64,000 nucleotides of DNA, taken from Octopus sinensis. Taxonomy: Eukaryota. The position numbers and the translations under genes were made by a program. The notes under the pieces are model-generated. The model saw only the letters and a list, made by a program, of their open reading frames with translations, did no database searches and was not told where the DNA came from. The stretch lies in NCBI RefSeq assembly GCF_006345805.1, contig NC_043002.1, positions 85,126,001 through 85,190,000 on the forward strand. Reading direction: 5' to 3'. Of this stretch, positions 1 through 64,000 are shown piece by piece (within the stretch, counting starts at the first letter, position 1; each line of letters opens with the position of its first letter).

Positions 1-470
1 CTTCTTCTTCTTCTTCTTCTTACAGTATTCACCCGGGGTGGATTGAGCTGGCTTCATTCATCCTCAATGCAGCATCTCTCACAAACGCCGACCAGGCCTG
101 GCGATTTGAGGCTAACGACCGCGTGATCTCCAACCACTCCTTATTCCAGTGGCGAACGCCGTAGATATCGGGGCCTTGGTTGGGTTCCAGATCAGCCTTG
201 ACTGTCATCAGCCAGGTTTTTCGTTGTCCACCACATCGCTTTCGCCAACCTTGAAGGGGAGCTGGGGCAATTGCTTCGTAGATGAACTCTCCTGGTTGAC
301 GACGGAGGGCATGACCCAGCCAACGCAGACGTCTCGTTATGATGACTTGTCGGAGGGAGGTGATTCTGCACTGGTGTCGCACCTAATTGTTGGGGACAAA
401 GTGATGACATCGGACACGAAGGAACGCCGCAGGCACAAATTGGCCGTTCGTGATTGGTTAGTACGGTAAA
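1..470 (-). mobile_element. RTE-type LINE 3' fragment with (GAA)n tail
   Basis: RRLRWLGHALRR...GGQRKTW...RQAWSAFVRDA; an upstream in-frame TAG; (CTT)n at 1-21 is the tail. Confidence 0.8.
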
Positions 471-964
471 TAAACAGCAGCAAAAATTCATTTAGCAGCA
501 CATTTTATTGTTAATTGATATGAACTTAATCTGAAATAACAATGATGTTTTAGCAATAGATGAAAGGGTATCGATTTGAAATCCAAAAACCATGTATAGA
601 TTTTAACAAGGTAAATAACTCTTTGTTACAAATAATGATTATTTCCCTTATGCTTGAACAGTGAGTGGTTTTGATTTTCTTGTGTTTACTTTTTCTAAAT
701 AACTTCTTTCTTTTTTTGAAGGGTTGTACTTTTTAGTTAATGAAATTGACAAGTGCATTACTGAAACTGTTTCATCATCTTCGGAGAAAGCTAAAAGCGA
801 TAACATTGGAACACAGAATAAAGAAGCGTAAAACTATATACAGTAACATATAATGCACGAACCACTAAACGAACTTCCCAAAATCAATCACTTACATGAC
901 GCAACAAGACTACAAAATAAACTGTGATTGAAGTACATCATAGTTCCACAACAATTCATTCAGG

Positions 965-1597
965 GGATCTTTTCCTTTTGAACGGCAGATGTCAACACAA
1001 TTTCTAGTTAACTAAACACTTTTAAACTTCGTATAGTGGTAGAATGTGTTTATAAAACATCATTTTCTCTTCGTTTTATTGAGAAAATTCTATAGTTTGT
1101 AAGATATTTCGTCTGAAAATCCGAGCATTTCGGCAATTTTAACCAATCGATTACCTCCATTCAACTAAACTCATTTGCTGCATCTAAAACTGAGACAACA
1201 TCCTGTAACTAACCCTAAACCTCCCCCCTAACCCTAACCCTTTTTTTTCTTAATTGTTAAATTAATTTAATTCCATTGCTTTAGTTTTTTTTTACACGCG
1301 TAACAATTAAATTAATTTAACAATTAAGAAAAAAATTTAGGGTTAGGGTTAGAGGGAGGTTTAGGGTTAGTTACAGGATGTTGTCTCAGTTTTAGACGCA
1401 GCAAATGATTTTAGCTCAAAAGAGAGCATAGGATTGGTTAAAATTCGAAAAATTAAACTACGTTAAACAAACAAATTACAATTTTCTCAAAAAAGCCAAG
1501 AGAAAAAATGTTTTATTTTGACACATTCTACCAGTATACGAAGTTTTAAAGTGTTTAGTTAACTAGAAATTGTCTGCCATTCAAAAGAAAAAGATCC
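965..1597. mobile_element. GGATC-ended foldback MITE (Merlin-like) with TTAGGG-like arrays
   Basis: GGATCTTTT...AAAAGATCC termini, 8-bp TSD CATTCAGG; most of the element is a palindrome. Confidence 0.85.
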
Positions 1598-1756
1598 CAT
1601 TCAGGTAACCACTGCATGGAATATAAGGTGTAGTTCTCAGCCGAGTGAAGAAACTTCATATCATGAGTCATATACTGCACCTAGTCGTAGGTCTACTCGA
1701 TCACAGCATATCTGAGGGCTATCCAACAAAAGCTGCAACAGCACCAAACAATTTAT

Positions 1757-2107
1757 GGATCTTTTCGGTTTGAACGGCAGTTTTTTCTAGCGGTGTCATA
1801 TGAAATTGTCACCCGTAATTATGACCCAAGTATCGATCTATTGCATTTCAATCTATTTTAGGGTTAGGGTTAGGGGGGAGTATCTTTTTTTCTTCACAAA
1901 TATAAATAAACCCAATCTGTTTCTTAAACGAGGGACCTATTCATACGGCACAGAATGTTTTTTTTTACCTTAATAGACGTCAGTGATTGGTTGAAATTGC
2001 AGAAATTGAAGGAAAAAAGCAACAAATATCTTACAATCTATAGAATTTTCTCAATAAAGCCAAGAGAAAATGTTTTATAAACACATTCTACCAGACTGGA
2101 ACTGCCA
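1757..2107 (+). mobile_element. GGATC MITE, second subfamily, right end decayed
   Basis: GGATCTTTTCGGTTTGAACGGCAG start; near-identical to 9136-9506. Confidence 0.75.
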
Positions 2108-3146
2108 ACGTCTACTAGATTCAAAAGAGCTAATTGGACGTATTAGCGTCCAAGTCAAAGATTTACGTACGGGGACAGCGATTATATATCACCTGAGGAG
2201 ATACAACTGGATCCCATTATACAGGTAAACCGTTGCTTAATTAAAACCTGTGTATATGTGGATCTATGTTGTATCGAAACATGTGTAGTGTTTATTAAAT
2301 AGCTGTCTAAACGTACTCATTCCTGTTGACTCTATTCAATTTTTATCTTTCATCCTTTCAGGGTCGATAAATCAAGTACCAGTTGCATACTTGGGTTGAT
2401 CTAATCGACTGGTTCCCTCCCTCCAAAATTTGGGCCTTGTGCCAAGTGTAGAAAAGCATATATGTGTGTGTGTGTGTGTGTGTGTGTATAAACTAGTTTG
2501 ATAAGTACCAACGTACGAAACTCTCGGACCTTGAGTCACTCTGTTGTTTCTGCTAAATATTAATAAATATGTGTGTATGCCCGTGTGTGTGTCTTTGTGT
2601 ATCTGTCCCCCATTACCTCTTGACAACCGATGCTGGTGTGTTTACATCTCTGTTACTTAGCGGTTCGCAAAAGAGACCGATCGAGTAAGTATCAGGCTTT
2701 AAAACAAAAGATTAGTACTGGAGTCGATTCATGCGACAAAAAATTCACCAAGGCGGTGCCCAGCATGGCTGCAGTCTAATGACTGAAAAAAGTAAACTAG
2801 TTTGATAAGTGCCAGTGCACGAAACTCTCGAGCCTTGAGTCACTCTTTTGTTTCTGCTATTTATACACACACACACACACACACAGAGTTTAATTCTCAC
2901 ATACATCATATAAATACACATTTATTTTCATGTGCGAAATGAATATCGTTTATTCAGGCAACTTAAAGTAGTTACCTCCCTTATCATTAAAACTCTCTAA
3001 TTTCTCAGAAAGCACTTTAATTCATACTACACGTGTTTGGGCGCCATCATTAACTGAATCCTTTATTCAGTTTAAAATTTGCGCCAGCTTCTTCATTCTT
3101 GTCTCTGTAAAAGAACTTTTTGATTCAATTCATATAATTATACGAT

Positions 3147-3468
3147 ATGTCTATTGGTGTTCCTATCAAGGTACTGCATGAAGCAGAAGGTCACACCGTG
3201 ACCTGTGAAACTACCACAGGCGAAGTATACCGGGGAAAATTAGTCGAAGCTGAAGACAATATGAACTGCCAAATGTCCAATATTAATGTAACATATCGCG
3301 ATGGACGTGTGGCTACGTTGGAGAATGTGTTCATTCGCGGTAGTAAAATACGATTTTTGATTTTACCAGATATGTTAAAGAATGCTCCCATGTTTAAGAA
3401 AGTCCAGGGCAAAGGTGGTACCAGCGGCGGTGCTGGCCGCGGAAAATCTGCAATTTTACGTGCGCAAG
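3147..3468 (+). CDS. SNRPD3: Small nuclear ribonucleoprotein Sm D3, coding exon 1 (codons 1-107 plus 1 nt)
   Basis: Translation [32 protein letters not shown]...[22 protein letters not shown]...[11 protein letters not shown] is recognisably SmD3. Donor CAAG|GTAGGT at 3468/3469, phase 1. Confidence 0.97.
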
Positions 3469-6400
3469 GTAGGTATCTTGATCTGTTTTATTCATCCACT
3501 GATATATAAATATATATATATATATGTGTGTATGCTATTTTACTCGTGTATTTATCATAGTTAACCTTGGCAGAGGTACCGCTCGCCACTAATCTTAATA
3601 AACTACCAGTTTTCAATACTAACATCCGTTTCTTTAAATTTTAAGCCTTTGTATTTCTTCCATGAAAGCTTGTTATCCAAACTTGATTGGTATTTAAATG
3701 CTACCCTTAAAATGCATAAATGAAATAGTGTAAAAACAAAAATCATTTAAAAGTTGTTACTTAACTCAACCCCCGATTGTTGATCTCTAATCACAAGCAT
3801 TCTAACCGTGACCGTTCCGTCTTTTCAGACACAATATATATCGAATTAGAGGCGGAAGTCTGAAATAAGTTGCCCACTGTTCGATTTTTCTCTGTTCTGA
3901 CGCCTGTTTTTCTGTTTTTCACTCCACACTTCAAAATGATGTGGAAAAGCTTGTTTATGGAAACAAATTTTAAAAAATTTATGATTATTTCTTTAAAAAA
4001 AAAACTTCGTCCCCTTCGCCCATATATATATGAATAGATGTGTTGCTTTCTAAATTTCGTGGTATTTACTGAAATTTTTTGAAAACATTCACATCTACGG
4101 ACCATGTGTGCTGCGGTATAGTGGCAAAAACAAGTAATCCTCATCAAGCAGATAGATCTATTATCAAAAGAGTTTCATGTATTTATTGGCGGAGGTTATT
4201 TTCGAAAAAATTCAAAATTTAAAGGGGGGGGGGGGGGAATTTCTTTTTTTGCATATTCGTAATCTCCGACATCCAGAACTAGGAATCCGAAAAAAATTTT
4301 TTTCTAAAACAAAATGCATTTTTCAAGGAGAGGTGCGATTGTGTAACTCGTTGTGGAACAAATATTACAAGGTATTTCGTTTGCAAAAGAGCGATATATG
4401 TTGGACAGGCGTTGCTGTGTGGTAAGAAGTTTGCATCCCTATCATAATTTTGGTTTTAGTCCCGCTACGTGAGCACCTGTCCTGTACTATAGCTCCGGGC
4501 CTACTAAAGCCTTGTGAGTGAATTTGATAGATGGAAATTGAAAGAAGCTCGCCGTGTGTGTATGTGTGTTTCCCTCTGCCATCGTTTGAGAACCGGTGCT
4601 GGTTTGTTTACGTCTCCGCAACTTAGACATTCGGCAAGAGACCAATAGAATGATTAACCGGCTTGGCGGCGAGCTGACAGAAACGTTAGCCTTTCATCCT
4701 TTCGGGGTCGATAAATTAAGTACCAGTTACGCACTGGGGTCGATGTAATCGACTTAATACCTATGTCTGTCCTTGTTTGTCCCCTCTGTGTTTAGCCCCT
4801 TGTGGGTAATAAAGAAATAGGTATTTCGTCTGCCGTTACGTTCTGAGTTCAAATTCCGCCGAGGTCGACTTTGCATTTCATCCTTTCGGGGTCGATTAAA
4901 TAAGTACCAGTTACGCACTGGGTCAATGTAATCGACTTAATCCCTTTGTCTGTCCTTGTTTGTCCCCTCTATGTTTAGCCCCCCTGTGGGCAATAAATAA
5001 ATTAACCGGCTTGGCGAAATTCTCTTTTAAACTCCCATATAACCCCTCGTGACTTTCGGGGTGGGTGGAATTTTCAGAAAATGTTTGCGAACCTGTAGTT
5101 CTACACACGGGAAACCATACGATTATACAATTTTTTTTTTTTCGAAATTATTATCATTATTATTATTTAATCACAGTATTGAGGACGATTTGTACAACTA
5201 AATCCATGAATGCAATGTCCAATGATACGAACAGGTAAAAGATACATATACGACAGATCTCCACGCAGTTACGTTTACTCACAAGAGTAAACGTAATAGT
5301 CACGGTATCAACCTGACTATTGGATGCTGTTTATACACTACTAGTCACAATACGCTTCCTCACATTTTTGTAGTCTTCCGATGATGCCACCACCCTGCTG
5401 GCTGGGCAGGCAAGCAGGCCAATACCCTCCCCCGCCCCCTATGGGCCACAAATCCATTACAGAGTTGCCCATTTACAACTGAGTAATGTGAAATGAAGTG
5501 TTTTGCTCAAGAACACAATGCACAGCCAATCTGGGAATTAAAACCCTGGTCTTGCAGTCATGTGTGTGACAGCCTAACTACTAGGCTGAGCGCCTTCACA
5601 TGCTTTATATTCTCTTACTTGTTTCAGTCATTTGACTGTGGCTATGCTGGAGCACCGCCTTAAAAGGTTATTTGGTCGAAGAAATTGACCCCAGGACTTA
5701 AGTCTTTGTAAACCCAGTACTTATTCTACTGGTCTCTTTTGCCAAACCACTAAGTTACCTAGACATAAACACACCAACATCGGTTGTCAAGTGATAGTGA
5801 GGGAACAAAGACACATACCTAAATATATATATATAGATATGCAATGGGCTTCTTTCAGTTTCCATCTACCAAATCCACTCATATGGCTTTGGTTAGCTCG
5901 AGACTATAGTAGAAGGCATTTGCCTAAAGTGTCACGCTGTGGGACTGAACCCAGAACCATGCGGTTGGGAAACAAGCTTCTTTAAAAATTTTGTTTTAAA
6001 TCAGAGTTTAAAATACGGACAGTCTGAATTTTTGGCTTAAATCTCAGCAATAGGCCATTAAATGTGTTTGTGGGGAGAAAGATATTGATGAACATCACTG
6101 CATCAGACTGACAAAACAAATGAGGAGGGCATAAGGTGGTCATAAGATGTGCTAAAAATAACAGCTAAATAGTTCTTAAATCACACACTGAAACATCTTT
6201 TTTGCTTGGTTTTTGCATAATTGTATGAATTTAAGTGTCTATAATACAAATTCCCAAAAAAGTTATCAGGGGGTTATATGGCATGCTTATGGCATAACTC
6301 TGCTTACGTATATTTTCCTTTTTTATGATAGCATGGCTTGACCAGTGATTCTCAACCATGGTCCATGTAAGATTTTGTTAAAATTTAAGTGCAATAAACT

Positions 6401-9135
6401 GGTTTTATTTCTAAAATACACAAAATATTTAAGCATTTTTTTAAATACAGTTTCTAATAATATTTAATCATAGCATTATAATAAAAGTTTTTTAGATATT
6501 GAATGGCTGCAAGGGTTCTTCCTCCTTGAATAAAATAAGAATCAAAGAGGTCCATCATCATCATCGTTTAATGTCCGCTTTCCATGGGTTGGATGATTTG
6601 ACTGAGGACTGGCGAACCAGATGGCTGCACCGGGCTCCAATCTTGATCTGGCAGTTTCTACAGCTGGATGCCCTTCCTAACACCAACCACTCTGAAAGTG
6701 TAGTGGGTGCTTTTATATGCCACCGGCACGAGGGCCAGTCAGGCGGTACTCGCAACGGCCACGCTTGAAAGGTGTTTTTTACGTGCCACCGGCAATGGGC
6801 AAAAAATGGTTGAGGAGCAATTAGACCAGGGGTTTTCAACCACTTTTTATCTATGAACCCTTTGATTACTAATTTATTCTGGTGGACCCCCATAGCCATT
6901 CAATGTTTAAAAACTAGTTTTATAGATACTTCTTTCAAAATTCTTATTTGATTTTTTAACATTAACTTGTGAAACCTAGCTGTTACTTGCAATATATACC
7001 AATACATACACCTAAAGCAAAATTTTTTCAGAAGCCTTTAAAATACTATTGTGGATCCCTAATTTACTAATTTATTGTGTGGACCCCAGTTGAGAACCAT
7101 TGACTTAGATAAATATATTTGAAGCATTGTTTTACAGTTGGATGCCCTTCTTGTCACTAACTCTCTCTTGTTTTTCAAATAAGGGTTACCTCTGGCATTA
7201 TATTTTGGCTTTGATAGTTTTATCATATCAGTTATGTTTAGGGAACTTGGTGCTATGGAGCCAGTACTAAATTAATCAGAACTGATGTTGTTAGCCCCTA
7301 AGGTCAACTACAATCAAGCCAACCTATTATCAGTGACACATTATCTAGACCATTCTATTTTCTTGAAATATGTAAAGTGTATTCTTCAGTGAGTTCTTTT
7401 TTAAAAAATGATGAGGTATTACTTGAGGGAGATTTGACTGCTGTATTTAGCTGATTGAGCCATCTTGGAACTGCTTATTTCCCTGCAGGATCCAGATTTG
7501 TAGAATTAGAACTGTTTTGAAGAAGGTAAAAATTGTGTTTAGTGATAAGTTTGATCATTTTTTTTTTCTTTCTTCAGCATAGGTGCAAGTGTGGCTGTGT
7601 GGTATGAAGTTTGCTTCCCAACCACATGGTTCCGGGTTCAGTCCCACTGTGTGACACCTTGTGCAAATGTCTTTTGCTATAGCCTCAGACCAACCAAAGC
7701 CTTGTGGGTGGATTTGGTAAATGGAAACTGAGAGAAACCTGTTGTACATATATATATATATAACCATCCGAACGTGGCCGTTGCCAGCGCCGCCCCGACA
7801 GGCCTCTGCCGGTGGCACGTAAAATGCACCATCCGATCATGGCCATTTGCCAGCCTCGTCTGGCACCTGTGCAGGTGGCACGTAAAATGCACCCACTACA
7901 CTCACGGAGTGGTTGGCGTTAGGAAGGGCATCTAGCATGGAAAACGGACGTTAAACGATGACGATATATATATATATATATATTAGAGGAGGTGATCTTT
8001 CATCATCTGACACAAGATCACTTCCTCCAATGCCCCCTCTCCTCTCAAAAGATTTTTTTGTCTTGCAAGTTACTTGGTGACCCTGTCAGTGCACTTAAAA
8101 AGCATCCAGTCCACACTGTAAAGTGGTTGGCATTTGGAAGGGCATCCAGTTGTGAGAACCTTGCCAAAACTGATTTCGCCTGTGCTTGTGCCACATAAAA
8201 GGCACTAAGTCCACTCTGCTGAGTGGTTGGTGTTAAGAGGGGCATCCATGCAAGTGATTATGGCAAATGGAGAAAAAGAAGAGAATAGCATTAGGAGAGA
8301 TAGAAAACACATAAAATAAAGGAAAAGCTAGAGAAAATAAAAGAACAATAATGGTAAATAGTGGCAGTAGTAATGGCGATGATGATATTGTTTGTAACAG
8401 CTGTTGTTCTTGTGTTGGTGTTGATGCCAATGAGAACATTACTCAACAGTTACTTGCACTGAAGTGAATGCTGTCGTGCCTTTCCTATTTTTATTATTTC
8501 AGTCCACAAAAATATTGCCATCAACTCCTTACTTCTTACTTATAACCACCACTTCCATTTACTAACAACCGCATCAAACTATCTGTGTGTGTGTGTTGGC
8601 ACTGGCATGTCTGTGTGGTTAAGAGTTTATTTCCACCTACATGGTTTTGGATTCAGTTCCACTGCCTGACATCTTAGGCGAGTGCCTTCTATGTCTTCTT
8701 GTATAGCTCTGAGCCAACTAAAGCTTTGTAGGTGAATTTGGTAGGCAGAAACTGAAAGAAACCCATTGTGTGTGTGTGTGTATACACATATGTTACATTA
8801 TACATCTATATCCATTCGTCTTATTCCTTTTTTCTCCTGTTTTTCCCAGTTACCATCCCAACTAACACTTGTCACACCTTCATCTTCCATTCCTCTCACC
8901 CTCTTTGTATCTTACCTGCTAATTCATTCCCATCTCCACCACCTCAATAACAACAGACAACTGCAATTCTCAGTTTCCTTGAGTGAAACCATGGAATTTC
9001 TACAGGATTCATTACACTGACTTTTAGAGCTAGTCAGATGTTTAGGTGTTTGTTTCACCTTTGTGACAAGGGGACTGATATTACAATACTTTCTGGGCTC
9101 TAAATGTCTTATACATAGAAAATAATACAAGTTTC

Positions 9136-9506
9136 GGATCTTTTCGTTTTGATCGGCAGTTTTTTCTAGCGGTGCCATATGAAATTGTCACCCATAATTA
9201 TGACCCTAGTATCAATCTATTGCATTTCAATCTGTTTTAGGGGTGGGGGGAAGGGTATCTTTTTTTCTTCACAAATGTAAATAAACCCAATCTGTTTCTT
9301 AAACGAGGGACATATTCATACGGCACAGAATGTTTTTTACCTCAATAGACATCAGTGATTGGTTGAAATTGCAGAAATTGAAAGAAATAAACAACAAATA
9401 TCTTACAAACTATAGAATTTTCTCAATAAAGCCAAGAGTAAAAGATGTTTTATAAACACATTCTACCAGTATACGAAGTTAACTGCCATTCAAACCGAAA
9501 AGATCC
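9136..9506 (+). mobile_element. GGATC MITE, complete
   Basis: TIRs plus perfect 8-bp TSD CAAGTTTC. Confidence 0.88.
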
Positions 9507-9616
9507 CAAGTTTCTATGTGGTTGCTCAACTTCCCTAGTCATAGAGACCATAAAAAAAATTGAATAGTCACAGCAGGAATGCTGTGACTACTCTCAGTCA
9601 GCTGGGTCTGAAATTA

Positions 9617-10110
9617 TCAGGTCTTTAAGAATGAAATGTCTGATTTTGAACTGAAAGTTTATTTTACTTCATTTCAACAAAAAGCAATGCAGTTAATCAA
9701 AGTATCCACCTAAATTATCAACACAATTTTGCCAAAGTTTATTTATGCTGGCAGCAAAGAATTCTGGAGAGCAAGAGGTAATGAAATCACAAAAGGCTGT
9801 TTTTGCACCTTCAGATTTGAAGTTTTTTCCTTGCAAAAAGTTGTCTAATGCCCGGAAAACATGATAGTCAGATGGTGCAAGGTCTGGTAAATATGGTGGA
9901 TGACAGTATTTCCAAGTTCAGTTCCTTGAGTAGTGTTCTTTGTGCAACATGTGGTCGAGTGTTGTCTTACAAGAGAATTGGCCTGTTTCTATTGACCAAT
10001 CTCGGTTGTTTAATTGCAAGTTCACTCATCACTTCATCCAACTGGTTGATGTATACATCTACTGTAATTGACTTGCCAGGTCTCATGAAGCAAACCAACC
10101 AATAAATCTT
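9617..10110 (-). mobile_element. Mariner transposon relic (transposase C-terminus + one TIR)
   Basis: PGKSITVDVYINQLDEVMSELAIKQPRLVNRNRPILL*DNTRPHVAQ. TA + TCAGGTCTTTAAGAATGAAATGTC at 9615-9640 resembles the Mos1-type TIR as recalled. Confidence 0.8.
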
Positions 10111-10419
10111 CCGTAATTTTACAATTTGTCATAGAGTTTGTTAACTCCTCTATGAGTTTCTGTTAATACCACTTGAATTGGTTAATCCTCATCAAGTTTA
10201 TCAATTTCTCATGAGCTGGTTAAATCCTCTTCGAGTTTCTATTAACTCCATGTGAATTGGTTTATCCTCGTTACTACTGTTGTAAAGCGGTCTTTTGCCA
10301 CTATTATATCTGTCTTTGTACAACAGTTGTTGCTCTGACAGATATTGTGATATTCCAAAGTCGTCAATAAGATGTTTCAATCTGGCACTGTACAACCCCC
10401 AGTCATACAGTGTTAATAT

Positions 10420-10870
10420 CCTCAAATCATTGTTCGACCATGGTTGAGACAATGGAATCTACTATGCTACGCCAGACTTCACGGTCCATCATAGCATTAC
10501 GGAGGTCCTGTTGCTGGATGCCTGTATCCCTGGAGATTACATCAGGGTAGGAGAGTGTGCGCCCTCTGGTATTGCGAGTAGATGGCTTCCAGAGGAGAAG
10601 AGTAGAAATTGCCTCGTTTTCAGCTCTACAACAATGTCCAGCAAACTGGACTCGCCTACCTTTCACAAGAGATGACACAGGTGGTAGTTTCCCATATATT
10701 TGCATTTTGGTTGGATGACGCTTCCACGAGAGATTTTTAGTTCTCATAAGGAGGCGAGTGTAGGTTCCATCCAACCGCCTCTCAAGCTTCTTTGATAATG
10801 TCCAGGTTTCTGAGCCATATAGTAGAATATCCTCAAAGTTTGGATCATCATAATGCCTACTCAATATCAC
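10420..10870 (-). mobile_element. RTE-type LINE RT C-terminal fragment (different family)
   Basis: ILLYGSETWTL..RRLDGTYTRLLMR..RRVQFAGHC..MMDREVWRSIV. Confidence 0.8.
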
Positions 10871-13693
10871 AGTATAATTACTAGATCAGTACAGACTCTA
10901 CTAACAACATGTTCTAACATGCACTCTGGGTACTCTACATACACTCGATACTGGCTGACGTCACCTTACTTATAGTAACAGGCTCATTCCACTTGTCACA
11001 TGGGAGGGGTGTACCATTATTACTAATTTTCTATAGCACATATGTGTGTATGTCTATGTATGTTCCCCTATCAATATTTGTCCCCCTATCACTGCTTGAC
11101 AACTGGTGCTGGTGTGTTTACACCTCCATAACTTAGCGGTTTGGCAAAAGAGATCAATAGAATAAGTACTAGGCTTAAAAAATAAGTCCTGGGGCGATCT
11201 GCTTAACTAAAACCCTTCAAGGCGGTGCTCCAGCATGGCTGATGTCAACTGACTAAAATAAGTAAAAGAATATATACGAGTTATCAAGTAGCAATAAGGA
11301 GTAGACCCCCACACACACACACTTACATACCGGTTTGTAAGATTTTTGTAAATACTGTATCCCAGTTTGTATCATCACTTAATAAGTAGCGATCTTAGTA
11401 TTTTAGTATGTCATAGTTTCTCCTAGATTCTTTACGAGTTTTTAATTTGTTACTGACTAATACTTTTTATTGTACATTTTTCTTTTTTATTCACATTGTA
11501 AAGTACTACCACTCATTTATTACCTTTTATTGACTTGATGGTTAATAAATTACTTGTTGATTTGTTGTTATGTCCTGTTAAGCAATTATGATTTATACTA
11601 GCGACATAGAACTCCTTTGCAAGCAGGGGCAGCAGCTGCTGCTATTGTTGTTGTTATTGTTGCTGCAATGTTCTTTTTATAGAGTTGGTTGAGACAATTA
11701 ACACCTTGCATTCTGTAGAGCCAGTGAAACAGGTTCTACCCTACAAGGCTTAATTGGATCCGGGCATGGCTGTGTGATTAGCCCTTTCATTACCATATTC
11801 TTGTTGAGATGTACTGCTTTTGTTTCAATTAATTTCAAAAATAAAGACAGTCATTAAGTTGGTGTTCAGAGCATAAATTAACTAGACACTTTAGTGGAAG
11901 GTTTTAATTTGAATCATTAGGAGTGGCTGTGTGATAAGTAGCTTGCGTGGCATCTTGCGTGGCATCTTGGGCAAGTGTCTTCTACTATAGCCTCAGGCCA
12001 ACCAAAGCCTTGTGAGTGGATTTGGTAGATGGAAACTGAAAGAAGCCCGTCGTATATATGTGTGTATGTTAGTGTGTCTTGTGTTTGTCCTCCCAACATC
12101 ACTTGACAACGGATGCTGGTATGTTTACGTCCCCATTACCTAGCAGTTCAGCAAAAGAGAACAATCCAAATAGGTACTTGGCATACAAAAAATAAGTCCT
12201 GGGATCGATTTGCACGACTAAAGGCAGTGCTCGATCATGGCCACAGTCAAATGACTGAAACAAGTAAAAGAGTAAGATTTTTTTTTTTTGTCATAGAATT
12301 GGGGTGGTCTCAAGTAGGTTGGTATCAAAAGGGCTAAAGAGTTTTACTTCACTACTACCTAGTATCAAGTTCACTACCCCTGTGCAGCATCTGGTTGAAC
12401 AAAGCCTTCTGAATGAAATCTGTTTGGCAGAAACTGTGTCTATACCACCTCGCCCTTTGAATTTCTTTCGTCACATTCATTCAAGTCACAGCTTCAGTCT
12501 GAGTATATAACTTCCTCCCACCAGTTTCAATGTGCTACCTTTCATCCTTTGATGAAGTCATTAAGAAAAAATAGAGTTTAAAAAAACAGAAGGGCCTAGT
12601 GTTTTCTTATGCCACATCTTTGTGATACTGATGTTGCAAAAAAACCTGAAAGGTCTAAATCCACGAATGTATAGTACCCCACCACCCACTCTCTCACACC
12701 AAATACTTGACATCATTCTTTAACAGTTTAACCCATTAGCAGTCAAATTGGCCGTATCTGGCCCAAATATTCCACCTGTTTTGTACTCAAACTAACCAGA
12801 TCTGGTTATTCTACAATATCATTCAAAAGCTATTCACAGCTATTCTACCATGTCATTCAAAAAATAAACAATCACACCATCGAAATATTGAAACTGCAGG
12901 ATAATACCTGATTAATTAAAAACTGAGTTTATAAGCATTAAATTCGGCAGAATAATCTGGATTCTATAGAGTTATTGATCTCTATTGATGCAACAAAACT
13001 GGTGATCATCCCTTGCATTGCTGCGAGGATACAAATTTGAAAGAGATGCACTTAAAATTAATTTAAGCTTAGAATATGACTGGTTAATATAAGCCTTGAG
13101 CAATTGAAGGCAAAGTCAACCAATTATGCAGAGTTTGGACAAAATATGCAGTTAGGTATCTAACTCTTTAGCATTCAGATATAATGCTTATTTATTCACA
13201 TTGTTTTGAATTAATCATACTTGTAACTTTGAAAATTTGATGATGTGCTCATTAATTTTTAGAATGACATTGTAGGGTAGGTGTGAGATGCCTGATATGA
13301 CTGGTTTGAATGCTAAAGGGTTAATCCAGTGTTCTAATAATATTCCTGCTACTCTGGGGTAGATTTGAGCTGAGCATTAATCAAACCTCTGCATAGTTTC
13401 TATCTACAACTTGGTTAGACTGAGCCAGTGAGAGTTAAATGCTTGCCACGGTTACTGCACAGCATTATTGTGCTTTGAAACTGACTAACCTGTGCTAATA
13501 ATAAACTTTATTGAAAGTACTCACCTTGTTCTAAAAATTCAATGGAAGTTGGACTTGTTTGTTACTGTGATGCAAACTTGGTGACATTACCATCCTGAAT
13601 AAGAGTGTCTATGTAGCTTCTTCATTGATTTTGAATTAATAAATGTGTGATTTTCATTTTTTTTTTTTCTACGTGGACTTTAATGTTTTATAT

Positions 13694-13777
<84 letters not shown>

Positions 13778-14874
13778 TACACACACATCAGCTCTCTCTT
13801 CTTCCAAAGGCTATCAGAATACCAATTACACTGATATTCTCAATACTTTTCATTCAATTTTATTTTGCAAAATAATCGAAGACCTGAAAGGGATAACCTT
13901 TCTAAAACTGCTCATCTATTTTTTTTTTTTTTACTTTTGGCCTTTTTTCCTTTCTTTCTTTCTTTCATGTATTTCTGTTATTCCCACCTGCAGGCTTATT
14001 CAAAGTTTCATTATCAGATGAAAAGTCAAATGCCATCTTCTCAATAATAACTTTTGTCTTTGATAAATTCTCCAACGTTGATCTTTTCCACTCTAAATGC
14101 CAGCTGTCTCTTGTATATATAGCGACTAATAAAAAGAAGTGGGAAGGATGGCGGGGTAGATGGGTAATAATTAAAATCAGTCAGTAAACATTAAGTTTAA
14201 TTTAATCAACTTTATTAAACATTAATTAGTTTGTGTTAATTAACGATAGAGAGAATACAAATGACATACTTTTACTTAGACTTGATAATGTCATTTTTAC
14301 TAGTCTGTCTTTCCATAATCATTATAGCTATTCTGGTTTGTTGTTATTTTGCATTATCTTCATCCTCTTAGGGGTTGCTAAGGTAAATACCAGTTGAACA
14401 CTGGGGTTGATGCAATGACTTACTCCTTCCCCAACCTTGCTGGTTCTTGTGCCGAAATTTGAAACCATTATTATTAAGCTTGTAGAATAGATTGTCTAGT
14501 GACATTTCTGGCTCTTTACATTCTGAGTTCAGATTCCACTATGGTCAGCTTTGGGATTGGTTTCACTTTGGTGCCTTGGATAAGTCTCTTCTGCTAGGGC
14601 CAACTAATGTTTTGTAGAGGAATTTGGTTGAAAGAAACTGCAAGAAACCAGTCACATATATATATATAGGGAGGGAGAGAGAGAGAGGAAGGGCATCCAG
14701 CTGTAGAAACCAAGCCAAATAGGACTGGAGTCTGGTACAGGTGTCCAATTTACCAGTTCCAGACAAACCATCTAATCTATGCCAGCATGGAAAATGGATG
14801 TTAAATGATGATGATACATACATGCATATACATACACTTATACATACATGTGTATGTATGTATGTATATATATT

Positions 14875-15200
14875 ATCATCATCATTGTTTAACGTCCGCT
14901 TTCCATGCTAGCATGGGTTAGACGATTTTGACTGAGGGCTGATGAACCAGATGGCTGCACCAGGCTCCAATCTTGATTTGGCAGAGTTTCTATAGCTGGA
15001 TGCCCTTCCTAACGCCAACCACTCTGAGAGTGTAGTGGGTGCCTCTGGCACGGGAGCCAGTCAGGCGGTACTGGTAACGATCACGCTCGAATGGTGCCCT
15101 TTTATGTGCCACCGGCACGGAAGCCAGTTGGCTGCTCTGGCAACAATCACGCTCGGATGGTGCTCTTGGCACCCTACTAGCACGGGCACAAGTGCCAGTA
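14875..15200 (-). mobile_element. Family C short element with RTE-type (GAT)n tail
   Basis: GAGTGGTTGGCGTTAGGAAGGGCATCCAGC...CCCATGCTAGCATGGAAAGCGGACGTTAAACAATGATGAT. Others (approx.): 6555-6797-, 7766-7965+, 8050-8250+, 14687-14815+, 20170-20345+, 20505-20830-, 24150-24318+. Confidence 0.85.
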
Positions 15201-16594
15201 AGGCAAGAACGAAACACATACATACGCACACACTTAAATAAATGTACACCTGATTGTAGAAAAGACTGTTTCAAAGTTAAAAAGTTCAATTGTTTTGACA
15301 ATATGGGACTTTACACATTTTCCCCAAATCATCCACATCATATGAATATAGAAAATGTGATGTGAACCATGAATAAACACGTGCACACACATTTTTCTAC
15401 TATAGGCACAAGGCCCAAAATTTCAGGGAGGGGGGGGCAGTCAATTAGATCGACCCCAGTACACAACTGGTACTTGATTTATCAACCCCGGAAGGGTGAG
15501 AGGAAAAGTTGACCTCGGTAGAATTTGAACTCAGGACGTAAAGACAGATGAAATTCTGTTAAGCATTTTACCTGGCGTGCCAATGTTTCTGCCAGCTCGC
15601 TGCCTTCATGTGCACACATATAACATAGACATACACATGTGAATGGGGACATTATCACTGGTTGTTCCGTGCATTTAAAGACCTTTGGAATAAAAGAAAA
15701 AATCCCTTACTTGAAAACAGATAAGCATTTGTGACAAGAAGTGTATCCAGCTGAAAAATCATGCCTCCGAGTAACCCTCCATCTAATTCATGCCACTATA
15801 AAAAGAAAAAATAGATATCACATGGATGAATGCAAACCATAATAGTGCTCCCATTATATATGATAGTGTATAAGGTCTCCATGACGATATTACTCTATAC
15901 TGTTTATACAAGCAAAGTTGTTCGTGTCACTGTTTGCACGGCATGTAAATAAAAGGGTGTTATAATGTTTGGTCATCACACAACTTGGGTTAGAATGATC
16001 ATCTATTGACCCCACCAAGCAACAAAGCAAAGTATAAGCCAACGGGGTGATTCTTCACACACTCACTGTACCTACTAAACGTGGTAGTTGAATCTCCCTC
16101 AAAACACATTCCACTGTCTTAAAAATAAAGCAGAAGGTTGCATGATGTAACCCTAGATACCTGTAAAAAAAAAATGATAGGATGGTCCTGGCTAGAATGT
16201 CTTTGATCATTGCTGACCTAGAGATCAACAACAACAACAGTCTTCATACTCCTTTACCACTCACTATTTAATCTAAACCGGTATGGTAGTGTTCTGTATC
16301 TGTCATCACAGCACTCATCCTCATGTAGCTATGTTACATATCTGTCATCACATCACCTGTTAGTATGGAGATGTTCTGTTTATTATCACAGTGCTCACTC
16401 AGCTTATTAGATACAGCATCAGTGGGGTTGTTTTTTTTTTTTTTGCAAATTCACTGCCAGTAAAAGGTAAAAATAAATGGACAAAACATAAGAATGAAGT
16501 TCAACTCAAATTTAAAATGAAAACCATATCTTCGTATTTGGGGTGCTGAATTTGAAAATATACAATTGGTTACTTTTGTCAAAAGTCTGTTTAA

Positions 16595-16817
16595 CCCTTT
16601 AGCAATTAAACCGGCCATATCTGGCCAAAAGTATTCTGCCTATTTTATGCTCAAACTGGCCAGATCTGGTCTCTCATACCAGCCCTACAATATCGTTTTA
16701 AAAATTAACAGCTACCTCATCAAAATCTCATAGCTACAAGATAATGCCTGATTAGTTCAAGACAATGTGGATAAAAAAAAGGATTAATTTGGGCAGAATA
16801 ATGTGAACACTAAAGGG
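16595..16817 (+). mobile_element. piggyBac-like MITE (TTAA-flanked); relatives at 12732-12970, 13165-13320, 18617-18829, 20349-20867
   Basis: TTAA|CCCTTTAG...CTAAAGGG|TTAA; shared internal CAAACTGGCCAGATCTGG block. Confidence 0.8.
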
Positions 16818-17020
16818 TTAAACAAAACTAACCAGAAACTATTTACACTGAACTCACCGAGGCTGTTTATACTGATATAGAGCATTGTCATTTAACAACT
16901 TTGGAACTCTAAATCATTCAGACTTTTACATAATAAGCATTAAGGTGTCTTTTATTGATATATCTTCAATTTGTATATTTTATACTTGTTTTATAATCTT
17001 CCTCTTTTATTTCATTTCAG

Positions 17021-17076
17021 CTGCTCGAGGCCGAGGTCGTGGAGGTCGGGGAAATGTGTTCCAAAGAAGAAAATAG
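17021..17076 (+). CDS. SNRPD3: Sm D3 coding exon 2 (RG-rich tail AARGRGRGGRGNVFQRRK-stop)
   Basis: Pyrimidine tract + TTTCAG acceptor ending at 17020. G+CT restores Ala in phase 1; TAG ends at 17076. The spliced CDS is 378 nt = 125 aa with the canonical SmD3 C-terminus. Confidence 0.95.
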
Positions 17077-17320
17077 TTTTTATTTATTTCTACTTTTTTT
17101 ATTTTTCAAACCAATTTTTTTAATATTATTATTATTTTTGTATCAATCAACCTAGACTTCTCATATCCTCAAGATCCTTTCTATACAGACCAGATAGTCG
17201 GAATATCATCAAATTGTCATGAACTCAAGTTTTTCTCATTCCTATCCTTTTTTTCACCACCTCCTCATCAGCTTCTCTCTCTCTCTCTCTTTTTCTCTCT
17301 CACACATTTTTTTCTCATGC

Positions 17321-17326
17321 AATAAA
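17321..17326 (+). terminator. Probable SmD3 polyadenylation signal AATAAA
   Basis: AATAAA about 245 nt after the stop, followed by U-rich sequence; the AT-rich background lowers specificity. Confidence 0.55.
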
Positions 17327-20300
17327 TATTTCTTCATTTTATAACTTATTTTATTCATTATATTGCCTTTAAAAATTTGTTTTCAAATCTCCTCAACATA
17401 ATACAGTGATAACACATGCACAAATATGTATATACAAAATCAGTATGGTTGGGGAAAGTACCAGGTGTAAGTGTTCTCCATACTAAAACAGTGATTTCGA
17501 ATTTTGGCATAAAGCCAGCAATTTCTGGAGAGTAAGTCAATTACATCGCCCCCACCCCCACTCAACTGGTACTTATTTTATTGACCTTGAAAGGATGAAA
17601 GGTAAAGCCAACCTCAGTGAAATTTTGTAGCTTACCAACGACATGGTTCCGTGTTCATTCCCACTGCGTGGCACCTTGGGCAAGTGTCTTCTACTATAGC
17701 CTTGGGCCGACCAAATCTTGTGAGTAGATTTGGTGGATGGAAACTGAAAGAAGCCCATCGTATATATATATATGTTTGTGTTTGTCCCCCCAACATTGCT
17801 TGACAACTGATGGTGGTGTGTTAACATCCCCATAACTTAGCAGTTCAGCAAAAGAGACCAATAGAATAAGTACTAGGCTTACAAAGAATAAGCCCTGGGG
17901 TCGATTTGCTCAACTAAAGGCAGTGCTCCAGCATGGCCACGGTCAAATGACTGAAACAATTAAAAGAGTAAGAACGTGAAGGTGGACAAAATACTGCTGA
18001 GCATTTTGCAGGATAATGATTTTGCTAGTTTGCCATCTTCTCCATACTGAATATTGGTATCCTTCCACATTACAGAAACATTTATTTGTGAAACCTTTGT
18101 GTTATATGCAATTTTGTAAAACAAAATCCTTTGATTTCCATGTTATATGGAGGATACTTATATGAAAGTCAGTGAGTCAATAGGTTTCGTATTACAGAAT
18201 CCATGTTAAAATAAGGTTTCAAGTTGCTAAAGTTGGATGTGCTGGCAGTATTCATGCAGTTAGTTCGCTGTCATGGACCCTCAAACTCATTAGACCAAAA
18301 CTTAACTAAGTTTCCATTGTGTATAAGTAACTGAGATCCCTGCCTCCTGAACAGGGCACTGGTCCTGCACAAAGTTAACTTCCCAGCTATTGCTGGAATT
18401 CATTTACAGCTCAGTAGACCTGGAACTATGTAAAATGAAATGTTTTACTCAAGAACACAATGCACTGCCTGGGCCGGAAATTAAACTGAAATTCTGATAT
18501 GCTTTCAAATTAAAAACTTGTTGGAGTTCTACAAATGATAGCAGTAAATTATAGAAATCTTGTTGCCAGTATGCAAACAACTTTCTACATGAGCCACTCT
18601 GAGAACACAGTTCGAACCCTTCAGCATTCAACTGACCATATCCAGCCTAAATAATCTACCTGTTTAATATTCAAGCTGGCTAGATCAGGCCTCTCACACC
18701 TATACTTTAATGTCATTCTAAAAATAAGCCATTACATCATCAAAATCTTGAAGCAACATTATAATGAATGATTAATTCAAAACAATGTGAATAAATATTA
18801 CATTTGACAGTAACCCAAGCACTAAATGGTTAAAGCTAACTATGCCAATATTTTGGCTCTTTGAGGTAGCAAACCTGGGAAAATAATGAATTTCTCTAGA
18901 GAGAGACACAAGACATGGACACAATGACTGAGATATTGTGTAACATATGCGAGCTGGCAGAAACGTTAGCACGCTGGATGAAATGCTTTGCAGTGTTTCG
19001 TCTGCCGCTGTGTTCTGAGTTCAAATTCCGCCAAGGTCGACTTTGCCTTTCATCTTTTCGGGGTCGATAAATTAAGTACCAGTTATGCACTGGGGTCGAA
19101 TGTAATCGACTTAATCCCTTTGTCTGTCTTGTTTGTCCCCTCTGTGTTTAGCCCCTTGTGGGTAGTAAAGAAATATATATGCTTGAAAGAAAAATACTAT
19201 ATTTTATCCCACTTGTTATAAATTGAATCTTTAAATTAAGGGTTTTCTACATCTGTTTGTGCTTTTTTGCAAATTAATGAAAAATATTTCTGAGTTACCA
19301 CTAACACTAGACTAAATCACCATTCCTATCTTCTGAATTGACTGGAGAGCTGGTCCAAATCCTTCAACAGTGTAGACCTTAAAGCACCCAAGAGCATTTT
19401 GGTGGTGATAAAACAGGTGATGAATTAAGTTTGCCACTCAACAGAAGGAACAATTCTTCTTACAGGTTATCATACTTTCCATCACTCACAAGGCTGCAGT
19501 AGACTGTTTACAAAGATATTGATATAAAACCATTTGCATAACTACTAAAAGATAAATGTACACAAACTACACACTCTTTCTATCTCTCATCATCATCATC
19601 ATCATCATCATCATATGTCTGCTTTCCATGCTGGCATGGGTTATATATATATATAGGTGCAGTACTTGTGTGGTACCTCAGACCAGTGTCTTCTATAGCC
19701 TCGGCCTTACCAAAGTCTTGTGAGTAGATTTGGTAGACAGAAACTAAAGAAGCCCAACATATATGTATACATATATATATATATATATTCCCAACCACAT
19801 AGTTCTGGGTTCAGTCCTACTGTGTGGCACCTTGAGCAAGTGTCTTCTATACCTCAGGCTGACCAAAGCCTTGTGAGTGGATTTGGTAGATGAAAACTGA
19901 AAGAAGCCTGTCATATATATATCTGTCTGTGTTTGTCTCCTATACATCCCTGTAACATAGGGATTTTGGCAAAAGAGACTGATAGAATAAGTACTAGGCT
20001 TTAAAAAGTCCTGGAGTCAATTTCTATGACTAAAACCCTTCAGGGTGGTGCTCCAGCATGGCCACAGTCAAATGACAGAAACAAGTAATAGGTTTAAAGA
20101 ATATACTTGAGAAGACCTGCCCACCACAACAATTAAGATCCTAAAACCAAGTTACCCCATAAAAAGCATTGGTGTAGGTGCTGGTACTACATCAAAATCA
20201 CCCAGTACACACTGTAGTGGTTGGCATTAGGAATGGTATCCAAATGAAGAAACCAAGCGAAATCCTATGCAACCTGGTGCAGCCCCACTGGCCTTGCTAG

Positions 20301-23300
20301 TTTCAGTCAAGCCATCCAATGCATGCCAGCATGGAAAGCAAACATTAACCCTTTAGTACTTAAATGGGGCATGTCAGGCCCAAATATTGTATCTGCTTTC
20401 TGTTCAAACTGGCCAGGTCCAGCCTCTCATACCTACCCTACTTTGACATTCTAAAAATAAACAATCACATGATTGAAATCTCAAGGTTATGAGATAATCA
20501 TAATCATCATCGTTTAACGTCTGCTTTCCATGCTAGCATGGGTTGCACGATTTGACTGAGGACTGGCGAACCAGATGGCTGCACCAGGCTCCATTCTGAT
20601 CTGGCTGAGTATCTACAGCTGGATGCCCTTCCTAATGTCAACCACCCCAAGAGTGTAGTGGGTGCTTTTACATGCCACTGGCATGAGGGCCAGTCAGGCG
20701 GTACTGGCAACAGCCATGCTCCAATGGTGTTTTTTATGTGCCGCATGCACAGGAGCCAGTCCAGCAGCACTAGCAATGACCTTGCTCGAATGTCTTTTCA
20801 CATGCTACCGGCACAGAAGCCAGTCAGCTGCTCTCACATTTGACAGAGTAATCTGAATGTTAAAGTGTTAAATATTGATGGTGATGTTTAGTTATAAAGA
20901 AATTAATACATTAATGCTGTTGCACCACAATGTGAACCTGGAAAACAGATTGGTAAGATTGATATTATTACTGTTCCCCTTTGAATCATTGCAATATGAC
21001 ATCTGAGGGGAAAGATATGAACAGGGTGGAAATTCCACTGGACTGACAGTCTGTGATGGAAGGACTGGATATAGTACTTAGTACAGGTCTTGGTAAGTTG
21101 GACACAACAAGAATGTTTGGAGTGTACTAGGAATGACATGGCATAGGCCCAACCAGCTCCAAGGAGTAGAGGTAGGAAGAATATGGCATGTCTTTAAGCT
21201 AGAGGATGGAACATGTCTGAGTGACTTAATACCAATCAGTTGGGTGGCCCTTTTCTGGGAGCAGTCTAGGGTGCTTGTGCTCAGCAGCACAGTCCCAGAT
21301 GTGGGAACAATACCTAGTAGTGTGCCTCATCTGAGTTTCAAAGATAGTCAGTAATTGTTGAGGGCTGAAGTATCAGCTGAGCCTGAAGAGAAGGGTTGGT
21401 TGTTTGCATGCAGATCTTCAGTGATAGTGAAACCTAATATTTGGCACAATGGTGAGGGCTCTGGTCGTGTACTTGTGCTTAAAGGTAGGGCACACTAGAG
21501 AAGATAAAGAGGAAGAGAAATCTGTCCAGATGTGCTGCAATATGATGATGTGATGAAGATGCTATAAATCTAAGATACGAGAAAGGTGAGCAAATAAACT
21601 TTTTATGAGATTTGCATGCCAAATATAGATGAAAGCTTAGCTGATGTCAAGGGCAAGAACATAGCTTTCACCAAATTTCTTCTAGACTAGAACCCACTAG
21701 TGAGACACCTAGGAGTGTTGGTCACCAGTGAATCTGGCTTCATAGAAACTGTGCTGGTGGTCATTAATGAAATGTATAACATATTGCTTACAAACACTTT
21801 CTCTGATAGTTTTACATCTGTTTTTCTGTGGTGGCATGGGTTAGGAGAGCTTAAACCATTTTGCTTTTTATTGTGGTCTTTCATAATCCAACACATAGTT
21901 TACAAATAAGACATGCTTACTTTGTTACTTTTCACCAGCCACATTACTGTGTGTTGGTCAGTTGGCTATTAAGCCTCAGGTCAGCCCATACTTAGCAGGC
22001 CTCTGATCAGAGCTATTCCAACTATGACCTTCCTGGCTTTCTTTCAAATATAGTGTATTTAAGATTACATTATCCCTAGGATCCCATCAACCCAACTCCC
22101 TGTCCAGTTGAGGGATAGTGTATAGTTACTACATGATAATGCCATCCATCATCACCATCAGTGGTGGTGGGAGACGAGTCACAGAAAAGGACAAAGACAT
22201 TTGCTTTGTCTCCCATGTTGTCAGACCACTGTTATCCCAATGTGTCTTTTAATAAAGACAAAAATTGTAAATTTACCTTATACAATGCAGGTTAATGACT
22301 TCCTCGTACCTGATGAGATCTCATTTTATTTTAATAACCATTACTAGTTTTACCATTTATAATATAATTACTACTATAGATAAAATTTAGTGTGTTAATT
22401 TTGTTACCACACTGTTCCCTGGAGCCTAATGCCCTCTTTGACATGCCCAGCACTCCCTTAGGGGGTGGTGCTGCCCATGGCGAGAACCTTTGCTATATAC
22501 CTTAAATATGAAAGGAAGTAGGAAAAGAAACAGTTTAAATTTCTCCAAGGAGATGACACGAGAGTACCAAGAGGCACTCTTGGTTGCCTTTACGAGAAGT
22601 CACTCACAAGTACTCATTTCTTTATTGCCCACAAGGGGCTAAACATAGAGGAGACAGACAAAGGGATAAGTCGATTACAACAACCCCAGTGCGTAACTGG
22701 TACTTAATTTATCAATCCCAAAAGGATAAAAGGCAAAGTTGACCCCAGCGGAATTTGAACTCAGAACATAACAGCAGACGAAACACAGCTAAGCATTTTG
22801 CCTGGCGTGCTAACGTTTCTGCCAGCTCACTGCCTTAAATACTCACAAGTTTTCTTGTTAGGTTTCTGGTTTCAAGAAAGCTGAAAACTCTCTTCCAACA
22901 GTTTCAGAGTCCTTGAGAAAGGATCATGGACTCAGCACTTTCTCCTGTCACTGAACTATAAAAACAAAAATAATACAAATTATTGTATTTAAGTAATGTT
23001 TTCAACAAACTCGTATTTTTTACTTGTTTCAGTGATTGGTTTCCAATCATGCTGCAGCACCACATTGAAGGATTTAGTTGAACAAACTGGCCCCAGAATT
23101 TATTTGATTTTAAACCTGGTACTTATTCTATCAGTCTCTTTTTGCCGAACCTCTAAATTACAGGGCAGTAAACAAACCAACATCATTTGTGATATCATGC
23201 ACAAATTCACGTACACATATAATATATATGATGGGCTTCTTTCAGTTTCACTCTACCAAATCCACTCACAAAGCTTTTGTCAACCTGGGCCTATTATGGT

Positions 23301-24909
23301 AGACACTTGCCTAAGGTGCCATGCAATGAGACTGAACCCAAAACCATGTGGTTGGGAAGCAAACTTCTTACCACACAACCATGCCTGTGCCTTCAACACA
23401 ACAATCATTTAAGCAGACTCTGATAAAGTATAACTACCCTGAGATCCATTTTCAGAGAACAAGGGTATATACCCTTAAAATTCCCATCACAGCTAACTTA
23501 CAATATATATTCTTATATAGAAAATTTTTAGCTTTCATACTGTGTTTGGTGGGTTGTGTACTCAGTGTTGTTAATTCAATACATAAAAATGTTTTTAAAT
23601 AGTTTTGAATATTTTAATGTTATATTTTCAATGCTTATATTTAATGTAGTGTTTATCTGTTTTTTTTCTGTGACTGTATGTGGTTTCAGTTGACCATACA
23701 AAATTCTAATCATTAACTGGGAAAAGTAAATTGCCACTTAATTTCAGATACTATATAGACTCATCATTTTTAGTATCCTCTAAATTTTTATGCTGAAATG
23801 AGTAAACCAGTCTGTGATACATCTTAACTTTTATGACATGTTTCTGAAATCTAATGTTCTCGAAACTGACATTGCCAGTTCTTCTCAATCAAGACATGTA
23901 CTTATTTACCTAGTATGCATAATATCTTTGCTCTAAATATCCAGAATGGTCACCATGCTGCTAAGGAACAAACACCAGCCATATTCTATTTTCGTCATTT
24001 TCTGGGGTTACTTCCCCTACCTTTCTTAACAGAATTAATCATCAATAAAATAATTATTTTCCTCCTCATTATGATGTGATATTAATTAAAATTCTTGCGT
24101 TTACCACAATGAATATGTTATCAACAACTTTACAATATTTTCCATTAATTGACCACTCTGCTGAGGGGTTGGTGTTAGGAAGGGCATCCAGTTGTAAAAA
24201 TCCTGCCAAAACAGACACAGAAGTCTGGTGTAGGCTTTGGCCTGGCCAGCTCTTGTGGTACCATCCCACCCATGCTAGCATGGAAGATGGATGTTAAACG
24301 ATGATGATGATAATGATGACCAATACATCTGATGTTAATCAGCTTCTCAAATCACACTCAATTCTTCTCATCATTTAATGTTACATTTGGAGTATGAGAG
24401 AGAGGATAATCACAAATGCAAATGCATTCTTCAATGAGTAGCCAATGAGAAACAGTAGGCCTAAAATGATTATTTCTGGAAATAAGTTACATGGAGATTG
24501 ATTAGGCAACTTCCATGCATCTCTGTCTCAAAGAAAGCTTTTACTCTTTTACTTGTTTCAGTCATTTGACTGCGGCCATGCTGGAGCACCACCTTTAATT
24601 GCAATTAGGAAATGAAACCCAAAGTTATGTGCTGGTATTTAAATAATTTGATCTTTGGCAACTCTGGAACACATTTTGGTCTCATAAGACCTCCTCAGTG
24701 AGAATTGGGCTAATGCTTTTGTCTTGTTCTATCAGTAGTAATTTTTGTTTTCAGATTACTAAGTTATACATGTTAGCATTCATTCAACTATCACAGATTT
24801 CAATCAGTTTCTGAAATATCAATGATGCTATGTCTAGTTTTAGACTGAAAAAATCGTAGCTTGAAAGCTCTCTCCATACCAAAGTTAATAACTGAAACAG
24901 GATGAATTT

Positions 24910-25319
24910 ACTTCGGTTTGAACGGCAGTTTTTAACATAATTTCTAGGTAACTAAAAAATTTTAAACTTCGTATACTGGTAGAATGTGTTTATAAAACAT
25001 CATTTTCTCTTGGATTTATTGAGAAAATTCTATAGTTTGTAAGATATTTGTTGTTTTTTTTTTCTTCAATTTCTGCAATTTCAACCAATCACTGACTTCT
25101 ATTGAGGTAAAAAAAACATTCTGTGCCGTATGAATATGTCCCTTGTTTAAGAAACAGATTGGGTCTATTTACATTTGTGAAGAAAAAACGATACCTTTCC
25201 CCCCACCCCAAACCCTAAAACAGATTGAAATGCAATAGATCGATACTAGGGTCATAATTATGGGTGACAATTTCATATGACACCGCTAGAAAAAACTGCT
25301 GTTCAAACCGAAAAGATCC
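24910..25319 (-). mobile_element. GGATC MITE, inverted copy, left end decayed
   Basis: Reverse complement of 9136-9506; ends AAAAGATCC. Confidence 0.8.
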
Positions 25320-25678
25320 CTGAATTCATAAAAGTTTGTTTGTTTTCTCTGTGGCATTATGAGGACTTCAATGCTACAAGCTGATACAAGATTAGTGGAG
25401 TAAGTGCTAATACCTTTAATGTAGCAAATAAGAAAGCTCTCATTGGATCACAAGTCATCATATATTAAAGTGGGGGGGGGGGTACAACAGGGGCTACTTA
25501 GTGGAGTCTAATAAAGGTAGGTAGGGGAGACAACTCTGAAACATCAATTAAAATTATATCAGGTTTGGGTAAGGTAAGTTTCCCCTCTATAAGCCACCAA
25601 TGTTGTACAAGGAAAAGGTCGCCACTTTAGGACCAATACAGCCAATAATATTGTAGGAGCTGATACCAGAATGCAAAA

Positions 25679-25846
25679 GGCGATCCTTCGGTATAGGTAC
25701 CGTAAGTGGTTTTGTTTACATTTCTGAAGATAACAGAAACCCTTTTTCCCACCCCGAACCCTAACCCTAAACCCCCCCATATATAGAAAAAAAACACTTT
25801 CTTGAAATGTATCCGGTACTTCCGGTACCTATACCGAAGTTACGCC
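25679..25846. mobile_element. Small GG-ended inverted-repeat element containing CCCTAA units
   Basis: CTTCGGTATAGGTACCG / CGGTACCTATACCGAAG arms; no clear TSD. Confidence 0.55.
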
Positions 25847-26329
25847 ATAATGCCATGTTACTTGTGGGTAACATGAATTTCTCAATCATGAAATATAAGA
25901 CATCACATTTACAAAATACAATAGAGATAACAAAATCACTTTAAAGCTTATTAGATTTATTTAAGGCAGTGAGCAGAGTAATTACAACATTAGAAACAAA
26001 TGGCTTGAGTATTTCTTCTTTCTCTCTCTATTATCTGAGTTAAAATCCTGCTTTTTGGGGTCAATAAAATAAAGAGCAAGTCAAGTATCATGTGCAATTT
26101 AATAGGTTAACCTCCTGTCCCTCAATTTCAGGTTCTGTGACTGTGTTAGAAGCAATTATTAGCTTTATTTATAACTGTAGTTTCACCAGGACTGTTCTCT
26201 AAGGATGCTGGTGTCCCATACAAGCTGAATTTCAGTGCCTTACAAGTATCTGTCAGTCTGCTCATTCTTCCAGATATTAGACTTTCACAAAGACAGTAAA
26301 AATAAATAAATATTTTGGTGAAAGTCTGG

Positions 26330-27450
26330 AGTTAGTGTAGCAAGTAATTTAGTGTACAGGTAGGAGTTCACCAAGGATCTATTCTCAGCTTTCTCTTGTT
26401 TATCGTAGACCACCAGGCCATAACACAGGAATTCATGACAGGCTACCCTTGGGAGCTCTTGTATGCTGATGACCTTGTTCTTATTGCTGAATCACTACCC
26501 AGAACTAGAGAAGAAGTTTCAGGTGGAAGCAAGGTCTGGAACCAAAGGACCTTAATTTAGCAAAGACTAAAACAGACAAATCACTAATCCCTTCAGGGAG
26601 ATGATCCTGTTTGATATGTTGAAAAGTTGTTAGTAGAAACTCCATAAAGTGTACCAAGTGCAAGCTATGGACACAAATGAGGTGCAGTGATATCACAAGA
26701 AGGTTAACAGAGAAAGTAGTCTTTGTATATGGCAGATGTGCAGGTACATCAAACACTAGGAATATACAGAAAATAGACTCCCTCAAATGACAGGGGGAAT
26801 CCTTGGAAGTTGTAGGCAGTTTCCATTACTTAGGTGACTGAGTTAGCAGTGATGGAGGTTGTTCCAAAAGCATTGCTGCTAAAATAAAAGTGGTTAGGGC
26901 AAAGTTCAGAAAGCTACTACCCTCAGAATGAAAGGCAGATTGTATGATGCCTGCATATGAACAGCTATGCTACATGGCAGTGAAACATAGACTGTGACTA
27001 CTGAGGACATGTGAAGGCTTGAAAGAAATGAAGCCAACATGTTTTGCTGGATGGGTAATGTCAGTGGGAATGAATGACAGAGTGTAAGTGATTTGAAAGA
27101 AAAATTGGGTATATAAGACATCGGATGTAGTGTGCAAGAGAGAAGACTGCACTAGTACAGTCATGTGATGCATATGAATAAGGACAGATGCAACAAGAGG
27201 TGTCGATCTTTAATTGTGGAGGGCATGTGTGGAAGGTATAGACCCAGGAAGATGTGGGACGAAATGATGAGAAAGGATCTTCAGACATTGGGTCTCACAG
27301 AGATGACAAGGAACTGAGACTTTTGTCATTTCATCTTACTGAGACTTCTGGTTTGCTGTGCTTGAGAAAACCTACACAAAGCCCCTCCTGTCACACTGTC
27401 CAACCCATGCCAGAATGGAGATGAAGATGATGATGATGATGATGGTGATG
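26330..27450 (+). mobile_element. Degenerate RTE LINE 3' part with (GAT)n tail, same family as 59-62 kb
   Basis: VGVHQGSILS..PWELLYADDLVLIAE; ends TCCAACCCATGCCAGAATGGA...(GAT)n. Confidence 0.85.
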
Positions 27451-27822
27451 AACAAAGCATTTATTTTAGTTATTATTTTCATTTTTCCACTTTATTTTGA
27501 ATATCCCAAACATTATATGATGTCCCAGGCATTTACCTAAGCTGCTACTCTTAAGTTCAACTATTAACAACAGATGTCTACTCTGGTGCCCTAAGTGTGG
27601 TCAACTGAACCAAGTAACTTTCGTTTCCACATTGATCAGATGGAGCGTCTACATAGTAAATATGTGTCAACAGCAACAAAATTGGTTGCGCAATAACTTT
27701 TAGGACATTTTTCAGATCTTTTTTGTTTGGCTCTCACTTTTTGAAATTTGGGATATTGTAATTTTCCACACTGAATCTGATGCAGTTATATACTTATTCC
27801 AAATTTGAAACCTACAACAAAA

Positions 27823-28222
27823 GGATCTTTTCCTTTTGAACGGCACATGTCAACACAATTTCTAGTTAACTAAACACTTTAAAACTTCGTATACTGGTAG
27901 AATGTGTCAAAATAAAACATTTTTTTCTCTTGGCTTTCTTGATAAAATTGTAATTCGTTTGTTTAACATAGTTTAATTTTTCGAATTTTAACCATTCAAT
28001 TGCCTCTAATTGAGCTAAAATCATTTGCTGCGTCTAAAACTGAGACAACATCTTGTCACTAACCCTAACCCTTAACCGTTAAACAAACAAATTACAATTT
28101 TCTCAAGAAAGCCAAGAAAAAAAAATGTTTTATTTTGACACATTCTACCAGTATACGAAGTTTTAAAGTGTTTAGTTAACTAGAAATTGTGTTGACATGT
28201 GCCGTTCAAAAGGAAAAGATCC
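27823..28222. mobile_element. GGATC foldback MITE, 400 bp
   Basis: Long near-perfect TIRs and perfect 8-bp TSD CAACAAAA. Confidence 0.88.
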
Positions 28223-29729
28223 CAACAAAATTATAGGAACTGAAAAGTGAAAGCCAAACAGAAATGATCTCATTTTCCTTTAATTCTACCGCCCACCATA
28301 TACAGCCGACAGCAAAGTGAAAGGAAAATAATTACCAAACTATTAGTAGGTAAAATCTAAGTTTTCATTTCGTGCGAAAGTTAGCCCAGACCTTAAGTTT
28401 GTGAAAATGACGCCAAATAAATCTTGTTACGGCGCGAGTTTTAATTTTGATGAAACTCCAAGTACATTTCTGTTATGTTTGTATGTGGCATTGCGTCGTT
28501 GGGATGTACGAAATGATGACTGTTGCTTACCATATAATCGTTGTCCTTGAATTTGATACTTTCAAGTGATGTCTACCAAGAAATATATGCACAACAGCAT
28601 CTGTGGAGCTATCATGTTACTTCCGCTACCGAGTCTCTACATGACCAGTTAACCTGCTAGAAACATTTTCATGTTTCCAGCAACTATGGTGAAGAAAAAT
28701 AAAAGCATCAAATATATTTCGATCTTCTGCCCTCTTCCATAAACCTTAGCCTTCACTTGGTGGTGAGGCTTTAGGTTACGTAAAGCTTGGAAAGCACTAA
28801 TTACACTAAAAGGTTTCGGCAGAACTAGAACCATAATATACCTTTTAATTATTGCGAGGCCTCTGCGGATTTTAAAGGCCTATACTTGTTTAGCTATGTC
28901 AAAATCCAGGGATCTTTTCCTTTAGATAGACAGAATTCAACCCAATTTCTAGTTAACAACTAGACAATTTCTAGTGTCAGCAACACAGTAATAAACGAAA
29001 GAACATCTAAATGTTTTTTCATCGTCCCAATGTTACCGGAGTCGTAATTAATTTATTCTTGGTTTAAATAAAACCGATGATTCAAAGAGAGTAGTGATAA
29101 AAAAAAAACAAGGAAGCATGAAATATAAATAACTTCTATTTTGAAATTAGTTTCTTTCTCTTTATTACTAATTAGGTCACGTTACACGTGGTCATCTGCT
29201 AGAAATAGTTGCCAAACATATTGGATAGTGTAGTTCTACATAGTTTCAGAAATAAAAACGAGGCGGTCACGGCTGGAATACCAGTGGTTATATAAACAAC
29301 CAAAAACAAGCTTAAAGCAACATATGGAAAACTGATAAATAAAATATGCGATAACAATGCATTCATCTAATAAAATAATGTGTTGTTTGGCCCCGTTTGA
29401 GTTGTTCGATCAGCCGGAATCAGATCATATTGTCTAATTTTAATGTCTAACATGTTTAGAAATACATTCTCCGAGATACACGTGTCTCGTACATTTTTTT
29501 TTTTTACTGACAGAAAAGTGTAACTTGACGACTTTTAAGAGATCGAGCTTATGGTGTGTATCAGAAGCGAGGAAACTGTTTTAGTACCGAGAACAAATGT
29601 ACAAATACAGACGAATCTCAAAGTTCTTTATACTAGTAAAAACTCAGAAATACTGTTTTGATCTTTATCTATAAATTTATTTTATATCGCAATTGGTGAC
29701 AGATTTACGAGAACCAATCCTTGCTTCGC

Positions 29730-30002
29730 GGTGCTACTTGAGAACAGTAGTCCCGGGGCACGTAGTCGCGCATCCGCACTAGCTAGTCGTGACTAGTCGA
29801 TCCTACAACGACTACCTAGCAAAGTAAATAAAACACAAAATAAATAGTTTTTTTTTACACAAAGTAAATAATTTTTGTTAAACAAAATAAATAAAACGCA
29901 AAAACACAAAGTAAATAACACAAAAACACAAAGTAAGGATCGACTAGTCATGACTAGTTTACGCGAGTGCGCGCACCGGGACCACTGTTCTCAGGTAGTA
30001 CC
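29730..30002. mobile_element. GG-ended MITE with 9-bp TSD (Merlin- or Mutator-like)
   Basis: GGTGCTACTTGAGAACAGTAGTCCCGG / CCGGGACCACTGTTCTCAGGTAGTACC; TSD TTGCTTCGC/TTGATTCGC; A-rich internal repeats. Confidence 0.75.
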
Positions 30003-31077
30003 TTGATTCGCTGCATTTCTCACAATCAGATTTATTGTCAACGTATTAAAAAAAAATGTGAGTTGTTGCCCTTAGCTTTATTTTACATGTGTCGATCGAT
30101 CTAAATTCTATTCTTGAGTTTTGTTGTTTAGCTTCGTCAGCGCTATGATCAAATAAAGCTGTTCTGTGACCACCTCCGACTGCATTATACCAATGTATAC
30201 TGACTTAAAACGAATGGTAAGAGGTGATTGCAGGTACATTTGGCTGCTAATTTTTATTGTTGGACACTTGCAATTTTAAAATAAAATAATTTAGTATCAT
30301 TTCTAATTGCAATGCTGTGTGAGTGGATTCTCTGAAGACGGGAACTTAGCAGAGAAGTTGGTCTGTTGTCAACATCAATAAATGGTGTTGTTGATGTCCC
30401 TTTATAACATAACTTAACAGGTCGAGCGATAGTGATCGTTGAAATAAAGTGTCGAGTGCGGGAAATTACTCTGGAAGAAATCTTAGCAGAAAGGTGAATA
30501 GATTGATAACATTATGTTATTGTAGTTTTGTGAGATTTGGCTGTTATTTCTAGCATGTGGGTAGCCTGCTTGAAGGCTTGGGGTATGTGCGTGTGTATGT
30601 CTGTTGAAAAATTTAAATTTTACAAACAATTTTTTTTCAGAATCGTAATCTTCGTATTTTTCTATGTATTTCGCAAAAGCAAACTTTCCGGAAAAGTAAA
30701 AACTGAAGCGGGGGGGGGGGGTATGAGGCAGAATTGAAATTTTGGAAATCCGATTTTTTAATTTTTCTTTTCTTCAGAATCGGATCCTCTATAATAAAAA
30801 AAAAAACGTGGGATTCCGTTAAAAAAAATCAATATATATCCATTTTACCGAAAGTTATGACGGAAAAATCGCATCTTTTGAATTTTCCAAAAGTCCTCTC
30901 CCCACCCCCAAGGTCGTTAGCGCAATGTTTTTTTTTTTTCATATACCATTTCTACATACTTGTTATAGCACCCAACAGGCTGGTTTATGTATTTGTTTAT
31001 TTATTTATTGTTCACAGATGAAGATCTTCATTTCGACCCAAAGCCTTGAGTGGATTTGGTAAACGGAAATTGAGTGA

Positions 31078-31297
31078 AGGCGACGAGCTGGCAGAAACGT
31101 TAGCACGCCAGGCGAAATGTTTAGCAGTATTTTGTCTGCCGTTACGTTCGGAGTTCAAATTCCGCCGAGGTCGACTTTGCCTTTCATCCTTTCTGGGTCG
31201 ATAATTAAGTACCAGTTACGCACTGGGGTCGATGTAATCGACTTAATCCCTTGTTTGTCCCCTCTATGTTTAGCCCCTTGTGGGCAATAAAGAAATA
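31078..31297 (+). mobile_element. tRNA-derived SINE family B reference copy
   Basis: GGCGACGAGCTGGCAGAAACGTTAGC head, GAGTTCAAATTCC B box, CTTTCATCCTTTC.GGGTCGAT..AGTACCAG body. Others (approx.): 2322-2455+, 4665-5000+, 15393-15607-, 17488-17625-, 18949-19175+, 22612-22840- (TSD ACTCACAAGT), 53960-54085-. Confidence 0.88.
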
Positions 31298-31318
31298 GGA
31301 AATTGATAGAAGTCCGCC

Positions 31319-31365
<47 letters not shown>

Positions 31366-31649
31366 AACAATTGCAGCGTGGAAGGTGTTTATAAGCCATT
31401 TAAAAAACACAAAAAAAAACGTTAGATTCACTTCAACATTTAAACTTAATTTGTCAAAATATTTTCGTCGCTTTGAGACCTCGACCTGTTCACTAACAAA
31501 ATTCCGTGTTTGCACGGAATCTTGTCGGTTAATGGTTTATAACTAAACACTTTTCACACTGCAATTGTTTTTGTTTCAGCACCTGATCTCAGATCAGGTC
31601 ACTTGCTATGCAAGTACATCGCCTATATATGTGTGTGTGTGTGTGTGTA

Positions 31650-32106
31650 GGCGCAAAGGCCCAGTGGTTAGGGCTGCGGACTCGCGGTTTCGATTCCTAG
31701 ACCGGGCATTGTGAGTGTTTATTGAGCGAAAACACTTAAAGCTCCACGACGCTCCGGAAGGGCTGGTGGTGAACCCTGCTGTACTCATTCACCACAACTT
31801 TCTCTCACTCTTTCTTCCTGTTTCTGTTGTACCTGTATTTCAAAGGGCCAGCCTTGTCACGCTGAATCTCCCCGAGAACTACGTTAAGAGTACACGTGTC
31901 TGTGGATTGCTCAGCCACTTGCACTTTAATAAAATGAGCTGCGACGTCAATGGTGCCAAACTTTATTGGCTTTTGCCTTTCCCTTGGATAACATCGGTGA
32001 CGTGGAAAGGCTGGTATGCGTGGGCGACTTCTAATATTCCATAAACAACTTTACCTGGACTTGTGCCTCGGAGGGTGGCTTTCTAGGTGCAATCCCATGG
32101 TCATTC
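31650..32106 (+). mobile_element. tRNA-derived SINE family D; related heads at 5290-5596- and 18335-18510-
   Basis: GGCGCAAAGGCCCAGTGGTTAGGGC head, GGTTTCGATTCC B box, TTGAGC.AAAACACTT block resembling the Meta/Deu-type SINE central domain (domain assignment unverified). Confidence 0.7.
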
Positions 32107-32846
32107 ATACACGTATGTATGTATGTATGTATGTATGTATGATGTATGGATGGATGGATGTGTGTGTCCACCATCGCTTGACAACCGATGCTGTTGTGTT
32201 TACGTTCCCGTTACTTAGAGACCCATAGAATAAATTACTAGGCTTATAAACAAAAAAAAAAAGGTCCTGATGTCGATTTGTTCGACTAAAGGCGGTGCTC
32301 CAACATGGCCCGCAGTCAAATGACTGGAACAAATAAAAGAATTAAAAAAATAGATGGAACCCCTAATTGACCAGTCCAGTAAACACAAAAATTTGAAAGT
32401 AGTAATTTTTCTTTTTCTTTTCTCTGTTTAGCGATGTTTTCATAGTTTTTTTATTTCATGAATATATATGCGTCTTAGCTTTCGCTGCTCTTTTGATATT
32501 AGTTTTTTTACTCCATCTATATATTATTATTATTGGGATCAGCAATGAGTTTTACTGCCGGTGTGTGTGTTAGATTTTTTAGCCTTCCTTAGGTTTTTTT
32601 GCTTTATAATTATTTTTAATACAGTTTTTTTTATGTATCCTAGAATTTGTTTATTCTGTGTGGAGTCGGTGTTGTGTACTATCTGATGTCGCTAAATATT
32701 TATTTTGTCTGAGAAAATTCACGTATTTTATTGCTGTCTCATTGGTGAAAATTTCTTCCGACATTTTGTTTTCATTGGTTGTGTTTCATATCCGGTCTCT
32801 CAATGTTGTTAACTACGTGTTTTTTCTCTTCTACCCCCACGCATTC

Positions 32847-32847
32847 T

Positions 32848-32918
<71 letters not shown>
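32847..32918. repeat. (TC)n microsatellite; also (CA)n near 37820-37888
   Basis: Directly visible. Confidence 0.95.
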
Positions 32919-32923
<5 letters not shown>

Positions 32924-33932
32924 ATAATATATATATATATATTTATAATAAGAGTAGATCGTATACGAGTGAGTATATATTTGTAAAAAAGAAGTTTGAA
33001 AACGCCACTATATTAGATAAATTTTAATTTTCTTATGAATTTTACATGTTTCGGTTCCTGAAAAAACGAACCTTATCAAAAATATTATAAAAAGTGCAAT
33101 GGAAAAGTTCATAATTGTCTCAATAGAATCCATGTGGTGTTGTTTTGTCGGTAGTTGGTATAATCGCTATATTACTGTTGAGTGTAGTGAAGAAGTCCAT
33201 TATTGTTTCTTGCTTGTATCAAAAGGAACCGCTTTTTTGTTACCTTGTGTTCCAATGGTAGCAACAGTAGTGATTGTTTGTCGTAGTAGTAGTAACCTGT
33301 GACTTTTACTGTTGGTCGTAATTTTGGCAACCTTGGTGGTGGTTGGGGTTGTAGCAGTTAAACTGTGGCCGTGGCAGCAAAAGTGGTGGGTTCACTGGCA
33401 CTGTTCACTGACGTCACATAATTCCAAACCAATCAAAACCAAACTTCAACGAATACAAAGAAAAGACCCATAACTGTATCCTGTAAGGAAACCAACCAAG
33501 CAGAACGACAAGCTTGGCCACGGAAGAAAAACGTCATCAATTTTTTAACGAATCAAAATCAGATCTGACCCATAACAGTATCCTGTAAGGAAACCAACCA
33601 AGCAGAACGACATCAATTTTTTTACGAATCAAAATCAGATCTGCTCACAGGAAAAAAATTTTTTATAAATTCATCTTTCCCTAAAATATACCACTGCAAG
33701 CGGGAGTGACTGTTTAAAGGTCTGAGAAATTGTAATTCCCCCCACCTCCACCCTTTTTTTACTATTTTAATTCTCACTCTGTGGCCGTAGCAGCAGTAGA
33801 GGGCTGTTGATCGTAGCAGCAATAGTAGTGACCACGGTGGTTGTAGTAGTAGTGCTAGTGGAAGCAGTCGTAGTGGTAGTGGTGGTTGTGGTAGAAGTTC
33901 ATTTTTCCTTTTCGGAAGACCAATGTTTTGTT

Positions 33933-35656
33933 TTAATATTCCTGGCCCAGGGTGTTCGAACTTGGTCTAAATTTTTTGATGAAATAAAGTTCTTTATTTT
34001 GGCGTTGGGTGAAGGTTACGCTGTCACTGAATTTGTAAAGTGGGTAAGTTGTAAATTTCGGATTTTCATTTGTAGCACATCTATCTATGTGTCCGCTGAC
34101 CGGTATTTTCCGGTATTCAGGGTTTCTAATTTGGGATTTATGCACCGCCATCCTTTTACGTAAGCTATTTTTTGTATGGCCTATATACTGCCTATTGCAG
34201 CCTGCGCATGTTAAGACGTAAATTAAGTTTTCTGATGCACAGGTGAAGTTTGTTCTAATGGTGAACTGATGGCCTTATTCTAGTATAAATTCTGAACCTT
34301 CTACCAAGATGACACAGATTCCGCAGTTGGGCCTTCCACATTTTCTAACTGCTGGTTTTGTGGTTGATGTTGAGTGCAGTTTAGCTTGGGTTAAAATCCT
34401 TTTCAAGGATTTTGGTTGCCGTTTACTTTTAATGATGGTGTGTGTTTCGAGGATCCGGTTCATCTTTGGGTCTCCCTTTAGTAGGGCTGTGCTTTGTAGT
34501 ATGGTGCTGAAGGCCTCATTATTAGGTGGGTTGTGTGTAGAGATGTAGGGAAGGGTTTTTAATTTTTCTTTCTTTTTTGGTTTTGTTTGTCTCAGGTCTT
34601 CTATACTTAATTTAAGTGCCCGTTGGATTGCACTGTCTATTAGGGGCTGTGGATAATTTCTATTTATGAGTGTAGTTCTAAGTTCCTGGAGACGTGTGTG
34701 TCGGGTGTTTGTGTCTGATATTATGGTGCAAATCCTTCTAGCTAAACAAAAAGGGACATTTATTCTAGTGTGTCTTGGGTGGCATGAATCAAAGAGTAGG
34801 TACTGTTTGGAGTCTGTCGGTTTATAATAGATATCTGTCTCTATTTTGTTGCCGGCTTTCTTAATGAGGATGTCTAAAAATGGTAACTCTTCTTCGTTAT
34901 GATCCATCGTGAATTGTATATTATCATTTATTCCATTTAATAGTATTTTAAATTCCTCAAGTTTCTCTATACTTTTATCCCAGAGGATAAAGCAGTCGTC
35001 GAGGTATCTTTTCCAGTTGTTCTGGATATAGGTGGAGAAGGTGTTTCCATATTTCTCGAGTGTTATCTGGTAGAGTATTTTCTCGAGGTATCCCATCACT
35101 AGGTTGGCAAAAGAAGGCGCAGTACGCGTGCCCATCGCTGTTCCCGATCTTTGTCTGTAGAAATTATTGTCAAAAATAAAGTAATTGTTTTCTAAAATAA
35201 ATCTAAGTCCTTCTATTATAAGTTCTTTATTTATGCGAGTTGGGAGTTCAAAGGAGTAGTTATTTAGCCAGAAAGTGATCGCTTCTATTCCTAGGGTGTG
35301 AGGGATATTTGAATAAAGGTTAATTACGTCGAAGGATACTAGAAGGGTTTTCTCATTGACTGTTTTAGGGAGGTGGTTAAGTATGTCTATATCGTCTCTT
35401 ACGTAGCTTTTGATGTGCTTTAGGAAAGGTTTAAGAAGTGTGTCTAAGAAATTGCTGGGGCGGTGAGTTTCACATGCTGGGCCTGCTATTATCGGTCTAA
35501 GTTTAAGATCATTTGGTGAAGGGATTTTGATGAGTATATCGGTAGATGTTTTGCATGTTTCACTAATTATTTGGCTTTTGTGGACTTTAGGGATACCGTA
35601 GAACAAACATGATTTGCACTTGAAGTTAGTGATGTATTCATACTCCTTGTCCGTGA
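33933..35656 (-). mobile_element. Penelope-like retroelement (Neptune-type): RT + Cys linker + GIY-YIG endonuclease, 5'-truncated, one in-frame TAA
   Basis: RT motifs KLRPII, SFDVINLYSNIP, GTAMG..APSFANL, RYLDD, PFLD; linker CGRPNCGIC. After TAA 34275-34277 the same frame reads NLIYVLTCAGCNRQYIGHT...RKRMAVHK...KELYFIKKFRP. The 5' end abuts (TA)n. Confidence 0.92.
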
Positions 35657-35662
35657 TATATA

Positions 35663-35718
<56 letters not shown>
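35657..35718. repeat. (TA)n microsatellite; others near 13686-13772, 31319-31360, 41902-41944
   Basis: Directly visible. Confidence 0.95.
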
Positions 35719-35721
<3 letters not shown>

Positions 35722-35813
35722 AAGTTAATCCAAACATGAAAACACAAAGAGAAAACACAACGCGAGGACGTGGAACAAGAATAGTATTATTGGACGCTCA
35801 GGAAAGAAGAAGG

Positions 35814-35848
35814 GTTTAACGTTTCGAGCGAAGCTCTTCGTCAGAAAC
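35814..35848 (-). ncRNA. Minimal type I hammerhead ribozyme motif (PLE-associated)
   Basis: Minus strand GUUU-CUGACGA-A-GAGC(UUC)GCUC-GAAA-CGU-U-AAAC: intact core boxes, 4-bp stem II, loopless palindromic ACGU stem III, 4-bp stem I; one extra A after CUGACGA. Confidence 0.7.
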
Positions 35849-35919
35849 ATAGGAAAAGTAAAGATCCGAAGAAGGGAAGAGGGAGGGGAAAAAATCGCCA
35901 ACGGTACACACGCGGTCAC

Positions 35920-36004
<85 letters not shown>
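35920..36004. repeat. (GATA)n microsatellite
   Basis: About 21 perfect units. Confidence 0.95.
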
Positions 36005-36075
36005 TTGAAAGAAATGGTAAGACAACAAAAGAATGAAAGTGACCTCGATATTATATAAATAGAGGAATTTATCTC

Positions 36076-36349
36076 TAAATATGATATGTGACAATTATTC
36101 GGTAACCAAATTAAAACTCCGAGTTTCGGATGTCAGGTTGGAAACCCACACCGCTATCTCTTCAGTTATCCGTCCATCTCCTCAACACCGACTCCACACA
36201 GAATAACAAATTCTAGGATACATAAAAATCTGCGTAGCATCTTTTCGATGGCCGGATAACAGAAGAGATGGCAGCGTTGGTTTCCACCCCGACATCCGAA
36301 ACTCGGAGTTTTATCATGGCTACAGAATAATTGTCACATATTATATTTA
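36076..36349. mobile_element. Foldback element with arms of about 100 bp
   Basis: ATGTGACAATTATTC..AAAACTCCGAGTTTCGGATGTC..GTTATCCG vs CGGATAAC..GACATCCGAAACTCGGAGTTTT..GAATAATTGTCACAT. Confidence 0.7.
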
Positions 36350-36541
36350 CACACACACACATATATATATTTCTCTCTCTCTCTCTCTCTCTCTCCCTAT
36401 ATATATATATATATATTTGTCTCTCTCTCTCTCTATTTCTCACACTGTGTTTCTGTTTCTTTCTCTGTATCCACATATATTTATTCGTACCGGGTTATCA
36501 AAATCATTGTGTAGATTTTAAAATTTGTATTTGTTTACATT

Positions 36542-37504
36542 TGTAGCGTAGCTGATATCCTCACTGTTTGAGAGATATATTAGAAATGATCTCGTATTAT
36601 ATAGCAGCCATCTTCGGCTATTTTGGACCCTGTTGTGTCCACTGCTCTGATTGGTTGGCATTGGCGCAGTTTGTCTCGACTTATTTCGCGCCAGTGTGAA
36701 AGCCAACTAATCACGGCCTTCGAATAAAGTCCCATGACACAGTCTTTTTGGGGTTTCACGGGAGCCCACCTCAGGTAATAAAAAGGCCCCAGCATTCACG
36801 ATATCTCGTCTTAGGTTCCAGTCCTTCTCAGGGATAACCTCTGACCACAGAGCGACTCAGCCAGTTCCAGTTCCAAGCGACAGACAACATGCAGCAACTT
36901 CAACGACGCTTTTCTCCACCATCGCCATACCATAGTCGTCTTCACTTTAACGCCGTCACTACCACCGTCGACTTCAACGATACGTACACAGCACTCGCTC
37001 AGGTTTAGCTTTCTCGCAGTTGTAATTTTCACAAAGGTTAACAGCACAGCACTCCCTGCAAGAATTCCTGTATCAAGAGACCTTGCACAGCATTGAAGCC
37101 ACAACTGCTACACGACACGTGTTCACCGGCATTCTGCCTTGTGACCCCAACATCCTGTTACAGAACTATTACTATTATGTAACCTTATTACGAACTGGTA
37201 AATTAACTCCATCTTGTCTAAAATACCCTGAGAGACTCTTTTCTTCTATGCTCTGTATTGTATTCTGCATACATCTTGTTTGTACTTCTGTAGCGCACAC
37301 GAATACACAGACACAAACACTTGTCGTATGCACACAGACACTCCACTTTGCTAGTACCTATACTTTATCTTATTGTACACATCTGTAAATAAAGTGTCCT
37401 CTTTCAAACAGTAGAACGGTTGTCGTCCTCATTATTCCTTTTGGTACCTATTCTTTTATATCATGCATTTGGCTTCTTTTGTTTGGGCGACCGTTATCCC
37501 TACA
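36542..37504 (+). mobile_element. Solo LTR (Gypsy-like), 963 bp
   Basis: TGTAG...CTACA termini, 4-bp TSD CATT, AATAAA near the 3' end, similar to 40107-41063. Confidence 0.8.
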
Positions 37505-37827
37505 CATTTTTATTTGTAGTAGAACTTAAACTGTAAACACGTTAAGTGAAAGAATTTATTATATTTTTAAATAAATTTATTCTTCAGATGCCTAATTTTC
37601 AAGCAGCTCACTGTTTCTGTTGTACGTTTTGCAGCCGATTTTCAGTTGTACCTGAAATTGAAATACCCTTTCTATAAATTGTTTGTTTTAGCTTTTTTCT
37701 TATTACTGCCTGATTATAAAATACATCAGATTTCTAAAAGTCTTTTTACAGATTCATTTTGTCCGTATAAAGATGTTATAATGCCCATGTGTGTATGTAC
37801 CAATGCGCGCGCACGCACGCACACACA

Positions 37828-37890
<63 letters not shown>

Positions 37891-38038
37891 CTTGTACTAA
37901 ATGTATGACAAAAGTGTGCGTGACTAACGTAGATCATTGGTGAAGTCATTCTTCCTTTCTGCAAAGATACTTGCTACTTAGTGTAGTCTCAAATGATGTG
38001 CTTGTGTCATTGTTGAACCTTATCTTCTCGAATCTCTT

Positions 38039-38224
38039 TTAAAAAAACTCAGCTGACACTGTTACCCATTTTTTCACATCCAGTTTCATCTCGTTTGAAT
38101 TGAACCGGCAGAAATCGGATGGCACCAGATCCAAGTTGTTCTGTGGATGGGGAAGAGTAAGTAACCTGTTGTTTGTTGCCGAAGATGTGTGTGATCTCGC
38201 ATTGTCATGATGAATGTGGATCAT
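38039..38224 (-). mobile_element. Mariner transposase relic
   Basis: HHDNARSH...LPHPQNNLDLVPSDF matches mariner HDNARPH / HPPYSPDLAPSDF. Confidence 0.7.
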
Positions 38225-38638
38225 TTTAAGATTGTTGTTCTGTCTCTTCCTCCTTAATAGCTTCTCTGTGCCTTACGGGTATCTCAACGGTCCAGAAAAT
38301 CAAGGGCAATGAGCCCTTGACATCGCTCAAAACAGTTACTGTGACTTTCTAAGTCGACCGCTGGCCCTTGAACTTTGTAGGTCTTGGACAAGAACTGTGG
38401 CGACGTTCCATGAGCTGAGCCTTCGATTCTAGGTCGCAAAGATACGACCAGGTCTCTTCCTCCGTCATCACATCAGAAAAGGAAAGAAAAAAGGGGGAAA
38501 AACGTGTCTTCATTGGCTTGAAACACTTCCAGCAGATCAGAGCAGAATTCGACCCTTTGCTCCTTCAAATCGGTTGTCAACGGCTGAGGTATTCACTTTG
38601 CACACACTTTCCGATACCTAATATTTTCTACCATTTTC

Positions 38639-39635
38639 TGTAATGCACTGTGACCATTGTCCAGTTGTCCGATAAGCTCGCATTCTCTGGTGATTTGGGT
38701 CAGTGGTCGGAATCAATAGTCTCCAACTGCGTGCTTTGTCTTCAATGCTGGCTTCCCTTTTATTAATCTTCATCTATCTGCACATGGCTCTTGTCAATTG
38801 TGTCTTCTCTATAAACAAACTGTAGCCTTCTGTGGATGTCGGATAACCTGCACTCCTTCGTCAAGAATTCAATGGCATCACAGTGCTGCTGCTTGGAATC
38901 CGTTTCTCGTCTGCAATGAAGAACAGGAAAAGTTACTGGAGAGGAAGAATTACCTTACCAACACGTATGTGGGAGATGATCGTTTCCTTCTGCTAGCCGA
39001 AGATTCGAAATCGAATCCACACACTTGTTGGTTGTCAAACGAATGTCTGATTTCTCGTGTTTTATCTCTATACTGATAGATTAATGAGAAACACCTGACC
39101 TCCGAAGATCTTTGCTGGTCATGGAAGGGTCATTCCATTGTTTTAGGTTTCATGTACTTCCTGACCGAACCTTATATAACTGGAGCATCTCTCTCTTGTC
39201 CTCTTGGATTTTGAACCGGCTAAGTAAGAACATATCTCTCTCTTCGTTTCAGACATCAACCGGAAGCACAGCATCGACCGAATGAAAAGGAAGGACAAAG
39301 TTCTTCCCTTTTATTTTCTCTCTGTTAACAGAATGTACTTGGCTTCCACACACACTGCCAGCGAGCGACCAACACACATTTTTGCCATTGTCGCTTATTT
39401 ACAAGTACTGCTATGTATGTTTTACCGACTACTACCTACAGATAAGTTTTTTCTCTTCGATATTGTTATTACGCTGTTTCATCCTACTTTCGTGTATCTA
39501 TATATAGCGGACCCGATGCGAAACAAAGCTGGCTATTTCTATATCAAGTAACTTTTCATGTGTTCAATACAACTGGTAACTCCGACGTGAGAGCCGTACA
39601 TTCTTACATTACATATGGTGACCCTGTACATTACA
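38639..39635 (+). mobile_element. Probable LTR of a second family
   Basis: TGTAATGCAC...GTACATTACA terminal inverted repeat (9/10); flanks TTTC/TTTG; internal similarity to 43.2-43.9 kb. Confidence 0.6.
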
Positions 39636-40106
39636 TTTGGCAACTTCAACGTAAGATATATATCTTACCGCTACATTTGGTAACACCGTTGTAGACACAC
39701 ATCGGTCCATTATACGTACACTTTGAACGACCTATATCTATATAATAAGTTATGTCCATATTTGCATTGATTTCGGTTGACCTTCGTCATTTATTGATCA
39801 CATGCCAATCGAAATTGATTGAATTCCTTTTCAATTCAAATCACAGAGACTCTACCATTTTATGATTTTTACAGTGTCAAGCGTGTATGTATAATTTCCT
39901 GTCATTCTGAAATGTTTATTTTATTAAGTACATATTCTTACACTCAAGGCTAGCGATCATTAAATGTATACAATAACATGTCCTCTCAGCCTTTTTGTAC
40001 TCCATTATTCATACGCACTCATCCAACCATTCTAAATACATAACAGACAATTTCAATTTTTTTTGCATAAACAATGTTCTTTCACCCAATTGCACACACA
40101 TGCACC

Positions 40107-41063
40107 TGTAGGGTTAAACGACCGTACGTAAGGTGTTGGTGACAAATGTCTCCTTTAGTACGCCGCACGGTCGTTCCCCAACAAAATATAAGAGAGCCAA
40201 ATACATGGATATAAAATACAGTGCAAAAAGAATAAATGAGGACGACAAACCGTTCTACTGTTTGAGAGAGAAGGGGACTTTATTCACAATGTACAGAGAG
40301 AGTGTGTGAGTGCTAGCGAAATGTTGTGTATGAATGCGTGCGCATAGTATTTGTGTCTGTGTGAGACAGAAGGTACAGACAAAGGTATATACAACAGAAA
40401 TACAGAATACAGAGCATAAGATAAGTCTCAGCATATTGAGTTAAGATAGAGTTAGTTTACCAGTTCATGAGGTACACAATAGTAAGAGTTCTATAACAAG
40501 ATGTCGGGGGTCTCAAGGCGGAGGCGCTTGGAGCCTCAACGCCGAGCCGAGTCTCTTGATATAGATATTCTTTCAGATATACTGCAACTGTTTATCCGTG
40601 GTGAAAGATTCACACAATAGCGTGAGTTAAACTGGTCGGGTGTTGGTGTGTACATATTGTTGAAGTCGACGGAGATGGAGAACGTCCAGTTGCGGGTGTA
40701 CATTAGCGTCGTAGTAGCTGAAGCAGGAGCATGACAGGCAGGTCGTCTGTCGCTGGAACATGGCTGAGTAGTTCTGTGGTTAGGACTAGACCTTAAAAGG
40801 TCTGGAGCCGGAAAACAAAGAATAGTGAAAATGTTAGCCTATTTAAGGAGTTAAGGTGGCTCAAATGAAGCATCCTATCCGAAGGCCGTGATTGGTTAGC
40901 TTTACACAATGGCGCGAAATAAGTAGGGAGACATACCGCGCTAGATGCCAACCAATCAGAGCAGTGGACACAACAGGATCAAACTAGCCAAAGATGATTG
41001 TAATCTCAAACGAGATCGTTCTTATTGAGTCTCTCAAAGAGTGAGGGTATCAATATCGCTACA
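40107..41063 (-). mobile_element. Solo LTR, related family, inverted orientation, 957 bp
   Basis: TGTAG...CTACA termini, 4-bp TSD CACC; blocks at both ends are reverse complements of the 36542 LTR. Confidence 0.8.
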
Positions 41064-41738
41064 CACCTTACTACCTATGCCTGTTACTATTTGTTTTCAG
41101 ATCTTATCATCTTGAAGCTCTAATTCCTGACATTGCCCCAGTCGGATGTTGAAATTTAGCGACAGTCCACTCTGCTATAGTCGTTTCCCAGCTTAGCTTG
41201 ACCAGATTTCTTAACACGGCTTGCTAAATTCTCTTAGCATTTTTGATTTTTTTTTGTAAGAGCACCAAGTTCTTTTTTCTTTTTCTTTTGCGCCCTTGCT
41301 TCCAGCCATCTATCCTCTTTCTTCAACATAACCTCGCTCAGGTCACGTTGCACATAGAGAAAGTTTGTCTGGCTCAACCCAACCAACAAATCTTTTGCCG
41401 TTTGTCGTTCTTGCTTCATTCACGCCAATTGCAGATGTCCACAACACCAGACACACTTGGCTTCTGCATTTCCTTCACGGTACCTACACACAATGGACGC
41501 TTATCCCAGAAATCTTCCTACTCTACTATGGATCGAGAATAGCTTCATTTCTCCTTAACTACACCATATTCAGAAGTACATGCATATGAACTCATGTCAA
41601 TACAACCTAGCCCCACATCACACTCAAACCCACTCAAAACTGCATCGGATCCTATCCTGCACGCCCGTACACTCTACCCTACCTCATATTCTCTTTTTTG
41701 GCCTTGTTTCACATTGACCTCTATACATTTTATTCACA

Positions 41739-41900
41739 GGTGCAGGAGTGGCTGTGTGGTAAGTAGCTTGCTTACCAACCACATGGTTCCGGGTTCAGTC
41801 CCACTGCGTGGCACCTTGGGCAAGTGTCTTCTACTAGAGCCTCGGGCCGACCAAAGCCTTGTGAGTGGATTTGGTAGACGGAAACTCAAAGAAGCCCGTC

Positions 41901-41947
<47 letters not shown>

Positions 41948-42058
41948 CGTGTGTGTGTGTATGTTTGTGTGTCTGTCTTTGTCCCCCTAGCATTGCTTGA
42001 CAACCGATGCTGGTGTGTTTGCGTCGCCGTAACTTAGCGGTTCGGCAAAAGAGACCGA
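41739..42058 (+). mobile_element. SINE family A (left member of an inverted pair)
   Basis: Intact A box and B box (GGGTTCAGTCCC); tail truncated. Confidence 0.9.
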
Positions 42059-42090
42059 ATCCTTTTTTTTTGTCTCATGGAAACACAGAT

Positions 42091-42477
42091 ACTCTCTTTA
42101 CTCTTTTACTTGTTTCAGTCATTTGACCGCGGCCACGCTGGAGCACCACCTTTAATCGAGCAACTTGACCCCAGGACTTATTCTTTTGTAAGCCCAGTAC
42201 TTATTCTATCGGTCTCTTTTGCCGAACCGCTAAATAACGGGGACATAAACACACCAGCATCGGTTGTCAAGCGATGCTAGGGGGACAAACACAAACACAC
42301 ACACGCATATATATATATACATATATACGACGGGCTTCTTTGAGTTTCCGTCTACCAAATCCACTCACAAGGCTTTGGTCGACCCGAGGCTATAGTAGAA
42401 GACACTTGCCCAAGGTGCCACGCAGTGGGACTGAACCCGGAAACATGTGGCTGGTAAACAAGCTACTTACCACACAG
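42091..42477 (-). mobile_element. SINE family A (right member of an inverted pair)
   Basis: Reverse complement of the family A sequence, near-identical to 41739-42058. Confidence 0.9.
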
Positions 42478-43170
42478 TTTTCTGTATTTTAAAAATAAAA
42501 GTTTTCTGTATTTTTTTTTTGCATTCAAAGTTTCGTTACATATGTATCGAAACCATAGAAGTAATTTTTTCCCCAGGTGAGCAATTATATAACTTCAGTA
42601 TCGTTTCACTTCTAATGAGAAGCTCACTAAACACCAAGGAATGATGGGACGAATGGACGCTGAATTTTCGACCAGGAATTGAAACCACAGCCTGAATGTT
42701 TCTGTAAGCTTCTTTCTATTGTTCTCAGGATTTGCACTCGGAATTTGTATCATTTAAAATTATCTTTTATCTTTTATTTGTTTCTGTAATTACACTGCAG
42801 CTATGCTGGGGCATCGCTTTGAAGGGTTTAATTGAGTAAATTGATTCCAGGATTTATTCTAAGGGTCTGTTTTGCCGAGACGCTAAGTATCGGGAACGTA
42901 AACAAACCAACACCGGTTGTCAAGCGGTGGTGATCACACGCTCACATCTATATGATGAGCTACATTCAGTTTCCGTCCACTCATTAGGCATTGGTCGGCC
43001 TGGGGCTATAGCAAAAGACACTAATCCAAATTGTTACGCAGTGGGTGTGAACCCGAAACCAAGTGATTGGGAAGCAAGCTTCTTACCACACAGCTATGCA
43101 TGCGGCTGTCCCATTCCTCATCGTCTTCGGTCAAACTCAGTTCAACCCAGAAAACTCACTGAATTTTCAT

Positions 43171-43893
43171 TGTTATAATGACCTGATTCTAACTTTATGA
43201 TTGATAGAAATAGAGACCCCTACAGTCAAACTTTCTTTTCGCTCGGCAACTTACCAGAGGTTAATGTGTCTCTCTTACCCTCTCGGTAACTTTCAGAGAA
43301 GTAATTTCTGTCTGTCTGTCTCTCTCCTTTTCCTTCGATTCCTGGAAATCCATTATCTTTTCTTGTCAAAACGAGCGGAAAATCATCCACACTAGATGAT
43401 TCATGAGGAAACATGCCAACCTCTAGAACTTGTATTTGTCAAGGAGAGGTCAGTCCTTTGTTTAAGGTTTGACCTACATTACTGACAATAGTCTATATAA
43501 CAGAGAATTTTCTATCTCTTCCTCTTGTGTGTCAGCTATGACCAAGGAGCAACACACGTTTTACATCAGCCTTAACCAAAAGCAGCTAAGAGAAGCTTTT
43601 GGCCATAAGAAAGGCGATGCCGCCTTTATCCTTTCTTCCTTTCTAGTCAGCACCATGACTACCTTACTCTCCCCCTCTCAACTGACAGACAACTTTTTTC
43701 TGCATATCAGCTACTAACCAGCGAGTCAACCTTGTCGTCACTATCACTAGAATTGCTACTGTCTCTGTAACAACCTGTCGAGTAAACGAATGAATATATG
43801 TAAATAACATTTCTTCCTTCTTGAAGTTAATTCTTCGATGTTCACTGGTTACACCGACGCGAGAACCTCGAAGCGTCACATCTATACGCTACA
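43171..43893 (+). mobile_element. Probable solo LTR related to 38639-39635
   Basis: TG...CGCTACA termini, flanks TTCAT/TTCAG, shared internal blocks; left boundary uncertain. Confidence 0.5.
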
Positions 43894-44637
43894 TTCAGTA
43901 GTGGGTTACCTCATATCGAATTGATATTGCACAGCAAATCCAGCCTGCTACAGGGTGTTCATTTCTTTTCTGTTGCAAGTGGTAACTGTCTTTGCCGTTC
44001 TGAGAGGTCCACCGCTTATGTGGTTAACTTCGTAGTCTAGGGTCTTTGAAGTCTTGCCGGAACGCCAGTTCTACGTAGTTATTTGGTGGTCTATCACGTT
44101 ATGAGGAACGTGATGGAGTGTGTGCGAACTATCGTTTTCTAATCGCCGTTTGTCGTTATAGAGAAAATGTGGCTCAGATCACTATCAGTTAACATACAAA
44201 TTGACTGGTGGAAGATGCTCACTTAGTGAGATAAGGGAAATTTTAGTCACTTTTCAGCTACGTCTGTATATTATGGTCATATGACAGCCATGCGGGAAGG
44301 TCGTGTTAAAGGTTTAGTCAAGTTGATATGTCATATAACACATCTACTGAACTAAACCTATGATGTGACTGTTCCACTCCTTCTCGGGGTCAACAAAGAA
44401 CCACTCTTGTACTTGGATTGATTCTTCTCTTTCTGTCTTTTTACAGGAAGAAATCAGCTGTGTTCAGCCAGACACAAGGAAGGGTTACGCTGGGCCAAAA
44501 GATTGCCCCAGATACTGCTGTTGTTTTATCCTATCCGATTTTGATACCTTGTGATCAATTTAATCTTCTTACCGAAATAAAAAGACTATTAATATATTTC
44601 ATCATGATAATTTATTTTGTAAATTACTATAACAATA

Positions 44638-45002
44638 GGCGCAGGAGTGGCTGTGTGGTAAGTAGCTTGCTAACCAACCACATCTTGGCATCTTGGGCAA
44701 GTGTCTTCTGCTATAGCCCCGACCAATGCCTTGTGAGTGGATTTGGTAGACGGAAACTGAAAGAAGCCTGTCGTATATATATATGTATGTGTTTGTGTGT
44801 CTGTGTTTGTCCCCCTAACATTGCTTGACAACCGATGCTGGCTGGTATATTTACGTCCCCGTCACTTAGCGGTTCGGCAAAAGAGACCGATAGAATAAGT
44901 ACTGGGCTTACAAAGAATAAGTCCCGGGGTCGATTTGCTCGACTAAAGGCGGTGCTCCAGCATGGCCGCAGTCAAATGACTGAAACAAGTAAAAGAGTAA
45001 GA
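44638..45002 (+). mobile_element. tRNA-derived SINE family A, near-complete reference copy
   Basis: A-box TGGCTGTGTGG head, GCCTTGTGAGTGGATTTGGTAGACGG body, central (TA)n/(TG)n, tail CCAGCATGGCCGCAGTCAAATGACTGAAACAAGTAAAAGAG. Other copies (approx.): 4403-4652+, 5611-5983-, 11920-12275+, 17632-17972+, 19790-20095+, 23010-23392-, 42770-43100-, 58459-58764-. Confidence 0.9.
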
Positions 45003-46037
45003 ATATAACGTGAAGAAAATATGCAATGAAGATTCTGCCACAAAAATTTAAAATACAGAGTGGTTACCCTTTCGCTTCTTTGCTTTACATCGAGGCGGTT
45101 GACATAATACGAAGTTTATGTGCCTTCAAAGAAACTACAAAATCACAGAAGTAACCATCAGTTTGAAAGTTTCAAAACAAGTGACACGCCTATCATCAGA
45201 CATAGAGCTAGCCTATGAATAAAGACAAAAAACGAGATTAGATATATTGAACAACCCAGATGATACATCTGATACAGTTACAGCTAAATAATTATGATAA
45301 GAGAAATAGAAAAGATAATTAAAAACCTGTATTGATGCTATCAATACTAAAGTGCTAAAAATAAAAGATGTGTATGTGTTCTAATACCAGGTTATGCCTA
45401 AGCGAAATAATGTGTATGTGTGTGCGTGTGTTTTTATCAGGTCACTCTTAGTGTTACTGGTAGCATGAAACCCAATCTGTCTCTTGGTTAGGCTGTCGGT
45501 TACCTACCAAGCCTGCTTGGTAAGGAGATTGGTTTTCGTTGAACACTCTATGTGACGAATGAACGCAGTAGAGTTATTGACTAGCCAATAAATAGGAGTG
45601 ATAGACTCCTGACCACTGGGAGCGAAGGGGAGTCCTAGTTCTCGTCTGAACTGCCTTCTAGAAGGTAAACTCGTATTAAAAAAAAAAAAAAGACTTGAAA
45701 ATCAGATGGTTTTTCTGGTCGTTTCAATCTCTGTAGTGCCGCTGGTGTTATTGCTAATTGCACTGAAAAGTAGGTTCAATCTTTTGCAACGCTTTATCCA
45801 CTCAAAACAAATCCACTCAGGAACTTTTTGGACTCCCAGAATGATTTACAGATGTACAAAACAATCCTGCAGGAATAGTAGAGCAGTGAAGTACGCAGGC
45901 GTAACAAGTTGAGAACATGTAATTGCTAACCTACACGTAGGTGGCTTGGGTTTTTGTCGCTTTATCTTATGTAGTAAAGGGAGTATTCGGCACTGTTCAG
46001 CTGCTGACAGGAGGGAACTAGAAAGGTTGGTCTAAAC

Positions 46038-46391
46038 CAGTGGTTCTCAACCGGGGTCCATATGCCCACCCGCAAGGGTCCATATACGATTTTGGGGGCA
46101 CACGCAACAAAATAATAAACTGGGGATCCACAACAGTATTATAGGAGTCCCTGAAAATTTTTTGCTTTGGATGTATGTATTGGTAAGTATTGCAAGAAAG
46201 AGCTCCATTTCTTTCTCTGACATTTTACATAGTTCGACCTACGCGAGTTAATGTGTGATAAACAACATAGGAATTTTGGAAGAGGTTTCTATAAAACTAG
46301 TTTTTAAACGTCGAATGGCTATGGGGGTCCACCGGAATAAAATAATAGTCAAAGGGGTCCATAGATAAAAAAAAGTGGCTGAGAAACTCTG
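46038..46391 (+). mobile_element. hAT-like MITE; relatives at 6343-6820 (interrupted), 6827-7102 and 57388-57564
   Basis: CAGTGGTTCTCAA / CAGGGG-type TIRs; imperfect 8-bp TSDs (GTCTAAAC/ATCAAAAC; AATTAGAC/ACTTAGAT). Confidence 0.75.
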
Positions 46392-46699
46392 ATCAAAACA
46401 AGGCTTACCTCTACCAAACTGGCCGGCACTCCACGGATGGCGGTTGTTCGCTCATGTGAGCGAAATAGATATGTTCAACAAAACTCTGAGCTAAATCATG
46501 AATAAATGATATCCTCGATGAGATCAAATCTTAAGATCGCGTACTGGAATATAGTGCACTTTTAGTATTTCCAGGACCTGCTCACCCTGAACGCCGTACT
46601 GCTTATATTATATATAAGCAGTACGGCGGTGTATATATAATATAAACTGCTTATATATAATATAAACAATTATAGGGAATTGTTTCGTTATAACCTCGA

Positions 46700-49600
46700 T
46701 ATAATTGCAGACTCAGAAACGAAGCTTTCTGATGATAGGTTAGCAGAACATAGACTCCATATTTTGCAAGAAGAGGTCAGATAGTCTACGTCGAAAAGTT
46801 TGTGTTGGTTTCTCCGTAAAACACGTTTGGTATAGCATTTGACAGCGCTCCTAAGTGGGGTTTTTTTTTTAACGTGTAATTATTCTACTACTGCAACTTA
46901 ACTTGAAGCAATTTGTAGAAGTGATTAGTGTTTATGCACCAATTCTTCTCATTATGGTGATCTAAGAACAGTTCTGCAAAACGCTGATAAGAACAACAAA
47001 CTTGTATTTTTGGGAGACCAAAGCCCCGTGTAGAACGTGATTCAGAACTTTTGAATTTACTATTATGTAAATTAGCGCCAGCTGAACATGAAAAATACTG
47101 TAATTTCATACTTCCCCAAAAAACTAGTGAAATTTGTTTCCGGGAAACAGTCGAACTACTATAAAAAATATTCAGTGATAAGAGTTTCCTATTTAACACT
47201 CGATGGGAGTCTTGGAGTCTAGTTAAAAAAGATGAAGACTTTGTCACGTTTGCCGGGACCGTAAATCATATATGCGAAAAGTTTAAACTGAAGGAACTAA
47301 CTCTTGATATGTTTAAGGGCCTCATTTTTGTACAAGGGCTTACGGTAAACAAAGATGCGGAAATACGTGCAAGAATTCTCTCAAAACTTGAACAAGCGAA
47401 CCAAAGTTTAACCCAGAAGGCAGTTGCAGAGCAGTGTCAAAGAATGGTAAACTTACGTCAGGACGTACACAAAATTAAAGAGGAGTTCTCACAAGTACAA
47501 GCATGTCGACCGGGAAATTAATAAAAAAAAAAAACCTTTAAGAACAAACCCATGCTAAAGGTGTGGAGCCCTACATTCCAGGAAGGATGGTCCTTTCAAA
47601 ACACAATAATGTTAACAGCTGCCAAAAAAGTAGGACACAAGAGCTCACATTGTAGAGCAAAGTTAGAAAGGTCGAATATTAAAAAATTCTAAAGTTTTCT
47701 CAACGGAAAGTAGAAGCGACACCAAAAGAGGAAATTGGTACATGTAAATGTAGACAAAGTGAATATTAAATTACAACTAGATACTGCTAGCGATATCTCG
47801 GTTATTGATACCGACTCGTAGAAAAGAATTGAGAAACCTACGTTAAGAAGAACATAGAAAATTGCACGAGGCGTGACAGGTGAAAAACTACATTTCGTGG
47901 GCGAAATGTAGAGTGATATCACATTTCAGGGAAAAACTTGGAGAGCAAAAATTTTCGTGGTAAAAAACGCAACCAATCTGTTCGGTACGTTTTGGTTGGA
48001 GTTGTTTGAGTTATGGGACTTCCTCATAAGTCTGTTCTGTAAAAAAAATAAATGGCTGTCCCACCAGTGAAAAATAACTCAGCAGCGGAATTGAAGAAAA
48101 AATTTTAAAAAAGTTATTTCCTGAAGAGTTGTCGGATAAATTAGGTCTCTGTTCTAAGACTGAGGCCTGTTTTCAAATGAAGCAAAATGTACCTATATAC
48201 AAACCCCATAGAAAGATACCATTTGCTGCGATAAAGCAGGTAGAAGAAGAGTTAGACAGACTGAAAAAATGAGAATTATTCGAAAAGTAAATTATTCTAA
48301 GTGGGCAGCACCATCGGTGAGTATTAAAAAATAAATAACAAAATCAGGGCCTGTGCCGATTTTTCTACTGGCTTGAATGACTGTCAAAAAATGTGCCACT
48401 ATCCATTGCCTATTCCGGAGGATATTTTTGCAAAATTAAATGGTGGCAAAATATTTTCGAAACTGGATCTGTCTGATGCGTATCTACAAATTAAAGTAGA
48501 GAGGAATGCTTGAAGCTTCTAACAGTGAATACGCACAGAGGACTATACAAATATAATAGATTATCATTTGGTCTGAAAGTCGCCCCGCAATTTTTCAACA
48601 GGTTATGGATGCGATGTTGGTGGACTGTCAGTTAGCAATTCCATATCTCGATAATGTATTAATTAAAAGTGAATCACGTGATCAGTATATCAAACATGTG
48701 AAGTGTGTTTTTCAAAAGATAAAAGAGATTACGGTTTCACACTTAGTGAGGAGAAATGTTAATTCTTTTTGCCTAAAATTAAATATTTAGGACAAATTAT
48801 AGAAGAAAATGGAAGACGACCAGACCCATCGATGGCAGACGCAATTAAAAATATGTCTCACCCAACTAACATTACCCAAGCTTTTCTTGGCCTAGTGAAC
48901 TATTATCAAAATTACATACCAAACATATGAACTGAGAGCTCCACTTAATGATTTGCTAAAGAAAGACGCCAAACTGAATTGGTCAAATAACTGTCAAAAG
49001 GCGTTTTAGGATATAAAAAAATCTTAATTTTGGATTTGTCGGTGGCTCATTTGTATCCTGCAGTGGAGATTGCTATAGCTTCTGAATACGGCGTAGGAGC
49101 AGTTTTGCAACACAGATATAAAGACGGTAATATGAAGGCAGTGGTCCACGCCTCACGTGCTTTGATTGCAGCAGAGAAAAACTACAGTCAGATAGAGAAA
49201 GAAGCTCTAGCAATAGTTTATGCCGTAAAGAAATTTCACAGTGGACGTTTTCGGCTTCAGACGGACCACCAACTGTTACAATTAATTTTCGGATCGAAGA
49301 AAGGATTGTCTACCCATTCATCTACAACGCTGGGGTAAAATTTTAAGATGGAGTACATTCCTTCGAAGAATATTGGCCATGTGGATTGTTTATCTACACT
49401 AATTCCGAAGAATACGGAACAGCTAGAAGATACGGTTATAGCCGCATTACAATCAGAAAAAGGAAATTAAAGATGTTATGTGTAATGTCATTCAGGAGTT
49501 GCCAGTGACTGTACAAGATATAAAAAGTAAATCAGCGGAGTACAAATACATCATAAAAATGAAAGCAGCCTTGAAAAATAAACAGAAGAGAAACACGAAT

Positions 49601-51016
49601 GCGAACAATTTTTCACTCTGTGACGATGTATTAATGTACGCACAAAGAGTGGTAGTACTAACTGCACTACAGAATTTCAGTTCCGTGTATTGTCTGACAA
49701 TGGACCGGGGCATTGAAAACTTGGTAAAATCTTGTAGAAGGTGTGCGCTAGAAGCCAAGGCACCACCGGTGAAATACCAATTGTAGCCTGAGATGGATAG
49801 TCCGTGGTCCAGGGTACATATAAACTACGCTGGACCAGGGAAAGGCGCGTACTACTTGATCATTGTTGATAGCTTTACCAAGTGGCCGGAAGTATGTGAG
49901 TGCAGTCAACTTACATCGAAGGCAACAATAAAGTTCCTGCACGAACTTTTTACTCGAAACGGTGTTCCGGACACCATAGTATCGGAAAATAGAACAGGAT
50001 ATGAATTCAAGAAATTCTGCAAAATGCTTGCAGTCAAGCACATGTTTACCTCGACCTACCGCCCGAGGTCAAATGGGCAAGCAGAACGATTCGTAGATAC
50101 TCTCAAGCGAGCGCTTAAAAAAGCAAGAAACGAGTTAGGAAATGATGAGGCGCTAACTAAATTCTTAAGTGTGTACAGAAAAACGCCCAATCCCAAAACC
50201 AGTTCAGGCAAGTCGCCTGCAAAGCTAGTATTCACTCGAAGGATTAAATCGATCTTCGACAACTTGTTGCCAAAGGAAAAAACGTATAGAGAAAATACAA
50301 AAAAATTCAACTAAACATTTTGATGTCGGAGACAAAGTCCATTTCAAAATATACAAGAACGGTAAATAGAGTTGGCAGGATGTTGTAGTGACTAAAAGAA
50401 TTGGAAACGCGATATATTTAATAAAAGACCAACGATGGGAGCATAAACGACATTTAAATCAATTAAAGATCAGTCATACAGAAAAAAGGAAGGAAATTCC
50501 AATGGATGTGTTTTACGACATGTTCGATGTACCAGCAGCGAAAGAGATTGAGCCTAGAAGGAGCAGTAGCAGAAAAGGTAAACAGACTGAACACTTACAA
50601 ATAATTCCTAAGCGGAAAAGGTGCTGAACTCCATAGGGAAGAAAAATTTCAAAAAGGATGGCGGAGGGGGGGGGGGGCGGTGGAAAGAAAGGAAGAAAAA
50701 ATAATAAAATAGATTTTGTTTCCTACGGAACTCGAAATCTCAAAAGGGAAGATGTTGTGGCGAGTGCCACGACACCCCTGCGAGAATAGACTTAACCGAA
50801 CGACTATAAATAGTAGCGGTCTGAGTGAAAGACAGAGTAGGCGTTAATTGCAGGAAGTTGTAAGGTGTCGTTTTGGTAGTTTGTCGGAATATCATTTGTT
50901 GGCTCGTGTATAATTCGTGGAGAATTTGTTGGATTGCTACGTTGTTGCTACCCTGCATCGTTAAATGTTTTATTGTTATTATGCGGTTATAGTGTAAAAA
51001 CAGTATTGTCATAACA
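46700..51016 (+). mobile_element. Degenerate Gypsy/Ty3 LTR retrotransposon (Mag-like): gag, protease, RT, RNase H, integrase, PPT and one LTR
   Basis: gag FKGLIFVQGL..KDAEIRARIL; protease LQLDTASDISVI; RT ...LDLSDAYLQ...QQVMDAML..YLDN; RNase [17 protein letters not shown]; integrase PWSRVH..LIIVDSFTKWPE..SNGQAERFV. Many stops and frameshifts. PPT AAAAGGGAAGA precedes an LTR at 50753-51016 (TGTTG...TAACA). Confidence 0.92.
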
Positions 51017-51031
51017 ATTGGCGATACAACA

Positions 51032-51032
<1 letters not shown>

Positions 51033-51073
<41 letters not shown>

Positions 51074-51088
51074 TAATAATAATAATAA

Positions 51089-51119
<31 letters not shown>

Positions 51120-51121
51120 AA
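51033..51121. repeat. (AAT)n + (AGA)n microsatellite; matching (AAT)n at 52583-52630
   Basis: Directly visible; brackets the Dong-like LINE. Confidence 0.95.
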
Positions 51122-51125
51122 GGAA

Positions 51126-52579
51126 ATTACAAATACTTGGCGATAAAAGGAGATTGTATACAACATGCTACTATGAAGGAAAAATAAGAAAAGAATATTA
51201 CAGGAGAATAAGACTCATACAAAAAACTGATCTCAACTCTAAAATCTCATCGAAGCCATTAACACCCTGGTACTCCCCGTATTCCAATATAGTTTTAACA
51301 TCATTAACTACAATCTTACAGAGCTCCAAGGCCTGGACAGGAAGACGAGAAAAATACTAACTTGTAAGAACATGCACCACCCAAAAGCAGATGTTGGTTG
51401 TCTGTACCTAACTAGAAGTTACGGGGGAAGAGGAATGATGCAGGTAGAAGTGTCCTATAAGACCTCAACGTTAGCAATGAACAGGTACTTATCTTGTACA
51501 GAGGACTGGGCGCTGCGATTTGTGTGCAAACACAAAAGCAGCAAAAAGTCACATTCGATTGTCAAGGAAGCTTGCAAATTCGCAAGGAAACTTGACATTA
51601 ATCCTGAAATAGTTGAAGTACCTGAAACCACTGCCAGAAAACAAGCAAAATGGATCAAGCAGACTGCAAAAAAGAACGGGCAGGAACAAATTGAGGAGCA
51701 ACGGAGTCAGAAGCCTCTGCATAGACAGTATATATTTCAAAGTTGAAATGCTTATGTAGATCAATCAACAACCATCAGTGGCTGAGAAATTCAGGACTGA
51801 AAGCAGGGACTGAAGATTTTATATTGGCGGGACAAGACCAAAGCTTGCTCACAAAAAACTACCAGGCTAACGTTCTTCAAAACGGTTCTGACCCTAAATG
51901 CAGATTCTGCGAAACATTTGACGGAACAATAGATCATCTCGTCACGAGATGTCCTGTGCTGACACCAAGCGAATATAAAAATCACCACGATAAAGTAGGA
52001 CAGTATTTACATTGGAAAATATGTAAACATTACAAAATCGGCACTCCTGCTTACTGGTATGAACATCATCCTGAACCAGTTGTTGAAGGCAAAAATTTCA
52101 CTATCCTCTGAGATTTTCCAGTCAACACTGACAGAACGATTCAATTATAAAAGACAGAGAAGAAAAGACTTGTACACTAATAGATATAAGTGTTCCCACT
52201 AGAAAAAGTATATCTGTAAAAGAATTCGACAAACTAAATATAAGGACCTGGAAATTGAAATACAAAAGATATGGCATCTTAAAACGAGAACTGTTCCTGT
52301 TATTGTGGGTGCGCAAGGTATAATAAAAAATGGATGTCAGAAACATCTAGATAAGATGTCAGGAAAACTATGTCTCAGAGAAATCCAAAAGATTGTGCTG
52401 ACAAGTACTGCCCACATCCTTAGCAAAAACCCTATCCATTAAAATGTGTGTTGTACTACATGAAGATATATTTCACTACCTCCCCAAGCTTCCAGTCATA
52501 CTGTAAAACTTATATAACTCGCCCCAAGACGCTGGGTGTGTCTCGGCAAGTGTCTGTAACAAACATGCAGATTATTATT

Positions 52580-52582
<3 letters not shown>
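51126..52582 (+). mobile_element. 5'-truncated R4/Dong-like non-LTR retrotransposon (restriction-like endonuclease type)
   Basis: Starts at the RT YKYL motif; HHPKADVGCLYLTRSYGGRG; CCHC knuckle CRFC..TIDHLVTRC; WYEHHPEPVVE and the following RLE region. Flanked by (AAT)n on both sides. Confidence 0.85.
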
Positions 52583-52630
<48 letters not shown>

Positions 52631-52748
52631 TTCTAACAGGAAATTTCTTACATGCTTATCTAACTTTTACAACTTTGTAATTCCTATTAGCAAATGAAAC
52701 ACGTAATCATGAATAATTAATACCCAAAAAGTTTTTCAACTTCCTGTT

Positions 52749-52780
<32 letters not shown>

Positions 52781-54796
52781 GGATGACCACTATGTGGACA
52801 ACCCTTATGCAAGAAGAATTTAGCAAACACCAGAAACGTAATCGAGCAAGACAAAAGAAAAGCAATAAAAATATGGATTTATCACATACATGTTTCACTA
52901 TTAACGTATTACGTAATTTTACTTACGTAAATGTCCGTAGATCCTCGGTGTGACCGTCCCAAAAAATATAATTTGTAGAACTATATACTAGGACGTCCGA
53001 ACAAAGTCGGATCTGTATATAGTTCTACCTATTACACTCGTGGTTACTATTCAAAAGTCTTCGTTTTGGCGCGCTAAATTACCGGAAATCTCACCCTCAT
53101 TTAAAATTTATATATATATATATGAGTATGTTCGTATGATCACAACTGTTCAATGAATAGTAATATGAAACTATGAGTAACAGTTTGTGAAGTATTTTTC
53201 GGCTTTAACAAAAGCATGCTACTCTACCTTCAGTATTCGAGTACTGTTTTTCTCTATCTTATTTTGCATTTATGTGCTTCCTCCTGTGTTTGTGTGTGTG
53301 CGCGCGCGGGTATATAATGTTTTAAATACATCTAGATCCACGTAACTCTGATAGACGATGACGCCAACTTAAATTTCTTATATAACTAGCTTAAAAGCCG
53401 CATTCCGTGCGGACTTGAAGCTACCTCCTTCCTAGGGCTAATTGGACCTGCGGCCCAAAACTAAAAGCGAGCAAAATAGTATGACTATAATACGTTTATG
53501 ACTATATGCCCCGGTGGTGTTTGATGAGAGGTTAAGGACGGGTGAGAATTCTTTAATGCAACCATTCAATTGTTCCAGTCCCAATTTGAATTCCAACTGT
53601 TGGCCAATTTGTTCTAAAGTTCTTATCACGACATAAAATTAACGAAGTCAGTGTGATTTATCTCTCTCTTGATCTCTGGTGTCATCTGACAAACGCCATC
53701 AAAGATGGCGTGAACCATCTAATCTTTACCTACTAAAAATAGCAACCCAAATGCTTTTAAATCAGATTCCAACGCTGGATGTTGAAGAACGAAATGAATG
53801 GCAGATTTTCAATCCTGGGATCATTTTGATTCCAAAAAGGTATAATATGTCTATGTAGACTGAGATATAGGGGTCCTAGATGGACAGATTTTGAGTTTAT
53901 TATTATAGAAGAACTTTCTTTTCTAGAAAAAAGTCTACCTTCAATGAACGAGAGTTACCCCCAAATTTCTAAGGATAATTTAGTTGATTATATCAACTCA
54001 ATACTTGACTAGTTTTACATTGTATCGACCCTGGAGGAATGAAAGTTAAAGCAGACCTTGGTGAGAATTGAATTAAGAACATAAAGAGTCGGAGCATACA
54101 CCAATCTCAGCGGTATGTGAACGCAGAAAAGTAAAAATAAAAAATAAAAATTAGCGTGATCTGCCATTATTAAAGTAAAGGGAGGCGTCTCTACGTAATC
54201 GTTCGATTCACTAGAAAAAGCAGCCCCCTCCCACTCACCAAAAATAACTCGGTAAAATAAAATCCAAAATGATAGGTTAATCGATGTAGTTTGCAGTACA
54301 CAAAATACGACGAACAGGGTAGCTCGTTCAGCGGTAACCTGAAACTAAACACGGAACTAGAAAACTTTTCCCAATATATATTTTCGAATCCAATAACCAA
54401 TTTCTTGATGCAATTTGTGATTTCTTTATATTTATTTAATCCAACGCTATAAAGAAAACACGTGCTTCATGTGCCGTGTAAATTGAGATCGAACGTAAAA
54501 CCATGTGGTTGCTAAGTGAAATTCTTCACCAAACCTTCATGCCTGCGCGCGCATAAATTTTCATATAAATATTTCTGCGCAGCTCAATAAAGCAATTTAT
54601 AGTTGAAGTGGATTTTCATTAAAAAAAAAACAATTGTAAGAAACTATTAAGCAGTTTGTCTGTAGAATATGTTTCAGGGAATTTTTCTATCACACTAAAT
54701 ATTAAATTTATTTGTGTAATATATTTTCATAAAAATATTTATACGAAACTAATAACCAATGTATAAACAATAAACTTCCGTTTGTAAGTAGAAAAA

Positions 54797-54924
54797 TTGA
54801 CCAATCGGCAAAGAAAACGTCAGCATGCTCTTCTCGCTATATATATAGCCTGGGTGATAAAAGGCCGTTTGCTTTGTATGTTGTCATTTTCTCGTCTGAC
54901 TGGTGTTTGTTGCTCACCGTAAGT
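54797..54924 (+). promoter_or_regulatory. Candidate promoter and non-coding first exon of the zinc-finger gene
   Basis: GACCAATCGG (CCAAT 54801-54805), ACGTCA CRE half-site, TATATATAG about 54838-54848, then a GTAAGT donor at 54919-54924. Linkage to acceptor 62437 is inferred. Confidence 0.5.
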
Positions 54925-55350
54925 ATGTTTATCTGTTTTACGTTATCTTGATTAAAGCCTTATTGCCCATACTTATTTACATATGTTTAGGCAATCCTTA
55001 TTTGATACGATATCTAATAAACTTTATACATATTTAAATCAGTTCAGATAGTTATCTTTTTTTAAAAAAAAATAAAGAGGGGTTATTTTTATTCGTTCTG
55101 TGAGAACGTGCACCGTTTCTGACAATTTGTGCTTTGGTTCGAATATGCTTTCTCGTAACAGTTCCCACCCTTTGTACGAGATTTCATTGTTAATAGCGTC
55201 AGTTTCATACATTCACACGCACACACATATAAACTAACGTGTATCAACTATATCTAAACATCTGCATTAACTGGCGTTAGTTTGTCTCGCGGTACCATGG
55301 ATCTTCTCTTGGAAAGTCTTATTTCGAGAACTCCGTCTCTCCCCAATATA

Positions 55351-55570
55351 CCTATCTATCCATCTATCTAACTATCCATCTATCTAGCTAACTATCTATC
55401 TATCTAGATAACTATCCATCTATCTATCTAACTATACATCTATCTATCTAACTACCCATCTATCTATCTAACTATCCATCTATCTATCTAACTATCCATC
55501 TATCTATTTATCTATCCATCCATTCATCTACCTACCTATCTATCTATCTATCTGTCTGTCTGTCTGTCTA
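55351..55570. repeat. 20-bp-unit minisatellite (ATCTATCTATCTAACTATCC)n grading into (TATC)n/(TGTC)n
   Basis: Directly visible tandem units. Confidence 0.9.
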
Positions 55571-58500
55571 TCAAAGCTTTAAGTGACATGTGGTTTCTTG
55601 TTTAGCTCTGATTAAGCAAATGTATCCACAACCAAAGACAGTCCAATTGTGTCCATCCCTACTTTTTGTTGTCCCTAGGACTACTTTATTCAGTGTTTCC
55701 TACGCTGTATGATTTGCATGTTGTAGTAGGTTTAACGACCACATAGAGCCCTCCCTCTTCCTACTGGGTAGGCAAGCCTGTGTCAGTAATAATAATAAAA
55801 GCTGTCTCACTAAAATACTAAAGGTTTTGACTGCTGAATATTGAATTGGAAATTTACGTATTGCCGATATGAATTACTATTTCAACAGTTGTTAATTTAG
55901 TGAATATTTTAACCGATCGAGTGCGTTAAATGTCTCTTGGTGCATTTAGGATTATAGCCGAAAGTTCAAATACATTGTGAATAGATCATATAAGACATAA
56001 TGAAAATTAATAGAATTCTACAGTAATAAGCTGTGATGAAGCACTACCACTAACAAAGTTTATAGATCTGCGAAAACGATCGCAATGTAGACATTCTATT
56101 TTCCCAGAACAACTGAACGTACATTGTTGTTACGGTTGGTTTATTTTCTCAGTCTCTCACTCACGCTTCAAAAGTTGTTTGGCCCTAGGTCAGCCCTCAG
56201 TGATCAGCTCTATCTATGACCAAGGGCGTTTCAGCCGTGATCACATCGCAACTACATTATGCACAGTGTAATTTCTTTTTGTTTATCCTTGGCTACATTA
56301 TCTCATCGTTTTAGTTTTTTTGTTTTTTTTAAGGCGGTAGTGTGTGATTTGAGTTGGAATATGACTGCTAGTTGTAGACAACTGAGCGACATCGTAAACG
56401 ATTCGTCGTTGTATTCGTGCGTATTTATAAATGAACGCGCGCAAAATAAATGAAATCATTTGTGGTGGGACTGCGGTGGGGATTAGGTTAGACGAGATTT
56501 AACGTTCTACGACACCACAGAATATATGAAAATATTGGTAAATTGTTACAAGTTGTTTTTTTTTTGTGGTTTCATCATACGTTGTTGATCTACATGACTG
56601 TTTACTTCCAAGGCAACCAGACCAACTGACGATGGTGCTGTGTAAATCGTTCCCTACTAGTTGTTTTTTTTTCCTCTTTTTTTCTTTAATTCTAAATTTG
56701 TCGTTTCCCACGAGGGAACTAATTTTTATCAAATCTTCTGTTTTGTTTATTTTCTTCTAATATTTATTCTAAACAGCTGTTGATTTTTCTGTAAGTTACA
56801 AATATGTCCCACTAATAACCTAAAACTATTCAAATGTTTCTCTGGAAAAGCGTGAGTTGAGATGAGTAACTATTGGTGGTTTCGTGTCCATCCAGCACAG
56901 GCTAAAAGTAGTACCCCAAGTATTTTTTTGCTTCATGCTATCGAATAACACTCCGCATTTTTAAGCATGTAAAAGAATTTAGCTATCAAGTTCGAGAATT
57001 ATTTTTTTTTCTTTTACATATTTATGTGGTTCGCTCAGCTAAGTATCCCTTAACTGACTGAAACCCTCAATGTTTGGACAACTTATCTTTATGTTTACTT
57101 TTGTCCACTTAGCTTCATGTTCTAAGTCTGTCCAAGCAGAACTGGGCTTCTAACAGCAATTATTAACAATATTTATGCTGGATAAACAAATTACAAATAC
57201 ACATCAGTTTCCATGTAATAATAGAAATGATTCTTATTGTTATATTTTTTTGCATTTTTTCATCATTGTCTTGAAACTTTTCCCTACACTTTGTACAGTT
57301 TAGTAGAAAATAGTTTACTGTTTCTATTAGCAGACACGCGCCAGGTTCTGGTCCACAGACGCGCTGTGTTCTCTCATTATCTTAATGCAGTGGTTCTCAA
57401 ATTTTTCACTGCCAAGGATCTTTTTTTTTTATTTAAATGAGTTTTCCTACGGACCCCTTTTAATATGCTTATCGTTATGTATGTATATATATATATATGA
57501 AATTTTGAATTTATTTCACTTACCCCAAGCACTACTTTTGCGGACCGCAGGTTGGGAACCACTGTTTTTAAATGATTTCTGTTTCCTGGAACTGGCTAAC
57601 ATGCTGACCCAACTCAAGCATTCCCGACTCACTGATCTCTCCTCTCATCGCACTTGTGTTCCCGCCACCAGATCACTACGACTAGTCCTTCCTAATCAAA
57701 GCATTGAACCACTGATGTTCTCTATATTCTCTCTGCAGCTGAGAAACATTGATGACAACAATTTCACTGGTTTAGGAGAACCTGTGAAGGTCTCTTCCCC
57801 AGACCCAGCAAGTGTGTACACACACACACACATACACAATTAAATATGGCAATTTAATTTCAGGAAAGCAATGCACAGTTTTAACAAAATATTTCGAAAT
57901 TGTCACTTAATATAATTAAAGAAAGAAAAAAAAAATCATCTCGATTTTCAGATAGGGCACCATTTAAAAATTATTATTTAAAACTATTTTGTCTATTATA
58001 AAGAAAATTAAGTGATATGTGGGGCAAAAGTGGGGATATCCAATCATTCAATACATTCATTAATTTTAGACATTATTACCAGTTGGCTACAGTCAACATA
58101 TACTTGCTTTGTGACACATTTTTATATACATCAGAGCTGTGGGTTGAAAAACGAATCTGGGATTCGAAGAAACTGCAAGTAGTTTGCATTGGCGAAAATG
58201 AAACAAGAGGGAAGTTCTAGTTCATTTATTGTGAAAAGTAAAAGTGAGAAAATGTGATATTGGAGCCGGAGGAATTGATATGATCCAGAGTCTTTGTTTT
58301 TGAAAACTCTGAAACACATTTGATGAAAGCAAGCAGTAATTGTTGGTTTATGATTTACTATGCTTGTCATTAGCATCATTAGTGTCTTACAGTATTTGTT
58401 CTGGCTGTGTAAAAAGAAAAAGAAGAACCCACCAGGATGAAGCTATAAATAATAGTATACTCTTTACTCTTTTACTTGTTTCAGTCATTTGACTGCGGCC

Positions 58501-58989
58501 ATGCTGGAGCACCGCCTTTTAGTCGAGCAAATCGACCCCAGGACTTATTCTTTGTAAGCCTAGTACTTATTCTATCAGTCTCTTTTGCTGAACCGCTAAG
58601 TTATGGGGACGTAAACACACTACCATCGGTTGTCAAGCAATGGTGGGGGGGACAAACACTGACACACAAACATATACATATATACGACAGGCTTCTTCCA
58701 GTTTCCGTCTACCAAATCCACTCACAAGGCTTTGGTCGGCCCGAGGCTATAGTAGAAGACACTTTTAATTGAAGCTATCTTTCAACTTTTATTTCTTAAC
58801 TTCCCCTGATTATCATTTATCCCTGAGTTTACCTCACTCTTATACTGAGATTGCTGACCACCAGTCTGTGTTGAGCAGTATATTTTTTACCAAAGAAGGA
58901 TTAATATTCAGAGCCAGTTACCTATCTTGTTTTCTTGTAAGTATGGAGTGTTTCTGGTTTGCTTTTTCACTTGATTGTTAGGTGATAGG

Positions 58990-59310
58990 GTACACTGGTT
59001 GGTTTGCAGAAGGTTAGGTCACTTGCATCACAAAAACTCCTAGAGCCTTCACCCCCTTTTTTTTCCTGTACTCTATCCATAGTCATCATGTGTACCTTTG
59101 TAGCCATCATGTTGTCCAACATGTTCATTAAAGCCATAATAATGAGGTTACTGTCATTTATTAGGTGGTTTGCAAGAGGACCTCATAGAAATGGTCCATT
59201 TTTCACTTCTGACTGCAATTCATACACAGAAGTAACTGGCTGCTGTTACTTAATCCATTCCTCTGTCAACAATATGCCTACTTTACCCATTCCAACACTT
59301 CTAAGACTAA
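58990..59310 (-). mobile_element. Second RTE endonuclease fragment
   Basis: Decayed VGILLTEEW...NEHVG..GYKGTH segment resembling the EN of the adjacent LINE. Confidence 0.55.
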
Positions 59311-59324
59311 ATTCATGTACCATC

Positions 59325-61800
59325 ATCATCATCATTCATGGCCCATGTTTCACTGCTGTGTAGCATGGATGTTTGCACACATGCATCATACAGTCTAACT
59401 TTCACTCTGAGCAAGAGGCTCTTTGTTACCAGCAGAGGTAGGAGCTTTCTAAACTTTACCCAGGCTATTCTTATTCTAGCGGCTATGCTCTCTGAGCATC
59501 CACCTCCACTACAGACTTGGTCACCTAGGTAGCCGAAGCTATCAACTACTTCTAGTTTCTCCCCTTGACATGTGATGGAATCTGTTCTCTGTATGCTTTT
59601 GGTGTTTATTGCCCCTGTGCATCTGCCACACACAAAAACTATCTTCTCAGTTAACCCCCCTTTGATATTGCTGCACTTCTTATGTGTCGATAGCTTACAC
59701 TGGGTCCATCCTATGGAGTTTCTACCTATGCCTTTTCTACAGATTGAGCAGGGCCATCTACTTGATATGGTTTGTGATTTGACTGCTTTCTTACTTACTA
59801 GTACTTTGGTTTTTGTTAGATTGGCTCTAAGGCCTTTCAATTCTAGACCTTGCTTCCACACCAAAAACTTCATCTTTAGTTCAGCTATTAGGGCAAGGTC
59901 ATCAGCACAGAGGAACTCCCAGGCGCAGCCTTTCTTGAATTCCCCTGTTATTGCCTTGAGGACTATGATGAATAAGAGGGGACTGAGGACTGATCCTTTG
60001 TGAACCCCTACTTCTACCCAGAATTCCTCACTATACTTGTTGCCAACCCTTACCTTACTGATTGCATCTCTGTACAAGGCTTGTACAGCTCTTACCAACT
60101 ACTCATCTATACCTAGTTCCCACATTGACCACCAGATAAGGGTTCGGGGGACTCTGTCAAAGGCTTTTGGCTAGGTATTTCTCCTGCAGTTGCCTTACCA
60201 GAAATATAGCATCAGTGGTGCTTCTACCTTGCACAAAAGCAAACTGCATATCATCTAGGCTAACTCTCTCCCTAATTAGTAGGGCTATGACCCTCTTCGT
60301 GACTTTCATTACCTGATCCAGCAATTTGATACACTTGTAGTTATTTCTATCTAATGCATCACCTTTACCTTCATAGCAGTTGACTATAGTACTGCTACAC
60401 CAGTCACTGGGTATGACTCCTTCGTGAATTACCTGATTTACAGTATGGGTAACTAGGCCATAACCCACACCACCAGATATTTTAAGCATCTCTGCAGTAA
60501 TTCCTGTCTTCATATCCATAATTGCTTTATCTGCCAGGGTACTGCCACTGCAAGTAGCTGGTCCCTCAACTGGGTCAACATTTACAGGCTCTCCTCCTCC
60601 CATTCATTCTTCACATTCAGCAGACTTTCATAATGGTATCCCCAAGCATCTTTCTTTGCAGAATCATTAAACACAAGTGTACCATCATCCATGCAGACAC
60701 ATTTCTCTCGTATGACATCAAAATTTTCTTTCACACACTGTCTTGCAATCCAAAATACTTCAGTTCTTTGGTCCTCACATTGCTGAACATTGGCAAGCTT
60801 CTTCTTTTCTGCTTCTACCTTGGCTATATATACCTGTCTCCTAACTTCCTTTCTGGCTATCTGATACAGTTCCTTGCTACCCACATTCTTCCAGACTTTC
60901 CAGGCCTGTTTCTTTGCTGTAATGGCCCTGTCTACCATATTATTCAACCTCCACATTACCCTAGGTCTGGAAGGAACTTTGCACCAGGCACAGATTTGGT
61001 CCATGGCACACAGCAAGCTGTCATGCAGGGATTCTCAGTTGCCCCCTATGTCAAGTATGTAGCTTTTCTTCCCTCTCATCAAATTTCTCAAGAGGATGTC
61101 CCTAAATCTCTTACCATGTGAAAAGTTCTTAACCTTCCAAATCCTTCTTTTCCAGATTAGTCTGCTTCTTGGCATCTTTCTGGCCTTGAGTCTAAAGTCA
61201 TTAATAACTAGTCTATGCTGGGGTTACATTCTTCACCAGGGAGGGTCTTTGTATTTAAGAGCAACCATGCATCCCACTGTCTGAAGTTGGTGTTGCAGAT
61301 CAATAGGTTACTTGCATCACAGAACTTCGTTTTGAGAACCAATTTCATGAACACCATGGAAGACACCAGGTTGCCGTTCAACATGTCCATTAAAGTCTCC
61401 AGCCACAAAGATGAGATCATTGTCGCTCATCTTTGAGGTAGCTGGCAGAAGAATATCATAAAAGTGGTTCTTCTGTTCATTTGGTAGGCCCACTTGTAGA
61501 GTGTAGGCAGAGATTATTGTATCTATACTATTCTGCAAGACTAGCCTGAGCTTAAGTACTCTATCGCACACCCTACTACCTCTATGACCCTATCCACTCA
61601 TTTCTCTGCTAGGAGTATGCCCACTTCACCTACTCTGTTACTGTTACCTTCCCAGAAGATTTTATACCTATGTGTCTTGCCTGTGAGGACCCTAGCTGAA
61701 GCTCCTCTCCACCTTACCTCTTGTATGCAGCATACATCAACACATCTCCATTCAAGCATCTCTACAATCTCACTTGACCTACATTGACAGTGCCAACTCT
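59325..61800 (-). mobile_element. Degenerate RTE-clade LINE (APE endonuclease + RT), 3' end missing
   Basis: EN: DVCCIQEVRWRG, FVAGDFNGHV. RT: GRSTTDAIFLVRQLQEK, GVHKGSVLSPLLFIIV, CADDLALIAE, SSETWAM. Multiple frameshifts. Confidence 0.9.
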
Positions 61801-62625
61801 AAAAGCTGGGAAAGGGATGTGGGAGGAAACATGGGAAGGAGAGATATTATTCAGTACCTGAAAAGAAGGTTTCCGCGATCATTTGGTAGACATGTCACAC
61901 AGGCTGTTCTCGTTTTTAACTTATCACAATTTAAACATGTTAAAATTGTTAAAAAATTGTTGTCCCTATTGGGGGTAAGAGTAGGAAACATTGTAAATGA
62001 AAGTGTTATAGGCATTGTAAGTATAAGCGTTATGAGCATTGTAAACATAAGCTTTACTGGTGCTGCAGATATAAATTTAAAACATAAATATGAATGTAAA
62101 TATGCCAATGTTAGATTAAGTAAATGGGTGGGTTGCAATCTGGTTAGGTTAGTCCCTGGCAAGAGAGAGAGTGGGAAGTGGGGGCCACGGGTGAGATTGC
62201 AGGTATGAGAGAGGAGACTACCAGTACGGAAGGGGATTTCCGGTTAGATAAGCAAGATTTCCGATATTGGTGGTAGTGGTGTGTGTGGGGTGGGGCGTTA
62301 AACTATATTTTTAATATATATACACTTCATGAATATTGTTTGGCATAGTTTTCTATGACTGATAATTTAATTTTAAAAATTTCTGTCAAATTTGTTTGGC
62401 TTTAAAAGTTCATATTTTATATTTCTTCTCTTTCCAGGGACCACTATTTGGAAACCGATTTGTGTTTTTTTACAAAAAAGGCGTCAGTCGATTCATCACA
62501 TGTTAGAAATAGTCTAAGTGGACAAATGTTTTGATAAAGTTTCTAATGTGCTAGATATACAGAAACTTCTGATACGAAGGCAAAGAGTGGTGGGGAAAAG
62601 GGTAAAAGAAAATAAACAAACAAAA

Positions 62626-63360
62626 ATGAATCTGAATGAGAAAGATGAGTCAAAGGCAGCAGAAAGTGGTGAAAATAATTCCAAAACAAAACCACCGAGT
62701 TCAGTTGATTGGTCAAAGTATGGTGTACAGCGGTGTTCTGGTTGTAAATTCACTACAGATGACCATGGCTTATTCGATGCACACATCTCAATGTGTCGTT
62801 CTTTCAACAAGAAAAGGATCGCTACAACTAATCAGCCAGATAATGAAAAAAAGAAATACAAGAAACTCCTGCTTCAACTTGAAGAGCCATACCTGGAAGG
62901 TAAAACTCCTTCTACAACTACTTTCTTGTTACGGTGTTTCCATTGTCGTGGCTATTTTTCTAAAGTCACTTCTATTAAAAATCACCATTCTGTAAAACAT
63001 GCAAGTAAGAATTTAATGTTTAGTCTTGTTCCTTTTGAGGATATTGTAAACCCAGAAAAAGTGACATCAGTTCCTGTAACTGATTCCCATGTAGATCAAC
63101 AAAATATTAGCTCTTCAATGTCTACTCCACAGCCAAGTTCTCCTATACCTATCACTGCTACCAAAACTGCTTGCTCATCTCATGGAATCATTCAGCCATC
63201 TTCTGTAAAGTCATCTTCAATGGTGAAAATTATGTCTGCTGTGAAAACACCTTTGAATCAGATGCCTATTGCAAAGAAAGATAATCTTCAGGCATGTCAG
63301 CCAAGAAAGAGTTTTGAGGAAAAATTCTTCAGAGAACAGTGTGTGCCGCCAGTCAAGTGA
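62626..63360 (+). CDS. Zinc-finger protein (C2HC + C2H2), ORF up to the first stop (244 aa from ATG 62626)
   Basis: Acceptor TTTCCAG ends at 62437. First in-frame ATG is in a CAAAAATG context. Fingers CSGC-X12-HISMC (62734-62796) and CFHC-X12-HHSVKH (62935-63000), then an S/T/P-rich region. Family not recognised. Confidence 0.85.
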   Translation: MNLNEKDESKAAESGENNSKTKPPSSVDWSKYGVQRCSGCKFTTDDHGLFDAHISMCRSFNKKRIATTNQPDNEKKKYKKLLLQLEEPYLEGKTPSTTTFLLRCFHCRGYFSKVTSIKNHHSVKHASKNLMFSLVPFEDIVNPEKVTSVPVTDSHVDQQNISSSMSTPQPSSPIPITATKTACSSHGIIQPSSVKSSSMVKIMSAVKTPLNQMPIAKKDNLQACQPRKSFEEKFFREQCVPPVK

Positions 63361-64000
63361 CTAGACGGCCAACTGAAATTAGATGGATTACCAGGACAAA
63401 CTAATTCTCTAATTATCAGTGATGCCTCGACTGACACTCCATCTCAAGAGATGGCTAAGCATAACAAGGAAAAAACCTCTACTGGATCTTCAAAAAGTGA
63501 TTCACCTATAATTGTATCACCTGTAACAGCTGGACCTGTTAATCTTTCACAAAAGCAAATGTCTTACTCACCCAATCAGAAAAAACATGCAACTTTTCAG
63601 AAGAAATCTCCTGTTTTATTGCCAAATATATTACCAAAAAACTATTTAGGTACTATACAAACACCTTCAAACCAGAATTTTCAAATCGTTTGTGCTGCAC
63701 CTGAAGTACAGAGTTCTGTCAAAGTTTCTGAAGCTGTGCCACCTATTATTATTAATATTCCAAACACAACCAATTCTTTTGGTTACCAGCCACTTCTCAT
63801 TGGATCTTCAAACAAACAAATACCTGTAAGTTCAGTTCCAGTCACACCTGTGACTGAATCCTCAGCTACAAAAACATTTGCTTCTAATGTCCCAACAGCA
63901 ACTACCACTTCTCTTGCTCCATATGCACTTGCAACCAATGTTCAGGTTAATAACCAAAATCAAGACATTTTAGGATTTTTTGTTCGCCCTAATTTGGTAA
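63361..64000 (+). CDS. In-frame extension of the zinc-finger ORF beyond TGA (putative readthrough region, open to the window end)
   Basis: Hand-translated: 213 consecutive sense codons (LDGQLKLDGLPGQTNSLIISD...QDILGFFVRPNLV) in the same frame, with similar S/T/P/V/N-rich composition. Absent from the ORF track, probably because it runs off the window. Confidence 0.75.

What the first reader, a model, noticed from the sequence alone, without database searches (positions are those of the whole stretch)
63340..64000. Probable programmed stop-codon readthrough (UGA-CUAG) in a zinc-finger gene
Seen: the ORF ends ...CCA GTC AAG TGA CTA GAC at 63358-63360, and the same frame stays open for 213 more codons to the window end with similar S/T/P-rich composition, which is very unlikely for a 3' UTR in DNA this AT-rich. 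Established: UGA followed by CUAG is the best-known leaky termination context in metazoans (e.g. AQP4, OPRK1, OPRL1, MAPK10); insect readthrough genes are often regulators with disordered extensions. Inference: two isoforms, 244 aa and >458 aa, are made from one mRNA; I do not know of this being described in a cephalopod. Alternatives: A-to-I editing UGA to UGI (read as Trp), plausible given cephalopod recoding; selenocysteine; or a nonsense allele or assembly error.
Basis: partly seen in the sequence, partly recalled or inferred. Interest (0 to 1): 0.92.

Follow-up and report, generated by a model that had tools for sequence, protein, structure and literature searches.

The report
Conserved leaky stop in octopus gene
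An octopus zinc-finger gene has a UGA stop a quarter of the way through, kept with the leaky context UGA-CUAG in every octopod genome found, so the full 957-residue protein is probably made by ribosomes reading through the stop; no such cephalopod gene turned up in the papers searched.

Summary
ATG 62626 opens a 244-codon frame ending ...CCA GTC AAG TGA CTA GAC (TGA at 63358-63360). The same frame then runs 712 more codons, past the window end, to a TGA-GCA-TAG terminator. The downstream part ends in a cluster of C2H2 zinc fingers.

The stop is not an assembly error or a private allele. O. vulgaris, O. bimaculoides, an unnamed octopodid and Argonauta hians all keep TGA CTA GAC at the same codon, with dS about 1.1 to Argonauta. 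Both sides evolve as coding sequence (dN/dS 0.25-0.55). All indels among the Octopus-lineage species are multiples of three. A more distant relative encodes both domains in one uninterrupted 2053-codon frame.

The 90 nt after the stop are constrained at synonymous sites. All 16 testable codons are identical in four lineages, against a background of 56%. They fold into a predicted stem-loop starting 6-11 nt after UGA, with one compensatory pair.

Best explanation: programmed UGA readthrough (confidence 0.65). Not excluded, because no RNA or protein data could be examined: A-to-I editing to UGG, a 48-63-nt in-frame mini-intron, or separate translation of the second frame. No SECIS element was found. 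I class it as a new member of a known kind.

The parts
62438..62625 (+). Putative 5' leader of the coding exon. An acceptor-like ttctctttccAG ends at 62437. The leader holds three tiny uORFs at 62500-62517, 62526-62534 and 62546-62554.
   Evidence: Sequence. The stretch is conserved in O. bimaculoides and the unnamed octopodid. Use of the splice site is not shown.
62626..63357 (+). ORF1, 244 codons: the N-terminal domain with two finger-like motifs followed by a Ser/Thr/Pro-rich tail.
   Evidence: It is annotated as a separate 244-248-aa protein in O. vulgaris and Argonauta. dN/dS is 0.25-0.55. It is the only copy of this domain in the genome.
62734..62796 (+). Finger-like motif 1: C37-x2-C40-x12-H53-x3-C57.
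   Evidence: All four ligand residues are invariant in the octopods and in the distant relatives.
62935..63000 (+). Finger-like motif 2: C104-x2-C107-x12-H120-x4-H125 (C2H2).
   Evidence: The ligand residues are invariant. There is a weak Pfam hit to Zf-C2H2_ZNF451_C (E=0.17).
63358..63360 (+). In-frame UGA, codon 245: the proposed recoded stop.
   Evidence: It is invariant in five assemblies.
63361..63366 (+). CUAGAC immediately 3' of the stop. Its first four bases, CUAG, are the known readthrough context.
   Evidence: The codons CTA and GAC are identical in all lineages. The motif's activity was shown by mutagenesis in PMC4132726.
63367..63426 (+). Predicted stem-loop. A 3-bp basal helix starts 6 nt after UGA, and the main helix (63372-63420) starts 11 nt after it.
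   Evidence: RNAalifold and single-sequence folds, with z-scores of -3.0 and -2.7. The main helix is 100% paired in all sequences, with one A-U to G-C compensatory pair in Argonauta, and the 15-nt Argonauta deletion removes only the apical part.
63361..63453 (+). Zone of synonymous-site constraint, from the stop to the next in-frame AUG.
   Evidence: 16 of 16 conserved degenerate codons are identical in four lineages, against 55.6% gene-wide (p=8e-5). pS is 0.10 here against about 0.58 elsewhere.
63439..63454 (+). Invariant 6-bp hairpin CCAUCU-CAAG-AGAUGG that contains the next in-frame AUG (63451-63453).
   Evidence: There is no covariation, because all pairs are invariant. Public annotations start the 682-691-aa product at this AUG.
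63361..64000 (+). ORF2, the readthrough extension. It is 712 codons in all and continues beyond the window to window-equivalent 65496, with the terminator TGA GCA TAG at 65497-65505. A Ser/Thr/Pro-rich linker is followed by about five C2H2 fingers at the C-terminus.
   Evidence: dN/dS is 0.32-0.46 overall and 0.09-0.21 in the finger cluster. The fingers match PRDM9, ZNF568 and CTCF fingers in the PDB.

Best explanation
This is one gene with a single-exon coding region of 957 codons, whose codon 245 is a UGA that is decoded in two ways. Most ribosomes terminate and release a 244-aa protein (two finger-like motifs plus a disordered tail). A fraction insert an amino acid at UGA (Trp, Arg or Cys by near-cognate tRNA, by analogy with other systems). 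Those ribosomes continue in frame for 712 codons and produce a 957-aa protein that adds a long linker and the C-terminal C2H2 DNA-binding cluster. Leakiness is proposed to come from the UGA-CUAG(AC) context, boosted by a stem-loop that begins 6-11 nt downstream, near the mRNA entry channel when UGA is in the A site. Shown here: the stop, its context, their conservation, coding constraint on both sides, and nucleotide-level constraint 3' of the stop. Inferred: that ribosomes read through, how efficiently, and that the hairpin stimulates it.
For: (1) TGA CTA GAC is invariant in O. sinensis, O. vulgaris, O. bimaculoides, an unnamed octopodid and Argonauta hians. dS to Argonauta is 1.0-1.2, and neutral retention of these 9 nt would have p about 4e-4.
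(2) UGA-CUAG is the context shown by mutagenesis to drive 1.5-31% readthrough in vertebrate genes (PMC4132726). UGA CUA GAC AG is also the alphavirus opal context listed in PMC13517186.
(3) ORF2 is coding. It is open for 629-721 codons in every lineage, dN/dS is 0.32-0.46, and all 20 pairwise indels among the three Octopus-lineage species are multiples of three.
(4) Synonymous constraint is asymmetric. It is at background upstream of the stop, but 16 of 16 codons are identical for 30 codons downstream, which is where readthrough stimulators lie.
(5) The predicted 3' stem-loop is kept in Argonauta through one compensatory pair and an in-frame 15-nt deletion confined to its tip. It starts at +10/+15, within the +9 to +16 range tabulated for the viral extended stem-loops (the gammaretroviral pseudoknot is at +12; one triatovirus stem-loop is at +2).
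(6) A relative from an unnamed ENA assembly has the same N-terminal domain (41% identity) and finger cluster (46%) in one uninterrupted 2053-codon frame. The octopus genome has only this one copy of the N-terminal domain. The fused protein is therefore the family's normal form.
(7) The true terminator is a different, tandem stop: TGA GCA TAG.
Against: No transcript, ribosome-profiling or peptide data were available. Neither a continuous mRNA nor translation across the stop is shown. The Logan contig that carries the stop is collinear with the genome and may derive from DNA reads.

Support for the hairpin rests mostly on invariance. There is one covarying pair, and 92 of 500 shuffles do as well.

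In the 30 codons after the stop, Octopus-Argonauta changes are mostly nonsynonymous (pN/pS 2-3). That stretch therefore looks like an RNA element rather than a constrained peptide, which also fits non-readthrough models.

A conserved AUG in good context lies 31 codons downstream. Conserved in-frame GT...AG pairs that span the stop also exist.

CUAG-driven readthrough has not been tested in any mollusc. The most conserved domain would depend on what is usually a minority translation event.
Confidence: 0.65

Rival explanations
1. A-to-I editing turns UGA into UGI, which is read as UGG (Trp). The long protein would then come from edited mRNA, and the conserved flanking nucleotides would form the double-stranded substrate for ADAR.
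For: Coleoids recode very widely, and published coleoid pipelines already join ORFs separated by 'editable' stops (UAG to UGG; PMC8382921). In a 400-nt fold of the Octopus sequences the stop lies in a 15-pair imperfect hairpin, with its A paired 2 bp from the loop. Strong nucleotide conservation next to a site is also typical of cephalopod editing sites (my own knowledge).
Against: The A of UGA has a 5' G, the neighbour disfavoured by ADARs across all metazoans examined (PMC9989829). The published stop-loss class is UAG, not UGA. The stop-containing hairpin loses 4 of 15 pairs in Argonauta and one more in the unnamed octopodid, with no compensation. Its upstream arm shows ordinary synonymous turnover. 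Editing does not predict CUAG. No contig-derived protein in the 5.8-billion collection spans the site with a sense codon; this is weak evidence, because it reflects only assembly consensus sequences.
Confidence: 0.12
2. ORF1 and ORF2 are made as two separate proteins. ORF2 would start at AUG 63451, from an internal promoter, an IRES-like element or reinitiation. The conserved 90 nt would be that element, and no fused product would exist.
For: AUG 63451 and its context (G at -3, G at +4) are invariant and sit in an invariant hairpin. The spacer evolves like RNA rather than protein. Every public annotation already models the pieces separately.
Against: This model does not explain why both frames coincide, why exactly one stop separates them in four lineages, why the Argonauta deletion in the spacer is 15 nt, or why the stop carries the CUAG context. 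Reinitiation after a 244-codon ORF containing many AUGs is not expected from established scanning rules. The relative has both domains in one chain.
Confidence: 0.08
3. A very short intron (exitron) removes the stop. The donor would be caa|GTGACT at 63357 and the acceptor ...ctaattctctaattatCAG| at 63419. The intron would be 63 nt in Octopus and 48 nt in Argonauta, and the junction GTC AA|T GAT GCC stays in frame.
For: The GT and AG are conserved in all five sequences. The acceptor is preceded by two CTAAT branch-like motifs and a 60-70% pyrimidine stretch. Signals in a tiny intron could account for the nucleotide conservation.
Against: The donor mismatches the consensus at both -1 and +5 in every species. 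Lengths of 48-63 nt are at or below the usual metazoan minimum (my own knowledge). The model does not need the intron to be a multiple of three, free of further stops, or to begin with UGA-CUAG, yet all three hold. Synonymous constraint continues 35 nt past the proposed acceptor. No fused product of about 936 aa is in the protein collection.
Confidence: 0.07
4. The UGA encodes selenocysteine.
For: A conserved in-frame UGA followed by an adjacent stem-loop resembles the Sec redefinition elements mentioned in PMC4132726.
Against: There is no Rfam match (SECIS families included) at E<=1 in the four loci scanned, which reach 1.9-6.5 kb past ORF2 in four species. There is no redox-type motif around the site. 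The nearby Cys is not kept in Argonauta. The gene's own terminator is also UGA.
Confidence: 0.02
5. The feature is an assembly error, a private nonsense allele, or a decaying pseudogene.
For: This is the default expectation for a single in-frame stop in one assembly.
Against: The same stop occurs in five independent assemblies of at least four species. There are no other stops or frameshifts, and dN/dS is below 1 on both sides.
Confidence: 0.01

Closest known systems
Vertebrate UGA-CUAG readthrough genes (OPRL1, OPRK1, AQP4, MAPK10, MDH1, VDR)
   Same: The seven-nucleotide signal UGA-CUAG is identical and is invariant across orthologues. The extension is under coding constraint, and there is nucleotide-level (not amino-acid-level) conservation just 3' of the motif (PMC4132726).
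   Different: The vertebrate extensions are short (13 residues in MAPK10, per PMC4132726; the others are also short, from memory) and modify a C-terminus. Here the extension is 712 codons and carries the main DNA-binding domain. This case is in a mollusc, where the motif has never been tested.
Drosophila kelch (and headcase, Ptp10D): long readthrough extensions with 3' stem-loops
   Same: One UGA separates two long ORFs (kelch products of 77 and 160 kDa). Conserved stem-loops 3' of the UGA stimulate readthrough, giving two proteins with different domain content. In kelch, readthrough is high in neurons (10.1101/2020.06.22.165522).
   Different: There is no sequence relationship. In kelch, readthrough stimulation was mapped to 3' sequences and stem-loops; I did not check which bases follow its UGA. 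Tissue regulation is unknown here.
Alphavirus nsP3/nsP4 opal readthrough (type II, UGA-CUA)
   Same: The sequence is UGA CUA GAC AG-, the same 9-11 nt as in O'nyong-nyong and chikungunya viruses. The viral contexts have an extended stem-loop starting about +9 to +16 (PMC13517186).
   Different: This is a cellular gene. The hairpin is 45-60 nt, against 126-177 nt in the viruses. There is no homology; the resemblance is convergent use of a ribosomal weakness.
Stop-loss A-to-I editing (coleoid UAG to UGG sites; Fusarium PUK1)
   Same: A genomic in-frame stop inside an otherwise intact, constrained ORF, which has to be recoded to give the full protein.
   Different: Those cases edit the A of UAG, which has a favourable 5' U. 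Here the A follows G, and the candidate duplex is not conserved.

Membership tests
Programmed stop-codon readthrough, UGA-CUAG class | In-frame UGA immediately followed by CUAG | tested here: met
   TGA CTA G at 63358-63364.
Programmed stop-codon readthrough, UGA-CUAG class | Stop and context conserved among orthologues | tested here: met
   Invariant in five assemblies representing four lineages, with dS up to about 1.1.
Programmed stop-codon readthrough, UGA-CUAG class | Same-frame protein-coding constraint downstream of the stop | tested here: met
   ORF2 dN/dS is 0.32-0.46, and 0.09-0.21 in the fingers. Indels are in frame. The first 30 codons are an exception, because they are RNA-constrained.
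Programmed stop-codon readthrough, UGA-CUAG class | A readthrough product is actually made, from an unedited and unspliced mRNA | not testable with these tools
   No RNA-seq, ribosome-profiling or proteomic data were available. Searches for a protein spanning the site found none.
3' structure-stimulated readthrough (kelch, hdc, alphavirus, coltivirus) | Stable RNA structure starting roughly 6-13 nt after the stop | tested here: met
   The predicted helices start 6 nt and 11 nt after UGA. MFE is -25.4 and -20.6 kcal/mol, with z-scores of -3.0 and -2.7. This is a prediction only.
3' structure-stimulated readthrough (kelch, hdc, alphavirus, coltivirus) | Structure supported by covariation | tested here: inconclusive
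   There is 1 compensatory pair, and 24 of 27 pairs are invariant. 92 of 500 shuffles reach the observed score.
Selenoprotein genes | SECIS element in the 3' UTR | tested here: not met
   No Rfam hit at E<=1 in L002, L004, L005 or L006.
ADAR stop-loss recoding sites | Target A lies in a conserved duplex and has a favourable 5' neighbour | tested here: not met
   The 5' neighbour is G (preference). The candidate hairpin loses 4 of 15 pairs in Argonauta.
ADAR stop-loss recoding sites | A in DNA but G in RNA at the site | not testable with these tools
   No read-level data were available.
C2H2 zinc-finger proteins | Tandem C-x2-C...H-x3-5-H fingers | tested here: met
   The C-terminal 189 aa match PRDM9, ZNF568 and CTCF finger arrays (E down to 1.8e-15). 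Pfam zf-C2H2_4 and zf-Di19 hits are below their cut-offs.

The most novel reading that the evidence does not exclude
The conserved UGA is a regulated switch rather than a constant leak. In some tissues, such as neurons, it would be bypassed efficiently by enhanced readthrough, by A-to-I editing to UGG, or by both acting on the same codon. Octopods would then toggle between a finger-less 244-aa protein and a 957-aa DNA-binding protein made from one intronless coding region. This arrangement would have arisen in the octopod lineage from an ancestor with an uninterrupted frame.
Probability: 0.12. Interest if true: 0.85.

Novelty: new member of a known kind. Interest (0 to 1): 0.62.

Why it matters
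If confirmed, this would be the first programmed readthrough gene described in a cephalopod. Four full-text searches found none described in cephalopods and no mollusc case among the listed titles and abstracts. It would extend the UGA-CUAG signal from vertebrates and alphaviruses to lophotrochozoans, which would argue that the signal exploits a universal property of the eukaryotic ribosome or eRF1.

The case is also unusual in scale. Three quarters of the protein, including its most conserved domain, lies behind the stop. The only cellular parallels I know of for an extension this long are kelch-type cases in Drosophila.

It is a clean test case for separating readthrough from RNA editing in the animals where editing is most pervasive.

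There is a practical point too. All four public annotations split or truncate this gene, so annotation pipelines for cephalopods may be missing similar cases.

Tried and rejected
- **Assembly error or nonsense allele:** rejected by five independent assemblies.
- **Selenocysteine:** two permissive Rfam scans of four loci found nothing.
- **Ancestral residue at the stop:** a motif in the relative (IVPQVNWRRE) looked as if it might align with VPPVK*LDG. MAFFT instead placed the stop opposite Ile or Thr in a poorly conserved stretch. The ancestral residue therefore cannot be inferred.
- **Using the Logan contig L005 as proof of an unspliced mRNA:** it is collinear with the genome through a putative 5' acceptor and ends in repeats, so it may come from DNA reads. 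Searching papers for the run accession gave nothing relevant.
- **A fused or edited product in the protein collections:** searches with the full-length sequence and with a 301-aa window across the stop found none.
- **Squid or cuttlefish orthologues by name:** only an unnamed ENA assembly and Logan contigs turned up.
- **Family assignment:** Pfam gave no family above cut-off for either half or for the relative.
- **Overlapping +2-frame ORF (62636-62995):** it is open in the Octopus lineage but not in Argonauta, so I dismissed it as chance.
- **Supplements of PMC8382921:** they hold no site-level editing table.

Full report
**Observation.** The window is G000:C6:85126001-85190000 of a 2.72-Gb octopus genome. 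In-frame proteins identical to two public entries place it in O. sinensis or a very close relative. ATG 62626 opens a frame of 244 codons that ends ...CCA GTC AAG TGA CTA GAC, with TGA at 63358-63360. The same frame is open to the window end. I fetched the next 20 kb. The frame continues for 712 codons after the stop and ends at TGA GCA TAG, window-equivalent 65497-65505. At the local base composition the chance of 712 open codons is about 3e-22. The other five frames of that stretch hold 26-78 stops, and none of 2000 shuffles was open.

**What the two halves are.** ORF1 (244 aa) has two finger-like motifs, C-x2-C-x12-H-x3-C and C-x2-C-x12-H-x4-H, followed by a Ser/Thr/Pro-rich tail. ORF2 has a long Ser/Thr/Pro-rich linker and ends in about five C2H2 fingers. 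These match the finger arrays of PRDM9, ZNF568 and CTCF in the PDB. Pfam gives only sub-threshold hits. The coding region is a single exon.

**The stop is real and old.** Protein searches found the pieces annotated separately in other octopods:
- a 691-aa product in O. bimaculoides;
- 244-aa and 682-aa products in O. vulgaris;
- 244-aa and 687-aa products on Logan contigs of an unnamed octopodid;
- 248-aa and 425-aa products in Argonauta hians.

In every one of these loci the two frames are the same frame, separated by a single TGA at the homologous codon and followed by CTA GAC. That makes five assemblies and four independent lineages. Synonymous divergence between Octopus and Argonauta is 1.0-1.2 per site. 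At that divergence, neutral retention of nine specific bases has probability about 4e-4. Assembly error, a private nonsense allele and recent pseudogenisation are therefore excluded.

**Both sides are coding.** Nei-Gojobori dN/dS is 0.25-0.55 for ORF1 and 0.32-0.46 for ORF2. By segment it falls to 0.09-0.21 in the finger cluster and is 0.5-0.7 in the linker. It is significantly below 1 in most Octopus-Argonauta and several within-Octopus comparisons. All 5, 9 and 6 pairwise indels among the three Octopus-lineage sequences are multiples of three.

**The fused protein is the family's normal form.** A profile search of 1.84 billion representative proteins found the finger cluster in many very long proteins. 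The N-terminal domain appeared in only two other entries. One of these, from an unnamed ENA assembly, is a 2053-aa protein. Its N-terminal domain is 41% identical to ORF1 and its finger cluster is 46% identical to the end of ORF2. It is encoded by one uninterrupted 6.2-kb frame. The octopus genome has only one copy of the N-terminal domain. The octopod gene is therefore the only member of this subfamily in that genome, and the internal stop is either a derived octopod feature or at least absent from this relative. The residue ancestral to the stop could not be inferred, because the region aligns poorly.

**An RNA element sits just after the stop.** I took codon columns whose amino acid is conserved and degenerate in all four lineages. 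Across the gene, 55.6% of these have identical codons. Upstream of the stop the rate is at that background. From +1 to +29, all 16 of 16 are identical (p=8e-5). Octopus-Argonauta pS falls to 0.10 in this stretch, against about 0.58 elsewhere. The few changes there are mostly nonsynonymous. The constraint is therefore on the RNA, not on the peptide.

RNAalifold and single-sequence folds place a stem-loop here. A 3-bp helix starts 6 nt after UGA, and an 18-bp helix (11 bp in Argonauta) starts 11 nt after it. The folding energies are -25.4 and -20.6 kcal/mol, with z-scores of -3.0 and -2.7. The main helix is 100% paired in all sequences. It has one A-U to G-C compensatory change in Argonauta. The 15-nt Argonauta deletion removes only its apical part and keeps the frame. 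Because almost all pairs are invariant, the covariation statistics are weak: 92 of 500 shuffles do as well. A second, invariant 6-bp hairpin contains the next in-frame AUG (63451).

**Mechanism.** UGA-CUAG is the motif shown by mutagenesis to cause 1.5-31% readthrough in OPRL1, OPRK1, AQP4 and MAPK10, with UGA the best stop for it (PMC4132726). UGA CUA GAC AG is also the opal context of some alphaviruses. Stimulatory stem-loops in such viruses start at +9 to +16 (PMC13517186), and the helices here start at +10 and +15. Drosophila kelch offers a cellular precedent for two long ORFs joined by a UGA, with 3' stem-loops and neuron-enriched readthrough. Five things fit together: the exact motif, its conservation, constraint confined to the downstream side, a hairpin at the right distance, and strict frame preservation. 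I take programmed readthrough as the best explanation, with confidence 0.65. Only the sequence-level facts are shown; translation across the stop is inferred.

**Rivals.**
- *Editing of UGA to UGG.* This is plausible in coleoids, and stop-loss editing is recognised there for UAG (PMC8382921). However, the target A follows a G, the neighbour disfavoured by ADARs in all metazoans (PMC9989829). The hairpin that would hold the stop loses 4 of 15 pairs in Argonauta without compensation, and its upstream arm is not constrained. Confidence 0.12.
- *A mini-intron.* A 63-nt intron (48 nt in Argonauta) from caa|GTGACT to ...ttatCAG| would remove the stop in frame. It has branch-like CTAAT motifs. Its donor is weak at both -1 and +5, and it is extremely short. 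The model also leaves the in-frame length, the absence of further stops and the CUAG context as coincidences. Confidence 0.07.
- *Separate translation of ORF2 from AUG 63451.* This is what the public annotations assume. It does not explain the shared frame, the single stop or the fused relative. Confidence 0.08.
- *Selenocysteine.* No SECIS-like match at E<=1 was found in four species. Confidence 0.02.

No protein in the 5.8-billion collection spans the site with a sense codon. This is weak negative evidence against a dominant edited or spliced form. The Logan contigs cannot be used as mRNA evidence, because they are collinear with the genome and end in repeats.

**Novelty and verdict.** Four full-text searches found no cephalopod gene described as undergoing stop-codon readthrough, and no mollusc case among the listed titles and abstracts. 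The kind of system is well known, so I class this as a new member of a known kind. It is notable for the size and content of the extension, for its clade, and for lying where readthrough and editing can be tested against each other. RNA-level and protein-level confirmation is still needed.

Noticed in passing
window 34275-35747 (-), 49793-50314 (+), 59313-60098 (-), 60582-61571 (-): The rest of the window is mostly decayed retroelement pieces: two reverse-transcriptase ORFs and an integrase-core ORF. The ORFs just upstream of the gene read to me like fragments of a non-LTR endonuclease, but they gave no Pfam hit.
   Followed up: partly
window 62500-62517, 62526-62534, 62546-62554: The putative 5' leader holds three tiny uORFs (ATG TTA GAA ATA GTC TAA; ATG TTT TGA; ATG TGC TAG). 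All three are kept in O. bimaculoides and the unnamed octopodid. They may add a layer of translational control.
   Followed up: no
window 63439-63454: An invariant 6-bp hairpin CCAUCU-CAAG-AGAUGG encloses the next in-frame AUG, which has G at -3 and G at +4. It is unclear whether it belongs to the readthrough element or controls separate initiation.
   Followed up: partly
window 62636-62995 (+), frame +2: A 119-aa overlapping ORF starts 10 nt after the main ATG. It is open in O. sinensis, O. bimaculoides and the unnamed octopodid but is only 64 aa in Argonauta. It is probably chance.
   Followed up: yes
L002 3498-3506 (window-equivalent 65497-65505): The real terminator is a tandem stop, TGA GCA TAG, with an AATAAA 14 nt further on. 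This contrasts with the internal TGA CTA GAC.
   Followed up: no
L004, L006, L007 and the window's own annotation: All four public genome annotations split or truncate this gene into products of 244-248 aa and/or 425-691 aa. Other recoded genes may be mis-annotated in cephalopods in the same way.
   Followed up: no
L009 3001-9162: The closest relative outside Octopoda comes from an unnamed ENA assembly (ERZ21867824). It is an intronless 2053-codon frame that continues about 700 residues past the finger cluster. Octopods appear to have lost that tail.
   Followed up: partly
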